A stretch of 63,915 nt of DNA, counting the filler, from Thermoplasmatota archaeon (lineage in GTDB: Archaea > Thermoplasmatota > E2 > JACPAO01 > JAHFTW01): assembly GCA_041623215.1 (NCBI GenBank). It is 4 parts of 4 records of this genome, joined end to end, with 100 filler letters (N's around TTAATTAATTAA, not from the genome) between each part and the next. Parts side by side here need not be neighbours in the genome. Positions count along the whole stretch, not along the records: positions 52,174 to 63,915 come from JBFJXH010000051.1; 3 more parts are not named here. One strand, written 5' to 3'. A program made the translations under genes and the position numbers. Positions 1 to 63,915 of this stretch are shown piece by piece. Each line of letters starts with the position of its first letter. The first letter of the stretch is position 1. Below the pieces are notes generated by a model, which had not been told where the DNA came from, made no database searches, and was given only the letters and a program-made list of their open reading frames with translations.

Positions 1-547
1 AGATGAGTACCGCTGCCGTCAGGGTCAACATCGGCCCCATCAGGCTAGCTGCATCGAAGAGACTCTTGATGCCACCCATCATGGTGACGGCGGCCAATTC
101 GAGGTGATGCGCCGGGTAGGCGTCGTATCCGGCCACGCGGCCAGGCGCACTCTGGATTGGAATGTGGCCGGTTTCAATGATGGTCTTGACCACGGTGTCC
201 AAGTGGACCCCGGCGTCCCTGACCACGACGGGTTCGCGGTCCGCCGTGTGCAGAATGCTCCGGCTCGAGAAGAGCAGTAGAAACGCGGCGCTCAAATCGC
301 GCCAGGATTGCTGGCCACGAATGGTCACCCAAGTGCCCATGACAACGACCAAGCTAGCTGCGGCGGCCGTGGCGACAACCACCGCTTCGGGATTGAAGCC
401 ATTGATGAAATTGGTCAGAATGATGACGATTGCCAACAGGCAATACGAGGACAACGCCAGCAAGCGGAGGACCCTGGCCGGAACGCCCCCCTCGCGCTCT
501 TGGTTGTCCTCGTCTAGGACGGCCTCGTCGGGGCTGCCTTCAAGCAT
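1..547 (-). CDS. Polytopic membrane protein, DUF2206-like/putative GT-C fold (3'-truncated by window edge)
   Basis: Not in ORF track because it runs off the window. Manual translation from ATG 547: MLEGSPDEAVLDEDNQEREGGVPARVLRLLALSSYCLLAIVIILTNF...RDAGVHLDTVVKTIIETGHIPIQ...YDAYPAHHLELAAV... with several hydrophobic helices; open to base 1. Confidence 0.6.
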   Translation of the reverse strand, partial: MLEGSPDEAVLDEDNQEREGGVPARVLRLLALSSYCLLAIVIILTNFINGFNPEAVVVATAAAASLVVVMGTWVTIRGQQSWRDLSAAFLLLFSSRSILHTADREPVVVRDAGVHLDTVVKTIIETGHIPIQSAPGRVAGYDAYPAHHLELAAVTMMGGIKSLFDAASLMGPMLTLTAAVLI

Positions 548-721
548 GGCATCAGTCCAGACCACGGTTCGTTCCGAACCCACATGCTGTCCCTGGCTAT
601 TTGGCCGTGGCGATACCTGCAATAGAGGCCTGCCTGGCCTAGGAGGGCGCAGTCGGAGTAAGCCCGGTCGGCGCTGACGTGCTATCGGCACGGCTTTGAC
701 GATAGCCGCGCCTGGACAGCC

Positions 722-1747
722 GTGGAGGTCCTTGTTACCGGCACGGCCGGCTTCATTGGCAACGCCGTGGCCAAGCGCCTTCTGGAACGTGGCGACTCAG
801 TCGTGGGCGTCGATTGCCTAGTCCCCTACTACGATGTGCAGCTCAAGGAGGCACGCCTCGACCGCCTCCGGCAGCATGAGGGCTTTCGCGAGGAACGCTG
901 GGATCTTCGCGACGGCGACCGGGTGCACCGGTTGTTCAAGGACTGCGAGCCAACTGCGGTCATTCACCTAGCTGCCCAGGCGGGCGTCCGCCATTCGATG
1001 GACCACCCGCATGATTACGTCGGCCATAATGTGACGGCGACGCTCAACATCTTGGAGGCGTGCCGGCGCCAGGTGCCGGACCACTTGCTGTTTGCCAGCA
1101 GTGCCAGCGTGTATGGTGCCAACCGAGTCGCCCCGTTTGCTGAACACCATCACACCGCCCACCCGGTAAGCCTCTACGGGGCCACAAAGCGCGCCGCAGA
1201 GGCAATGGCGCATGGCCACAGCCACCTCTTCCAGATTCCCACGACAGCCCTTCGTTTCTTCAGCGTGTACGGCCCCTGGGGTCGTCCAGACATGGCCCTG
1301 TTCTTGTTCACCAAGGCAATCTTGGCGGGCGAGCCCATTGACGTGTACAATGAAGGGAAGATGCGACGCGATTGGACCTACGTCGATGACATTGTGACGG
1401 GTACCCTCGAATTGCTGGCACGCCCACCGCAACCGATGGGCGATGACTGGGACGGCACGCCGGCGCAATCCCCCAGCGCACCCTACAGGGTACGCAACAT
1501 CGGCAATTCGTCGCCGCAGCAATTAATGGACTTCATTCACGCATTGGAGAATCGGCTTGGCAAGGAGGCCGACAAGCGACTACTGCCGCTGCAGCCAGGC
1601 GACGTGCCAGAGGCGCACGCCGATACCACGCGGCTGGCCAGCGACACAGGCTGGCGACCGTCCACACCCATCCAGGCCGGCATCGACCGCTTCATTGACT
1701 GGTACTTGGATCACTACGGCATCGAAGACCCTAATCCCAATCGCTAG
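722..1747 (+). CDS. NAD-dependent epimerase, UDP-glucuronate 4-epimerase-like
   Basis: GTAGFIG Rossmann motif, HLAAQAGVR, YGATK catalytic motif, FFSVYGPWGRPDMA, QPGDV. Confidence 0.9.
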   Translation: MEVLVTGTAGFIGNAVAKRLLERGDSVVGVDCLVPYYDVQLKEARLDRLRQHEGFREERWDLRDGDRVHRLFKDCEPTAVIHLAAQAGVRHSMDHPHDYVGHNVTATLNILEACRRQVPDHLLFASSASVYGANRVAPFAEHHHTAHPVSLYGATKRAAEAMAHGHSHLFQIPTTALRFFSVYGPWGRPDMALFLFTKAILAGEPIDVYNEGKMRRDWTYVDDIVTGTLELLARPPQPMGDDWDGTPAQSPSAPYRVRNIGNSSPQQLMDFIHALENRLGKEADKRLLPLQPGDVPEAHADTTRLASDTGWRPSTPIQAGIDRFIDWYLDHYGIEDPNPNR

Positions 1748-2784
1748 CGTGAGTCCACCAAGTCCTCGAGAATTTCCGCCAGCCGCTTGGCGACTACCTC
1801 TACGTCGTGTTCTTTGCGAACCCAGTTTCTGGCCGCCTCTGCCCTCCGCTGACGCTCGTCCACGTCATCCACCGCCTCCCCCAGGGCCTCGGCCCAGCCG
1901 GCCCCCTCGTCGCCCGGCGGCACGCCCCAACCACGCGTCTCGTCCCCCAAGAGCCGAGGTGCATCGCCGATGAGGGTCGCAATGGTCGCAGCTCCTGCGG
2001 CAAAATATTCCAGTGCCTTGAAGCCACATTTACCCTGTTCCCACGGCGAGTCCTTGAGCGGCATGAGGCCAATGTCAAACGAGGCCACGTCCCGGGGAGC
2101 CGTGTCTAGGCGCCAGGCAACGGGCGCAATGTCGAGACCATGCAGGAATGGCAACTCCGGCCCATGGCGCGTGTCCGTAACCAGTTTGAGCGTGAACGGG
2201 TGTTGCTCGTGGACACGTCGAAGGGCGTCCGCGCAAACCTGCAAATAATGCAGATTGCTGATGCCGCCAATCCAACCTACGACAGGTTTTCGACCCTCCG
2301 ACGGCAGCCGGTAATGGTCGTACGCCGCGGTGTCCAGGCCGGTTGGAAACCACATCGCGTTCGAGTTCCATTCGCGGGCGGCAGTTGCTAGCCAATCGTT
2401 GCCAGCTAGGACTAGGTCCGCCGCCTGGATGATTTTCCGCGTTGGGCCCGGTGCGCGCATGTGGACCGCGTCGTCGAAGTCGAACACCAGTGGAATTCCT
2501 TGTCGCCGCGCCTGCTTGGCAACCAATTGACTCCATCCCCAGTGTTGGGTGCCCCGATGGACGACCCAGACATCGGCGTCGATGGCCGCCTCCATTTGGC
2601 GCATGCGTCGCTTCAGGCGGGTGCGCCATCGAAGCGGGTGCCGCTTCGTGGCATTGGGTCCGTAGTCCCCGGGGTGTACCGTCACGTCGTGGCCGCGCGC
2701 CGCCAAGCGCTTGGCGACATCGAAGGCACGGATGCGGCTTGCAGAGACATCCTCGTCGCCTTCTGGGAAAAAGGAGACCTTCAT
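1744..2784 (-). CDS. Glycosyltransferase family 4
   Basis: SASRIR, VFDFDDA, VVGWIGG, DIGLMPL...GKCGFKALEYFAAG; start moved to ATG 2784 (ATGA overlap with upstream stop). Confidence 0.85.
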   Translation of the reverse strand: MKVSFFPEGDEDVSASRIRAFDVAKRLAARGHDVTVHPGDYGPNATKRHPLRWRTRLKRRMRQMEAAIDADVWVVHRGTQHWGWSQLVAKQARRQGIPLVFDFDDAVHMRAPGPTRKIIQAADLVLAGNDWLATAAREWNSNAMWFPTGLDTAAYDHYRLPSEGRKPVVGWIGGISNLHYLQVCADALRRVHEQHPFTLKLVTDTRHGPELPFLHGLDIAPVAWRLDTAPRDVASFDIGLMPLKDSPWEQGKCGFKALEYFAAGAATIATLIGDAPRLLGDETRGWGVPPGDEGAGWAEALGEAVDDVDERQRRAEAARNWVRKEHDVEVVAKRLAEILEDLVDSR

Positions 2785-3722
2785 GCGGGGTCCTCCGCAG
2801 CGCCTTTGGAATCCCGCCGGTCCGATTGTTTGATGGCTGCGCCAATGGCAATCCAGGCAGGCATGGCCAGGCGGGGGCCGCGAAGGCTGGCCCGGACCGC
2901 CCACGTCAAGGCAGCCCCTAATCGTCCGGCACGCGCCCATTGGCGTGCAATTTCGGCTCGTTGCTTGGCGTGAAAGTCTTGGTCTCGAACATCGCGCCCG
3001 TGGCGCTGCAAGAGTAACTGCCTTGCTTCGGCAGCTGCCCCCGGACGTTGGCTGATGCTTCCCGGCGTCTCATCTGCATAGGCGACCAGCGGGCGCCCAA
3101 TACGAGTGCCGGGGAATGCCAGCGCAACACGGGTTAGCCATTCTAGGTCGGTGAAGCGAGGAAAGCGCTCGTCGAACCGGCCCACGGCGTCCACTACGTG
3201 CCGCTTCAGAAGGCATGTTTGGATGCCAATGTTGCGAACTTGGTAATCGTGGTCAGGCCCCACGATGCGCCCCGGCATGACGTCGGGCGCTAGGTGCGGG
3301 GCGCTGTTCGAGCCCGTTCGCGTCATGTCTCCGTAGCACCAGGCAGCGCGTCCGCTAGCCTGCAAATCAGTTTGCGGGGCCGCATCCGCGGCGGCTCCAG
3401 GGCCGGCAAGGGCATCCCATTGCATTTGCAACTTGCCAGGCAGCCATAGGTCATCACTATCTTGGAATGCGATGAATTGACCCTTGGCGTTGGCAAGTCC
3501 CACGTTGCGGGCGCTTGCAGCACCGGGAGCACCGTTGTTCTCAACGACCCGCACGCGTCGGTCGCCAAGGCCAGTCACCACGGCTGCAATGTCTTCCTCG
3601 GAGTGGTCATCCACCACGACCACCTCAAGCGTTACGTGGCTTGGTAGCGCTTGATTCAACACCGACTGAATGGCCGGGCCAAGTGTTTGCGCCCGGTTAT
3701 GAGTCGGCAGGATGACGGTCAC
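2781..3722 (-). CDS. Glycosyltransferase family 2
   Basis: VILPTHNRA, VVVDDHS, GAASARNVG, IAFQDSDD motifs. Confidence 0.9.
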   Translation of the reverse strand: MTVILPTHNRAQTLGPAIQSVLNQALPSHVTLEVVVVDDHSEEDIAAVVTGLGDRRVRVVENNGAPGAASARNVGLANAKGQFIAFQDSDDLWLPGKLQMQWDALAGPGAAADAAPQTDLQASGRAAWCYGDMTRTGSNSAPHLAPDVMPGRIVGPDHDYQVRNIGIQTCLLKRHVVDAVGRFDERFPRFTDLEWLTRVALAFPGTRIGRPLVAYADETPGSISQRPGAAAEARQLLLQRHGRDVRDQDFHAKQRAEIARQWARAGRLGAALTWAVRASLRGPRLAMPAWIAIGAAIKQSDRRDSKGAAEDPA

Positions 3723-4906
3723 AAGGGCGATGCCGCCACCTCCCGGTAGATGGCAGCCAGGGCGTGCCCTTGCTGCCGTGCATCAAAACGCGTCGCCACG
3801 TCGCGCCAGCCCGCAGCGATGCGCTTTGCGGCAGCTTCGTCGTCGTCTCGAATGCCCCGCAAAGCCGCAGCTAGCCGCTGCACGTCACCCTCGGGGACAA
3901 TTGCCCCGTTGGCTCCCTCGGCAAGCACGAAAGGAATGTCGCAATGGTTGGTGCCGATGACGGCCGTTCCGAGGGCCATGGCCTCGAGAAGGACGACTGG
4001 CGCGCCCCCTTCACAATCTCCGTCGGCCGCAGTCCTGCTTGGGGCCACCACCACGTCGGCCCGCACGATTTCGCTAGCCAGCCGGCTGTGGTCTGTGTAG
4101 CCTAGCAAGCGCGCGCCTGCGGCCAAGCCAGTATCTGTGAGCGCGTCACGAATGCGTCGCTTTTCCTCTTCGGACCCGGGCGTCAAATCGCTATCACCGA
4201 TAATCGTAACTTCGACTTCCGTGCCGGCGGCAGCCGCGGCCTGAATACCATCTGGCATGCCTTTCTTTTCTCTGAATCCCCCCACCAGCAGCACGCGAAG
4301 CGGCCCGTCGGTTTCCCCATCCGCCCTAGCACCAGGCGGGAGCGGTAGGCCGCTTTGGCCAGAGGGGAGCCTCGCCCGAAGGCCTTGGACGTCCACTCCC
4401 AGGGGATGCACGCGAACAGTGGGTGCGCCCAGCGCTTCAATCGTCGCCGCCATGTGAGGTCCTTCGGCGAGAACCAGGCGGGCAGCGTCAAACAGGTCGG
4501 CATACCGGTCCCGCCACAGGGGATCACGGGGCAGACGCTGAACATCATGGCCATAGAAGGTGACCACTTGTGGCACGCGCGCTGCCAAAGCCAGATCGTG
4601 GTCACGCCACGCCTGGTCACCGAAGTGTGAATGGAGGATTCCGGGGCCTCGGCTGCCCCGCGCAGCCAGCGCCTTGGCGACGACCTTGCGATGGCGGGCT
4701 GGCCGGTAAGGCGGGTAGCCTCGAAGCGGCCCCGGCAGCGCCCAGGGCGCACGAACCTTCCGACACGGGAACCGGCGGGCGTTGCGGATGCTGCCCGCCA
4801 CGACGCTGCTGGCGACATCTGGGGGCAGGAACCGCACCTGATCCCACAGCCACGCCTGCGTAATTGGCAGCCACCGTTGTACCGAATGAAGCACTTGCAG
4901 GCTCAT
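3719..4906 (-). CDS. Glycosyltransferase family 4 (WcaL-like)
   Basis: ILHSHFG, VVTFYGHD, GFREKKG, DGDCEGGAPVVLLEAMALG; start ATG 4906 overlaps upstream stop. Confidence 0.88.
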   Translation of the reverse strand: MSLQVLHSVQRWLPITQAWLWDQVRFLPPDVASSVVAGSIRNARRFPCRKVRAPWALPGPLRGYPPYRPARHRKVVAKALAARGSRGPGILHSHFGDQAWRDHDLALAARVPQVVTFYGHDVQRLPRDPLWRDRYADLFDAARLVLAEGPHMAATIEALGAPTVRVHPLGVDVQGLRARLPSGQSGLPLPPGARADGETDGPLRVLLVGGFREKKGMPDGIQAAAAAGTEVEVTIIGDSDLTPGSEEEKRRIRDALTDTGLAAGARLLGYTDHSRLASEIVRADVVVAPSRTAADGDCEGGAPVVLLEAMALGTAVIGTNHCDIPFVLAEGANGAIVPEGDVQRLAAALRGIRDDDEAAAKRIAAGWRDVATRFDARQQGHALAAIYREVAASPL

Positions 4907-6396
4907 GCACTTGCCCCCCGCATGGTTGCCCAAATGTCTCTTGCACCGCGTGGCCGGACAATCAACAATCCACCCCCATAGAAGACCGCCCCACTAGCGA
5001 CGAGAACCCCCAAGCGCTGCCAGGATATGAGAGCCGGCAGAACCGCATCCACCGACGCGACCCCAATGGCCATGACAAGTCCGAGCCCGATGGCTGGTGC
5101 GGCATCTGCGAAGGCGTCACGGGGGTTCAGCCCCACCAAGCGCCCAGCAGCCCACAGTTGGGGGACGGTGTTGATGGCGATGGCGATGGCAATACCCGCG
5201 GCAACCCCCGGCAGGCCCCACCGAACGCCCACGACGATGGCCGTCAAGGTCACCGCCTTCATCGCGAGGTCCAAGCGCAACTGCGTGTCCGGCCGGCCGC
5301 ACGCCAGAAACAGATTGCCATACAGTTGTCGTACGGCAACCACCGGCAAGACCACGCCGAGAATCTGCAGCACCGGCACCATGCCCACCCACTTGCGTGT
5401 GTAGAGCGCCACTACGAAAGGCTCAGCCGTAATGGCAAGGCCAAAGGCCAGCGGCACCACCGCGATGCTGACGGCCCGAACCGCTCGCCGGTGAGACCTA
5501 GCCAATGCTTCCAAGTCATCCTGCATGCGCGCATAGGCCGGAAGAAGCACCTGGTTGAGGACACGACTGGCATTGGCTAATGGCAGCAACAGCAGGGCAT
5601 AGGCCCGCGTGTAGAGACCGAGGGCAAAGGCCCCCAGAAACTTGCCCACCACTAGGTTGTCCAAATTGTATCCCCAGTAGGTGATGGTTCGGCTACCCAT
5701 GACGTGCTTGCTAAACGTCCATAACTCCGATGTCGCCCGTCCACTGGGATAGGCGGTAAGTCCGGTAACGACGGGCTCGGCGGCATCCACACCATCTGCG
5801 ACCGCCCCAGCCAACGCTCCGCGCCGCGGCCAAAGCAGCACGGTGGGGACTGCCGCCTGGACGAATGCTTGCGCCACAAGCGCGCCGACGCCCCGACCCT
5901 CAAGTGCCAGCGCAATGGCGGTCGCACCAGCCAGCAGGGCACCCAGAAAATCGGCCGTGGCAATGCGTCGAAAGGCAAGATGCCGCTGCGCCAGCGCTCG
6001 GGGCACCAGCCCCAGCGACGCCGCCGGGAAAACCAAGACAAGGGCTCGGGTCACCGTGGTAAGCTGCGGCTGATCGAACGCCATCGCAAGCAGCGGCGCC
6101 CCCCACCAGAAGATTGCCACGAAGGCAAGGCCCGCCAGCATCGCGGCCCACCACGCACTGGCCAAGTGGTCAGGCCGAAGGTCCTCGCGCTGGACGAGCG
6201 CCGGCGACAGGCCCGCTTCAAGGACACTTTGGGCAAAGGCCACGGCCACCATGGCCATCGCGATGAGGCCAAAATCTCCTGGCACCAGCAACCGCGCCAA
6301 TAGAATCCCAATGCCGAGGGACAAGAACTGCCTGGCAAGTTGGCCAGCGAGGCTCCACCGGATGCCCGTGAGGACCCGCTCCCGGAGGGCCATCAC
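4903..6396 (-). CDS. wzx: Wzx-type polysaccharide flippase (WzxC-like)
   Basis: ~12 TM helices, LARLLVPGDFG, NLDNLVVGKFLG...LGLYTRAY. Confidence 0.88.
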   Translation of the reverse strand: MMALRERVLTGIRWSLAGQLARQFLSLGIGILLARLLVPGDFGLIAMAMVAVAFAQSVLEAGLSPALVQREDLRPDHLASAWWAAMLAGLAFVAIFWWGAPLLAMAFDQPQLTTVTRALVLVFPAASLGLVPRALAQRHLAFRRIATADFLGALLAGATAIALALEGRGVGALVAQAFVQAAVPTVLLWPRRGALAGAVADGVDAAEPVVTGLTAYPSGRATSELWTFSKHVMGSRTITYWGYNLDNLVVGKFLGAFALGLYTRAYALLLLPLANASRVLNQVLLPAYARMQDDLEALARSHRRAVRAVSIAVVPLAFGLAITAEPFVVALYTRKWVGMVPVLQILGVVLPVVAVRQLYGNLFLACGRPDTQLRLDLAMKAVTLTAIVVGVRWGLPGVAAGIAIAIAINTVPQLWAAGRLVGLNPRDAFADAAPAIGLGLVMAIGVASVDAVLPALISWQRLGVLVASGAVFYGGGLLIVRPRGARDIWATMRGASA

Positions 6397-7109
6397 GCCT
6401 CGTTCGTCGCGCCTGCCGCGGCCGCTGCGTCGTAGAATCGCTCCTTGATGGGCTTCGCATACGGGTGGCCGCCCGCAAAGGTGTTGGGCGGCATGGAGTC
6501 CTTGACTAGGGCATGCACGAGAATGGCTGAATCATCCCCAATCGTAATGCCCGGCAACAACACCGCCCCCACCGCGACGCCCACGTTGTTTCCCAGCACG
6601 ATGGGGCCCTCGATGACGAATTGCTGGTCGTGGGGCGCTCGAGGGGTAGTTACGAAGGACCGGTCGCCGGGATTGGCTTCGTCCCTGGCGTGATTGGTGA
6701 AGCTCAGGTGGGTAACGCGCTCCGCAATCCCGCAGTCATCACCGATTTGTATGCCCCCGATGCCAAGCATGTAGTTGTAGGCGGCAATGTGGGTGCGCTT
6801 CCCGATGCTCACTTCCCCTGGAGCCGCCGTGAAATTCGGGTTGTCGATGCGCGTCCGGGGCCGCTCGGAGTTGTCGGGGCCGGCTAGAATCATGACATAC
6901 TTGTCAATCCAACAGCCATCGTGGAGGCTAATGTTGGCAGGGTTTTGGAAGTAGGCGCCGACGTCAATCTTGACGTTGCTCCCGCAGTGCTTGAGCCGTT
7001 TGCGCCAGTAATTGTAGCGCAGGCTGTAGCCCATTCGGCCGGGCATCCAGGTGACCATGAGTTCGCGCGTGTTGCGAAGCAGTTCCATCAAGTTGGCGGC
7101 TCGTCCCAT
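6393..7109 (-). CDS. Hexapeptide-repeat (LbH) acyltransferase
   Basis: SIGKRTHI, IQIGDDCGI, VLGNNVGV, ITIGDDSAI, AGGHPYAK; start ATG 7109 in TGATG overlap. Confidence 0.8.
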   Translation of the reverse strand: MGRAANLMELLRNTRELMVTWMPGRMGYSLRYNYWRKRLKHCGSNVKIDVGAYFQNPANISLHDGCWIDKYVMILAGPDNSERPRTRIDNPNFTAAPGEVSIGKRTHIAAYNYMLGIGGIQIGDDCGIAERVTHLSFTNHARDEANPGDRSFVTTPRAPHDQQFVIEGPIVLGNNVGVAVGAVLLPGITIGDDSAILVHALVKDSMPPNTFAGGHPYAKPIKERFYDAAAAAGATNEA

Positions 7110-8392
7110 CAGAGTAACCCCGGCAGGTTCAACGTGGTGCGGACGGCCACGTCGGCGTTTGGCTGATTCGGTATGGTCATGTCGCTTGGATGCAGATGAC
7201 TTTCGAACCACGTGCCTGCGTGCACGCCCAATTCGCGGTGGACCCAGGTCGAATCCGCTTTGCGGTGCGCCTCATCCTCAGCGACGGCAAACGGAAACCG
7301 AAGCCAGACCGGCTCCGCACCTACGGCCGGACGGGCGGTCCGAAGCCCCCGATCAGCGCACCACGCCTGCCAACGGCGTGCATTCTGCCGGCGAAGTTCA
7401 TTCACCGCGTCAAGTCTCTGCAGTTGACCAAGACCAAGGGCAGCCAACGGGCCGGCCAGCCGCGTGCCAACGTGGGGCGCACCCACTTGCTCGCCAGGCG
7501 GCGTTGACGGGGGGCCCGGCGCGAATCGCTTGGCGGCCCGGTTCTTGGTCCACCGCCGAAGCGGATGCGCATAGCGATAGTAGGAGTGCCACGCCGCTTC
7601 GACGCGCCGACGGGTTGCATCTGGCGTGGGCAGCGGCAGGTCTTCTTGGACGGCTCCCAGTTTTTCGCCAAGCGCTTTTTCCTGCGTGTACGCCATGCCG
7701 CCCATCACCGTGCTCAGCACCTTGCTGCGCTCGAAGGAAGTGAAACTGAGTGCTCCGAAGGTTCCCACCCGCTTACCCTCTAACCGGGCACCCGTGGCGT
7801 GCGCACAATCCTCGATGACGACGGCGCCAGCTTGACGACGGCGCGGCCTGCGGTCTGCGACGGCCTCCACGATAGCCCGCGTATCCCGGGCCGGAAGGCC
7901 ATAGGAATGCTGGACCAGCACCGCTCGAGTACGCGCCGTAAGAGCATCGGCAACGCGGTCGCCGCTGGGGCCCCAGGTATCCAATTCGATGTCAACGAAG
8001 ACGGGCACGGCACCAAGTGCCTGCACCGCATTTGGCACAACCACGCACGTGTAGGCCGGCATGACCACTTGGTCACCCTTGCCGACGCCAAGCGCGGCAA
8101 GGCACGCTTGAAAGGCGGTGCGACCGGCATCAAAGGCAACCGCATGGCCACCTCCCTGGAACTCCCGGAAGGTTGCCTCGAGTCGCCGCACATGACCGGC
8201 CTCTCTCCGATCCGCGACCCGTTGCATCGTGGCCAGATCATCCCGAGTCACGGTCATGGACTCGAAGGACGGGAGAACCTGCTTGCGCTGCAACCGCTGC
8301 CGCATCGCCAAGCTTGTGGGTGCTGCAAGACCAAGCGATGCCGGCTCGACCGGGGACCGGGGCTTCGCAGCGGCCTCTGATTTTCGGACCAT
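7109..8392 (-). CDS. DegT/DnrJ/EryC1/StrS-family PLP aminotransferase (divergent)
   Basis: GDQVVMPAYTC, PVFVDI, VIEDCAHA, SFERSK (PLP lysine); start ATG 8392 in TAATG overlap. Confidence 0.8.
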   Translation of the reverse strand: MVRKSEAAAKPRSPVEPASLGLAAPTSLAMRQRLQRKQVLPSFESMTVTRDDLATMQRVADRREAGHVRRLEATFREFQGGGHAVAFDAGRTAFQACLAALGVGKGDQVVMPAYTCVVVPNAVQALGAVPVFVDIELDTWGPSGDRVADALTARTRAVLVQHSYGLPARDTRAIVEAVADRRPRRRQAGAVVIEDCAHATGARLEGKRVGTFGALSFTSFERSKVLSTVMGGMAYTQEKALGEKLGAVQEDLPLPTPDATRRRVEAAWHSYYRYAHPLRRWTKNRAAKRFAPGPPSTPPGEQVGAPHVGTRLAGPLAALGLGQLQRLDAVNELRRQNARRWQAWCADRGLRTARPAVGAEPVWLRFPFAVAEDEAHRKADSTWVHRELGVHAGTWFESHLHPSDMTIPNQPNADVAVRTTLNLPGLL

Positions 8393-9567
8393 TACTCGAC
8401 GAGGCATCGCCGCAACGCCTCCAACACATCGGCTTGATCTTGGTCAGAAACCGCCGGCGACAACGGGAGACTCAGGCAGCGACGGCCCACGTCGGTGGCC
8501 ACTGGAGCGTCCTCCGGCGTCCACCCAAGGTGCTGGCGATAGAAGGGGTGCTCCGTGAGCGCAAGGTAGTGGACACCAACGCCAATTCCTTGGCGCGTCA
8601 TGCCGGCCAGCAGGGTATCGCGCGGCGATTCGTCAGCCCTGCCGGCTTCTACTAGGATAGGGTAGAGATGGCGTGCATGCCTGGAATTGGCAGGTAATCC
8701 TTCCTCGGCGGTCGGGCATTCGACGGGCAGGTCGGCGAGGGCAGCATCATAGGCCGTCCACAATTGCTTGCGCCGGTCTAGGTTGGCCTCGACGCGGGCT
8801 AACTGGTGGATGCCAAGGGCCGCCTGCAAATCTGTCAGGTTGTACTTGTAGCCCGCTTCTTCGACGAAATAATGCTGATAGCCCTCGTCACCGAAGCGCT
8901 TCCAAGCATCCCGCGAAAGTCCGTGCAGCGCCAGGCGCTTGATGCGGTCCGCCGCGTGGCCATCTTGCGCGAGGACCATGCCGCCTTCCCCACAGGTGAC
9001 ATTCTTGGTCGCGTAGAAACTGAAGCAGCCAAACGCACCGAAGGTCCCGGCGTGCTGACCCCGCCACGTGGTTTCGATGGCATGGGCACAGTCCTCGATG
9101 AGTGTTAGCTCATGGTCTTCGGCCAACTGTCCCAAACCGTCCATGTCACAGGGCCTGCCCGCGAAGTGGACGGGCAAGATGGCTTTCGTTTTCCCGGTAA
9201 TTGCGCTGGCGACCTTGTCAACGCTGATGTTCATGTCGGCGCCGACGTCCGCTAGAACGGGGCGCGCCCCGGCATGGAGAATCGCATTGGCAGTGGCTGC
9301 GAAGGTAAGTGGCGTCGTAATGACCTCGTCGCCGGGGCCAATGCCAGCGGCAATGATGGACAAGTGGAGTGCCGCCGTGCACGACCCGACGGCAACCGCG
9401 TGCTCGGCACCGGTGTAGTTAGCGAAGTCCTGCTCAAAGCGGGCCACTCGTGGCCCGGTGCCAATCCAGCCAGATTTCAGCGTGGCAACCACTTCCTCAA
9501 TCTCGGCGTCCCGCAGGTCAGGCCTGCCATAGACCAGGAAGTCGGCCGGAGCGCGGACGGGATCCAC
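8392..9567 (-). CDS. DegT/DnrJ/EryC1/StrS-family sugar aminotransferase
   Basis: SGWIGTGPRV, PVHFAG, IEDCAHA, FSFYATKNVTCGEGG, GYKYNL; exact start uncertain. Confidence 0.92.
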   Translation of the reverse strand: MDPVRAPADFLVYGRPDLRDAEIEEVVATLKSGWIGTGPRVARFEQDFANYTGAEHAVAVGSCTAALHLSIIAAGIGPGDEVITTPLTFAATANAILHAGARPVLADVGADMNISVDKVASAITGKTKAILPVHFAGRPCDMDGLGQLAEDHELTLIEDCAHAIETTWRGQHAGTFGAFGCFSFYATKNVTCGEGGMVLAQDGHAADRIKRLALHGLSRDAWKRFGDEGYQHYFVEEAGYKYNLTDLQAALGIHQLARVEANLDRRKQLWTAYDAALADLPVECPTAEEGLPANSRHARHLYPILVEAGRADESPRDTLLAGMTRQGIGVGVHYLALTEHPFYRQHLGWTPEDAPVATDVGRRCLSLPLSPAVSDQDQADVLEALRRCLVE

Positions 9568-9665
9568 AAACCGGGACCGGCAGGCCCCTTCAAAAGGAGG
9601 CCTTGTGGGCTGCAACGCCACTTCGGCCGCCGCAGGAGGGCCCAAGACCACACCACAACCCCCAA

Positions 9666-10538
9666 GTGACCCCGCCCTACGTGCTTGCCGTGGACCGACC
9701 GGTTCCCGACTGGTGCCTCGTTGGTGCGCCCAAGTGCGGCACGACGAGCCTGATGTCGTGGCTCGGACAGCACCCCGAATTGTTTGTCTCCTGCATCAAG
9801 GAACCCAACTGGTTCAACGACGACGTCACGGTCTTCCGGCAGGTGCACTCCGGGCAAGCCTACCAAGAATTGTTTGCTGGCGCCGGCGACCGGCTTACGG
9901 GGGAGGGAACAACTGGCTACCTGTTCAGCCAGCGCGCCGCAGCGAACTTGGCAGCCGCCAACCCCGCGTGCAAGGTCATGGCCGCGTTCCGAGACCCAGC
10001 AGAGGTCGCCCCGGCGCTGCACGCACAATTAGTGTGGGAGGGGATTGAACCGGAACGCGAGTTTTCCGAGGCCTGGAAGCAGGACCGACCCGGGCGGTTA
10101 CCGGACGGCATTACCTACGAGGGGGCCCTGTCCTTCGGTTCGCAATGGCAACGCGTTCTGGACGCCTTTCCCGCCGCATCGTGCCATACGGTGTGGATGG
10201 ATGACCTCCGGCAAGACCCGGGCGGCGTTGTGGCGGACATCGCCTCGTTTCTTGGCGTTGACCCGACGTGGCGCCCAACCACGTTCAAGGTGGTCAACGA
10301 GCGCAAAGACATCCAAAATTTCCCACTGCACCGATTGCTTTGCAAGGTGCCTCGTACCTGGAAGACGACCCGCCGTGGGGGCTTGGTGTATCAATGGAAG
10401 CATCGCAACAGCCGACCCGCAGCCAAGTCCCATCTGCCGAGCGATTTGGCCGCCCAGTTGCGCAGCACATTGGATGCGGAGGTCGCCCTGTTGGCGCGCC
10501 TCACGGGGCGCGACTTAACGCATTGGCGCGCCGATTGA
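9666..10538 (+). CDS. PAPS-dependent sulfotransferase
   Basis: VGAPKCGTTSL 5'-PSB motif, KEPNWF, GEGTTGY, FRDPAE; start GTG 9666 approximate. Confidence 0.85.
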   Translation: MTPPYVLAVDRPVPDWCLVGAPKCGTTSLMSWLGQHPELFVSCIKEPNWFNDDVTVFRQVHSGQAYQELFAGAGDRLTGEGTTGYLFSQRAAANLAAANPACKVMAAFRDPAEVAPALHAQLVWEGIEPEREFSEAWKQDRPGRLPDGITYEGALSFGSQWQRVLDAFPAASCHTVWMDDLRQDPGGVVADIASFLGVDPTWRPTTFKVVNERKDIQNFPLHRLLCKVPRTWKTTRRGGLVYQWKHRNSRPAAKSHLPSDLAAQLRSTLDAEVALLARLTGRDLTHWRAD

Positions 10539-10599
10539 CGCTGGATTCCACCGTAGAGGTTGCAAACCCTGATGAACGAGCTCGGGTAGGTCCAGCACC

Positions 10600-11433
10600 A
10601 TGCATACGGCTTGGTTGGCACGCGCCTGGGACGCAACCATCGTCCCCATCGCCCAGCGTGCTGGTCAGGCAGCCTTGGAGATTCAGTCACAAGGAATCTT
10701 TTCGGTGGCCCACAAGGACGACCAATCCCCTGTGACGGAGGCCGATTTGGCGGCGCACCAGTCCATCATGGCCGGCCTGCGGCAGGCCACGCCCACAATT
10801 CCGATTGTGTCCGAAGAAGGCGACGCGGCCGCACCCTATCCGCCGGAAGGCGGCATTTGGTGGCTGGTTGACCCGCTTGACGGAACGAAGGAATTTGTTC
10901 GCCAAGACGGCGACTGGACGGTCAATATTGCCCTCGTCATCGAGGGAGTGCCGGTGGCGGGCGTCGTTGTAGCCCCGGCCAAGGGCTTAACCTTCTATGG
11001 CCAACAAGGCCGAGGTGCCTATTGCATCAACGAGCGCCACGAGCGCATGGAGCTTGGAGCTAGCAGCGACGATAGTGCCGCGGACGACGCGGACTTGCAC
11101 GTTGTTGCCAGTCGCAGCCACCTAGATGATACCACGCGTGAATTCCTTGACCGGCTGGGAGCGCACCGGTTGGTGACAGCCGGAAGCAGCCTCAAATTCT
11201 GCCGCCTCGCCCAGGGCGTGGCAGACCTATACCCCCGCTTGACGCCCTCCACCATGGCATGGGACACGGCCGCCGGCCACGCGGTTCTGGCAGCCGCAGG
11301 TGGCTGCGTCACCGACCTTGCAGGCACGCCATTGACGTACCTGGACCAGAAGCTTCGCGACCCCGCCTTCGTGGCTGCACGAAGCCCCGTCATCCACGCG
11401 AAAGCCTTGGCACTCATCGGGGTGGACGCATGA
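10600..11433 (+). CDS. cysQ: 3'(2'),5'-bisphosphate nucleotidase
   Basis: SPVTEAD, VSEE, LVDPLDGTKEF, ASRSH, GSSLKFC, WDTAAG. Confidence 0.93.
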   Translation: MHTAWLARAWDATIVPIAQRAGQAALEIQSQGIFSVAHKDDQSPVTEADLAAHQSIMAGLRQATPTIPIVSEEGDAAAPYPPEGGIWWLVDPLDGTKEFVRQDGDWTVNIALVIEGVPVAGVVVAPAKGLTFYGQQGRGAYCINERHERMELGASSDDSAADDADLHVVASRSHLDDTTREFLDRLGAHRLVTAGSSLKFCRLAQGVADLYPRLTPSTMAWDTAAGHAVLAAAGGCVTDLAGTPLTYLDQKLRDPAFVAARSPVIHAKALALIGVDA

Positions 11434-13127
11434 CCCCGCGAAGCGACGAACTCGAACACATCGCTTCCGCCGAGCGACGTGCCGATCTACGTGCGACCTT
11501 GTCGGATCTGCCCGGCATCGATCTCTCCTTGCGCCAGCAATGCGACCTTGAGTTGCTAGGAAACGGCGGATTTGCTCCCCTGACGGGCTTCATGGACCAA
11601 GCCGACTACGACGCCGTGTGCGCATCCATGCGCTTGGCGGACGGCACGTTGTGGCCCATGCCCATCACGCTTGACGTAAGCGACACGCTGGCCAAGGGGT
11701 TGTCGCCTGGCGACCAGGTGGCCCTTCGGGACCTCGAAGGTGTGCCCAAGGCAATTGTCAACGTTGCCGACGTCTGGCAGCCCGACCATGCATCCGAAGC
11801 CAAGCAGGTACTCGGAACCAACGACCCTGTTCACCCCGGCGTCCAATACCTTCACCACCACACACACAGCCATTACGTCGGCGGACCAGTTGAGTGGCTC
11901 GAACCACCCGACAACCATGATTTCACCGACCTACGCCACACACCTGCGCAGGTCCGAGCACACATCCAAGCAGCCGGGTGGGAGCGCGTGGTTGCCTTCC
12001 AAACGCGTAATCCATTACACCGCGCACATTTCGAAATGACCCGGCGCGCCATGGAAGAGCACGACGCAGCCTTCCTCCTGCACCCCGTCGTTGGCATGAC
12101 TAAGCCGGGCGACGTTGACCATTACACCAGGGTCCGGTGCTATCGCGCGATTATGGAGGAATACCCGGCGGAGCGTAGCATGCTGAGCCTCCTGCCGCTC
12201 GCGATGCGGATGGCGGGCCCACGTGAGGCGCTTTGGCACGCGCTCATTCGCCGGACCCACGGGGCAACCCACTTCATCGTTGGTCGAGATCACGCCGGCC
12301 CTGGCGTGGACGGCCATGGGCAGCCCTTCTACGGGCCGTACGACGCTCAGACCTTGGTGCACGAGCACGTGGAGGAGGCTGGCATTGAGTTGGTGCCCTT
12401 CCGCCACATGGTGCATGTGCCTTCGTCGGGCGGTTACCTGCCAAGTGACGAAGTACCCAAGGGAACACCCACGGAGGACCTGAGTGGCACCGAGCTCAGG
12501 CGCTTACTGCGCGCCGGTGCCGAAATCCCCGCTTGGTTCAGTTTCCCGTCGGTCGTGGCCGAGCTTCGAAAGGCGTACAAGGCACGCCGCGACCAGGGCT
12601 TCACAGTCTTCTTTACCGGCTTGTCGGGCAGCGGGAAATCCACGCTGGCCAAGGCACTCATGGCGAAGCTGATGGAATTAGGAACACGGCCCGTGACGCT
12701 TCTTGACGGAGACATCGTCCGCCGCAACCTAAGCAGCGAATTGGGCTTCAGCCGTGAGCATCGGGACTTGAACATTCGACGCATCGGCTTCGTCGCTGGA
12801 CAAATCACGCAGAATGGCGGCGCCGCCATCTGCGCACCCATTGCGCCGTATGATGCCACCCGACGCGACGTGCGCCAGTCGATTGAGGAACGCGGCGGGT
12901 TCATCTTGGTCCACGTCGCTACGCCGCTCGAGGTGTGCGAAGCGCGCGACCGCAAGGGCCTCTATGCCAAAGCACGGGCAGGGATTGTCAAGGAATTCAC
13001 CGGCATCAGTGACCCCTACGAGGAGCCCGTGGACGCCGATTTGGTGCTGGATACCACGAAGATGACGCCCGAAGCGGGAGCAGCCCTCATCTGGGATTTC
13101 CTGGCGGCCGAAGGCTACTTCGGGTAA
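11430..13127 (+). CDS. sat-cysC: Bifunctional sulfate adenylyltransferase / adenylylsulfate kinase
   Basis: AFQTRNPLHRAH, MRMAGPREA, VGRDHAG followed by FTGLSGSGKST and LDGD, RDRKGLY; ATG 11430 overlaps cysQ stop. Confidence 0.95.
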   Translation: MTPRSDELEHIASAERRADLRATLSDLPGIDLSLRQQCDLELLGNGGFAPLTGFMDQADYDAVCASMRLADGTLWPMPITLDVSDTLAKGLSPGDQVALRDLEGVPKAIVNVADVWQPDHASEAKQVLGTNDPVHPGVQYLHHHTHSHYVGGPVEWLEPPDNHDFTDLRHTPAQVRAHIQAAGWERVVAFQTRNPLHRAHFEMTRRAMEEHDAAFLLHPVVGMTKPGDVDHYTRVRCYRAIMEEYPAERSMLSLLPLAMRMAGPREALWHALIRRTHGATHFIVGRDHAGPGVDGHGQPFYGPYDAQTLVHEHVEEAGIELVPFRHMVHVPSSGGYLPSDEVPKGTPTEDLSGTELRRLLRAGAEIPAWFSFPSVVAELRKAYKARRDQGFTVFFTGLSGSGKSTLAKALMAKLMELGTRPVTLLDGDIVRRNLSSELGFSREHRDLNIRRIGFVAGQITQNGGAAICAPIAPYDATRRDVRQSIEERGGFILVHVATPLEVCEARDRKGLYAKARAGIVKEFTGISDPYEEPVDADLVLDTTKMTPEAGAALIWDFLAAEGYFG

Positions 13128-13163
13128 TCCCGGACGGGGCTGTCGCGTGCCCCCGCACGGGCA

Positions 13164-14369
13164 ATGGTGCTTGCAAAGCGTCAAGTGGCAACCCGGGGCT
13201 CGGCAGCCGTGGACGCGTACCCGTACGAACGCATTCTGGTCACAGGAGGAGCCGGCTTCATTGGCAGCGCCTTCGTCCGCCATATGGCCAACGCGGGCCG
13301 CGCCGAGGTCACTGTCCTGGATGCCTTGACGTATGCAGGCAACTTGGACAACCTTTCCTCCGTATCCGATTCCGTCAAGGTGGTCCATGGTGACATCCGT
13401 GACCGAGACACGGTGCAGGCGGTCGTCGAAGCGGTGCAGCCGCAGGCAATCGTCCACTTCGCGGCTGAAAGTCACGTGGACCGAAGTATCACCGGCCCGG
13501 AGGTTTTCGTGGATACCAACGTCGCCGGAACGCTCAACTTGCTCGAGGCGGCGCGCCGCGTGTGGCAGGCTCCTGCCAGCGCCGGGGGCGCCATGTCAAC
13601 CGACTGCCGCTTCCTGCACGTGAGCACCGATGAAGTGTACGGCGCCCTGGGGCCGCATGACCCCCCGTTTACGCAAGCATCGCCTTACCGCCCCAACAGT
13701 CCCTACGCCGCCAGCAAGGCAGCAAGCGACCATTTGGTGCGCGCCTACCATGTCACGCACGGATTGCCCACGCTGACCACCCACTGCGGAAATAATTACG
13801 GCCCGTATCAATTCCCGGAGAAGCTCATTCCCTTCATGACCCTGAACGGCCTTGCCGGCAAACCGATGCCGGTGTATGGAACCGGCAACCAAGTTCGCGA
13901 TTGGATTCACGTTGACGACCATTGCACTGCGCTGGAACTGGTGCTGCAAGCCGGCCAGCCTGGCGACACCATCAATGTGGGCGCGGACCAAGAGCAGAGC
14001 AACCTGAACGTGATTGCCGGAATTTGCGAGGCCCTGGAGCGCTACGCGCCGCGCGACGGCGGGACTCCGTACGCAGATTTGGTGACGCACGTCGCCGACC
14101 GGCCGGGCCATGACTTCCGCTATGCCTTGGATGCCTCGCCGCTTCGAGACCTTGGTTGGCAACCCTCACGGAGTTTTGAGGACGGCTTGGCCGATACAGT
14201 GTCGTGGTACATTCAGAACGCCGAGTGGCGCGACCGGGTCGTATCAGGAGCGTATGCCCGACAGCCAGCTTTTGCCTGTGACGAATCCTTCCCGCCCCAC
14301 CGAGGCCCAGAGGCGAGTGCCCCCGGCGCAAGCGGGGCATCGGCAGCCGCCTCGGAGGTCCGACCATGA
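13164..14369 (+). CDS. rmlB: dTDP-glucose 4,6-dehydratase
   Basis: [42 protein letters not shown]. Confidence 0.95.
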
Positions 14370-15256
14370 CTCCCGGCGGCGCGGCGCGCAAAGGCATTGT
14401 GCTAGCCGGCGGCAGCGGCACCCGCCTGCACCCCATTACGCTGGGCGCAAGCAAGCAATTGCTGCCCGTCTACAACAAACCGATGGTGCATTACCCCCTG
14501 TCGACCCTTCTTCTTGCCGGCATCCGAGATATTCTTCTCATCAGCACGCCCGCCGACCTGCCTCACTACCAACGCTTGCTGGGCGACGGTTCTCGACTCG
14601 GCATTCGGTTGCAATACGCGGAACAGCCATCGCCGGATGGAATTGCCCAGGCGTTCATCATTGGGGAGCAATTCATTGACGGAGATTCGGTCGCGCTCGT
14701 CCTTGGCGACAACATCTTCCACGGCCACGGCTTGCAACGAGCGCTGGAAGCCGCCGCCCAACGCGCGTCTGGCGCGACCGTGTTCGGCGCCTTTGTCCGC
14801 GATCCAGAACGCTACGGCGTGGCCGTTTTCGACGACGAGAAACGCGTCATCCGGATCGACGAAAAGCCCAGCCGTCCTGCGTCCCGGTACGCTGTGACTG
14901 GCCTCTACTTCTACGATTCATCCGTCGTCGACATCGCCAAAGGCCTCAAGCCAAGCGCCCGCGGCGAACTGGAGATTACGGACATCAACAACGCCTACAT
15001 TGAGCGGGGAGAGCTTCAGTTCGAGGTGCTTGGCAGGGGCACCGCGTGGCTGGATACCGGCACGCCCGAAGCACTACTGGAGGCAGCCAATTACGTTTCA
15101 GCCATTGAACGACGGCAAGGCCTCAAAGTAGCCTGCCTCGAAGAGGTCGCTTTCCGTACGGGCTGCATCGACGCTGCGGCGCTCGCCCGCTTGGCGGCCG
15201 ACTACCCCAACAGCTACGGTAGCTACCTCGCCGACATCGCGGCGGAGCATACATGA
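14366..15256 (+). CDS. rmlA: Glucose-1-phosphate thymidylyltransferase
   Basis: [39 protein letters not shown]. Confidence 0.96.
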
Positions 15257-15786
15257 AAAGCGCGTCAACGCCCCTGCCTGGCGTACGCATCATCACGCCA
15301 ACGCGCCACCAAGATGACCGCGGATGGTTCATGGAGACGTACCGGGCGGACACGGGACCAACCGCCGACCTGCCACTCTTTGTCCAGGACAACCACAGTT
15401 GTAGCCACCGGGGAGTCCTACGAGGGCTGCATTACCAACTCCAACATCCACAGGGAAAACTGGTTCGAGTTACCCGAGGCGCGGCCTGGGACGTGGCCGT
15501 GGACTTGCGGCCAGACAGCCCCACCCACGGCGAATGGTTTGGCACGCGCCTAGATGCCAAAGACGGGTCCATGCTGTGGATTCCGGAGGGTATGGCACAT
15601 GGCTTTCTGGCGCTCCAGGACGACACCCACCCGTTGTACAAGTGCACCGCTTCGTACGCGCCTGGCGACGAGCGGGGCATTCGCTGGGATGACCCCGATT
15701 TGGCGATTGACTGGCCGCACGAGGCCCCCATCGTGTCGGATCGCGACGCCGCCTTACCGTTTCTGAGGGACGCCGACCTGCCATGA
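15253..15786 (+). CDS. rmlC: dTDP-4-dehydrorhamnose 3,5-epimerase
   Basis: DDRGWF, QDNHS, LRGLHYQ, QGKLV, AHGF. Confidence 0.94.
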
Positions 15787-16703
15787 CCGAACCATGCCGT
15801 GTCCTCATCACCGGCGCAGCAGGCCAGCTTGGTAAGGCCATACTCGCGACCCTAGACGCGGACCTAGGCTCTGCTGGATGGGAGGTCCACCCGACAAATC
15901 GGGACACGCTCGATGTCTCGGATGGCGGTGCTGTCCAGGACCACGTCCTCAAGGTTGAACCCAACATCGTGGTCAATCTCGCGGCCTACACGGATGTGGA
16001 CGGCGCCGAGGCCGATTTCGACCAAGCCCATGCCGTGAATGGCCTGGGCCCGGCCAACCTGCGCCGCGCGGCCGATGGTGTGGGTGCGCGCCTAATCCAC
16101 GTGAGCACCGATTACGTCTTCGACGGCCTAGCTGCTGCCCCCTACTCGGAACGTGCTGCTCCGAACCCGCTGGGTGCCTACGGAACGAGCAAGCTCGCGG
16201 GGGAGCAGGCCGTGCTTGCCAAGACACCCGACAGGCGGCACCTGAACCACTTGGTCGTGCGAACGTCGTGGCTGTACGGCCATGAAGGTCGCAATTTCTA
16301 CACGACTATGGCTCGGCTGATGGCGGAGCACCCGGTGGTCAAAGTGGTGGCTGACCAGACCGGTACCCCAAACCCGACGTGGTGGGTCGCAGAGGTCCTG
16401 GCAACGCTCATGCGTCAATGCATGGCAGAACCGCCGGAGCCACACCCGGTGCACGGCGGACGCGTCATCCACGCCTCATGCCAAGGCACAACGACTTGGC
16501 ATGGATTTGCCAAGGCCATTAGGCAGCACCTTGGCGCGACGTGCGATGTGGAAGCAACCACGACCGAGGCATTCGGACGGCCAGCCCCACGACCCGCCTA
16601 CAGCGCCTTGGCCTGCGAGACCCTAGATGCGCTAAAGGTTCCCAGACCAACCTGGCAGGAGGGCCTTGCCCGCGTGCCACTGCCGGACTTAGCTGCCAGC
16701 TAG
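15783..16703 (+). CDS. rmlD: dTDP-4-dehydrorhamnose reductase
   Basis: GAAGQLG, AAYTDVD, STDYVFDG, YGTSKLAGE, APRPAYSAL. Confidence 0.94.
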   Translation: MTEPCRVLITGAAGQLGKAILATLDADLGSAGWEVHPTNRDTLDVSDGGAVQDHVLKVEPNIVVNLAAYTDVDGAEADFDQAHAVNGLGPANLRRAADGVGARLIHVSTDYVFDGLAAAPYSERAAPNPLGAYGTSKLAGEQAVLAKTPDRRHLNHLVVRTSWLYGHEGRNFYTTMARLMAEHPVVKVVADQTGTPNPTWWVAEVLATLMRQCMAEPPEPHPVHGGRVIHASCQGTTTWHGFAKAIRQHLGATCDVEATTTEAFGRPAPRPAYSALACETLDALKVPRPTWQEGLARVPLPDLAAS

Positions 16704-16712
16704 CTCGCCGGG

Positions 16713-17642
16713 CTAACGCGTCTCGTCCAAGATGCGGCGCAATTCCTGCCCCACGCTTTGCGGGAGCAATTGGAAGATTAGACCCGCCACAACGCCAAGT
16801 ACACCAAGGATGAGGCCAATGCCACCCACCAAGACCCACCGCAGCAGCAACCCTCCGGTCGCCTGGTAAATGTACCACGTCCAGGCCATGGCAAAAACGC
16901 CGAAGGCAAGCAGGAGTACGCCAGGCACGGCGAGCATCAGGAGCGGGTGTTGAATGCCGATTTGATTCAGAATTGTGTTAATGACGCCGCCGGCGTGGCG
17001 AACGCTCGGAAGGGTGCTGCCATCCACGTCGTAGCGGCAGGTGATGGGCACTTCGGCCAAGCGTAGCTCGGCCTTGTGGGCATCCATCAGCAGTTGGCTC
17101 TCGATGGAGAATCCCTTGTGGCTGGGCCGTAGTGCCGCAAGCGCCTGTCGACCGTAGGCCCGGAAGCCAGATTGGCTGTCAGTGAGCCGAGGTCCACCGC
17201 CGCTCCCGCCGGCGCTGCCAACCGCCGTCGTGTAGTCGAGGACTCGCTTGCCCATGCGTCGCCACAGCGGCATCTGGGTGGCGTCACCCCACCTGGCGCC
17301 CACCACCATGTCCGCACCATCCGGGCCGCCACCCGCAGCAAGCGCCGCGAGCAGGAGGGGAATTTCTTCCGGGTCATGCTGGCCGTCGCCGTCCAAGGTC
17401 ACGAGCGCGTCAAAGTCATGCTCGATGGCATAACGCCATAGGTCTTGGTAGGCCGCGCCCTTGCCTTCGTTGTCCGGGCGCCGAATGACCTTGGCACCAG
17501 CCGCTTCCGCCACATCGGCGGTTCGGTCCGTGCTGCCATCGTCCACGACCAAAACTTCGTCCACGTGTGGGCGCGCTGCAAGGACCACGGAGCCGATGGC
17601 GACCTGTTCATTGAAACAGGGAACCGCACACAATACCCGCAC
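16713..17642 (-). CDS. GT2 polyprenol/dolichol-phosphate glycosyltransferase (DPM-synthase-like) with C-terminal TM helices
   Basis: PCFNE, VDDGSTD, GKGAA, LDGDGQH, DSQSGFRAY, two C-terminal TM helices. Confidence 0.88.
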   Translation of the reverse strand: MRVLCAVPCFNEQVAIGSVVLAARPHVDEVLVVDDGSTDRTADVAEAAGAKVIRRPDNEGKGAAYQDLWRYAIEHDFDALVTLDGDGQHDPEEIPLLLAALAAGGGPDGADMVVGARWGDATQMPLWRRMGKRVLDYTTAVGSAGGSGGGPRLTDSQSGFRAYGRQALAALRPSHKGFSIESQLLMDAHKAELRLAEVPITCRYDVDGSTLPSVRHAGGVINTILNQIGIQHPLLMLAVPGVLLLAFGVFAMAWTWYIYQATGGLLLRWVLVGGIGLILGVLGVVAGLIFQLLPQSVGQELRRILDETR

Positions 17643-17802
17643 AAGGCTCGACCCTTCCCGCCATATTTAGGCGGTGCAGTCACGAAGCGGACCCATCCCC
17701 GGCCCGACCCAGGCGAGAAGCTCTAAACGGTTCGCCAGGGGTCGAGCCGCGTGGACCTGGACCCAGCCGACGGCGCTTGGCCATTGGACCGACAAGACTA
17801 CC

Positions 17803-17903
17803 TNNNNNNNNNNNNNNNNNNNNNNNNNNNNNNNNNNNNNNNNNNNNTTAATTAATTAANNNNNNNNNNNNNNNNNNNNNNNNNNNNNNNNNNNNNNNNN
17901 NNN
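17803..17903. other. Artificial contig linker
   Basis: N-run flanking TTAATTAATTAA (stops in all frames). Confidence 0.98.
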
Positions 17904-18386
17904 GGCTCCAGCTTCCTCCAGGGCCAAGCGTACGGGTGTCAAGCCGAGTCGAATGACTTCAACTGGCAGAGCGAAGGTGGAGCCAAGGGTTTGGACCTCC
18001 TTGCTGGCGTCGGCCACTACAACCATGCGCTTGCTTGCCGCAGCCACAATTTTCTCGCGCGTTAGCGCCCCGCCGCCGCCCTTGATGAGGCGCAGATGGG
18101 GGTCGAATTCGTCAGCGCCGTCAATGGTGACATCAACGACGGGGTGGGCATCGAGATCGGTGAGCGGGATGCCGCCTTCGGCGGCCAACTTGGCGCTTGC
18201 TTCACTGGTGGGAATGCCGACGATGTCGAGTCCCTCCTCACGCACGCGGCGTGCTAACTCCACGATGGTATGATGCACGGTTGAGCCCGTTCCTAGGCCA
18301 ACAACCATGCCTGGCTTCACGTCGCCGGCTGCAGCGACGCCTGCGTCCCGCTTGAGCGCGTCAAGGTCCACGCTGGGTCGAGGCAC
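17904..18386 (-). CDS. rpiA: Ribose-5-phosphate isomerase A (3'-truncated)
   Basis: GLGTGST, DGADE, IKGGGGALTREKIV. Confidence 0.95.
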
Positions 18387-18493
18387 CGCTCGGTGTTAAG
18401 GTCGGCGACGGGCCCCGCAGCAGGTATTCCAAGAGAAACGCTGCCAAACCGTTATACCGGTCCCTTCGTCGCCCGCCAACAGGAGCCGGGACC

Positions 18494-19684
18494 ATGACTA
18501 GTGTGACCGTACAACGCAAGGGTAACCAACACCTGCAGAACTTCAAGACCGCCAGCCAAGGCCGCGTCGATGCGACGAAGGACATGACGGCCGAGGCCAT
18601 GCAGGCCAAGCTCGCCGAGGTGCTGCCTCACTTGAAGAGCAGCCACCGCTACGAGCGCACCGCCAACATCGATGGCATTCTCGTGCAATTGGTCACCAAC
18701 AGCCTCCACCAGTACGAGTTCTGGACCGACAACTGGCACGCCGCCACCGAGGCCGTCAAGCCCCACGGCCACCTGTACAGCATCAGCGGCGTCCCCGGCC
18801 ACGAGGCCCACGCCTACTACTGCCCCGACACCGACACGGCCCTGTTTGTCAACACGGAATACTACGGCCAATGCAAGAGCTGGGCGCTTGGCCTCGCCGC
18901 AGTCATCTTGGAACGCAAGTTCAACACCCATTCCATTCACGGTGCCGCCGCCGAAGTTGACGGCCGTGGCATTGTGCTCATTGCTCCCACTGGCACCGGC
19001 AAGACCACCCAAGTCAACCGCCTCATGCAACACCCCCGCGGCAAAGTCATCGGCGACGATTGGGTGTACATAGGCGTCCCGGAGCGCCTTGGCCCCGAAG
19101 ACAAGCTCACAGTGTACCAGCCCGAAGTGAGCCTGTACGTACGCACAGAGAATGCCGAAAACGAACCGTGGCTCATCCCTATTTTCGACAATTGCAAGGT
19201 CGAAAACGTGGTTGACGAGCCCGGCGCCTGCGAATCGCCCTCCTGCAAGGCGGGCAACTGCATGTTTGACCAAGGTTACTCGTACTGCTACTGGGGCTTC
19301 GGCAACAGCCGTGCCCTTCTGCCCCGCAACTGGATGAAGGGTCCCGAGCGCGTCAAGGATGAGACCAGCATTGACCTCATTGTCCTGCTATGCCGCGACG
19401 AGGATGCGCCCAGCATCCGCGAACTCGACGAGGATGGCCTCATCGAAGTCCTCCAAGAAGGAAAGACGATGATTCGACCGGGCGCTGGACCTCGTGAACT
19501 CTGGGGCACCTACAAGTCCGAACCGTGGTACAACCCGTACCTGTTGGCGCCTGACCACGCCCGCCAGGAAGCCTTCTTCCGCCAGGAGGCGCGCCGGGCA
19601 ACCTGTGTGCTCCTGAACACGGCCCACCAGAGCATTGAGGAGACCTACGAACTCATCCTCAAGTACGCCGGCGTCGACGCCTAG
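18494..19684 (+). CDS. HPr-kinase/PEP-carboxykinase-like P-loop protein of unknown function
   Basis: SIHGAAAEVDGRGIVLIAPTGTGKTT and VIGDDW motifs; strong C-ending codon bias. Confidence 0.7.
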   Translation: MTSVTVQRKGNQHLQNFKTASQGRVDATKDMTAEAMQAKLAEVLPHLKSSHRYERTANIDGILVQLVTNSLHQYEFWTDNWHAATEAVKPHGHLYSISGVPGHEAHAYYCPDTDTALFVNTEYYGQCKSWALGLAAVILERKFNTHSIHGAAAEVDGRGIVLIAPTGTGKTTQVNRLMQHPRGKVIGDDWVYIGVPERLGPEDKLTVYQPEVSLYVRTENAENEPWLIPIFDNCKVENVVDEPGACESPSCKAGNCMFDQGYSYCYWGFGNSRALLPRNWMKGPERVKDETSIDLIVLLCRDEDAPSIRELDEDGLIEVLQEGKTMIRPGAGPRELWGTYKSEPWYNPYLLAPDHARQEAFFRQEARRATCVLLNTAHQSIEETYELILKYAGVDA

Positions 19685-19772
19685 GCATCTGAAGGATTAG
19701 GCCCGGCCTAGGCAGGGCTGGCAGCGCAGGCGATTTGCGTAGCGTTTTGACCTGCGGCCAGCATCGTCAGCC

Positions 19773-20726
19773 GTGCGCCTCCTGGTTTTCAAGGATGGCA
19801 AGTGGACCCTGCGCTCCGACCTGTCGCGCGAGGCAGCGCGGGCGCTTGTCCTGAGTCCGACGCCAGTCTGGGTGCGCGGGGGCGGCTCCGTCGGCACAGG
19901 CCTAGACGACCTAGCCGAATGGTTGGATTTGCATCCGCTGGCCATTGAGGACTTGCGTAATCCGCGCCAACGCCCCAAGGTCGAAGACTATGCTGGCGTG
20001 ACCTTCATCGTGTTGAGGGTGCCGCGCGAAGACGACACCGGCCAATTGGTGTGGGCTCAGGCGGGCTTCTTCCTGGGATCAGGCTTCGTCGTGTCGGCCA
20101 GCGAATCGCCACTGGTTGAATTGGAACCCATCATGGAGCGCTTGCTGGCGGGCCGCATCTGCCAGGACGGTCGGCCCGACCGCCTCCTGTACCACCTGTT
20201 GGACGCCCTCGTGGATTCATACTTCCCCCTGCTCGATGGCATTGAAGACCGGCTCGAGGAGATTGATGACAAAGTGTTGGACCGGGCGGACCAGGCTACG
20301 TTGGGCACGATTCGCGACATCAAGCACGACCTGGCGCGGATTCGCCGCGTGGTTCCCCCCATGCGGGACGCCGTGCTGAGCCTGGAAAGAAACACCCATC
20401 CGAACGTGGGCGACGACTTGGCTGTGTATCTGCGGGACGTATCCGACCACGCCATCCGGCTCGCGGAACGTGTCGAGCACATGAAGGAGTTGGCCGTCAA
20501 TGCGCAAGACACGTGGAATGCCACCTTGGCCAATCAGCAAAACCAGGTCATGAAGCGTCTCACGGTGGTGGCGGCGCTGTTGTTGCTGCCGGGCCTCTTG
20601 GCGGGCTTGGGCGGCATGAATTTTGAGCGCGGGTTTCCGGGCTGGGGCTATTGGCAGGTGACAGCCAGCATCTTTGCCTTCATCGTGGTCGGCATCAGTG
20701 TGGCTGCGTGGCGCCGGTGGCTGTAG
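19773..20726 (+). CDS. corA: CorA-family Mg2+/Co2+ transporter
   Basis: LHPLAIED, QRPKVEDY, YLRDVSDH, NQVMKRLT, GMN signature, two C-terminal TM helices. Confidence 0.92.
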   Translation: MRLLVFKDGKWTLRSDLSREAARALVLSPTPVWVRGGGSVGTGLDDLAEWLDLHPLAIEDLRNPRQRPKVEDYAGVTFIVLRVPREDDTGQLVWAQAGFFLGSGFVVSASESPLVELEPIMERLLAGRICQDGRPDRLLYHLLDALVDSYFPLLDGIEDRLEEIDDKVLDRADQATLGTIRDIKHDLARIRRVVPPMRDAVLSLERNTHPNVGDDLAVYLRDVSDHAIRLAERVEHMKELAVNAQDTWNATLANQQNQVMKRLTVVAALLLLPGLLAGLGGMNFERGFPGWGYWQVTASIFAFIVVGISVAAWRRWL

Positions 20727-20822
20727 GGTTTCGGCGGCGCAAAGGAACTTGGGTCGCGCGTGCCACGGGCTCCCCCAGGGCTGACCCCAATGGCCTAATG
20801 GCGGTCCATTTTCGCTGGCTCC

Positions 20823-22349
20823 ATGCACAGATTTGCCCCACTGGGTGCCCTGGCGCTCTTGCTGACCCTGTCGTTTGCGGGCTGCTTGGGCGATGATGAC
20901 GACGGTACCGTCGTGGAACCGCCGGAACCGCTCGGGTCCCACCGCCCCATCAACAGCCCGACGGCGGCAACCTACCACGTGGCGGCTTTGGATGGCACCA
21001 CTGGCGTGTGGAAGTTCACTGGCGACCTTGGCCTTGTGCCGGTGGCCGGCGAAAGCTACCTGGGCACAACCAACTTCGAGCCGACCGTGGGTAGCGACCC
21101 GGACGGCTGCCTCTACACCACGGCATTCCGGGGTGCCGGGCTTGGCACCCGCATTTTTGCGTCGTGTGACCAAGGAGCCTCGTGGCAAGACATAGGTCCA
21201 AACCTAGCGGAATCACCTGCCGGTGAAGAGCCATGTTTCCGAAACAGCAACGACCCGTACGTTCACGTGGACCGCGACACGGGCCGAGTGTTCTCGAGTG
21301 ACCTGCACGCTCTGCTTACGAGCACCCTACACTACACCGATGACAAGGGCGAAACGTGGACCTGCAACCCGATGGGTGGCGGTGTTCCTCCCGGCGTCCA
21401 TGACCACCAAACCATTGCCACAGGTGTGCCCCGCGTGTCGGCCACGACCCTGTACCCCAACATGGTGTACTACTGCATCAACCGCGTCGGTGACTCATCG
21501 TGCGCAGCCAGCATCAATGGAGGCCTAGGTTTTGGGCCCATGGTCACCGTCTTTCCCGGCGCTGAGCCGCCCGGCGAGAACGGCCCCGGCGGCTTTTGCG
21601 GCGGCCTGCATGGCCACGTGGAAACCGACCATGAGGGCCGACTGTTCATGCCGAAGGCGCAATGCGGTAACATTGAGGTCGCCATGTCCGAAGATGACGG
21701 GTTGACCTGGACGCGCAGCATTGTCAGTGCTGATTTGGGCATCGCTCAGGGCAGCCACGAGGTGCGCGTTGCTAGCGACCTGGAGAACAACATCTTCGTT
21801 ATTTGGAACGCCGCCAACGGACTTCCCTATGTGGCCATGAGCATTGACCACGGAGCGACGTGGAGCGAGCCCCGCATGGTGGCGCCCCCTGACGTCACCT
21901 ACACGGGCCGGCCCGCCATTTACGCCGGCGCTGCCGGCAACGTGGTGTGGGCGTACGTCGGCATTACGGATTCAGCCGGAGCAGACGTGGACAATGACGA
22001 GATTCGCCTGCACGCCTACATGGGCGCCATGTGGAATGCGACGCTGGACAATGACTGGGTGATTACCACGGTTACAACGCACGACCCCCGGGACCCCATT
22101 GACGTGGGACGGCCGTGCTGGACGGTCCGCTGCGGCGGCATCGGCGACTTCATCGATGTCACCATTACACCTGATGGTCGCCCCTGGGCCGCCTTCGCGG
22201 ACATGTGCGACGACGATTGTGCGCGCGACCCGGATGGCGGCAACTCGGGCGGAACGCGGGCGTACATTGGCACCTTCAAGCAAGGGCCTAGCTTGCTCGA
22301 TGGTCAAGCGCTGCCGGTCCTTGGTTCGCTGGCCACGGGTGACGCGTGA
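20823..22349 (+). CDS. Lipoprotein with Asp-box (BNR/sialidase-like) beta-propeller
   Basis: Lipobox FAGC; Asp-boxes SCDQGASW, TDDKGETW, SEDDGLTW, SIDHGATW. Confidence 0.8.
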   Translation: MHRFAPLGALALLLTLSFAGCLGDDDDGTVVEPPEPLGSHRPINSPTAATYHVAALDGTTGVWKFTGDLGLVPVAGESYLGTTNFEPTVGSDPDGCLYTTAFRGAGLGTRIFASCDQGASWQDIGPNLAESPAGEEPCFRNSNDPYVHVDRDTGRVFSSDLHALLTSTLHYTDDKGETWTCNPMGGGVPPGVHDHQTIATGVPRVSATTLYPNMVYYCINRVGDSSCAASINGGLGFGPMVTVFPGAEPPGENGPGGFCGGLHGHVETDHEGRLFMPKAQCGNIEVAMSEDDGLTWTRSIVSADLGIAQGSHEVRVASDLENNIFVIWNAANGLPYVAMSIDHGATWSEPRMVAPPDVTYTGRPAIYAGAAGNVVWAYVGITDSAGADVDNDEIRLHAYMGAMWNATLDNDWVITTVTTHDPRDPIDVGRPCWTVRCGGIGDFIDVTITPDGRPWAAFADMCDDDCARDPDGGNSGGTRAYIGTFKQGPSLLDGQALPVLGSLATGDA

Positions 22350-23338
22350 CGCGTGTTAGCCACGCCGCCGTGGCGCTCCTGCTGAGCTTGTCCCTGGCCG
22401 GGTGCCTGGGAGGCTCCGACGAGGATTCTGGCGCTCCCGACGACGATGTGATGCCGGGCCAGCACCGGTCTCACGTTGCTTTTCTAACCGGCGACATGAC
22501 GCTGGCCGACGACAGCCCCGCCCCTGACGCAGTGCCCGTTGGCTGGTCCTGGCAGGATTGGTCCAACGGCCGCTTGGCGCCCGCGTGGCGCACGGAGGCC
22601 TTCCCGGCCGACGCCGTCCTTACGATGGTTGAAGCGGAAATCACCTATCGGGCTGAGTCCGCCGTGGCCATGGTCGCTCCGGACAATCGGCCGCGCTTCA
22701 CGGTGTGGTTTGGCGCGGGTGGTGAGGACGAAGTGGTGGCCATCGTGGACCACGGCTTCGAGGATGCGCCGCCCGTCATGGCGGCTGGCCAAGAAAGCAC
22801 CGTGGTTTTCCCGTTGGCGCTACCCGTTGGAGGTCTCGCCATTGACGCCGGACAGCAACTCGTGTTGCGGGTGGCGACCTATTTCCCGGACCACCAAGGC
22901 GCACCAACCATGTCGGTTGTGGTGGGTCCGTCACAGCTGCGGTGGGACGAAGCTGGCGCCCGACATCCTGATGGCGATTCAGCCGAGGCAACTGACTTTT
23001 CCGGCAGTTTGGCCGGGGGGCGCTGTGTAGCGCCGGCCAACCCTGGCGACTCCGCCCACGACCGTCATACGTTTCTTGTGCCCGCGGACGCCGTTGCGGT
23101 GGATGTTGTGCTGCACCGAGCGGACGGCGCCGGAGTGGGGCCCGATTTGGACATGTTCCTCCAGGATGCAGACGGCGAACTGGTAACGTATGCAGCCGGC
23201 AGCGCCAGCCCCGAGCGCATTCAGCTTCGAGGCACCAATTTGCAGGCGACGGCTCTTGGCGAATGGACGCTGAACGTCTACAACTGCCAGCCGCAAACAA
23301 GCCGCTACGAAGTTTCGGTGGCCATCAGCCACCAGTAG
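22346..23338 (+). CDS. Lipoprotein with C-terminal PPC-like domain
   Basis: Lipobox LAGC; DLDMFLQDADG...GEWTLNV typical of pre-peptidase C-terminal-like folds. Confidence 0.65.
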   Translation: MTRVSHAAVALLLSLSLAGCLGGSDEDSGAPDDDVMPGQHRSHVAFLTGDMTLADDSPAPDAVPVGWSWQDWSNGRLAPAWRTEAFPADAVLTMVEAEITYRAESAVAMVAPDNRPRFTVWFGAGGEDEVVAIVDHGFEDAPPVMAAGQESTVVFPLALPVGGLAIDAGQQLVLRVATYFPDHQGAPTMSVVVGPSQLRWDEAGARHPDGDSAEATDFSGSLAGGRCVAPANPGDSAHDRHTFLVPADAVAVDVVLHRADGAGVGPDLDMFLQDADGELVTYAAGSASPERIQLRGTNLQATALGEWTLNVYNCQPQTSRYEVSVAISHQ

Positions 23339-23390
23339 ATTCACTGACGTCCGCGACAACGCCATTGCCAGGGCGGGCGCAATATAGGCC

Positions 23391-24197
23391 ATGCAGACAT
23401 GGGCCGGCCTTTCCGGCTTTGCCAGCCCCCACCTGCAAAGGCACCTCTACCAAGGACGGCCGGCTACACTCGAAACGTACGGGGACCACTTCAATCTCTA
23501 CGAAATGACGCCCTCCGGCGACGCCGCTTGGACGGCAGCCCACACGGAAGCGGTTCTGGACCAAGCACCAAGCCACGTCCGCTTGTTGCCGCGCCTTTCC
23601 GGGGCGGCGGCCCCTGAGACTCGCCGCGTTGACCTAGATGCAGCAGCCAACTGGCTGGATGCCCTTCGACCTCTCTTGGCAACCGCCCGTGCGGGCCCGA
23701 TTCTCGTGCCATGGGACGGGCCGTGGAGTGCCGAGCGGGAGGCAGACCTCGAAACGCTGCTGAATTGGGCATGGCCCCGCCTGGCGGCTGGCCAGCGTGT
23801 GGCAGTTGAACTTCGCCATGCTAGCTGGTTCAATGGTAGGGTGATGCGCCTGCTGGAGGAACACGGTGTCGGTCTCGTCTGGAGCCTTCGTGCCGGCCTT
23901 GCGCCCTATCGAAGAACCAGCGATTTTCTCTACGTCCGCCTCACGGGCCATAACCGTCGCGGCGACGAGGTCGCACGCCTGCTTCGCCACGTCAACGCCC
24001 ACGACGACTTGCCGCTGTATGTGGTGAGCACACATCACCACGAACCGTACGGACTCACGAGCTTGCGCCGCTTCCTAGAGGGCTTATCCCCGGCGCGCAG
24101 CGGCACTGCCTCACAACACATGATGCCGCAAGCTCAGCCGGTTGCAGGTCGCCAAGGCAGCAATCGGCCACCGCCCCTTACGGAGCCTCTCTGGTAG
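23391..24197 (+). CDS. DUF72-like TIM-barrel protein (divergent)
   Basis: WAGLSGF N-terminus, AVELRHASWF, DFLYVRLTG. Confidence 0.65.
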   Translation: MQTWAGLSGFASPHLQRHLYQGRPATLETYGDHFNLYEMTPSGDAAWTAAHTEAVLDQAPSHVRLLPRLSGAAAPETRRVDLDAAANWLDALRPLLATARAGPILVPWDGPWSAEREADLETLLNWAWPRLAAGQRVAVELRHASWFNGRVMRLLEEHGVGLVWSLRAGLAPYRRTSDFLYVRLTGHNRRGDEVARLLRHVNAHDDLPLYVVSTHHHEPYGLTSLRRFLEGLSPARSGTASQHMMPQAQPVAGRQGSNRPPPLTEPLW

Positions 24198-24894
24198 CTT
24201 GCAGGCGGCGGGCAATGCCCTCGGCCATGGGGCCCCGCCAAACGGACGCGGCAACGGTATCGTAGGGCGTTGGATCTCGGTTGACAATGTGGACTGGGAT
24301 TCCATCCTGCAAGGCTAAGTCCACCAGTCCGGCCACGGGGAATACTTGGAGGCTGGTGCCAGCTACTAGCAACTCCGAAGCCTGGCTTACCGCTGCTTGG
24401 GCCGCCGGTAGCAGGTGCACAGGTTCGCCAAACAGCACCACGTCTGGCTTCAGGACACCGCCGCAACGACATCGCGGGGCGTGCCTCGTCAAGGCGGGCA
24501 GGACCTGCTTCACGGGTACCCGTGAAAAGCACTTCATACACACACAGCGGGAACCATTACCGTGCACCTCGAGCAGGCGGTCGGCCGGCGTACCGGCCTT
24601 GGCGTGGAGGCCATCAACGTTTTGCGTTACGAGCATCGCCAGGACCCCGTCTTGGGCGGCCTGGGCCAGGAGCCTATGCGCCTCGTTCGGCTCGGCATCC
24701 AAGTAATCCATGGCCGCAATGAGTTGAGCCCGGTCCTGCCAGAATCCGTCCGGGTCCGCCTGGAACCTCGAAATATGAAACGCACCAGCGTCGAACCGCT
24801 CCCAAACACCTCCGGGGCTGCGAAAGTCGGGAATACCGCTCTCGGTGCTCAGTCCGGCTCCCGTGAGGACAACCAGCCGCCCAACTCGAGTCAT
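24178..24894 (-). CDS. cobB: Sir2-family NAD-dependent deacylase
   Basis: TGAGLSTESGIPDFR, TQNVDGLH, HGN, CxxC...CxC, KPDVVLFGE, GTSL. Confidence 0.92.
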   Translation of the reverse strand: MTRVGRLVVLTGAGLSTESGIPDFRSPGGVWERFDAGAFHISRFQADPDGFWQDRAQLIAAMDYLDAEPNEAHRLLAQAAQDGVLAMLVTQNVDGLHAKAGTPADRLLEVHGNGSRCVCMKCFSRVPVKQVLPALTRHAPRCRCGGVLKPDVVLFGEPVHLLPAAQAAVSQASELLVAGTSLQVFPVAGLVDLALQDGIPVHIVNRDPTPYDTVAASVWRGPMAEGIARRLQATREAP

Positions 24895-25739
24895 GCCGCG
24901 GGGGCCGCCGGGACTCGCCCTAGCGCTTGCCAAACGGCGTCCCGGAAGGCCGGCTCGTCACGAAACTGCAGATGGGTCGCGTTGGGAAGAACGACGTACT
25001 TCGTGCGGGCGCTGGGTGCCGCTTCGGCCACGCGCCGGCTCAGCGCTTCAGCCGTTATTTCGTCCGCCTTGGAGGCCGCTACCAGAATGCGCTTTGCCTG
25101 GGCATCGGGCATGCGGGCGTCGGCGCGAATCATCGCGTCAGTGGATGGGAAGATGCGGCCAAAGGACGCCATCGCGGCGCGGCCGGCGCGTCCCATTTGC
25201 CCGTCGGCATCCGCGTACCAGGAACCAAAGTCGGGGTAGGGGGATTCCAGAATCAGGCTATCCACGTTGAGCCATGGGCTTGCCACCGCCGCGGCGTACG
25301 CGCCAAGACTAACGCCGAATACGTGCAGTGGCGTGCTTGGCGCTCTCTGGCGTGCCTGTTCAGTTGCCAGGATAACCTCCTGGTAGAGGTAGGTAGACCC
25401 GCCTCGACTGCCTCCGTATTGCGTGAAATCGAATGTCAACACGTTGAAGCCGGCCGCCAACAAATCGTCCACCCAACCGGCCTTAATCCACCAATGCTGG
25501 GCGTAGCGTTTGTCCGGGTGGCAAAGCACGACGGTGCCTGTTGCTGCTTCCGGGCCTTGGGGCGCCGGAAACCAGCGACCGGGGAGGCTGGCGCCATTGT
25601 TTCCGGCGAATCGGAATGCCTCATGCACCAAGTGATCTGGCACGGGCCAGTCGCGAGCTCGGCGGCGGCGGAACATGGTGGCTCGGACGAAGGGGCCAAC
25701 GATGCGTTGCTCCCATTTCGGAATCAGATCCTCATGCAT
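24891..25739 (-). CDS. Alpha/beta hydrolase
   Basis: FNVLTFDF...GGSRG, GVSLG nucleophile elbow, ESPY, distal D and H. Confidence 0.8.
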   Translation of the reverse strand: MHEDLIPKWEQRIVGPFVRATMFRRRRARDWPVPDHLVHEAFRFAGNNGASLPGRWFPAPQGPEAATGTVVLCHPDKRYAQHWWIKAGWVDDLLAAGFNVLTFDFTQYGGSRGGSTYLYQEVILATEQARQRAPSTPLHVFGVSLGAYAAAVASPWLNVDSLILESPYPDFGSWYADADGQMGRAGRAAMASFGRIFPSTDAMIRADARMPDAQAKRILVAASKADEITAEALSRRVAEAAPSARTKYVVLPNATHLQFRDEPAFRDAVWQALGRVPAAPAA

Positions 25740-25807
25740 CTAGCTTCCCTCAGGAAAGTCCATATCCAAAATCATGTATAAGGGCTCGTGGCCGAGGAGG
25801 ATAGCCA

Positions 25808-26299
25808 ATGGATGCTGTGACAGCCACTGTCCTACGAGAAAGTGGTATCGAGGATTGTCCCATCTTAGATGCCGCAACAGACGCAGCCTTCCGGAAACAA
25901 TTGCGCGGTGCGAGCGACTTTAGTATCCAAATTCGGGACTGGATGAACCACCACACCGAGCAAGAACAGGCGGCGTGGCTCAAGCGCGGCCTTGCGTCCG
26001 CGCACGACCTGTTCCAACCTTGGACGATGGAAATTCTTTACGCCATCGCCGTCTTGGAAACAGCGCGCTTCGGTCAACTGGAAGCCCTTCTGGGCATCGG
26101 CTCCAAGACGCTCACCGCGCGCCTGCGACTGCTGCAACAGCGAGGCCTCGTGCATCGCGTCGTTCATGATGAAATGCCTGTGCGAATCACCTACGAGCTT
26201 GCCAAGGAGGGGCGGGCGGTGGCAGCGCTGGCGGCGCCGCTGTTCACCCAGTTGAACATGTGGCGACTCGGGGCCGAGTCCCGGAGCGCGCGCGCCTGA
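25808..26299 (+). CDS. HxlR-family winged-helix regulator
   Basis: WTMEIL, RFGQL, GIGSKTLTARLRLL, PVRITYEL; GGAGG ribosome-binding site upstream. Confidence 0.85.
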   Translation: MDAVTATVLRESGIEDCPILDAATDAAFRKQLRGASDFSIQIRDWMNHHTEQEQAAWLKRGLASAHDLFQPWTMEILYAIAVLETARFGQLEALLGIGSKTLTARLRLLQQRGLVHRVVHDEMPVRITYELAKEGRAVAALAAPLFTQLNMWRLGAESRSARA

Positions 26300-26350
26300 C
26301 GGCCGCCATGCGGCTTATGCGTCGAAGGCGTGGGCGGGTGCGGTAGTCGG

Positions 26351-27547
26351 TCAAAGTTGTCGAACGTACTGGACGCGGCCCACATCGCCTGTCGCCGGTC
26401 TGCTGGCGACGACGGCATGGATGCGGCCCGAACCATCGTGCGTCAGTTCGGCGAACTCCGTTGTCGCCGCGGGAAAGAGCGCGGTGGGGCCCTGCAACGG
26501 CCCATCATGGTCCACGTGGATACGGGCAACGGCAAGATGATTTCCCGAACCCCCTGATCGGCCGCCTGTTGTGCCGTTTTCCCAGTAAACATCCAACGCT
26601 TCGCCCGGCGCACCGGATGCCCAAGGCCGTGGCCACCCAAGGCTGTCGGACAGTAGGCGCGGCTCCGTCCAGTCACCGCCATCGCGCCGGGCCATCCACA
26701 TCAAGCCATCCGTGTCAGCATGCGGGTGGACCCAGTACAGGACGTCGCCGCTGCGCTGCACGCCGACCGGATTGTGATAGCCCATCTTGATGGCGTCAAG
26801 CGCTTCCAGCGTCCACACCTGGCCGTCGTCCGATGACGCAAGATAGGGGGTGCCAGCAAGCCCCCCGCGCTGAGCAACAACCGGAACGCTCACGGTTTGG
26901 CCCGGTCCGAAAATGAACTGCCCCGCTCGAAAACTGGGCTCATCGGCCGAGACCTCGGCGATGGCGACGGCGTCTGACCAAGTGGACCCATGGTCATCCG
27001 AAAACGTGACGCCGACGCCCATGGGGCCATAGTACGTGGGAATCCACGAAAGCCACAGCCGCTCGCCATGGTAAGCCAGCCACGGCCGGTCGGTCCACGC
27101 GGCCCCACCCGGTGCCCGCGTGACCGTCCAGGACGCACCTTGGTCTTGCGTGGTGCTAACGGTCAAGGTCGCGATTCCCGTATGGACGAAGGCCCAGGTC
27201 GAACCATCGGCGGTGATGGCGACTTCGCAATCGCCGCTTACGCCCATATCGACGGTTGGTTCCAAGGTGGTCCAGGTATCTCCGCCGTCGGTGGACGCAT
27301 ACATCCACGCCGGCCGCTGGAAGAGCCCATGGGCGCAGGACAACAGCGTCTGGCCGTCCTCGGAGGCAGCGATGAACGCCTCAATTTGGTTGTTAGTGAA
27401 TTCGCCAATGACCGTAGGTTCGGTGAAGCTCCAGGGCAACTCGCTCGGGATGTCGGTCGCCTCGTCCGCCGCCTCGTCGGGTGCCGGCGTCACGCAGCCC
27501 GCAAGGATGAGGGCGGCAACCACGACCATCGACAAATGGGAATGCAC
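26351..27547 (-). CDS. Lipoprotein with Asp-box beta-propeller
   Basis: LAGC lipobox; STDGGDTW, TQDQGASW, DRPW, SDDHGSTW, SSDDGQVW; start uncertain. Confidence 0.75.
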   Translation of the reverse strand: MHSHLSMVVVAALILAGCVTPAPDEAADEATDIPSELPWSFTEPTVIGEFTNNQIEAFIAASEDGQTLLSCAHGLFQRPAWMYASTDGGDTWTTLEPTVDMGVSGDCEVAITADGSTWAFVHTGIATLTVSTTQDQGASWTVTRAPGGAAWTDRPWLAYHGERLWLSWIPTYYGPMGVGVTFSDDHGSTWSDAVAIAEVSADEPSFRAGQFIFGPGQTVSVPVVAQRGGLAGTPYLASSDDGQVWTLEALDAIKMGYHNPVGVQRSGDVLYWVHPHADTDGLMWMARRDGGDWTEPRLLSDSLGWPRPWASGAPGEALDVYWENGTTGGRSGGSGNHLAVARIHVDHDGPLQGPTALFPAATTEFAELTHDGSGRIHAVVASRPATGDVGRVQYVRQL

Positions 27548-27654
27548 AGGGGCGAATGTCCGTTGCGCGCCTTGGATGTTTTGCGCCGTCCAGGTCGCCC
27601 AAGCTGCGTCCAAGCGTGCCGCGGTCTGCCTACTGGGCCGCGCGCCTCCTCTAA

Positions 27655-28587
27655 CTAGATGAGTTGGAATGGCTTCCCAGTCAACTTCTCGAAGGCTTCC
27701 TTGTAACGAGCGGCGGTGCCGGCAACAAGGTCGTCGGGAAGCCGGGGCCCGGGAGCGGTCTTGTCCCAGTCTTGCGTTTCCAACCAGTCGCGGACGTATT
27801 GCTTGTCGAAGCTTGGTTGGCCTTGGCCAACCTTGTATTCGTCAGCGGGCCAGAAGCGGCTGCTGTCCGGAGTGAGCACTTCGTCCATGAGGACGATGGT
27901 GCCATCGGCGCGGCGACCAAATTCGAACTTGGTGTCAGCCAGGATGATGCCCCGCTTGGCGGCGTAGTCGCGGGCCAATTTGTAGATCTTCAGGCTGGTG
28001 TCCCGGAGCCACTCGGCAGTTTCCTGACCAACGATGTCAACCGTTACGTCAAAGCTGACGTTTTCGTCGTGGTCGCCGATGGCGGCCTTGGTGCTGGGGG
28101 TGTACAGGGGCTCGGGGAACATCTCTGATTCCTGCATACCTTCGGGGATGGGGATGCCACAAATCTCACCGGTGCGGTTGTAGTCCTTCCAGCCGCTGCC
28201 CGTAATGTAGCCGCGCACGATGCATTCAACCTCAAGCGGTTCGAGCTTTTCGACCAGCACGGCGTGGCCTTCCAGGACCTCCTTGTGTGCGTGCAGTTCT
28301 TCGGGCATGTCTTCGACGCGCCTGGCGACGATGTGGTGGTCGATGCCTTCCTTCTCCAGGAGGTCAAACCAGAAGTTGCTAATCTGTGTCAAGCAGGTCC
28401 CCTTGTCGGGAATGCCGGGCTCCAGAATGACATCGAAGGCGCTGATGCGGTCGGTAGCCACCATCAGGAGATGGTCGTCGCCGACGTGGTACACTTCGCG
28501 GACCTTGCCTTTGCGGAACACGGGCAGGGGTAGGTCGGTCGATGTTACGAGCGGCGTCAGTTGACCCGGTGCCAGTTCTGGGCTCAT
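27655..28587 (-). CDS. purC: SAICAR synthase
   Basis: GKVREVY, TDRISAFD, ECIVRGY, ADTKFEFG, DEVLTPDSSRFW, FDKQYVR. Confidence 0.96.
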   Translation of the reverse strand: MSPELAPGQLTPLVTSTDLPLPVFRKGKVREVYHVGDDHLLMVATDRISAFDVILEPGIPDKGTCLTQISNFWFDLLEKEGIDHHIVARRVEDMPEELHAHKEVLEGHAVLVEKLEPLEVECIVRGYITGSGWKDYNRTGEICGIPIPEGMQESEMFPEPLYTPSTKAAIGDHDENVSFDVTVDIVGQETAEWLRDTSLKIYKLARDYAAKRGIILADTKFEFGRRADGTIVLMDEVLTPDSSRFWPADEYKVGQGQPSFDKQYVRDWLETQDWDKTAPGPRLPDDLVAGTAARYKEAFEKLTGKPFQLI

Positions 28588-28773
28588 GGGCGCGCCGATT
28601 CTGCCGGTGTTGAAAAGTCGGTTGGCGTCAGCGGGCCAGGCTAAGTCGCGTGGAAGGGGTCGGGGTCGAGAGCCGTCCGGCCTGGGGCTAGCGACGCTGA
28701 CCGTCAAATGGTATCATGTTAAGAGGCCGGGGAGGAAGACACCGCGTGCCTTTCGGGGCAAGGAGTAACAAGC

Positions 28774-29256
28774 ATGAGTCATGGCACCCACGTGATGGAT
28801 TTGATTGCAGCCGACGCGACGGGCTGGATTGAGATTGGCGTCGGCTTTGCAGCGTACTTCGTCTTGTCGTTCCTGTGGTGGGGGCCTCTGATGGGTGGCA
28901 AGTGGGGCAAGGAAATGGGCATCAACATGGATGAGAAACCGGACAGTGCCACCTTTGCCAAAGCCATGGGCTTGCAGGTGCTGAGCACGTTCCTGATTGC
29001 CTATGTCTTGTGGCATACCATGATGGCGTTCACCATGGATACCGGGACCGCGAGCCCCGGCAATACGCCAGGCTACATTGACATGGATGTGGGCACGGCG
29101 ATGGTTGGCGTCTTCTTCACGTGGATTGGTTTCTTTGTGCCCATGCAGCTAGGTCGCGTGGCATGGGAAAAGGCGAGTTGGACGCTGTTTGGCATCAATT
29201 CGGCAGGTCACTTCATCGGCTTGGCCGGCATGGGCTTGGCCTTCGCCATCCTGTAG
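28774..29256 (+). CDS. DUF1761-like small membrane protein
   Basis: FLWWGPLMGGKW motif, 4 TM helices, WTLFGINSAGH. Confidence 0.65.
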   Translation: MSHGTHVMDLIAADATGWIEIGVGFAAYFVLSFLWWGPLMGGKWGKEMGINMDEKPDSATFAKAMGLQVLSTFLIAYVLWHTMMAFTMDTGTASPGNTPGYIDMDVGTAMVGVFFTWIGFFVPMQLGRVAWEKASWTLFGINSAGHFIGLAGMGLAFAIL

Positions 29257-29389
29257 CGCCGCTCGGTGCGTTCCCTCCTCCTGATTCTTCCCCGTCGTGC
29301 CCGTCGGGCGGCATTTTGCTGCCAGACCAAGCGGCCCGGCCCGTCCGGGGCACCCTGCCCTTTTTGACCCTCGCCGTTGTGGCACCACC

Positions 29390-30910
29390 GTGGCCCCCCC
29401 GACGGCCCCCGACTCCGCCCGCGACGACGCCCTGCCGGACGGGGCACCGTCGGACCCGTTGGATGATGGCAAACCCTCCGACCACTGCGGCATCGTTGGC
29501 ATCGCCGCCAACAAGTCGGTGGCGCCTTACATCTACTATGCCTTGCAAGCGTTGCAGCATCGCGGCCAAGAGTCTGCGGGCATCGTGACGCTGGATGGCA
29601 AGTTCGAATTTCGAAGCCACAAGGCCATGGGTCTCGTGGACAGCGTCTTTGACCCGGAGGCGATTGAACGCCTGCGCGGTCACCAAGGCATTGGCCACGT
29701 TCGCTATTCGACGAGCGCCGGCAGCACCGAGGACGCAGCGCAGCCACAATTGGTCATGGGGGCCGCCGGCGGCATCGCCCTGGCGCACAACGGCAACATC
29801 CCCAACACGGACCACCTGCGAGACGAGCTGGCAGCCAAGGGCTGGGCGTTCTACACCGGCAACGACACAGAAGTGGTCGTTCGCCTGCTAGCAAACAAGA
29901 TTACCAAGCACGGCGGCGACGTTCCCGCCGCCCTCAAGGAGGTCATGACGGCGCTGGAAGGCGCGTACTGCTTCACCATCATGGTGGGAGACACGCTCTA
30001 CGCCGTACGCGACCCCTGGGGCATCAAGCCTCTTTGCGCCGGCCGCATGGCGGATGACTCGGGTTACGTGGTGGCCAGTGAATCCGTGGCGTTGGATGTC
30101 ATCGGCGCTCATTGGATGCGCGACATTGCTCCTGGCGAAGTGGTCACCGTGACGCGAACCGGCATCAAGACGCTGTTCACGGTGCCGGCCCAAAAGCCGG
30201 CGCGGTGCTTCTTCGAGTACGTGTATTTTGCCAGGCCTGACGCCTGGATGGATGGGCGACTGAACCAAGAGGTCCGCGAACAAATTGGGCGCAACCTGTC
30301 GAAGGAAGCGGGCGTCGAGGCGGACCTAGTGGTCCCCGTGCCTGATTCTGGGCGCAGTCATGCCCAGGGTTATGCGGCCGAGTCTGGCATCCCGTACATG
30401 GAGGCGCTCATGAAGAACCGCTACGTGCACCGGACTTTCATCATGCCGACGCAGGAAAGTCGCGAATTGAATGTCCGACTCAAGCTCAATCCCATGCGGC
30501 GCGTTCTGGAGGGCAAGCGCGTCGTTCTCATTGATGATTCCATTGTTCGGGGGACCACCATGCAGCGCATCGTCCGCATGCTGCGCGATGCCGGTGCCGC
30601 CGAGGTGCACATTCGCATCGGCTGCCCCCCCATCGTGGCACCGTGCTATTTGGGCATCGACATGAGTACGCGTGACCAACTGATTGCCGCCAACAACTCC
30701 GTCGAGGAGATTTGCGAGCACGTTGGGGCGGATTCGTTGGCGTACATTTCCAAGAAGGGTATGGTGGCTGCGCTTGGCTTCCCCGAGGATGAATTATGCA
30801 CGGGCTGCATTACGGGTCAGTACCCGGTCCATGTGCATGGCGAAGATTGTCGGCCAGGCACGCCGCAGCAATTGACATTGGAAGTGGCGCCGCCCGAACC
30901 AAGCACGTAG
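29390..30910 (+). CDS. purF: Amidophosphoribosyltransferase
   Basis: HCGIVG, LQHRGQESAG, GHVRYST, CFFEYVYFARPD, DDSIVRGTT, Fe-S cysteines; start uncertain. Confidence 0.96.
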   Translation: MAPPTAPDSARDDALPDGAPSDPLDDGKPSDHCGIVGIAANKSVAPYIYYALQALQHRGQESAGIVTLDGKFEFRSHKAMGLVDSVFDPEAIERLRGHQGIGHVRYSTSAGSTEDAAQPQLVMGAAGGIALAHNGNIPNTDHLRDELAAKGWAFYTGNDTEVVVRLLANKITKHGGDVPAALKEVMTALEGAYCFTIMVGDTLYAVRDPWGIKPLCAGRMADDSGYVVASESVALDVIGAHWMRDIAPGEVVTVTRTGIKTLFTVPAQKPARCFFEYVYFARPDAWMDGRLNQEVREQIGRNLSKEAGVEADLVVPVPDSGRSHAQGYAAESGIPYMEALMKNRYVHRTFIMPTQESRELNVRLKLNPMRRVLEGKRVVLIDDSIVRGTTMQRIVRMLRDAGAAEVHIRIGCPPIVAPCYLGIDMSTRDQLIAANNSVEEICEHVGADSLAYISKKGMVAALGFPEDELCTGCITGQYPVHVHGEDCRPGTPQQLTLEVAPPEPST

Positions 30911-30989
30911 CGGCAATCTTGCCGACCGCCATGAGGCGGTGCCTTCGTGCCACCGACACGACCAAACGGCGACTCCCCTGTTCGCCGCC

Positions 30990-31781
30990 GTGGCCCCGCA
31001 GCAACCGCGCATCATTCAGATTCCTTTCAGCCATTACTGCCACAAGGTGACCTGGGCCATGGACGCCGCCGGGGAGCCCTACGAGACGCTTGACGTGTCC
31101 CTGCCCAAGATGCTTCGCAGCCGCTCCTTTAACCCGGCGGAAGGCACGGTGCCGGTGCTGCATACCGTCGATGATGACTTGCTGTTTGGCAGCGCCGTCA
31201 TCCTCGATTGGCTCAACCAGCGGCGCCCAGAGGCCGGCTTGTTTCCACTCGCGCATGACGGGATAATTCGAGAATGGCAAGCGTGGGCCGACGAAGTCAT
31301 TGGCCCCGTTGCACGCCGGGAGGCCTACCGCGTGGCCCACAATCAGCCACTGCAATTTGGCGCCGGACTCTTCGTCCGGTTGGCCCTCGTGGCATACAAG
31401 AAAGTCACCTTGGGCGTGCTGAAGCTGGAGAAGGCCAGGCGGTTCGAGGAGGCTGACACGCAGGCCGTGCGGAACATTTGCGCCCGCATTTCCGAGGCCC
31501 TTGCGGCCAAGGGGACGGGCTTCCTCGTGACAGATCATCCCACGGCCGCCGACTATGCAGTGGCGGCGCTGTTTGCGCCGCTTCGCTTTGCCGCCCGTGC
31601 CCACCACTACGAAGAGGTGCCTGGCTGGGCGGATTCCATGGCGTTTGTGAAACGCGTCCGGCCCGCGAAGCGGGCTCGGGTGGCCCGGCGCTCCATTCGG
31701 GAGTCCGACTTTGCTGCTTATGAGGCGCTAAACGAGCGGCTTGGCAACGCGGCCGGAGCCACGAAAATGGTTGCTGCGTAG
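30990..31781 (+). CDS. Glutathione S-transferase-like protein
   Basis: PFSHYCHKVTWAM, TVPVL, GSAVILDWL, PTAADYAVAAL. Confidence 0.75.
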   Translation: MAPQQPRIIQIPFSHYCHKVTWAMDAAGEPYETLDVSLPKMLRSRSFNPAEGTVPVLHTVDDDLLFGSAVILDWLNQRRPEAGLFPLAHDGIIREWQAWADEVIGPVARREAYRVAHNQPLQFGAGLFVRLALVAYKKVTLGVLKLEKARRFEEADTQAVRNICARISEALAAKGTGFLVTDHPTAADYAVAALFAPLRFAARAHHYEEVPGWADSMAFVKRVRPAKRARVARRSIRESDFAAYEALNERLGNAAGATKMVAA

Positions 31782-31877
31782 CCAGGCATACGGGCCGTGC
31801 GTGGGTTACGCAGCCGCGAACAAAGGGAGGAGAAGGGGTAAAGGTAGCCGACCGACGAAGCGCCGGCGGAAATCAGC

Positions 31878-32933
31878 CTAGGCGGTGACCAATTGGTCCG
31901 ACTCGTTGGAGGTGATGCCGAGGCAGCAGGTTTCCAACAGTAGGCGGGCGATGACGTAGGGGTCGCCGTTGGCGCTGGGGCGGCGGTCTTCGAGGTAGCC
32001 GTAGCCTTGCTGGGCGGTTGCCAGCGGGATGCGGATGCTGCTGCCGCGGTCACTGACGCCGTAGCTGAACTTCTCGATGCTCTGCGTTTCGTGCAGGCCG
32101 GTGAGGCGTTCTTGGTTGTGGGCGCCGTAGTTGCGGATGTGGGTCTCATGACGCAGGCCCAGTGCTTCGCACGCTTCGTTGATGATGTCCATGCCGCCTT
32201 CGCTGCGCATCGCTTTGGTGCTGAAGTTGGTGTGCATGCCGGCACCGTTCCAGTCGCCTTTGACGGGCTTGGGGTGAACCGTCGCGGTGACGCCGAATTC
32301 TTCGCCGATGCGGTACAGGAGCCAGCGGGCAATCCACACTTGGTCGCTCACTTCAAGGGCTCCAACGGGTCCAACTTGGAATTCCCATTGGCCTGGCATG
32401 ACTTCGGCATTGATGCCGCTGAGGCTGATGCCGGCGGCGATGCACGCTTCCATGTGTGCTTCCACCATGTCGCGGCCGAACACTTCGTCGGCACCGACGC
32501 CACAGTAGTAGGGGCCTTGCGGGGCAGGGAAGCCGTTGTCGGGCCAGCCGAGGGGTTTCATGCCGTCAAACAGCGTGTATTCCTGTTCCATGCCGAACCA
32601 GGGTTCTTCGTGCATGGTCTTGTCAGCAACCTCGCGAAGGAGAGCGCGGGTGTTGCTGGGGTGCGGGGTCACGCCGTCGGCGAGGAACACTTCGGCGACC
32701 ACCAGAATGTGCGGCGGGCCGCGAATGGGGTCGGGGAAGAAGCTGACCGGCTTAAGGTGACAATCGGAGTTGTCGCCGGGCGCTTGATTGGTGCTGCTGC
32801 CATCGAAGCCCCAGTCGGGGAGCTGGTCCACGCTGGTGACTTCTTCGAGGTCGGGTAGGACCTTGGTCTTGGAGCGAAGCTTCTGAGTCGGTCGGTGTCC
32901 ATCCATCCAGATGTATTCTGCGAAAACGGGCAA
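31878..32933 (-). CDS. glnII: Glutamine synthetase type II (eukaryote/GlnII-like)
   Basis: ~350 aa; AEYIWMDG, LRSKT, WGFDGSST, QGPYYCGVG, NAEVMPGQWEFQVG, DWNGAG, RLTGLHET, YLEDRRP; TTG start 32933 preceded by GGAGG. Confidence 0.92.
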   Translation of the reverse strand: MPVFAEYIWMDGHRPTQKLRSKTKVLPDLEEVTSVDQLPDWGFDGSSTNQAPGDNSDCHLKPVSFFPDPIRGPPHILVVAEVFLADGVTPHPSNTRALLREVADKTMHEEPWFGMEQEYTLFDGMKPLGWPDNGFPAPQGPYYCGVGADEVFGRDMVEAHMEACIAAGISLSGINAEVMPGQWEFQVGPVGALEVSDQVWIARWLLYRIGEEFGVTATVHPKPVKGDWNGAGMHTNFSTKAMRSEGGMDIINEACEALGLRHETHIRNYGAHNQERLTGLHETQSIEKFSYGVSDRGSSIRIPLATAQQGYGYLEDRRPSANGDPYVIARLLLETCCLGITSNESDQLVTA

Positions 32934-33038
32934 GGTGAGTGCCTCCAAGTTGGCTGACTCAGAACCCCCTCATAAAGATTCATGTGCATCGTTTTCCAGT
33001 CGTTCCAGGGGAAACAAAGGGTTGCTGGGGGGCCCGAT

Positions 33039-33054
33039 TGGTTCAAATGAACCA
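33039..33054. promoter_or_regulatory. Perfect palindrome TGGTTCA-AA-TGAACCA in the glnII/Lrp divergent intergenic region
   Basis: 7-bp inverted repeat with 2-nt spacer seen directly; operator role is inferred. Confidence 0.5.
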
Positions 33055-33062
33055 CTTTCGTA

Positions 33063-33575
33063 GTGCTTTGCGTGACAATTGGAACAAGCGTTGCGACCAA
33101 AGAGGCGGATGCTCCGTCCCGCAGCATTGACGACACCGACCGAATCCTCCTGTCGGCCCTCCGGAGTGACGGCCGCGCGAGCCACCGCGAATTGGCATCT
33201 CGGACCGGCTTGAGCCTCGCCACCGTCAACCGGCGCGTGCGTTCGCTGGAGGCGGATGGCGTCATTCGCGGCTATGGTGCGTTCGTGGACCCGGAGGCCG
33301 TAGGCTGGGGACTAACGGTGATTGTTGGGCTGCGCATCGAAAAGGGTCACCTACGTGAAGTCCAAGAGGCCATTGCCCGCGATGCACGCGTCTTTGCGGT
33401 GTATGACGTGACGGGCGAATGGGATGGCGTCGTCATGGCCCGTTGCAAGGATCGCCGCGACTTAGATGAACTTGCCAAAACTACCCTGTCGGCCAAGCAC
33501 GTCCAGCGCACGCAGACCATGGTGGTCCTCAAGACGGTGCATGAAAACGACCTCGTCCAAGTCCCCGCGTTCTAG
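33063..33575 (+). CDS. Lrp/AsnC-family regulator
   Basis: IDDTDRILL...DGRASHRELA HTH, RRVRSLEADGVIRGY, YDVTGEWD RAM domain. Confidence 0.92.
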   Translation: MLCVTIGTSVATKEADAPSRSIDDTDRILLSALRSDGRASHRELASRTGLSLATVNRRVRSLEADGVIRGYGAFVDPEAVGWGLTVIVGLRIEKGHLREVQEAIARDARVFAVYDVTGEWDGVVMARCKDRRDLDELAKTTLSAKHVQRTQTMVVLKTVHENDLVQVPAF

Positions 33576-33671
33576 GGCACACGGCTCCTCGGGGCCCATC
33601 GGTTGCGTCGAAACCGCGGTTCAATATGCTTTCAAATAGGCTTAGCGTGGGTGTCTTGAGGCCCAGCCCCT

Positions 33672-34718
33672 TTGGACGTCACCGCACTCCTCTCTTGGCA
33701 ACTTCCCGCTCTCGTCGCGCTCTTGGCCCTATCCGGCTTTTTTTCCATGTCGGAGACCGCGTTTACGAGCACCGACCCCTTGCAGGTCCGGGGCCGGGCA
33801 GAGGGCGGCGATTGGCGCGCCAAGCGTCTCCTTCGGCTGTTGGAGCACCCGGAAAAAATTCTCACAACCGTCCTAGTGGGCAACAACATCGTCAACATCG
33901 GTGCCAGTGTCCTGTCCGGCATCGTGGCCGCAGAAATGCTCGGCCCCGCGGCAGGTCCCGCAGTCGCCGTGATTGTCATGACGTTCTTTGTCCTAGTATT
34001 CAGTGAAATTACTCCCAAGACGCTGGCGGTACGACACGCACAACCCATTGCGCTGGCCATCACGCCCATCATGGCTGTTGTTCAACTCATCCTAGCTCCC
34101 TTTGTCGCCATCTTCGCCTGGGCAGCCCGGGTCCTGCTGGCCGCCTTCGGCGTAAAAGGAGCAAACGATAACCCGTTCATCGTGACCCAAGCTCACATTG
34201 AGAACATGGTGCGCGTCGGCGCGGCGGAGGGTGAAGTGGAGCGCTTCGAGGAGAAAGTCATCACCGAAGTATTCGACTTCACGGAAACCCAGGTTCACCG
34301 CGTCATGACGCCCGCCGACAAAATCCAGTACCTCGACAAGTCCGCGCGTCTGCATGACGCGCTAAACATGTCCGCCGCGAGCGGCCACAGCCGCATTCCC
34401 ATCATTGACGGCGACCTCGACCACGTACTGGGCTTCGTCCACGCCAAGGACTTGTTGCGCTTCGATGACGAGGCGCTGCGGACCGAGCCAGTGACGGACG
34501 CCTTGCGGGCGGTGCTAATCACGCCTGATGACACCTCGCCAGACAAGGTGCTGGCCCGCATGCAGCGCGAGCGCAAGCTCATGGCGATTGTGCAAGACGA
34601 CGAAGGCCGAACAGTGGGAATAGCCACCGTTGAGGACCTGCTGGAAGAGCTAGTCGGTGAGATTCACGACGAATTCGACGACGCGGCCGGCAGGGGCATG
34701 GCTGGCCGCTCGACCTAG
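33672..34718 (+). CDS. CNNM (DUF21)-CBS protein, CorB/TlyC-like
   Basis: SGFFSMSETAF, LVGNNIVN, SEITPKTLA, VMTP, HSRIP, EDLLEELVGEIHDEFD. Confidence 0.9.
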   Translation: MDVTALLSWQLPALVALLALSGFFSMSETAFTSTDPLQVRGRAEGGDWRAKRLLRLLEHPEKILTTVLVGNNIVNIGASVLSGIVAAEMLGPAAGPAVAVIVMTFFVLVFSEITPKTLAVRHAQPIALAITPIMAVVQLILAPFVAIFAWAARVLLAAFGVKGANDNPFIVTQAHIENMVRVGAAEGEVERFEEKVITEVFDFTETQVHRVMTPADKIQYLDKSARLHDALNMSAASGHSRIPIIDGDLDHVLGFVHAKDLLRFDDEALRTEPVTDALRAVLITPDDTSPDKVLARMQRERKLMAIVQDDEGRTVGIATVEDLLEELVGEIHDEFDDAAGRGMAGRST

Positions 34719-34758
34719 GTGCCATGGGGGCACCCTGGCCACGGGCAAGGGCAAGCCA

Positions 34759-35034
34759 TCATGTGCCGTGCTCCGCGTGGCTAGCGTCAGTGGCCGGCCG
34801 CCTGGCTACGCGCGTTGCCTGCCACGCGCCAAATAAGCCGCCCGCCAAGAACACCAAGGGCCACGTAGCGTCAATCGGCGCCCCAAGGACCAAGAGGGCC
34901 AGGATGCCGATGGTGATGGCACCCACGGGCCGGATGGCTTGCACCGGCAAGTCAATGCCCGGCGCGTAGGCAACGATGGCGATACTGGTCCAGCCGACAC
35001 CGGCTGCAATGAGGGCACCCGTCAAGGGATCCAT
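34759..35034 (-). CDS. Small hypothetical membrane protein
   Basis: MDPLTGALIAAGVGW..., three hydrophobic segments. Confidence 0.5.
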   Translation of the reverse strand: MDPLTGALIAAGVGWTSIAIVAYAPGIDLPVQAIRPVGAITIGILALLVLGAPIDATWPLVFLAGGLFGAWQATRVARRPATDASHAEHGT

Positions 35035-35222
35035 GCCCAAGCAACCTCCAATGAGATGCCCGCCGCAATGACCGCGAGGGGTGCAGGAACATGGCCGGGA
35101 CGGGGCAAGCGCACGCCGCCTACTTCTAGGGCTACCAGTCCAAGCACAATGCCGGCGACCTTGGGAAGCACATGGAACGTCATGGCTTGACCAAGCGAAG
35201 CGCCCAGCCACGCGGCAGTGAC
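35022..35222 (-). CDS. 3' end of a hypothetical membrane protein (truncated by linker)
   Basis: Manual translation VTAAWLGASLGQAMTFHVLPKVAGIVLGLVALEV...AWAWIP*. Confidence 0.45.
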   Translation of the reverse strand, partial: VTAAWLGASLGQAMTFHVLPKVAGIVLGLVALEVGGVRLPRPGHVPAPLAVIAAGISLEVAWAWIP

Positions 35223-35322
35223 NNNNNNNNNNNNNNNNNNNNNNNNNNNNNNNNNNNNNNNNNNNNTTAATTAATTAANNNNNNNNNNNNNNNNNNNNNN
35301 NNNNNNNNNNNNNNNNNNNNNN
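35223..35322. other. Artificial contig linker
   Basis: N-run with TTAATTAATTAA. Confidence 0.98.
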
Positions 35323-35628
35323 GCGCGGTATGCCCAGAATTCTAGCTGCCAAAAAATAGGGAATGGCAATTTCGGCGCCGGTTGAGAAGACGGCAATCGG
35401 GCGGCGCCGGCGCAGCAGCCGGAGGGCTCGCGCCGTCTCAAGGATGTAGCGGGCCGGGTTGCGGCCCAGATGCCCAGAGAAATGGACGTCGTTGAGGCGC
35501 TTGGTGCGCGGGGTTGGGTAAGTCACCCAGAAATGGGGTCGGTCGCCAAGCGCTGGCAGGAGCGCTTGCAGCTCGGTCAGGTGCCCGCCGCCGGAGCAAA
35601 TGCAAGCAACGGTGCCGTGGCCGGCCAC
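35323..35628 (-). CDS. Alg14/PssD/Cps14F-like glycosyltransferase subunit (truncated)
   Basis: CICSGGGHLTEL, FWVT, FSTGAEIAIPYF. Confidence 0.82.
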
Positions 35629-35740
35629 GCTTGGGGACGCCAGCGCGGCCAGATAGGGTCTTTGGGACGAATCGCAGTGTACCCGCATCGACTCGGACCG
35701 CGACCAAACTGCAACCACGAGGCCAAGTCGGCCCGGACAG

Positions 35741-36763
35741 GTGGCCCCGCCGCGCGTCGCAGCGTTGGTGCTGAATTGGAACGGCAAGGCGGACACCTTG
35801 CGGTGCCTCGACGCGCTGGCCAAGCAACGTGGCGTGGACCTGCGCGTGCTGGTGCTGGATAACGGGTCAACGGACGGATCCGTGGATGCCCTGGCGTCGC
35901 CCGCGCAAGCCCATGCGTGGCGGCTGGCAAACTGGCGCCTTGACCGTGCCTCCGACGCCGCCACGCCCCCGAGCGACTGGGTGCTCGTACACCACGGTAT
36001 CAACGACCGCTATGCCACTGGCAACAACCACATGCTACGCCTTGCGCGGCGGTGGTGGCCGGAGCATCATCTCTTGGTCCTCAACAATGACGTGGTCCTG
36101 CCAGTGGATGGCGTGGCTCGCCTAGCAAAGGCATTGCTTGAGCCTGGCCCCGGGGCCGAGCTACGCGGGGCCGTGGCACCCACGATTCGAACGCCTGCCG
36201 GCGTGGTGCTTTCGCGCGGCATGCAGGAGTCCTTCCTGCGCGGCGGCCTTCGCAACCGTCATCGTGGCGAGACCGAGGGTGCTCGAGGACGCGTGGAGGT
36301 GTCGTCGTTAGAGGGGGCGTGCCTCTTGGTTCGCCACGAGGTCATGGATTTGGTCGGCGGCTTCGACCCCGGGTATTTCTTGTACTGGGAGGACGCCGAT
36401 TGGTGCCGCCGGTGCCGGGCGCTTGGCTTCACCCTGTGGGTGGTTCAGGACGTGGACGTTGTCCATGGGGTGAGCAGCAGCAGCGGAGGCGGAGGCAACC
36501 CGGCGACGGGCTATTGCATTGCAGCCAACCGATGGCGGTTCCTACGCCTGCACTGGCCGATTGGGAAGCGAGCTGCCTTCACACTCTGGTATGTGCTGGT
36601 TTGGCTGCCCGGCACGCTGGCCGTGCTGCTGGCCCAAGGCCAGGCGCAGTTGGCAGGAGCCACCTTGCGCGGCGCATGGCATGGCCTTCGTCATGGCGGC
36701 GACCCCCGCATCGAAGTTGCGCTACGCCGCCGTCCGATTCATGTCCCCGTCGCCGGAGAGTAA
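35741..36763 (+). CDS. Glycosyltransferase family 2
   Basis: VLNWNG, LDNGSTD, LNND, GACLLV, GGFDPGYFLYWEDADWC. Confidence 0.9.
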   Translation: MAPPRVAALVLNWNGKADTLRCLDALAKQRGVDLRVLVLDNGSTDGSVDALASPAQAHAWRLANWRLDRASDAATPPSDWVLVHHGINDRYATGNNHMLRLARRWWPEHHLLVLNNDVVLPVDGVARLAKALLEPGPGAELRGAVAPTIRTPAGVVLSRGMQESFLRGGLRNRHRGETEGARGRVEVSSLEGACLLVRHEVMDLVGGFDPGYFLYWEDADWCRRCRALGFTLWVVQDVDVVHGVSSSSGGGGNPATGYCIAANRWRFLRLHWPIGKRAAFTLWYVLVWLPGTLAVLLAQGQAQLAGATLRGAWHGLRHGGDPRIEVALRRRPIHVPVAGE

Positions 36764-37855
36764 GCCTGCGTAGAGGTCGGCGAGGCGGTTGGCCACATAG
36801 GTCCAGGTGACCACCTTTTCTTGGTCAGCTAAGTTGACCTTCGTCGGCGTGTCGGCCATGGCTGCGGCTACTTTTGCGCCATCGAGTTCACCCGGGATTC
36901 CGAGACACCCAGTGAGCCTGGCGAACTCGCTCAGGGCGCTCGTGTCTCGAACGATGCAAGGCGTCCCCGTCGCCATCGCTTCGGCAACAACCAAGCCGTA
37001 CGCTTCGGCTTCCGACAGTAGCAACAGTGCGTCGTGCTCCCGATAGTGGCGCTGTAGCTCCTTCGAACTGACTTCGCTAAGCCATGCAATGTGGTCCTCC
37101 AGGCCAAGCTGTGCGGCCTGGGCTTGAAGGTCCTGTGCCGCTGAGCCGCGGCCAACAACCGTCAGCCGGGCGTTATGCCCCTCCCGGCGATAGGAAGCTA
37201 GGCCGGCAAGGACATGTTGGACGCCCTTGTAAGGTTCCAGAAATCCGACGTAGAGAAAGTGGAGGGCGGGGCCCCGGCGTGCCGCCCGGCGACGCGGTTG
37301 AATTCGCTCGACCCCGTTGGGAATCACGGTAATCGATTGCAAGCCTGCATGGCGCTTGGCCAACAAGCGGGCTTCGTAGTCGCTGACGCATACCACGGCG
37401 TGCGCGCGATGCAAGCTCCGGCCCGCGAGGGCATCAAAGATTGGCCAGACGAGGCGTGTTATGCGACCGTGGCCGTGACCATGGTAATGGGTGCTCCAGA
37501 CTACCTTGGCGTGAGGGGCACTCCGTCGGGCAAGTCGCACCATTTGCTGGCCAAACAGGGTGTGGTACCCGTGCACATGGATGATGTCGGCTTGGTCCCA
37601 TGCACCTTGCAGGAGTCGCCATGTGCGGCGGAGTCCACTGACGCGCCCGCCGACTTTGCCGGCCCGGGGGTCCGGGCGGCGAAGCACATGAACGCCGTCG
37701 CCTGTCACCTCGTCGCCTCGTCCCGTCGTATCGCCGAGTACCACAACGGTCACGTCATGGCCCTGGCTTGCAAGGCCCCGCGCGTGCTCGCGCACGACGG
37801 TCACAATCCCACCACGGTCGGGGTCGAAGTGGCTGGTGCAGAGGACCACTTTCAC
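36722..37855 (-). CDS. Glycosyltransferase family 4
   Basis: GGI, DIIHVH, VIPNGV, VGFLEPYKGV, EAYGLVVAEAMATG. Confidence 0.9.
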   Translation of the reverse strand: MKVVLCTSHFDPDRGGIVTVVREHARGLASQGHDVTVVVLGDTTGRGDEVTGDGVHVLRRPDPRAGKVGGRVSGLRRTWRLLQGAWDQADIIHVHGYHTLFGQQMVRLARRSAPHAKVVWSTHYHGHGHGRITRLVWPIFDALAGRSLHRAHAVVCVSDYEARLLAKRHAGLQSITVIPNGVERIQPRRRAARRGPALHFLYVGFLEPYKGVQHVLAGLASYRREGHNARLTVVGRGSAAQDLQAQAAQLGLEDHIAWLSEVSSKELQRHYREHDALLLLSEAEAYGLVVAEAMATGTPCIVRDTSALSEFARLTGCLGIPGELDGAKVAAAMADTPTKVNLADQEKVVTWTYVANRLADLYAGLLSGDGDMNRTAA

Positions 37856-40047
37856 GACGAGGTCCCCAGATTGTCAATGGCAAAGTGAACCTCGCGGTGT
37901 GCCGATTCGAAATACTCGAGGGTCGGCAGCACGGGTGGGGGCTCGCGTGTGAACAATTGGAACGACAGGAACTGCTTGCCCTCGAACGGTGGCGGTCCCG
38001 GAAGCACAAACTCCTCCTCGTATTGGGGGCGAAAGGTCAGGGGAGACTCGTCGCTGGACGGCGGAACCGAAGTCTGCCATTCGTCCACGAGTGCCACCTG
38101 AATCTGGCCCGGGTCGCGACTGGTGGAATAAACCTCCTGGCTCCAAACGGCTCGAATCCAATAGTTTCGCAACTCTCCTTCGTTGTTGGAAATCCCGACC
38201 GTGACGGCCGGGATGATGTCTGGGCAGCGTCGTTCGGTCACGCTCAGGGTAGGGCGGTAAGCCCCGTCGAGCCAGCGGGCCGGATAACAGGCGCCCTCGT
38301 GACTGTCGCCCAGCACGTACAACGTTGTGTTGCTGGTGTCTTTGGGTCCAATGATAATCCAGGCAACAGAGATTACTGCGATGACCGCCAGCACCGTCCA
38401 GGCAACAGTTAGGCCGCGCTCGACCCGGTCCTTACCAAGACTCCACTCGTCAATGCGGAAATGCATGTGCCACCGCTCGTAGGGCGCGAGGCGATACCAG
38501 CGCCAGGACCCGATGGCCGCAAAGAGACCAATCGCTTGCAGGTGCAAGGCCACGAGGCCACCGACCGTCACGCCGGCGGTCCAATGAAGAAGGAAGCCAA
38601 TGGCAACGGTGACAATGGGTGACAGTCCCAAGGCCAACGCTAGCCGAGTCGTGGTGCCGATGCTCGACGCGTGTCGCCGCACCCGGTATTCCATCAGGTC
38701 AACGTCGTCCTCGCCGGCCGCCTCCATAATCTGCGATTCGACTTCACGAAGCGTAACGTCCTCTTCCTGCCGGCGCTCAGGCCACATGGCAAACACGAGC
38801 AAGTAGCCGGGTACCGTTAGGAGGAACAGGTAAGTCGAGAAGGCGCGCCAGAAGCCCGTGCCGAAGCCTACCACGGTGACGTACAGTAGACTGACGAGGA
38901 CCGCCGCAACAATGTCGAGGGGCATCCAATCGAACCGGAGCCGCTCCGCCTGCAACTGCAGAAGCCGGTGGCGCCGCCGGATTCGGCGCAGCCGCTCGAT
39001 GGCTACGCGCTGACGGATTTCAGCGCGTGCCTTGGCTTGTTTCTCTTGCACCTCACGCTGATGCCGCAACTCCTCAATGCGGCGTTGGGCCGCCTGGGCG
39101 CGGGCAGCCATCCGTTCCTCCTCCTCAATGCGGTGCGACTCCTCTCGCTCCAATCGCATTTGGAGGCGGGGAATGCGGTCGTGCTGTTCGAACTCGCGCG
39201 CGGCGTCCAATTGCTCGGCGACCGCCGTTTCGCGGCGCCGTGCCTCCGCCGTGCGCTCCTCAAGGCGAACCGATTCTTGCTCCTCCTTGGATAATTGCCG
39301 ACTGAGCTGGCGCTCAATGCGGCGTAGGGCGCGTGATTCTGCCCGTTGAGCAGCACGCTCGCGTTTCTGCATGCGCGCTTGCAAACGTTGCACTGCTCGG
39401 AGCTCCGTGCGGTGGCGCCGCTTGGTTACGGAGGCGCGAATCTTGCGCAGCCGCTCGACGTCGGGTTTGTCGCCGGCCAGCGCATGCCACCGCCGCTCGA
39501 ACGGCGTTGCATACCAACGCGCGGCGGCTACGGCTGCAAGGACAACAGTCAGGTTGACGGCCACGATGACGGGAATGCGGCCGAAGGGGTCGCCACTGAG
39601 GGCCCAGCCAAGCGCCGCCACGGGTGCGAGAACTAGCAGCGAGGTGGGCACGGCCAAGACGAGACGCAACGGTGTTGGGGGAACGAATCGGTTCTCGACA
39701 TCGGCGCCCAGGTGCTCCGGGCGCTCTTCGTCCTCTCGCTCAGCGCGCTGTTTCTCCTTGTCCTCAAGAATCGCATCAATTTCGTCAACGGCGTCCGCGT
39801 CACTAAGGCCGGCAATGTCTTCGAACGGGTCGAAGGCATGGTCCGCTTCGGGCAGGGGCTCCTCATCGTCGCTGATGCGGCGCCGCGGCCGCCAGGCGAG
39901 TAGGAGGAGGTGGCCGGGGGCAATGAGCAGCAATGGTGCCAGAACCCACGCGGCTTGGTCTGCCACGAACACGAGGGGCGCGAGCACCGCCGTCGCCAGT
40001 AGCAGGAACGCTACGTCCAACGGGTGCCAACTGACCAGGCGCGCCAC
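37852..40047 (-). CDS. Membrane protein with two DUF1616-like modules separated by a charged coiled coil
   Basis: Two APGH/VPGY-LL..WP..(RL) hydrophobic modules, R/E/Q-rich linker, C-terminal TTLYVLG...VGISNNEGELRNY...HREVHF extracellular domain. Confidence 0.7.
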   Translation of the reverse strand: MARLVSWHPLDVAFLLLATAVLAPLVFVADQAAWVLAPLLLIAPGHLLLLAWRPRRRISDDEEPLPEADHAFDPFEDIAGLSDADAVDEIDAILEDKEKQRAEREDEERPEHLGADVENRFVPPTPLRLVLAVPTSLLVLAPVAALGWALSGDPFGRIPVIVAVNLTVVLAAVAAARWYATPFERRWHALAGDKPDVERLRKIRASVTKRRHRTELRAVQRLQARMQKRERAAQRAESRALRRIERQLSRQLSKEEQESVRLEERTAEARRRETAVAEQLDAAREFEQHDRIPRLQMRLEREESHRIEEEERMAARAQAAQRRIEELRHQREVQEKQAKARAEIRQRVAIERLRRIRRRHRLLQLQAERLRFDWMPLDIVAAVLVSLLYVTVVGFGTGFWRAFSTYLFLLTVPGYLLVFAMWPERRQEEDVTLREVESQIMEAAGEDDVDLMEYRVRRHASSIGTTTRLALALGLSPIVTVAIGFLLHWTAGVTVGGLVALHLQAIGLFAAIGSWRWYRLAPYERWHMHFRIDEWSLGKDRVERGLTVAWTVLAVIAVISVAWIIIGPKDTSNTTLYVLGDSHEGACYPARWLDGAYRPTLSVTERRCPDIIPAVTVGISNNEGELRNYWIRAVWSQEVYSTSRDPGQIQVALVDEWQTSVPPSSDESPLTFRPQYEEEFVLPGPPPFEGKQFLSFQLFTREPPPVLPTLEYFESAHREVHFAIDNLGTSS

Positions 40048-40118
40048 ACGTGCAGACTTCTGTTGCGCTTCAAGACGTTGCCGTTACGGGGGCTCCCGCC
40101 GGCAGCATGGCTTCGTGG

Positions 40119-40562
40119 TCACAGCGCTTTCAGCACGCCGTCCACAACGAGGATGAGGAAAATGGCAAGGAGGCTGCTGATGGGCGCCCGGCTGGCAATG
40201 AGGAAGCCCCGCAGACGCACGTTGAGGCTGCGGCGAAGGGGGTTCAGGTCCTCTTGCTCGAGGTACGTGAGTAGGAGTTCTCGAGCCATCATGAATGCGA
40301 TGAGGACGCCGACGGCGATCGCGCTGACCGCGGTGCTCGCCGGGTCCGGATTGATGATGACTTCGTAGCCTTGGCCGGCCGCATCAAATTGACTGGTTAC
40401 CGCGCTGCCAGGCAGCGCGTCGCCGGTGAAGACACCCACAGCTACAGGCTCGGTTGCTTCCCCCACCAAGGGGACGCGACCGGTGCTTACCGCAGCCAAG
40501 CTACCGGTTACGGCCGTCGTCGTGACGGTGGTTGTAACGGTACTTGTGATACTGGTAATCAT
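40119..40562 (-). CDS. Small membrane protein with Thr-rich N-terminus
   Basis: MITSITSTVTTTVTTT... then two TM helices (AIAVGVLIAFMMARELL; PISSLLAIFLILVV). Confidence 0.6.
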   Translation of the reverse strand: MITSITSTVTTTVTTTAVTGSLAAVSTGRVPLVGEATEPVAVGVFTGDALPGSAVTSQFDAAGQGYEVIINPDPASTAVSAIAVGVLIAFMMARELLLTYLEQEDLNPLRRSLNVRLRGFLIASRAPISSLLAIFLILVVDGVLKAL

Positions 40563-40644
40563 CGCTGCTACAAGGGAAAACTGTCGTTCGCCGTATATGC
40601 GTGTTGTGGGACGGCACCGAGTCCAAGGGCGGAGCGTTCGGGCA

Positions 40645-43600
40645 TCACAGCAGGTACGGTCCGACGATGAAGAGCATGATATTGGCGACGGTGTGGCCGA
40701 TACTGATGCCAATTAAGCTCCGGGTTCGCAGGATAACTTGACTGTAGATCCATCCAACAACAAACACCAGCACCGCGTCGGCAATTTCGTGGTTCCCTAG
40801 GTGAAGTGCGGCGAAGACGACGTTGAGCATGAAAATGGCCATGCCCGGCCGGAAAACCCGGAGGGCGTGGTGTTGGATAACGCCCCGAAACAGCAGTTCT
40901 TCGAAAAGTCCCGTGCTGACGAAGAGTGCAAGGGCCGGCGCAGCAATGTGGGTCAGCGTCAGGTCGGGGAAGATGCTGTTGGGCTCTAAGATCAGGTGCT
41001 CGAGGGCGCCGAAGAAGACGCTCCAGAAGACCACGGCCACTTCCAAGCCAATCCACTTGGACTCGGGGCGCCGCAAGCCCACTTCGGCAAGGTCCAGTCG
41101 TTGCGACTTGATGATGGCAAAAAGGGCGATGTAGAGGGGTACGCCAATGAGCGTGAACCACTGGACGAAGCTGAATGTCACCACCGGCATGGCGAGGCTG
41201 AAAATACGAATCAGCGGCGCCATGATGAACGACACCAACAGTGCGCCGGTGGCCGTGCGGCTGTCCCGCACATGCAGTAACCCATGTACAAGCAGGGCTA
41301 CGAGCAAAACGACGTGGAGGCCGATGCCGATGCGGACCGCGAGGCCATTGCTCGCCAAGGTGAACGGCCCGAGCCAATTGGCGACGAATAGCTCGGCCAA
41401 TGTGATGAGCGTCACATAGAACCACACTGCCAGCGTCACCCGGCGCGCCTCTTCGGGAACTACTTGCACGACAACCGGCACTGGCATGGATTTCCGGCGG
41501 AGGCGCTCTTGCTCTAGGCGGGCGCGCAGACGTTCCTGGCGACGTTCCTGCAATTCCAAGCGGCTTCGGTTCCATGCGTCGCGCCGCTGCATGCGCTTTT
41601 CCTGTCGCATGGCCGCCCTTGCGGACAAACGACGCAAGGTTGCAATGTCCCTGCGTCGCTGTTGTTCCCCCCGCTCCAAAGCCAACATGCGAGATAATTG
41701 AGATTCAATTTGCCGAAGCGCCCGCTCCTCGGCCTTGGCTCGACGTGCCTCTTGCCGCATGAGGCGCTCTAGGTCACGCGGTACCGGCACATGCTCGGCG
41801 TCCTCTGTCTCAGGCGCCGGCTGCGTTTCTTCCGTGTCCTCGGGGCGGCCCTCGTCGGCCAACGCCTCACCTTGCTTACTTTGCAGTTTGCGAAGTCTTG
41901 CTTCTTGGGCGAGAATACGCCGGCGATCGCGTGCGGCTACATCTGCCAGTGCGGCCAATTCTTCCTGCAGACCTTCGAGCCGGTCGGGGTCGGCGACGAG
42001 CCTGCCAAGCGCGTCGTCCGGCAGTTCGCTAATAATGGTGGCATAGGCTTGCCTGCGGTGCTCGTCGTGCGCGCTCAGGTTGCGCCGCAGTCGGGCCCGG
42101 CGAACGAGCAGGCGTCGCTCGGCCGTCTTGCTGGTTGGCTTACGGGCTTTTTTGTCGGCGACCGAGGCATCGGGGCCTTGATCTTCGGCGTGGTCAGCGG
42201 TCGCTTCGGCTTGCTCTTCGTGGAGCGCTTTTCTTGCAGCCAGGGCGTTGAGGTGCCGTTCGATGCGCCGCAGGGCGGCTTGTTCTCGCCGCAGACGCCG
42301 TTGTTGGGCTCGGGCGACGACAGCCGCGATGCGGTCCAGGAAGCGGCGGTCGCGCACGTTCACGGCGTCGCTGTCCCGTGACAAGTCCGCGACCGCTTGC
42401 TGGAGGCGGCGTCGCTGGTCCATTTCCAGCCGGTGGGCCACCGTTCGAAGCCGTGCCCGCAGGTGCTGAATTCGTGCCTCCAGCCGGGCATCGCGTCGGA
42501 TGCGGCGTTGGTCAGCCATGGAGGTCCGCTGGGCGCGCTGCATGGCAATATGCGCGAGCCGGCGCTGAATGCGTTTGACAGCGCGTTGATGCGTGAAGCG
42601 GTGAGCGACCTGGAGTCGCGCCACTTCATCTAGCGCATCCGATAGAGCTTGCAAATCCGGGTCCAATCCCTCCGGTTTGCGGATGGGAAGGTCGTCGTAA
42701 CCCTCACTAGCGTCATCAGCCAGCGGGGCGGTGGCTGCATCGTCATCTCGGTCGTGCCGGTGCCGGGCTGCTGCCAAGCGCGCCGCCATTGATTCCAGCG
42801 CGCTCTCATCAGTGGCTAGGTGGGTGTCCTGCTCGCGGGCGATTTCTTTCAGCACGCGCCGAAGTTCAGCGATGTCCTGGTCTGTTGGGCCATCGGCGGC
42901 CGATCCCTCCTTGTCCTCGCCGGCCGGTTCCTTGTCCTCATGGAGCGTGTCGCCGCTAGGAGGGACGGGCAATTGGACAACGGCCGCACGAGTCTCGGCT
43001 TTGCGTTCACTCGACTCCGCGTCCCCTTCTCCTTCGGCGGGGGCCGGAGCTCCCGGTAAGAAGCGTACGCCCTCGGCCAGCAGGTCGCTAGCCGCCCTGA
43101 AGCCGGCCTCGCGCTCCTTGGCGACGACGGATTCCATGAGTTCCAGCGTCCGTTCATCAAGCTCATCCCGGCGCTCGTGGATGCGGTGGATGTTTGCCGC
43201 CAGCAGACTATGGGCATCGCGGCGCCCCTCGGCCTGCGTGGCCCGACGCTCCTTGTGGTCGGCGTCTAGGCGGACCGCTTCCCGGACGCGGCCTTCATAG
43301 ACCTCCGCCAGCGCGCCGGCCACGCCGCGGCCAGCGGCCTTGTCCATGGCGTTCTTGGCTGCCTCCGCCAGCTTGTTCACAAAGTCGGCGGCCCAAGCGT
43401 CATCTTGGACGCGTTCGACGCGGCTTGCCCGCCGCTCCTGCACGTCGAGTTCGGCTCGCCTGGCCTCCATGTCAGCGGCTTTGACATCGAGCCCGGCGAC
43501 CGCCACCGCGTGGTCGCGTGCCAGACGCCCTAGTGCCGCTCGCAATTCGTCGCGGTCATCGGGCCGGCCCCTGGCAGCTTGTGCTGTATCTCGCTGCACG

Positions 43601-45060
43601 ATTCGAGCAGTCTTGACGAGCAGGCGGTTGACGTCGCGGACATCTTTCTGATGGGCGGTGGCAAGGCGGCGCGTGAGGGTGGCCTCGCGCTTGAGTAGGT
43701 CTTCCTCGAGTGCGCCTAGTTTCTTGGAGAGGTTGGCCGCGGCCTTGAGTCGGGTGGCGTCATCCGTTAGGTCTTGGAGGGTAAGCTCGTTCAACTGGTC
43801 CGCTGGCGGGGGGGCAACACTGGCGGTCACGGGGGCCAGCGTCCAAGGCGCGTCGGGTGCTGCGGGGTCTGCGGCGGCGGTTCCTGCCGCATGGCGCAAG
43901 CGAAGCGCCTTGCGGGTAGCGCGTTGGCGCCACGCGGCGCGCCGCCGGTCGGCGGCTTCCGCTCGCTTGCGCGAGCCTTCCTCGACGCGGTGGAGTTGTG
44001 CTACGAGGCGGTCGAGTGCCTGTCGGTCGCGGCCATGGGGAGTTTCGTGGCCATGGACCAACCGACGCAGAATCGCCGCCAACGCGCCGCGGCCTTCGTC
44101 ATCGGCCAGCCGGCCGGCCGCCGCCGCAAGCACGTCAAGATGAGCGGCGGCTAGGGCCGCTCGGTCGGCAGCCGCGTCGCGCTTGCGCCTGTTTTTATGG
44201 TCGCGCTTCGCGCTTTTTCGCCGCTGGCGGAGCAGGGTTTCGATGAGGCGTTGCTGGCTCGCCGCGTCGGCCGCAGGCCCACCTTTGCCTTCCGCCTTGG
44301 CAAGGCGTGTCAGCATTCCTTCGAGAATAGCGGCGTCGGCTTCCTCGGTTTGTGCTTCGGGCCTCGTGCTGGCGACTTCTCGCAGGGCGTCCAGTTCTCG
44401 TTGAATGACGTCGCCCGGGGCTTGGGCCGCGTCGCGGCCTGCTTTACGAGCCGCCTTCCGGTCGGCCTTGGCTAATTCGCGTTGTAGGCTCTTGATAGCC
44501 TTCTCGGTCTCCTTAGCCTCTTTTCGCGCGTCGCGGGCCATTTGGCGCTCGAGGCTGGTAAGCGCCTTTTCCTCGACGGCGAGCTCGGCGTCTACGCGGC
44601 GCTCTTGCTCTTGCTCGCTTCGAAGGCGCGGGCCAAATTCAATGGCGAAACGGCGGCTCTTGGGTAGCCGGTACCATTGTACCAGGGCAAGGGGGAACAG
44701 CAGGGCTACCAGAATTAGGCCAATGCCAAGCAGGGTGTGGACGCTCGAGGGGTCCCATTTGAGGTCCAGCAGGAGCACCGCCGGAATGGTCAGGAGGGCC
44801 GACAAAACGGACCCGAAAACAATGCGTCGCGTAACATCCAATTCCCGTTGGCGGCGGCGGCCAGGCGGTGCGTGCCCTTGGTCGGTGCGCCACGGCAGCA
44901 CTCCGAAGAGAATCGTGTAGCCTGGCACAAACAGCAGAAATGTTGCCCCAAGGACTGTCGTGAGGTTGTCTGGGGGCAGGAGCCAGAGGCCCAACGCAGC
45001 AAGCGTCGCGACGGCGACGATGGCCATGTCGAAGGGATGGTCCTCGTAACGCCGGCCCAC
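40645..45060 (-). CDS. 1471-aa fusion: DUF1616-like TM domain, ~1000-aa charged coiled coil, CPBP/Abi intramembrane metalloprotease
   Basis: N-terminal LLFVPGYTIL...P module; A/R/E-rich helical middle; C-terminal FEELLFRG, FAALH, HTVAN motifs. Confidence 0.8.
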   Translation of the reverse strand: MGRRYEDHPFDMAIVAVATLAALGLWLLPPDNLTTVLGATFLLFVPGYTILFGVLPWRTDQGHAPPGRRRQRELDVTRRIVFGSVLSALLTIPAVLLLDLKWDPSSVHTLLGIGLILVALLFPLALVQWYRLPKSRRFAIEFGPRLRSEQEQERRVDAELAVEEKALTSLERQMARDARKEAKETEKAIKSLQRELAKADRKAARKAGRDAAQAPGDVIQRELDALREVASTRPEAQTEEADAAILEGMLTRLAKAEGKGGPAADAASQQRLIETLLRQRRKSAKRDHKNRRKRDAAADRAALAAAHLDVLAAAAGRLADDEGRGALAAILRRLVHGHETPHGRDRQALDRLVAQLHRVEEGSRKRAEAADRRRAAWRQRATRKALRLRHAAGTAAADPAAPDAPWTLAPVTASVAPPPADQLNELTLQDLTDDATRLKAAANLSKKLGALEEDLLKREATLTRRLATAHQKDVRDVNRLLVKTARIVQRDTAQAARGRPDDRDELRAALGRLARDHAVAVAGLDVKAADMEARRAELDVQERRASRVERVQDDAWAADFVNKLAEAAKNAMDKAAGRGVAGALAEVYEGRVREAVRLDADHKERRATQAEGRRDAHSLLAANIHRIHERRDELDERTLELMESVVAKEREAGFRAASDLLAEGVRFLPGAPAPAEGEGDAESSERKAETRAAVVQLPVPPSGDTLHEDKEPAGEDKEGSAADGPTDQDIAELRRVLKEIAREQDTHLATDESALESMAARLAAARHRHDRDDDAATAPLADDASEGYDDLPIRKPEGLDPDLQALSDALDEVARLQVAHRFTHQRAVKRIQRRLAHIAMQRAQRTSMADQRRIRRDARLEARIQHLRARLRTVAHRLEMDQRRRLQQAVADLSRDSDAVNVRDRRFLDRIAAVVARAQQRRLRREQAALRRIERHLNALAARKALHEEQAEATADHAEDQGPDASVADKKARKPTSKTAERRLLVRRARLRRNLSAHDEHRRQAYATIISELPDDALGRLVADPDRLEGLQEELAALADVAARDRRRILAQEARLRKLQSKQGEALADEGRPEDTEETQPAPETEDAEHVPVPRDLERLMRQEARRAKAEERALRQIESQLSRMLALERGEQQRRRDIATLRRLSARAAMRQEKRMQRRDAWNRSRLELQERRQERLRARLEQERLRRKSMPVPVVVQVVPEEARRVTLAVWFYVTLITLAELFVANWLGPFTLASNGLAVRIGIGLHVVLLVALLVHGLLHVRDSRTATGALLVSFIMAPLIRIFSLAMPVVTFSFVQWFTLIGVPLYIALFAIIKSQRLDLAEVGLRRPESKWIGLEVAVVFWSVFFGALEHLILEPNSIFPDLTLTHIAAPALALFVSTGLFEELLFRGVIQHHALRVFRPGMAIFMLNVVFAALHLGNHEIADAVLVFVVGWIYSQVILRTRSLIGISIGHTVANIMLFIVGPYLL

Positions 45061-45084
45061 GCGGCTTCCATTGAAGGCGGACTC

Positions 45085-46194
45085 TTAAAGAGGGGGATTC
45101 CGGCCAGTCTCGTCTTCGGCCGCGCCGGCACCGTCGGCCGTAGGCTCGCGACCTAGCTCGCGGGGTTCGTCCACGCCCGCTCCATCTTCCTGCCCGCTTC
45201 CTTCATCGCCTTCCTTGTCGGCGTCCGATGGCCCACGCGTAGCGGCTTCAAACCGCATGCGCTCAAGGTTGCGAATGCGCGCTTCATTGAGGCGCTTGGC
45301 GTGGTCAATCAGGAGCCAGGATGGCGCGACGAAGGCGACCACGACGGCAAGCGCACCTAAGATGCCGCTCCGGAAGATTTGGACCCCAAGAAAGGGCGCT
45401 GGGGGCCGATGTTCAAACAGCGCCGGGACGAGGTCTGCCATGAGGCGACCCGCAGCCTCAGTATAGGTCCCGGCAGCGGTCCAATTGTGAATCGGCTCCA
45501 CGGCGATGCTCACGCGGATGTAGGTCACGGCGCTGTCGCGGTCAATTCGACGCTCGGACAAGAACATCGTAAGCACCACTTGGCGGTCGTACTTCCCACC
45601 CTCGCCATCCGGGCCAGGGGGCTCCAACTCCTTTTCGACGAGGTAGCGCCGGGCTGTGACAAAGCCTTGGAAGCGATTTCCTTCCTCTGGTGTGAGCCAA
45701 TAATCCTGGGCGAAATCGTCGTCTGCCACATCGATGTTAACGAGGTCGCCGCGGCGTTCCTTATCCAGGCCGCCTTGAGGCGTAATGAATCGGTAACCGG
45801 CGTCATGGAATCCAATCGCTGGTGCCACCAGGGTGTCTGGGTCGCTGGTGTACACCAGCAGGCCACTAACGGGGATGCGAATGTCGGGGTGCTTGACGGT
45901 CGCGGCTGCCGTGAGTTCCCCGCTCGAAGCATCAGGGACTCCGAGATAATCGGGTGCCCGGCGCCACGGGGAGAGGGCGTCAAAGACGCCGCTCAGTTGG
46001 CGAGCATCGCCCGGATCCATGCGAGTGGTCACCGGAATGTTGCCCTGACTGCTGCCGAGGTCGGGGCCCAAGCCAGATACCTGGGCGAAGAACAAGGTTG
46101 GCGGAGAAAGGAACACGATGCTCAAGAAGCCCAGCAGCACGACAGACGCAGCAACGCGGCGAAGGGCAGCTTGGGTCGCTTCGTCGTTGGCCAT
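45085..46194 (-). CDS. EpsI-like (exosortase-associated) membrane-anchored protein
   Basis: N- and C-terminal TM helices; HPDIRIPV..LLV..S....LVAPAIGF...GY, RQVVL, TYIRVS pattern resembles archaeal EpsI-family proteins (recognised from memory). Confidence 0.5.
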   Translation of the reverse strand: MANDEATQAALRRVAASVVLLGFLSIVFLSPPTLFFAQVSGLGPDLGSSQGNIPVTTRMDPGDARQLSGVFDALSPWRRAPDYLGVPDASSGELTAAATVKHPDIRIPVSGLLVYTSDPDTLVAPAIGFHDAGYRFITPQGGLDKERRGDLVNIDVADDDFAQDYWLTPEEGNRFQGFVTARRYLVEKELEPPGPDGEGGKYDRQVVLTMFLSERRIDRDSAVTYIRVSIAVEPIHNWTAAGTYTEAAGRLMADLVPALFEHRPPAPFLGVQIFRSGILGALAVVVAFVAPSWLLIDHAKRLNEARIRNLERMRFEAATRGPSDADKEGDEGSGQEDGAGVDEPRELGREPTADGAGAAEDETGRNPPL

Positions 46195-46274
46195 GCCGAC
46201 GGGCGCCCACTGGGGCCTAACCTCTTCAAGGCTTCAATCGGCGCCGCCGGTCGCATGCCGTGCTATTTCGTGCC

Positions 46275-47228
46275 TTACGGCGCGTGCAACGTGGCGCCGC
46301 CGCCGCCGAGGCGCACAATGAACGCTCGTCCGCCTGCGGCTTCAATGACGGCCGCAGCGCGAGCCGGATTATCGGTAATGGCCACCATGGAGCCCCCGCC
46401 TCCGGCCCCTGTAATCTTGGCACCCAAGGTGCCGGGTGCATCGCGCACCGCGACGACCAGTTTCTGCACTTCCGGGTGGTTGACCCCAATCATGTGCATG
46501 CAGTCGTGCTGCTTCGACATGAGGCGGCCCACCGTTTCCCAATCGCCGGTCCGGAGGGCCGGGACGGCGTCACGAGCGATGCTGCCGATGTCCTGCAACG
46601 TATCACGCACCAGGGGGTTGCGAGCCGCATTGTGGGCAACTTTGGCGACCTCCACGTCGGTCTTACCCTTGACGCCGGAATTGCCTACGACCACGGTGAG
46701 GCCTGGCATGGCAAGCGACTCGACACTCCAGGCCCGGTCTTCCCACGTGATGTCCCAGAGCGGGTCGCCAACGTTAGGCGGGGCCTCTTTGCCGGCAATG
46801 GCGATGGCTCCCCCGGCCGTGCTGACACTTGTATCGATGGGCGACCCGCCACCCTGCGTAACGCGCTCCACCATGAACGCGTCCTGCGCCAACCTGGCGT
46901 TGTCCGTGATGCCTTGGAGTCGGTGCAGGGCGGCAACAGTCGCCGTGGTGAGGGCAGCCGAGCTTCCCGTACCGCTGGCCGATGGGATGCCCCCCTCTGT
47001 CTGAATGCGCACCGGGTCGCCCTTCCAGAGGCGGTCCACGGCCGTTTTGATGTAAGAGTGATAGCGCTCGTGGAGCCGGTGGCCGTTGACTGTGAAGCGA
47101 CTGCCCACCACGTCCACTTCCACGCGAGTTCGTTGGTCAATGCACGCCGCCACCGCCGGATGGCCAAACACCACCGCGTGCTCGCCGAACAGGATGACCT
47201 TGCCCGGCGCGCTGGCGATGGCTCGCAT
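46275..47228 (-). CDS. mvk: Mevalonate kinase (GHMP family)
   Basis: ASAPGKVILFGEHAVV, IPSASGTGSSAA, SPID, GAKITGAGGGG. Confidence 0.88.
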   Translation of the reverse strand: MRAIASAPGKVILFGEHAVVFGHPAVAACIDQRTRVEVDVVGSRFTVNGHRLHERYHSYIKTAVDRLWKGDPVRIQTEGGIPSASGTGSSAALTTATVAALHRLQGITDNARLAQDAFMVERVTQGGGSPIDTSVSTAGGAIAIAGKEAPPNVGDPLWDITWEDRAWSVESLAMPGLTVVVGNSGVKGKTDVEVAKVAHNAARNPLVRDTLQDIGSIARDAVPALRTGDWETVGRLMSKQHDCMHMIGVNHPEVQKLVVAVRDAPGTLGAKITGAGGGGSMVAITDNPARAAAVIEAAGGRAFIVRLGGGGATLHAP

Positions 47229-47352
47229 CTCATGGAGGGGGTGCACAAACGGTCCAGTCGAAGCGGTGGTGAAAAGGACACCGCACGGAACTCGCCCCGA
47301 CCATTGGCAAGCGTGAAACCGGGACGCATCGTGGCCGGCCCGTGACCGCCCC

Positions 47353-48138
47353 GTGACGGACCCCCATACGTCGGTGCCCTTCTTGGCGCACGTGGCCGAG
47401 CTGCGGCGGCGTTTGCTAAGTGCGGCGGCAGCCATTCTCGTGGCCACGATTACTGTGTTTATGGTAGGTGTGACGCCGTGGCGCTCCGCGTGGCGCCCCG
47501 TCTTCAGCGCCACGGATAGCCTGGCCGTCCAAGCGTTTCGGGCGCTGCAAGGACACGTGGTTCCGCCCAACGTCAAACTCGTCGTGTTGCACCCCGTGGA
47601 CGGCATCATGGCGCAACTGCTTGTCGGGCTCTTTCTCGGCGTCGTCATCGCGGTGCCCGTTTGGTGGAGTCGTCTGGCGGGTTTTGTCACGCCGGCGCTC
47701 CTGCCGCATGAACGGCGCACGGTGGCGAGGGCCACTGTGCCGGCGGTGTTGCTATTTCTGGCCGGCGTGGCCTTCGCCTGGTGGGTCGTGCTGCCGTTTC
47801 TGATGGTCACACTCTACGGTTACGCGGCCAATCTTGGGGCTGTGCCGTACCTGACGGTTCCCGACCTGGTCACGTTCACGGTCTCGACGTTGCTGACGTT
47901 TGGCATTGCCTTCCAGTTGCCCTTGGTCATGGTAGTGCTTAGCCGCGTGGGCCTCGTGAGTCCGGCGGCCTGGTGGAGCAAGTGGCGCCACGCTACCGTG
48001 GCAGCGGTCGTGGTAGGCGCCTTGGTAACTGACCCCAGCGTCGTGAGTCAAATCGTGGTGGCAGTCCCTCTGATGATTCTCTACGTGGCTGGCGCCGCGT
48101 GGGCATCCATTGGGGCCCGCCGGCAGTCAAAGCCGTAG
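47353..48138 (+). CDS. tatC: Twin-arginine translocase subunit TatC
   Basis: HVAELRRRL, FVTPALLPHE, FGIAFQLP, DPSVVSQ. Confidence 0.92.
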   Translation: MTDPHTSVPFLAHVAELRRRLLSAAAAILVATITVFMVGVTPWRSAWRPVFSATDSLAVQAFRALQGHVVPPNVKLVVLHPVDGIMAQLLVGLFLGVVIAVPVWWSRLAGFVTPALLPHERRTVARATVPAVLLFLAGVAFAWWVVLPFLMVTLYGYAANLGAVPYLTVPDLVTFTVSTLLTFGIAFQLPLVMVVLSRVGLVSPAAWWSKWRHATVAAVVVGALVTDPSVVSQIVVAVPLMILYVAGAAWASIGARRQSKP

Positions 48139-48227
48139 GGGGCGGGTCGTTAGCGGCAGCAGCCGGGGCCGCGGCCAATCCGGCGGCGGCGTAATTGACC
48201 CACGTGCCGCATCAACAAGGCGGCTGA

Positions 48228-48458
48228 CTAGCTGGCACGCTGCTTGGCGGCATCGTCCTCTTCATCGGGGTCGTGAGCCTCATCGCTGCCGGATTTGCCG
48301 ACCTCAATTTCCTTCTGGAACTCTTGGCGTGCTTTCTGGAATTCCCCTTGCGCGCGGCCCATGCTGCGCGCTAATTTGGGAATCGCAGCTGCCCCGAAGA
48401 GGAGCAACACAATGCCGATGATAATGACCCATTCCATGCCGCCGGGAAGGCCTGCCAT
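48228..48458 (-). CDS. tatA: Twin-arginine translocase subunit TatA
   Basis: GGMEWVIII...LLFGAAAIPKLARSMG...EFQK. Confidence 0.92.
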   Translation of the reverse strand: MAGLPGGMEWVIIIGIVLLLFGAAAIPKLARSMGRAQGEFQKARQEFQKEIEVGKSGSDEAHDPDEEDDAAKQRAS

Positions 48459-48621
48459 GGCGTGGCCACCCAAGGGCTGCTTTGAAGACTTGCGCAAGAG
48501 GCCACTCGCCCGCTACGCCGTGCAACGACCCGCCCGCGGCCCCAGCGCGGCTGCCGTTTCATGGGCCAATTACTCGCGATTTGGCCGAGAACCCTAAAGC
48601 GCCGGCCGCCTCTGGCCCCAC

Positions 48622-49407
48622 GTGTCCCGTCCGGTGCTCGTCAAGCTCGGCGGCAGTGTTCTCACGGACAAAGCCAAGCCGCGCGCGTTTCGTCGCACGG
48701 TCGCCAGACGCCTCTGCCTTGAACTGGCGCGCGCTGGCGTACCCGTCGTTCTGGTTCACGGCGCGGGCAGCTTTGGCCACATCCCCGCCGCCGAGGCGGG
48801 CATCGGCAGCCGCACGATGAGCCCCCGCGATGCGCCGGCCGTGGCAGCTACGCTTACCGGGGTTGCCTTGCTCCATGCCCAGATTCTGGACTTGGCTGAG
48901 GCCGCGGGACTCTGCCCGGTGGGCGTGCCGGTCCACATCAGCGCCCACAGCGATGGCGATGACCTGCTCGGCGTTCCGGTCGCGCGCATTCAACGCCTCC
49001 TTGAAGATGGCTACACGCCGGTCCTGCCGGGAACCATTGTCCGTGACGAAGATTTGGGCTGGCGCGTTGTTAGTGGTGATGAATTGATGGCCATACTGGC
49101 TGAGGAATTGGACCCGCGGCTGGCGCTCTTTGTGACGGATGTAGAGGGCGTCTACGACCGCCATCCAAGTGAACCGGGTGCGTCGCTCTTGGCGTCGATT
49201 GACCGGGCGGCGCATAGCAGCGCGGATGGTGCCGGCCGTCAGGGCGGCCATGGCGCCGATGTCACGGGCCGCATCCATGGCAAATTGAATCACGCATTCA
49301 ACATGGCCCAGGCGACGCCGGTTCTCATTGCCAACGGCACCGTGCGGGGCCGCATCCAGGACGTCCTTCGGGGCAAGGACGTTCCCTGCACGCGGGTGGT
49401 GCCATGA
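48622..49407 (+). CDS. ipk: Isopentenyl phosphate kinase
   Basis: VKLGGSVLTDK, VHGAGSFGH, VSGDE, TDVEGVY, DVTG; adjacent to fni. Confidence 0.88.
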   Translation: MSRPVLVKLGGSVLTDKAKPRAFRRTVARRLCLELARAGVPVVLVHGAGSFGHIPAAEAGIGSRTMSPRDAPAVAATLTGVALLHAQILDLAEAAGLCPVGVPVHISAHSDGDDLLGVPVARIQRLLEDGYTPVLPGTIVRDEDLGWRVVSGDELMAILAEELDPRLALFVTDVEGVYDRHPSEPGASLLASIDRAAHSSADGAGRQGGHGADVTGRIHGKLNHAFNMAQATPVLIANGTVRGRIQDVLRGKDVPCTRVVP

Positions 49408-49427
49408 AGCGGCCGATTGATGGCTGA

Positions 49428-49433
49428 TTTAAA
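49428..49433 (+). promoter_or_regulatory. Archaeal TATA-like box upstream of fni
   Basis: TTTAAA ~25 nt before GTG 49455 in GC-rich DNA. Confidence 0.55.
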
Positions 49434-49454
49434 CCGGAGCCTCGTGGCACCCAC

Positions 49455-50471
49455 GTGGATTTGGCCGCAGAGACACGCCGCCGCAAGGAGGAGCATTTGC
49501 GCATCCCACTCGAGCGGGATGTCCAGTCCACGTCGAGCAACCCGTGGGACGCCATCCGCCTACGACACGAAGCACTGCCGGAATTCGATTTGGCAGATGT
49601 GGAGTTGGCCACGACGTTTCTTGGCCGCGACTTGGATGCCCCGATTCAAATCACCGGCATGACGGGGGGCACCCCTGCTGCCAAGGACATCAACGCCCGT
49701 CTGGCGCAAGCCGCCGCCCACCATCAAGTGGCCATGGGCGTCGGCAGCCAACGAGCGGCCATCGAAAACCCCGATTTGGCCGACTCGTACACGGTGATGC
49801 TTGACCACGACGTGCCGGCCCGCTTTGCCAACCTAGGGTTGCCACAGCTGATTCTGTGGGGCGAGGATGCCATGGGCCATGCAGAAGCTGCGGTCAACAT
49901 GGTAGAGGCACATGCTCTGTGCATCCACCTCAATTACCTTCAGGAGGCATGTCAGCCGGAGGGCGACACGGTCGCCCGTGGAGGGCTACGTGCTATCCGG
50001 ACAGCGTGCGCCGAATTGTCCGTGCCAGTCATTGTCAAGGAAACCGGCGCCGGCATTGACGGCGCCACCGCCGTCCGCCTCCAAGAAGCGGGTGTTGCCG
50101 CCATCGACGTGGGCGGCCTGGGCGGCACCAGCTTCAGCGCCGTTGAACACCACAGGGCCAACGACCTAGGTGATGCTGCCAAGGCACGCCTGGGCAAGAC
50201 CTTCTGGGACTGGGGTACCACGACGCCAGAGGCAATCGTCAGTTGTCGCTCTGCGTGTCCCGATTTGCCCCTGATTGCCACGGGGGGCTTGACCAGTGGT
50301 CTCGATGCAGCCAAGTCCATTAGCCTGGGGGCCAACATGGCCGGCTATGCCGGGCAGGTCTTTCGCGCCGCCGCCCAAGAGCGAGCAGTGGACGAAGTGG
50401 GCATGATGGTGGACGAGTTGCGCACGGCGTGTTTCCTCGCGGGGGCGCAATCGGCCGCCCAGCTCGGCTGA
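49455..50471 (+). CDS. fni: Type 2 isopentenyl-diphosphate isomerase
   Basis: RKEEH, GMTGG, GVGSQR, HLNYLQE, VKETGAG, GGTSF. Confidence 0.95.
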   Translation: MDLAAETRRRKEEHLRIPLERDVQSTSSNPWDAIRLRHEALPEFDLADVELATTFLGRDLDAPIQITGMTGGTPAAKDINARLAQAAAHHQVAMGVGSQRAAIENPDLADSYTVMLDHDVPARFANLGLPQLILWGEDAMGHAEAAVNMVEAHALCIHLNYLQEACQPEGDTVARGGLRAIRTACAELSVPVIVKETGAGIDGATAVRLQEAGVAAIDVGGLGGTSFSAVEHHRANDLGDAAKARLGKTFWDWGTTTPEAIVSCRSACPDLPLIATGGLTSGLDAAKSISLGANMAGYAGQVFRAAAQERAVDEVGMMVDELRTACFLAGAQSAAQLG

Positions 50472-50489
50472 GTACCTGTTCGCCACGAC

Positions 50490-50496
50490 TTATAAA
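50490..50496 (+). promoter_or_regulatory. Archaeal TATA-like box upstream of the GlmU-like gene
   Basis: TTATAAA ~25-30 nt before GTG 50520. Confidence 0.55.
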
Positions 50497-50519
50497 GTCG
50501 GGGCGTCGTCGAGTGGACC

Positions 50520-51755
50520 GTGACCCTTGCCGTCGTGCTGGCTGCTGGCCCCGGCACACGCCTTCGCCCTCTGACGCGCGACCGGCCAAAGAGCCTGCTT
50601 TGCGTCGCCGGCGAACCGATTCTCCACCACTTGCTTGGTGACTTGGCCCAAGCTGGCGTGGATGACGTCGTCCTAGTCGTCGGACACGGTCACCAGCGGA
50701 TGCGCGCCTATCTGGGGGACGGTACGCAGTATGGCCTCAGGCTCACCTACGTGCAACAAGACCGGCAACTTGGCCCCGGGCATGCCGCGGTGCAGGCGCG
50801 TGACGCCGTGCACGCTGCCCTTGTCTCCCTTGCTGCCGAGGGATCTGCGCCAGAGAGGGCCGCCCAAAGCACCGCCGCGGGCACCACATCGATCACGGTG
50901 GCATCCAATGGGGACGACGCAAGCTTCCTGCTGATTCCGGCGGATGCCTGGTACGGTCCGCAAGTGCTGCAACGGCTCGTTGCCACCAAAGGGCCGGCCA
51001 TCTTAGAAGTGGCCGACCTGCGAAGCGGGAGACACGGGACGCCAGTTCTGAAGGGCGACCGCGTCGTTGACCTTGAGGAAAGCATTGGCCCTGGAGATTC
51101 ACGCGTCAGCGGCGGTGCCTACCGGCTTCCGCTGAGCATTTTTTCCGGCATCGTTGCGCATGACCACAGCCTCCGAGATGCCATACGCGACGCGATTCGA
51201 AGCGGCAGCGGGTGGACGCGGGTCACAGCGGCCGACCAGGAATACGTGGACATCATCGAACCAGAGGACCTCCTGCACCTCCATCGTCTTCTGATGGAGT
51301 CAGTGCAAACCAGAGACGATGGCGCTCGGGAGCCAGGCGTCTACGTGCAAGGTGACGTTCACATCGGCGAAGGGACCATTCTCCACGCCGGCACGGTCGT
51401 GCAAGGTCCGGCCCACATTGGCAAGGATTGCAGCATCGGGCCCCACGCCGTCATTGGCCCTGGCACGAGCATCCGCAACCGAGTCCGCGTGGCCCCCTTC
51501 ACGTTCACCAATGATTGCAGCATTGCCAGCAACATCACCATTGGCAGTCACTGTCGAATTCGAGACGCCATCCTGGACAATGGTGTCGATTTGGGCAGTG
51601 GTAGCCGCGTCGAAGGGGCGGCCACGGTGGTCGGCAGCGATGCCGTCATCGGCAGTGACGTCCGCATCGAACCCGGCGCCAAAATAGGCCATGGCGCACG
51701 TGTAGCTGATGGACGCACGGTGGGCAATGTGCCCGACGACGGGGTGGCGGTCTAA
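50520..51755 (+). CDS. Bifunctional sugar-phosphate nucleotidyltransferase/acetyltransferase (archaeal GlmU-like)
   Basis: [16 protein letters not shown] and C-terminal hexapeptide repeats; directly upstream of glmS. Confidence 0.8.
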
Positions 51756-52073
51756 TGTGCGGCATTGTGGGTATCCATGGCCTTGTCGAGGCTAACCGGC
51801 ACGTCCGGGAAGGCTTGGCACGGCTCGAATACCGGGGCTATGACTCGGCCGGTATTGCGTGGCTGGACGAACACGGCGTCGAAGTCGTCAAGGCCGTCGG
51901 CCGCGTTAGTAACCTACCCGCCATCGACGCAACGGGCGACACCGTAGCCATCGGCCACACACGATGGGCCACGCACGGAGGTGTCACCGAGGAAAATGCC
52001 CATCCGCATCTTGATGGCACGGGGCACTTCGCGGTTGTGCACAACGGCACGCTAGAAGGCCACCACCGCCTCC
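51755..52073 (+). CDS. glmS: Glutamine-fructose-6-phosphate transaminase (truncated)
   Basis: [30 protein letters not shown]. Confidence 0.95.
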
Positions 52074-52173
52074 NNNNNNNNNNNNNNNNNNNNNNNNNNN
52101 NNNNNNNNNNNNNNNNNTTAATTAATTAANNNNNNNNNNNNNNNNNNNNNNNNNNNNNNNNNNNNNNNNNNNN
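52074..52173. other. Artificial contig linker
   Basis: N-run with TTAATTAATTAA. Confidence 0.98.
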
Positions 52174-52184
52174 CGTTCCCCTGC

Positions 52185-53366
52185 GTGGCTTCATTTTCTT
52201 GGCCCATGGCAACGCTGCTCGTGGCCCTCATTACCGTGGCAGCCGGCGGCCTTTGGTGGTTGGCGACCCGCTTCCACGACCACCTAGATGTGAAAGTTCG
52301 CAAAGCGCCCTGGACGCCACGACCTCCGCTTCGCATTGCGAACTTGTCGTTGTTTGGCACCGGCTGGATTCGCGGCCTTCTCCATGTCGCCAACAACGTT
52401 GCAGCCTTCCTTCTAAAGGCGCTGCTCGCCGCCATGTGGCTGTTGCTCGTCGTCCTTGTACTGCCCATTTGGGAGCAAGTGCCCGCCCGCGCCTGGTCGT
52501 TCGTCGCGGCCACGGTAAGGGCTCTCTGGCGCGGCTTTGTTGACTACCTACCAAACCTGGGTCAGATTATTGTCACCATCGCCGTTGTAGTGGTGATTCT
52601 CAAGGTGCTGCGGTGGCTTTTCGAGGAGGTCCGGCGCGGTAGAATCCGCCTAGGGCGATTTGACCCGACCTGGGCACGACAAACGTACGGCCTCGTTCGC
52701 TTCGCGGCCGTGGCCCTGACCGCCATCATGATTTTTCCCTTGCTGCCGGGCAGCGGCACGACCGGATTCCAGGGCATTGCCATTTTCGTTGGCGCCCTCG
52801 TTAGCATTGGAGCCAGCACGGCGGTCGGAAATGCCGTGGCCGGCATCGTCCTTACCTACACCAAGGCCATCCAACGGGGCGAGCGAGTTCGCATCAACGA
52901 GACGACGGGCGACGTGATTGCGCGTACCATGTTTGTAACCCGCCTGCGAACCATCCGGAACGAGGACATTGCAATTCCCAACCAATTGGTCCTGGCTGGA
53001 CCCATTATCAATTACAGCCGCGACTCCGGCGGCAGCGGCGTAGCCGTGGAGGTACGCATCGGCCTAGGCTACGATGTTCCCTGGCGGCGTGCCCATGAGT
53101 TACTGAAGGAAGCGACCGCCATAGAGGGCGTGCGCCAGGAGCCCGGGCCCACGGTCTTTCAGGAGGCCTTAGGGGACTTCGCCGTCGCATACACGTTGCA
53201 TGCGTTTATTCACGACCCGAAAACCATGGTTCAAACGCGCTCGCGCATCATGGAACGGATCATGGATTTGTTCTCCGAGGCCAACATCGAGATTGTGAGC
53301 CCGGACCACGTGGCCGTCCGAAATACGGGACCCGTCGGCGCGACCTCCGCCCATCTACAAACCTGA
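52185..53366 (+). CDS. mscS: Small-conductance mechanosensitive channel (possibly 5'-truncated)
   Basis: GNAVAGIVL, GERVRI...GDV, IPNQ, INYS, GLGYDVPW. Confidence 0.88.
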   Translation: MASFSWPMATLLVALITVAAGGLWWLATRFHDHLDVKVRKAPWTPRPPLRIANLSLFGTGWIRGLLHVANNVAAFLLKALLAAMWLLLVVLVLPIWEQVPARAWSFVAATVRALWRGFVDYLPNLGQIIVTIAVVVVILKVLRWLFEEVRRGRIRLGRFDPTWARQTYGLVRFAAVALTAIMIFPLLPGSGTTGFQGIAIFVGALVSIGASTAVGNAVAGIVLTYTKAIQRGERVRINETTGDVIARTMFVTRLRTIRNEDIAIPNQLVLAGPIINYSRDSGGSGVAVEVRIGLGYDVPWRRAHELLKEATAIEGVRQEPGPTVFQEALGDFAVAYTLHAFIHDPKTMVQTRSRIMERIMDLFSEANIEIVSPDHVAVRNTGPVGATSAHLQT

Positions 53367-53413
53367 ATACTGCGCCTCCACCAATGGCCAGTTCGGCACG
53401 TACACCGGTAAAG

Positions 53414-53484
53414 TGCGGGAGCCGGGATTTGAACCCGAGTTCGTGCCTTGGCAAGGCACGGTGATACCGCTACACTACTCCCGC
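53414..53484 (-). tRNA. tRNA-Gly(GCC)
   Basis: GCGGGAG acceptor pairs with CTCCCGC+A; anticodon arm GTGCC-TT-GCC-AA-GGCAC; T-loop GTTCAAATC; no encoded CCA. Confidence 0.96.
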
Positions 53485-53689
53485 GAATGGCTGCTCCCCC
53501 TGTTGAGGGGGCGCAGGCCGGCCGACCCGAGACCCATATTTGAGCGCACCGGTGGCGTCGGCGCCGTGGTGACTTTGCCCCTCAGCCCGCCCGTCTTGTC
53601 ATCACAAGTTCAGCGTTGGATTCATTCATCACAGGGGCAAGCTGCCGCAGGGCCGTGCCCCCTTTAACGCAGCCCTCCGTCGCCCACGT

Positions 53690-54313
53690 ATGAATCCGAT
53701 TCGCTTGCAGGGCATTCGCCTCGCGGACGGGACCGTTGCCGGGGCCAATCTACCGAGTTTAGCGGAGCGCGAGCCCCTGCCCGCCTGGCGCGAAGCCATC
53801 GAGGGCCGCCAATTGCCCCTGCTCGTCGTGAGCCCGCCGCCGCAAGGCCTGCGCGGCGTCCCTTTTGCGCATCTCAAGCGCTTGGCGGGCCTTGTTCCCG
53901 TATGGTCGGACGCGAGCCCCGAGGACCCCGAAGATGTCCTCGATTTGACCATGAGCGGACCGACCCGGATTCTCCTCTGGTGGCGGCACATAAAGGACGA
54001 CATGGACGCATGGCTGGACGGCTTGTACGGCACGGGACTACTCGGGGTAGACGCCGGCGACGAAGCGGACGTCGACGCAATTTTGGCTGCGGCGGCGAAC
54101 TTTGACTTGGACCTCGTCCTTCGCGGCAGCGCGGAAGCGATTGCCGCCGACGTTCCGGCCGACGACCACGCAGTGTTTGCCTGGCGCGAGGAGGAGGGAC
54201 CGTGGGGATTGGGACTCGAAGTTCTTGCCAGTCGCCCCAAGGCCGAGGAAGAAGACGAGGCAGAAGCCGAAGCGATGCCCGCCGTGCCCGAGGCCCCGCG
54301 TGCAATCCTCTGA
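53690..54313 (+). CDS. Hypothetical protein (possibly degenerate HisA-like barrel)
   Basis: Acidic, protein-like composition; TTTAA box at 53663-53667; precedes DUF2240. Confidence 0.55.
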   Translation: MNPIRLQGIRLADGTVAGANLPSLAEREPLPAWREAIEGRQLPLLVVSPPPQGLRGVPFAHLKRLAGLVPVWSDASPEDPEDVLDLTMSGPTRILLWWRHIKDDMDAWLDGLYGTGLLGVDAGDEADVDAILAAAANFDLDLVLRGSAEAIAADVPADDHAVFAWREEEGPWGLGLEVLASRPKAEEEDEAEAEAMPAVPEAPRAIL

Positions 54314-54797
54314 GACGGCCCTGCTCGCCACAACATTTGGCGCTGCGGCCCGACGCACCGGCCACCACGCATTGACCGCAGGCGCGTGGACCCACACCTT
54401 GAGCCTCGAGCTTGGGTGGATGCCGCCAGGCGACGCGCGGCGCTTTGTTGCCGCTGCCCAAGCAGCGGGCGTCCTTCGACCCAGCGACGAACAGTGGATT
54501 GTGGACAAAGGTACGGCGGTGCCGATTCCACGCGGTTTTCGGCCGGACCCTCGCCTACTATCGGCAACTGCTGACCTCGGGGCGCAGCTTGAAAACCCCC
54601 CCGGCAGGGAAGAAGAAACGACATCCGGCAGCCCAGTAGCCGACGCGATTGCAGCCAAGCAAGCGCTACTGGACGGACGACTCTCCGCCGAAGTGGCGGC
54701 CATCTGGGTGAGCCACGAGGAAGGCGATTCCACCGCGTCGACCCAGGCACGGGGCTGGCTGGACCAGGCACGCGCCCAAGCTCACGTCCACGCATAG
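54300..54797 (+). CDS. DUF2240-family protein
   Basis: TLSLELGWMPPGDARRFV, IPRGFRP, LSAEVAAI; start GTG 54300. Confidence 0.65.
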   Translation: MQSSETALLATTFGAAARRTGHHALTAGAWTHTLSLELGWMPPGDARRFVAAAQAAGVLRPSDEQWIVDKGTAVPIPRGFRPDPRLLSATADLGAQLENPPGREEETTSGSPVADAIAAKQALLDGRLSAEVAAIWVSHEEGDSTASTQARGWLDQARAQAHVHA

Positions 54798-55972
54798 ATG
54801 AGGATGGGTACCAGCAGACACCCAACGAGGTTGACGCGTCGAACCCCATAGATGAGCGGTAGGGCGCCGACCGCCGCCGCAACGGTGAACACAATGAGTC
54901 CCGGCCAGCCCGTGAACCACACAACCATGGCCACAAGGACCGAGAGCCCTAGGCTGGCCAACGTGCGGCTGGGGACGCGGTGGACGCGGCCGCGAATCAA
55001 TCGCTCTACGGCCAGCGTTCCCACGGCCCCGATAACGCCCGCGGCGAGGGCTACCGCCAGCACCAAGACCAGAAGGCGCGGCGGCGCGCCTGCCTGCCAC
55101 GATTCGATCGGCAGCGTGGCGACTGCCTGGGCCAGGCCAGTGCGCGCATGGGCCGTCATCCACAGAACCGGCATTGCGAGTGCGGCATGGGCGGTGTTGA
55201 CGGCGGACAACGTGGCAATGACGGATTCGGGCGACCGCTTCTTGCCGACGCTCGCGAGGGCCGTCGCGACAGCGGACGTGAGCCCGGGAAGCACCGCTGT
55301 CCAAAGGCTCGCCGCGACCCCTCGGGCCACGTCGTCGCGCACGCGACGCCGGCCGGGGGCAGGGCGTGCTTGGCACGGTAGCGCGGGCGCGGTTTGCAGG
55401 CTCCAAAGCAGGGTAGGAGCGCCGAACAGCCCGGATAAGAGCGGCAGCAGGGGTGATGCGCCATTCGGTAGGACCATCCCCAGCACGACCCAACCGAGCA
55501 GCCCCGCAAGCGCAAAGACACCGCCCGCCACCCACCGCCGGTGCCGCTGTGTGACAAGGAGCGCGATGACGACGCCGGCCATAATCCAGGGTGTTCCGCG
55601 TTCGAGCCACCTGAGCCCCTGACCTGGTTCCAGGAGGACCCATTTGTAAGGCAAAATGAGGGCTGCAGCGGCGACGAGTGCCGCAAGGCTCGCCACGACG
55701 CTGATGCGAATCGCAGCTGGCCCTTGGCCGGCCAACAGCAATTGGTGAGCCGGCAAAACACTGAGTGCCGTGTCTTCATCCGGCGCGCCAAGGTACGTGG
55801 AGGGCACAATGCCAACAAATGTGTGAACGGTGCCAATGGCAACGAGCGCGAGCATGCTGGCCTCACTGGGCGCCACGGTGGTCAGCATCACGACGGCAAT
55901 CGTGTTGACATGGAGCCCGGGAACAAGCCCCGTCGCCAAGCCGAGCGTGGCCCCTACGAGGGTGGCCATCAT
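54782..55972 (-). CDS. TctA-like (archaeal tripartite tricarboxylate transporter family) membrane protein
   Basis: TGLVPGLHVNT, HTFVGIVPSTYLGAPDEDTALSVLPAH, LLPLLSGLFG. Confidence 0.8.
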   Translation of the reverse strand: MMATLVGATLGLATGLVPGLHVNTIAVVMLTTVAPSEASMLALVAIGTVHTFVGIVPSTYLGAPDEDTALSVLPAHQLLLAGQGPAAIRISVVASLAALVAAAALILPYKWVLLEPGQGLRWLERGTPWIMAGVVIALLVTQRHRRWVAGGVFALAGLLGWVVLGMVLPNGASPLLPLLSGLFGAPTLLWSLQTAPALPCQARPAPGRRRVRDDVARGVAASLWTAVLPGLTSAVATALASVGKKRSPESVIATLSAVNTAHAALAMPVLWMTAHARTGLAQAVATLPIESWQAGAPPRLLVLVLAVALAAGVIGAVGTLAVERLIRGRVHRVPSRTLASLGLSVLVAMVVWFTGWPGLIVFTVAAAVGALPLIYGVRRVNLVGCLLVPILIYAWT

Positions 55973-56559
55973 CCATTCGATGCAACGCCTCCCTGTTGCG
56001 CCTGGCCCCCAGCGGAGTCAATCGAGGACGACGTGCGCAATTCGTAGCAAAGGCAAGAGGGCTCAAGCCAGATGACGCCATGGACCGGGCCGGGGCCTTG
56101 GTGGTTGCTCATGATGCGATACGGGCCGGAGGTTAGCCAGGTCCCGTCGCCGTGGCCATCTAGGCGAATCAAGTGACCGGCCCAATCGGTTGGGGCATTG
56201 GCCACTTGGGCCCAACTGGGCGTGGCCGGCGTGGCAAGAGGCGCTTGGATGTTGTCGGCGAACATCAGGAGCCCATCGTCAAGCCCGGCGAGACGCCCCG
56301 TGGCGGAGGCCGGACCTCCCAGATGGTAGGTGCCGGCTGGTGCCAGGACCGGGAGCACAACGTGGTCATCCGCGAGGTCCAACGCCAGCCGCTCACCGGC
56401 GGGCCGAATATCGATGATGGAGCCCGTGAGGATCACGCGGTGGCCTTCCCAGGCTCCTGCTTGGCTGGGCGTCACTTCCGGCAGGTCGCTGTTCTCGGCC
56501 CAGGCGGCGAGCCCCCCCGCCAAGAGGGCTGCGACCACGAAGGGGACCCAATCTGCCAT
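55969..56559 (-). CDS. Membrane-anchored OB-fold-like protein
   Basis: N-terminal TM helix, then two G.RV.L.G-type beta-rich repeats. Confidence 0.5.
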   Translation of the reverse strand: MADWVPFVVAALLAGGLAAWAENSDLPEVTPSQAGAWEGHRVILTGSIIDIRPAGERLALDLADDHVVLPVLAPAGTYHLGGPASATGRLAGLDDGLLMFADNIQAPLATPATPSWAQVANAPTDWAGHLIRLDGHGDGTWLTSGPYRIMSNHQGPGPVHGVIWLEPSCLCYELRTSSSIDSAGGQAQQGGVASNG

Positions 56560-56681
56560 GCCCACGCATGAACTGCCATATCTTGAGTGCGGTTGACCGG
56601 GTGCGGGCCCGTACTGGGTCGAACCTCGGCTCCTTGTGGCCGGTTGACCCCCACTGGCGCGCGGCCTTCCCGAATCCGCCA

Positions 56682-56894
56682 CTAGTCCATAGCTGGTTGA
56701 ATCCGCACCGCAATGCTCTCGGCCTTCCAGAACACCAGCAGCGCGGCCACGCCCAGCGGAATCAGGCCGACAATGTGTGCGATGTGCTCCTGCGGCTCAA
56801 GCAAGAACACCAGGCCCAAGCTAAGTGCAGGCCACGCGACGAAGGCCGCAATCCATCGCACGAGGTTGCGGACGTTGCGCTGTTCCTTGTCCAT
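56682..56894 (-). CDS. Small 2-TM protein, possible oxidase accessory subunit
   Basis: MDKEQRNVRNLVRWIAAFVAWPAL..., immediately downstream of subunit III. Confidence 0.5.
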   Translation of the reverse strand: MDKEQRNVRNLVRWIAAFVAWPALSLGLVFLLEPQEHIAHIVGLIPLGVAALLVFWKAESIAVRIQPAMD

Positions 56895-56907
56895 GATTCT
56901 CCCTTGG

Positions 56908-57723
56908 CTAGTGGCCGCCGGTAAAGGCGCCTTGGAAGTAGGGCACGATGTAGAACACCGTGAACACGAAGACCCACACAATGTCCACAAAGTGCCAATA
57001 CAGCGCTGCCGCGGAAGGCCCCACGTGGCGCTTTTCGTCGTATTGTCCCTTCATGCTGCGAATCAACACGATGACGAGGAAGATGGCGCCGCCAAAGACG
57101 TGCAGACCGTGCGTCCCGGTAATCATGTAGAAGCTGCTCATGAATTGGCTGCTGCCGAGCGTGGCACCTTCGTGGATGAGGGTGAGGTACTCGTCTACCT
57201 GACCGTACAGGAAAATGCCGCCAAGGACAATTGTCGCGGCCCACCACTGGTGGAAGCCCTTCTTGTCACCGGCGTGCAGGCGCTTTTCCGCTTGGTGAAC
57301 GGTAGCGCTTGAGGCAAACAGGAACAGGCTGAAAATACCGGTCTTGACGACGGGCAGGTGGACGGGGGCATCCGGCCAATGGTCCGCCATGCGCATGAAG
57401 GCGAAGTAGGCCGAAAACAGGCCGCCGAAGATGAACACCTCAGACGAAATGAACAACTTGAGGCCACTCATCGCAATGCCGGGGCCGGTGCCAATGTCCT
57501 CCTTCCACCATTGAAAGTCCTCCTTGACCCAACTAATGATGACAGCCACCAGCAAGGCTAGGCCGGGAATGACCAAGATGGGGAATACCACGCCCAGGCC
57601 CACGACGGCGATGGCCATGGCAAGCCAGAAGGGGTTCCAGCTACCGTGTGGCAGGTGCAAGTGGTGCTCGTCGTCATGCGATGGGTGGCCGGCGTGGCCA
57701 GCGGCGGTTTCAGGCGGGCTCAT
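56908..57723 (-). CDS. coxC: Heme-copper oxidase subunit III
   Basis: LFISSEVFIF, FYMITGTHGLHV, LYWHFVDIVW. Confidence 0.93.
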   Translation of the reverse strand: MSPPETAAGHAGHPSHDDEHHLHLPHGSWNPFWLAMAIAVVGLGVVFPILVIPGLALLVAVIISWVKEDFQWWKEDIGTGPGIAMSGLKLFISSEVFIFGGLFSAYFAFMRMADHWPDAPVHLPVVKTGIFSLFLFASSATVHQAEKRLHAGDKKGFHQWWAATIVLGGIFLYGQVDEYLTLIHEGATLGSSQFMSSFYMITGTHGLHVFGGAIFLVIVLIRSMKGQYDEKRHVGPSAAALYWHFVDIVWVFVFTVFYIVPYFQGAFTGGH

Positions 57724-59351
57724 TGGTCGGCCTCCTCGCGGGCAGCTTGTTCTTGCAACGTCATGGGATCGTGGTCCACAATCAGGCCTTCACCGTGCAC
57801 GACGCGGCCTTCCTCCCACAGTTTCCATTCAACCCGTCGGTCGCCACCCCAGGGGTCTTCGGTGACCTTGTCACCGTTCATGTGCGTCCACATGACGTTG
57901 ATGAGGAAGACCAAGATGCTGGCCGCAATCATGAAGGCGCCCACGGTGGACAATTGGTTAAGGAACGTTAGCTCCGGCAGGTAGTCGTAGTACCGGCGCG
58001 GCATGCCTTGCAGCCCAAGGATGAACTGCGGGAAGAACGTCAAGTTGAACCCGACGAACATGGTCCAGAAATGCAGCGTGGCCATCCCTTCGTGGTACAT
58101 GCGGCGCTGGAAGAAGAACGGGTACCAGTAGTACATGGCTGCGAAGATGCCGAACACGGCCCCGCCCACCATGGTGTAGTGGAAGTGGCCGACGACGAAG
58201 TAGGAGTCGTGCAGCGCATAGTCAACCGGAATCGAGCCCAGCATGACCCCGGTCACGCCGCCAATCACGAACAGCCAGATGAAGCCCAGGCACATCTTCA
58301 TGGGGGCATCAAAGTGAATCTTGCCACCCCACATGGTTGCCAGCCAGTTGAACACCTTGATGCCGGTTGGAACACCGACGAGCATGGTGTTGAACATGAA
58401 CACGGCGCGGATGCGGGGGTCAATACCGGTCGTGAACATGTGGTGCGCCCACACCAAGAAACCCACGATGGCGATGCCGAACATGGCGTACGCCATGGAC
58501 TTGTAGCCAAACACCGGGCGGCGGCTAAACTTGGGGATAATCTCGTTGAGAATACCCATTGCAGGCAGAATGAGGACGTACACTTCGGGGTGGCCGAAGA
58601 ACCAGAACAAGTGCTGGTAGAGAATGGGGTCCGAGCCAGCGCCGGTGAAGAAATGGGTGCCAAAGTTGCGGTCGAATAGCACCATGGCAAAGGCGACCGT
58701 GACGACGGGGAGGCTGTACAGCAGCAGGACGCTCGTGGCCAGTTGCGCCCAAACGAAGAGCGGCATGTCGTGGAGCGTGATGTCCTTGGCCCGCATCTTG
58801 AAGATGGTGACCATGAAGTTGACGGAACCGAAGGTGGAGGCAAGCCCCAGCAAGATGAGGCTCAGAACCCAGAAGTCCAACCCGTAATTGGTGCCGAAGT
58901 CGGCCGTTGAGTGGGGCGGATAGCCAACCCACGTGACGTTGACTGCCGTAATGCCCTTGATGAGCAACGGCACCCAGAGGAGAATGAGTGCGGGGGGAAT
59001 GAGCCAGATGGACAGCGCATTAATGCGGGGGAACGCCATGTCCGGCGCTTTGACCATGATGGGAACGAAGTAGTTCCCGAAGCCGGCAAAAGCAGGCATA
59101 ATCCACAGGAACACCATGGTGGTTCCGTGCAGGCTGAAGAATTCACTGAACGCTTCGCCGTCCACGACCGTCGCCCCGGGGAGCCACAATTCAGCGCGCA
59201 AGACCAGGGCGGCGACGCCACCCAAGATGAAGCTGATGAAACCCACCCAGAGGTAGATGAGGCCGATTTCCTTGTGGTCAGTCGTGGTAAGCCAGCGCGT
59301 GAGACCGCGGCGCTTGTGGCCACCTTCGGAAAGGACATAGTCCGATGCCAT
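57720..59351 (-). CDS. coxA: Heme-copper oxidase subunit I, A1 type
   Basis: TTDHKEIG, HGTTM, DMAFPRIN, WFFGHPEVY, WAHHM, HFHY, GMPRRY. Confidence 0.97.
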   Translation of the reverse strand: MASDYVLSEGGHKRRGLTRWLTTTDHKEIGLIYLWVGFISFILGGVAALVLRAELWLPGATVVDGEAFSEFFSLHGTTMVFLWIMPAFAGFGNYFVPIMVKAPDMAFPRINALSIWLIPPALILLWVPLLIKGITAVNVTWVGYPPHSTADFGTNYGLDFWVLSLILLGLASTFGSVNFMVTIFKMRAKDITLHDMPLFVWAQLATSVLLLYSLPVVTVAFAMVLFDRNFGTHFFTGAGSDPILYQHLFWFFGHPEVYVLILPAMGILNEIIPKFSRRPVFGYKSMAYAMFGIAIVGFLVWAHHMFTTGIDPRIRAVFMFNTMLVGVPTGIKVFNWLATMWGGKIHFDAPMKMCLGFIWLFVIGGVTGVMLGSIPVDYALHDSYFVVGHFHYTMVGGAVFGIFAAMYYWYPFFFQRRMYHEGMATLHFWTMFVGFNLTFFPQFILGLQGMPRRYYDYLPELTFLNQLSTVGAFMIAASILVFLINVMWTHMNGDKVTEDPWGGDRRVEWKLWEEGRVVHGEGLIVDHDPMTLQEQAAREEADQ

Positions 59352-59487
59352 GGACGGGCCGCGCGACGGAGGCGGCCGTAAAAAGGGTGGGGTTAGCAGG
59401 CTGGGGCTGGCTCGGGCTCACAAGCTCCGCCTGGACCACGCCGTTTCCTCGCAGCCCTTTTATCCATCGGCCCGTCGTCGCCGCCCC

Positions 59488-60846
59488 GTGTCCTTGCGTC
59501 GGACGTCCTTCGTCGCCGCCCTCTTGACTCTCTTGGCTACTGCTGCGCCTGCTTCGGCGCGGTGGGGAATGCCTGAGCCCTTGACGCCGACGGGCGTCGT
59601 GATGGAGAACATCTACTCGCAGATCTTCCTGGCAGCGCTGCTGGTGTCGCTGTTCGTATTCGCGCTACTTGCCTATGTGGTGTGGCGCTTCCGTGCCAGC
59701 AGCGGCCACGGCCGCGCCACGCACGAACATGAGCGGGACAACCTGAAGGCGGAGATGACGTGGACCATCATTCCATTGTTCATCATGATCTGGGTTGGCG
59801 TCATCAGTTACCAAGGCCTTGTGGCCCTCGACAGCAGCTTCGACGACGATGACATCGAGTACAACATCGGCATCGTGGCTAGCAAGTGGAACTGGCGCGC
59901 CGTTTACGAGGGCGGGTTCGACAACGGCGGGTTCGAGCTGACGAGCAGCCCCAGCTTCAGCAATGGAGCAGAGCGCAACTTCGTCAACGACGAGAACGTC
60001 TTCTATCTGCCATCGGACACGATTATTCGATTCACGGTCACGAGTGCAGACATCCTCCACGCGTGGGCTCTGTTTGACAGCAACGGGGCCGCTGTTGGCA
60101 TGATTGACGCCGCTCCCAGCGGGCCGACTCAGTTCAACGAATTGGAAGTCATCCTGCCCGATGGCGAATATTGGGTCAAGTGCAAGGAGCATTGCTTCAA
60201 CCCCGGCCACGCCTACATGCGGGCCAGGGTCATTGCCGTGCCCCCTGCCGAGTTCAACGGATGGGCTGATGAGACCCGCCTGACGGCCGGTGCCAGTGTG
60301 GTTGCCGAACTTGGCATGCTCCTAAGCGACGGCGGCGTCAGCACGGAAGGCAACTACACGGTCGTCAAATCGAGTCGCGTCGTCATGCAGGTTGGCAATG
60401 CCGAAGCAACCGACGCACGACTCACGAGCGCTGAGCTCGGCCTCGACATCACGATTCCCCCAAACACGTTGTATCGCTTCGCGTTTGATGCGCCAACACC
60501 GGGCACATTTACCCTTATGACGCCCGCCGGCCCGGTGGATTTGACCGTGCTGGACGCCGAGTCGGTGACCGTCGAATTGTTCGAATGGGGCATCGAGCCA
60601 GCCAACTTGCAGTTGCAAGCTGGCAAGACGTACCTCGTCAATGTTGTCAACAGCGGCGACTCCGACCACAACCTGTTCATCGGTGACCTCGGGGCGCGAA
60701 GTGCAGCCTTCAAGTCGGTGGACATCGCCGGCGGAGCCAGCACGTCCTTCCTCGTGCAGGGCGCCTCGGCAGGCCTGTACGACACATGGTGCAACGTGCC
60801 CAGCCACGATGATCTTGGCATGGTTGGCACGGCCACGGTTGCCTAG
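59488..60846 (+). CDS. coxB: Heme-copper oxidase subunit II with two extra C-terminal cupredoxin domains
   Basis: Signal peptide, 2 TM helices, EMTWTIIP, KWNW, DILHAW, CKEHCFNPGHAYM (CuA); C-terminal HNL...WCNVPSHDDLGM; start GTG 59488 preferred. Confidence 0.88.
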   Translation: MSLRRTSFVAALLTLLATAAPASARWGMPEPLTPTGVVMENIYSQIFLAALLVSLFVFALLAYVVWRFRASSGHGRATHEHERDNLKAEMTWTIIPLFIMIWVGVISYQGLVALDSSFDDDDIEYNIGIVASKWNWRAVYEGGFDNGGFELTSSPSFSNGAERNFVNDENVFYLPSDTIIRFTVTSADILHAWALFDSNGAAVGMIDAAPSGPTQFNELEVILPDGEYWVKCKEHCFNPGHAYMRARVIAVPPAEFNGWADETRLTAGASVVAELGMLLSDGGVSTEGNYTVVKSSRVVMQVGNAEATDARLTSAELGLDITIPPNTLYRFAFDAPTPGTFTLMTPAGPVDLTVLDAESVTVELFEWGIEPANLQLQAGKTYLVNVVNSGDSDHNLFIGDLGARSAAFKSVDIAGGASTSFLVQGASAGLYDTWCNVPSHDDLGMVGTATVA

Positions 60847-60849
60847 ACC

Positions 60850-61730
60850 TGCCCGGCGGCTTCTCCAGCCGACGCGATGGAAAGCCGAGCACGTTCAGGA
60901 TGGCCGCGCCATCTCGGGTGGCCCCGGGCCGGGCGAACCGGAACCCAAGAGCGCTCCCGACACAACGTCGGGCCCAACGAAGAGCCGCGCAAACGGCGAC
61001 GAGCCGGCCGAAGCCGGTAACGGCCCCATCCGTGAGCCAAGGTTTCCGGGCCTTGGACCCCATGCCCCCCAGTCTCCTGGCGGGCGCGTCTTGCACAGGC
61101 ATTCCCGGTGCCTCGTGGGCTAGCAAGCCCCGCGCGATAAATCGCGTGCATGACGTGGCGGATGGCTACTGTCCCCCTCCGGTTGGATACCCGGGCCGGG
61201 CACCGGACGAAGTCCGGTCCCGGTCGGCTGGAAGCCAAGGGGCCCCGTGCGATTCGCCGAAGCGAATCGTTGGCGGATGCACCCGTCGCGTCGTCGTTGC
61301 CGACGGCGCTCCGTCCGCTGGTTTCCCAGTCGGGCGGGTCCGGCTGTCCATCACGGCGCGTTGTCTCCGAAAAGACCGGCGTACGACCAAAGGCCGCGGC
61401 CACGCTGCCCAAAACAAGTTTGGGCGAACCCGTGCGTCCGGGCCCAACAGGCTGCTGGACCACATCCCGGCCGAAGCCGGTGCACGGCAATCGGCACCGG
61501 CAAGCCGGGCCAATCGCATGGATCATCCGGGGCGGATGCGACAGCGTTGCTGGCAGTTACCCACCAGCACTCGCGGCGGCTTGCCCTCCAATCCCGTGGC
61601 CGGGTCGGTGGGCGCTGACGACTCCCCGAAGGGTCTCGCCAGATGCAGTTCCCGTCCGTTACCAGGCGGGTCTCGGGACCGCACAAGTCGGCCCCCGCCG
61701 CGACGACCGTTGTCGCCGCTTGCGCGGAGT
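60850..61730 (-). ncRNA. Candidate large (~880 nt) highly structured non-coding RNA of unrecognised family
   Basis: No protein-like frame; 5 UUCG- and 6 GNRA-capped hairpins on the minus strand, G-U pairs, long-range stems, upstream TATA/BRE-like element; ends approximate. Confidence 0.75.
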
Positions 61731-61749
61731 TGGCACTATATGCGGGTCG

Positions 61750-61764
61750 TTGAAAGCGATTTTC
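61750..61764 (-). promoter_or_regulatory. Putative BRE/TATA-like promoter for the candidate ncRNA
   Basis: Minus strand GAAAATCGCTTTCAA about 25 nt before the first hairpin; alternative CATATAG at 61736-61742. Confidence 0.4.
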
Positions 61765-61820
61765 GGGAAACGCAGCTTCGCTTGGGCCCCTTGCTGCTGG
61801 CTTCGGATGCAGCCCCTGCA

Positions 61821-62933
61821 TCACATGGAGTCGGAAGGCGGCTTGCCAGTGCGCGCGCCGCGCCAAATGAACCACGCGGCAAGCCCCAGCACGAGGGCCG
61901 AGGCAGCCACCCAAGGCCGCGGGTCACGCAACCACGTGGACGCGGCTGGCCTCGAGTCATCAGCGGCACCACCAACAGGCTCACCATCTGGCACTCGTCC
62001 CGGCAAGGCCGCCTGGCCGGTGTGGTTCTCGTCCTCCCCGCCGTCGTTGACCACGCGACTCGTGCCGTTGGCCGCACTCCATGGCTGCGGCTCCGCCTCC
62101 AAGTGGGCACCGTGGTGCACGCTCAGGAATACTTCATGGTCCAGGCCAGAGCGATAATCTGTGTCCAGTTGCAAGGATTGCATGGACCCGTCCCCGTACT
62201 GGAACTCGAACGCCGCTAGGGCGTGTTGGCCTTCCGGCGCGTCGGGCGGGATGTACACAAGACATTCTTCATCCACGTAGGAAAGCGCAGGAAGCGGGCA
62301 AGCGGTCGTGGCGTGCCACGCATCGGGGCCCTGAAGGGTGATATTGACTCGCGTCAGCGGCTGAGACGCAGAAGCAACAAGCCGCACCGCGACCTCGTCA
62401 CCCGGCTTTACCTGTCGCGGGTCCGAGCGAACCAGCCAGAGCTCGACGCGCTCGTCACCAGTGCCGGTCTCCGCGCCGGGCCGGTGATGCCTGAGCACAC
62501 TCGCCCCGTCGTCTGGCAGGCTGGTCCCGCGCTCCATCAGGGTCGTGCGGCCATGCGTGTCCTCGAGCCAAAGCCATTGCAAGCGAAAGTCGCGGCCCCT
62601 GGCGGCCGGGGGCAAGTCAAAGGTACATTGGACGCGGCCTTGCCGGTCGGCAGGTTCGTAGTTGCATCCAAACGTCACCCCGCTCCCACCATCAACGGCC
62701 GAAAGTTGGCCGGCCACGTGCCACAGCGCCCCGTCGCCCATCCATGCAATGTCGAGCGTCGCCGGCATGCCAAGGGAAATGGTGCCGGGTGCAAACGCAA
62801 CGGCGGAGGCAACCGGAGGTTGGCCGTCCGATTGCCCGGCCGTGGAAGCAGCCAGTAGGGGACCCGCGAGCAACAGCGCCACCAAGATGCCCCACCGGCA
62901 CCCCGTGTTTCGCCACAACTTGAGCGTCGCCAT
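61821..62933 (-). CDS. Secreted, C-terminally anchored protein with two Ig-like repeats
   Basis: Signal peptide; repeats LPPAARGRDFRLQWLWLEDTHG and IPPDAPEGQHALAAFEFQYGDG; C-terminal TM helix plus basic tail. Confidence 0.65.
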   Translation of the reverse strand: MATLKLWRNTGCRWGILVALLLAGPLLAASTAGQSDGQPPVASAVAFAPGTISLGMPATLDIAWMGDGALWHVAGQLSAVDGGSGVTFGCNYEPADRQGRVQCTFDLPPAARGRDFRLQWLWLEDTHGRTTLMERGTSLPDDGASVLRHHRPGAETGTGDERVELWLVRSDPRQVKPGDEVAVRLVASASQPLTRVNITLQGPDAWHATTACPLPALSYVDEECLVYIPPDAPEGQHALAAFEFQYGDGSMQSLQLDTDYRSGLDHEVFLSVHHGAHLEAEPQPWSAANGTSRVVNDGGEDENHTGQAALPGRVPDGEPVGGAADDSRPAASTWLRDPRPWVAASALVLGLAAWFIWRGARTGKPPSDSM

Positions 62934-62953
62934 GACTGGTACGAGTCGGCGCC

Positions 62954-63915
62954 TCACGAGGCCTTTGCGGTCGGTCCCGCGCCGTGCTCGTCGGGCGGGC
63001 CAATCGGATGGCGCCACACGTGGGTCGCCACCAGACTTCCCACAGTAAGGTCGTAGTAGTACGTGACCCCGCGCCAGGCAACGACAAACGCAGGCGTCAA
63101 GCCTGGAGCAAGCGGCGTCAAGAGGGCGATGGCGGTAAGTTCGGCCACGCCAGACCCGCCAGGGGTGACCGGGATGCTGGCCACCATGGTCAGAACAACA
63201 CCAACGAGAATGACATGCAGAAACGGCACGTCGTAACCAAAGCCCCGCAGCAAGAACCACAGCGCTCAGTAGTCGGTAATCCAGTTAGCCGCGCTCAGCA
63301 CGAAGGCCGCCACAACTCGGGCAGGCGACCCTTTCAGGAGTTCCCCTAAGCCGGACCGAACGTCTTGGACCAAGCGCGTTGTCTTGCCCTGCAAATCCGG
63401 CACATCACGGCGCACCATCCGCGCGCCGACACTTACCACCCCCTGGGCCATGGCACCCATGCGTGCCGGAGCCGCCAATGTCATGACCAGCAAGGCAACG
63501 AAGACCACCAACATGGCCAGGCCGAACGCCGTGTAGCGGGCCACGGAGGTGGCATTGTCGCCGAACATTTGCGGCAGCAGAACCGTTGCCACGACGCCCA
63601 TTGTAAGAAAGAACACAAGGTCCGCAGCACGGTCGGCCAGAAGGAGGCGCCCGGCTGCGGCCGGCGTATGCCGGGACCGCAGAAGCACGCCCATCTTCCA
63701 ACCCTCGCCCCCGATGCGCCCCGGGGTGACGGCTGCGGCGGCTAACCCACTCGTAATGATGCGCCAAGAATCGACCATGGACAAGCGCGTCTCCAGGCCC
63801 CCTGCCAGCAACCAAAGGCGAAGCGCCCACCAGGCGTGAGCGCCCATGTGGCACGCAATGGCCGCGCCAATGACCTTGGCATCGAGAGCCGCGAAGGAAC
63901 TGCGCAAGTCTTGGC
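62954..63915 (-). pseudogene. LPG-synthase TM domain/flippase-like (UPF0104) gene interrupted by in-frame TGA (5'-truncated)
   Basis: VTPGRIGGE, DRAADL, then ...WITDY-TGA(63266-63268)-ALWFLLRGFG...IPVTPGGSGVAE continuing in the same frame. Confidence 0.65.

Follow-up and report, generated by a model that had tools for sequence, protein, structure and literature searches.

Does the interval of roughly 0.9 kb downstream of cox2 on contig C51 of this 1.94-Mb archaeal assembly (63% GC) encode a large structured RNA, as the original prediction held, and if so, what could such an RNA do for its host? The window, i.e. the entire 63,915-nt stretch of DNA that was analysed, consists of four contigs joined with N spacers, and close homologs of the neighbouring cox1 carry a Thermoplasmatota label where their source is named. 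Based on the analyses presented here, we are highly confident that the element is a genuine RNA gene, presumably expressed, and it belongs to a real family of large, ornate RNAs in archaea that has apparently escaped description so far. The claim of an independently transcribed, large structured RNA outside known families is supported by a promoter-like region in 19 homologs, a covarying core, and the lack of both a coding signal and an Rfam match, transcription being something that we infer rather than observe.

The earlier statement that the interval contains no protein-like frame is only partly correct, as the region is traversed by three open frames (439, 335 and 227 aa). None of the three has a Pfam match, however, and a coding signal is indeed missing: the GC content is level across all three codon positions at the locus (0.68-0.71) compared to 0.59/0.46/0.78 in cox2, and codon-position bias is absent from the locus and from every frame of 17 homologous sequences. 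No credible Rfam match was obtained for the window, in agreement with the prediction, and a search of the 17 homolog loci returned just one tRNA and one sub-threshold match outside the RNA. Likewise as predicted, the RNA matches neither the RNase P nor the SRP model, the true genes being located on contigs C98 (full RNase P RNA) and C35 (archaeal SRP RNA). Neither the rest of the source genome nor the 16S loci of six relatives display meaningful similarity or complementarity to the RNA. Several further classes were considered and rejected, i.e. box C/D or H/ACA guide RNAs (no Rfam match, box C in 0 of 17 sequences, and K-turn-like motifs whose positions are not shared among these and whose counts mostly lie near those of shuffles), Y RNAs (no Ro60/TROVE partner found in the source genome, the assembly being 88% complete) and group I or II introns (no Rfam match, complete genes on both sides, and a promoter-like region belonging to the element itself). 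The sequencing runs listed as holding the stretch comprise four DNA runs from one marine study and no RNA run. In the literature we found no description of the family; Thermoplasmatota are unmentioned in the available main text of two preprints from 2026 that mine whole genomes for non-coding elements, the supplements of which, together with COMPASS, could list the family unnamed.

All 19 of the minus-strand hairpins and strand segments originally proposed are present where they had been placed. Counting UUCG or GNRA hairpins with a stem of at least 4 pairs, the minus strand of the locus holds nine and the plus strand one, and the expected enrichment is evident from 200 dinucleotide shuffles (mean 0.73, maximum 4). 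Across 35,716 assembly windows of 743 nt the mean is 0.57 hairpins, and the seven windows with at least six all overlap the RNA locus, which represents the most tetraloop-dense stretch of an assembly from which the 16S rRNA is absent. Among the homologs, the tetraloop count lies above all 200 shuffles in 16 of 17 sequences, and the folds of the 17 hold 113 GNRA and 43 UNCG loops. Folding is also stronger than in shuffled sequence (z = -6.4 for the minus and -3.5 for the plus strand), and the 12 of 16 complete homologs that were folded yield z = -4.3 to -13.7 (10 shuffles each). The antisense strands of these homologs reach z = -1.2 to -9.0 (10 shuffles each), and hence the strand is not fixed by folding energy. 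The rRNA leaders of the host family (L183-L190), which are about 500 nt long, are rich in tetraloop hairpins as well, and since these resemble those of the RNA, the loops may not be docking sites but simply a trait of transcripts that are abundant and fold well.

The element is large, as claimed, but its extent has to be revised from about 0.9 kb (approximately 880 nt, 60850 to 61730) to a predicted 743 nt, running from 61727 to 60985 on the minus strand (Table 1). The proposed lower end at 60850 is not supported, as positions 60847-60984 give z of only -0.5 and -0.2; these 138 nt are not specially structured, and in conjunction with the pairing between leader and 3' end this places the predicted end near 60985. 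On the upstream side, BRE-like, TATA-like and A/T-rich elements align together with the leader from 61727 in 19 sequences. The BRE-like purine/A run is preceded by a conserved TTCC-like segment, and the A/T-rich patch probably constitutes the initially melted region. The spacing agrees with the archaeal consensus as given in PMC6640164 (BRE -36 to -32, TATA -30 to -23). When a homolog-trained promoter matrix is run over the genome, the site of the RNA scores best and no regulon emerges; the tRNA, SRP and rRNA promoters are unlike the promoter-like region of the RNA. In the source genome, a GC-rich element following the TATA-like box is common to many of the regions upstream of tRNA and SRP genes.

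Table 1 Predicted features of the RNA and its immediate context, in window positions.
Feature	Position	Strand	Remark
cox2, cytochrome c oxidase subunit II with C-terminal cupredoxin domain	59350..60846	+	Convergent neighbour; context, outside the RNA
Pyrimidine-rich tract after P1, predicted terminator	60976..60984	-	U-/pyrimidine-rich 20-mers after P1 in most homologs
Predicted RNA, 743 nt	60985..61727	-	Start predicted within ~3 nt of 61727
P1 3' strand	60985..61000	-	Pair probability 1.0
Hairpin PX, UUCG loop, between P2 and P1 3' strands	61004..61017	-	Same-place hairpin recurs in homologs
Domain C, closed by P4/P5 (61159-61165 with 61026-61032)	61026..61165	-	Variable hairpins
Domain B, closed by P6a (61540-61545 with 61168-61173)	61168..61545	-	Variable subdomain and conserved core
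Four-way-junction core: closing helix, H1, variable hairpin, H3	61174..61242	-	Covariation in 15 sequences
Domain A, closed by P3 (61696-61703 with 61571-61578)	61571..61703	-	Variable hairpins within
P2 5' strand, pairs with 61019-61025, closes central junction	61705..61711	-	Recurs in several homolog folds
P1 5' strand, conserved leader	61712..61727	-	171 of 180 P1 pairs
A/T-rich patch, ~-14 to -10	61737..61741	-	Invariant T column in alignment A3
TATA-like box, ~-29 to -22	61749..61756	-	Columns conserved in 19 homologs
Extended BRE-like element	61760..61770	-	Purine/A run ~37-33 nt upstream of first conserved base
Upstream gene, weak NPCBM_assoc match slightly below cut-off	61821..62933	-	Varies among homologs; context only

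The two ends of the RNA are joined by P1, a 16-bp helix for which the count of paired positions derives from 15 complete main-type homologs. Alternatively, the first 12 nt of the leader form a 4-bp hairpin with a GCAA tetraloop, all four pairs of which are kept in each of these 15 homologs. This hairpin (61716-61727) had been recognized from the outset, but not the closing helix to which it is an alternative. In G410, two bases are changed in the leader and two in the P1 3' strand such that both folds are kept, and hence hairpin and helix both appear to be selected. Transcription termination in archaea is uridine-rich, and at least 7 T occur within the 20 nt following P1 in 8 of 15 homologs, compared to a genome background of 6.9%.

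Independent folds repeatedly yield an order of P1, the 3'-side hairpin PX, P2 and a junction with domains A (P3), B (P6a) and C (P4/P5), although some helices are missing from individual homolog folds. The promoter, the 5' leader, the helix order and the core are kept, whereas the peripheral hairpins vary freely. The anticipated covariation is found in the four-way-junction core, where 11 of 16 pairs show two-sided change, a number reached by 0 of 500 shuffles (15 sequences). In the core alignment 92.8% of the cells are paired, as opposed to 31-60% in slid controls, and the junction, including a 5-bp H1 and a 4-bp H3 with a loop of 7-8 nt (61183-61190), is recovered by RNAalifold; only four columns are invariant and almost no unpaired nucleotide is. 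For the long-range helices the case is limited to pairing, with 90.5% of the cells paired against 33-44% when slid in eight related sequences, as their two-sided-change count is reached by 166 of 500 shuffles. Individually, P2 and P6a are 78.6% and 100% paired in the eight-sequence alignment, and the P3 partner is better than shuffles (at most 25 of 500) in just 4 of 14 homologs tested. Four strain variants detected within the RNA in the DNA runs, two at unpaired positions and two that convert pairs to G-U, represent a small supporting sign for the fold.

The search for homologs was successful: of 38 genomes from the order, 18 contain RNAs of 420-1012 nt, each in single copy as in the source genome. 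The source organism's own family contributes 13 of these (among 32 genomes), f2 three (among 4) and f3 two (among 2). A promoter-plus-leader model accounts for 16 of the 38 (E 1.1e-10 or better, one copy each), and copies in G404 (5'-truncated at a contig end) and G066 (divergent) complete the set. The G066 copy was missed by model R2, and some absences may be missed divergent or unassembled copies. Three metagenome contigs also carry the RNA, one complete and two partial, and in runs X1 and X3 loose contig ends at window positions 61696-61755 indicate that these marine samples contain further homologs with the leader. No copy was detected in 113 other genomes of the class or, with either model, in 150 genomes sampled across the phylum, and among the genomes searched the family is confined to one order. 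BLAST with the whole RNA against 401 genomes gives matches confined to the leader of about 30 nt. What the divergent subtype of three f2 genomes has in common with the main type is limited to the promoter-like region, the initial 7 nt and the architecture of the closing helix; it does not match the core model, so that homology is likely, yet unproven.

Other candidates did not withstand inspection. Of the matches to a species-wide pattern scan, 13 of 17 are bacterial and lack the promoter-like region, one of four metagenome matches is a coding gene, nine leader-pattern matches outside the order have neither the promoter-like region nor the tetraloop density, and a weak core match in G048 falls within a 793-aa frame. 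The tRNA-synthetase loci of four low-GC genomes of the class lack the RNA, and a cox2 search in them found nothing. In G411, a hairpin-rich gap between a tRNA synthetase gene and cox2 (L152:1165-1495), which is the site of the RNA in relatives, has z = -1.0 and no leader, and is possibly an RNA remnant.

The most similar RNAs reside in sister hosts, e.g. G343/G403 and G268/G202, and the region downstream of cox2 is devoid of the RNA in several relatives, including the sole genome of the same genus. With sister RNAs in sister hosts and many syntenic sites unoccupied, the pattern is explained most simply by vertical inheritance and recurrent loss. The presence label changes seven times on a cox2 tree of 28 rows, and 31-36 of 500 shuffles are as low.

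Within its own family the RNA is convergent to cox2 or to a glucose/sorbosone dehydrogenase (GSDH) gene, at times following a class II tRNA synthetase gene, and its neighbours in f2 and f3 differ from these; overall, the genes adjoining homologs include cox2, GSDH, an Asp/Asn/Lys-type tRNA synthetase, Sir2 and others. In the window (57720-60846), cox1-cox3 are divergent from cox2, which carries an extra cupredoxin domain at its C-terminus. A cupredoxin domain is also present inside frames of 1050-1334 aa in G406, G328, G048, G155 and G402 (L144, L156, L158, L159 and L164), possibly fused oxidases, and the RNA was not found in these five genomes. In G143 (L147), a unit of about 95 nt is repeated three times in tandem after a gene end near cox2. 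Further upstream in the window, a lysylphosphatidylglycerol-synthase-like gene (PF03706; 62954-63913, minus strand) is interrupted by a TGA at 63266-63268 that leaves two pieces in the same frame, owing to either a nonsense change or an assembly error.

Taken together with what is known of OLE RNA, we tentatively propose, with a confidence somewhat short of even, that the 743-nt RNA, predicted to stand alone, serves in trans as a scaffold that binds proteins and has an accessory role. TBP and TFB would start transcription near 61727, and the leader would fold first into the GCAA hairpin. Displacement of this hairpin by the 3' end would then form P1, thereby sealing both ends just ahead of the pyrimidine tract, where termination would occur. 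The central junction would display the three domains, with host proteins docking on small conserved surfaces, namely P1-P2-P3 and the core with the H3 loop, while the tetraloop-capped peripheral hairpins would serve as expansion segments that keep folding local. The range in length around a small constant core favours such a scaffold with dispensable expansions over a closed symmetric cage. Repeated loss, with 20 of 38 genomes lacking a detected copy, suggests a condition-specific benefit, in stress or dormancy, rather than a housekeeping role, the stress component being based on analogy and on this dispensability. Several findings count against a scaffold: the neighbouring genes vary among homologs and point to no partner protein, Ro60/TROVE was not found in the source genome, the 17 sequences lack box C and shared K-turn-like sites, and the long-range helices do not covary beyond shuffles in the eight related sequences.

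The analogy is to the OLE RNA of Bacillota, which, according to PMC12054373, is a large, highly structured RNA in an RNP of about 600 nt whose function is open and whose loss impairs growth under stress only; an RNP state of the archaeal RNA would follow by likeness. In contrast to OLE, the archaeal RNA has no match to the OLE Rfam model, its neighbours include neither a conserved partner gene nor an oapA-type membrane protein gene, and the sequence conservation of the family, with its more than two-fold variation in length, is far lower.

The main rival, which we consider unlikely, is an RNA-only homo-multimer or nanocage resembling ROOL and GOLLD, held together through tetraloop docking and kissing loops. 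It would account for the abundance of GNRA and UNCG loops and the lack of a linked protein gene, and the RNA is similar to ROOL and GOLLD in size and in its multistem junctions with few invariant bases, as these are described in PMC5737381. The cages of ROOL and GOLLD rely on kissing loops and A-minor contacts, and ROOL is abundant yet non-essential in one strain, as reported in 10.1101/2024.12.08.627333. A self-complementary hexamer is present in a hairpin near the 5' end of all three f2 RNAs (L103, L104 and L222; 420-450 nt). However, in the 14 main-type RNAs the H3 loop has no conserved kissing partner, no self-complementary loop occurs at a shared place in the main type, and no conserved pseudoknot was found there. 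The variation in length also argues against a multimer, and the RNA matches neither Rfam model, has no match in viral contigs or phage and plasmid collections, and does not reside in a tRNA island, the single tRNA of the window being 7.5 kb away and one tRNA occurring in 1 of 17 homolog loci. More broadly, a giant ornate chromosomal RNA that self-assembles into an RNA-built particle, or that switches between an open form with the 5' tetraloop hairpin and a closed form with P1, strikes us as doubtful, although with an appreciable chance of being correct; on this view, the family could also belong to a broader group of large RNAs within the archaeal class.

Archaeal RNase P and SRP RNAs stand alone and are closed by a helix between their 5' and 3' ends, as is the ornate RNA. 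A ribozyme or a degenerate RNase P RNA paralog would agree with the multi-junction fold and the conserved closing helices, and the succession P1-P2-P3, in which a hairpin precedes the closing strand on the 3' side, presumably resembles the RNase P RNA topology. This explanation is nevertheless improbable, as no Rfam match appears even with lax thresholds, a full RNase P RNA is already encoded on C98, invariant unpaired nucleotides are almost lacking and there is no room before P1 for a P4-type pseudoknot strand; unlike RNase P and SRP RNAs, moreover, the RNA is undetected in more than half of the order's genomes.

We give slightly less credence still to a cis-antisense role in which the RNA regulates the convergent gene, cox2 or GSDH. 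The downstream gene is convergent wherever callable, three unrelated contexts included; yet the RNA does not reach as far as the stop codon of the neighbour (falling short by 138 nt here and about 9 nt in G412), the neighbour changes from family to family, and a covarying core is not needed for such a role. A non-autonomous mobile element with the P1 strands as terminal inverted repeats is largely refuted and retains very little probability. The inverted terminal sequences, the patchy presence and a placement relative to GSDH that differs between genomes would fit, but the RNA has one copy per genome in a neighbourhood kept across genera (a MITE was rejected as the element is single-copy and syntenic), the most similar RNAs are those of sister hosts, changes in P1 to G-U or mismatch fit RNA pairing, and no transposase was detected in the 29 neighbouring frames scanned. 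Least probable of all is binding of the RNA to Cas6/Cascade through a leader that imitates the CRISPR repeat of type I-E systems, for while the leader hairpin equals the repeat stem-loop of a CRISPR-like array in G029 of another family (L211 and L212; about 35 repeats, 61-nt spacing), this hairpin is short and GC-rich, no such array was seen in the source assembly, and Cas6e was found in 0 of 38 genomes of the order, in a search of limited sensitivity whose control was positive in 1 of 14 genomes.

In conclusion, OLE, ROOL and GOLLD are bacterial or phage-borne RNAs with open functions, to which the family adds an archaeal, chromosomal and vertically inherited example. The natural length variants from 420 to 1012 nt delimit the minimal core, a 430-nt member is a ready target for cryo-EM, and carriers and non-carriers among close relatives offer a natural comparison for identifying partner and role. 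If the RNA-built particle or the open/closed switch were true, the family would provide archaea with an RNA machine in addition to rRNA, RNase P and SRP.
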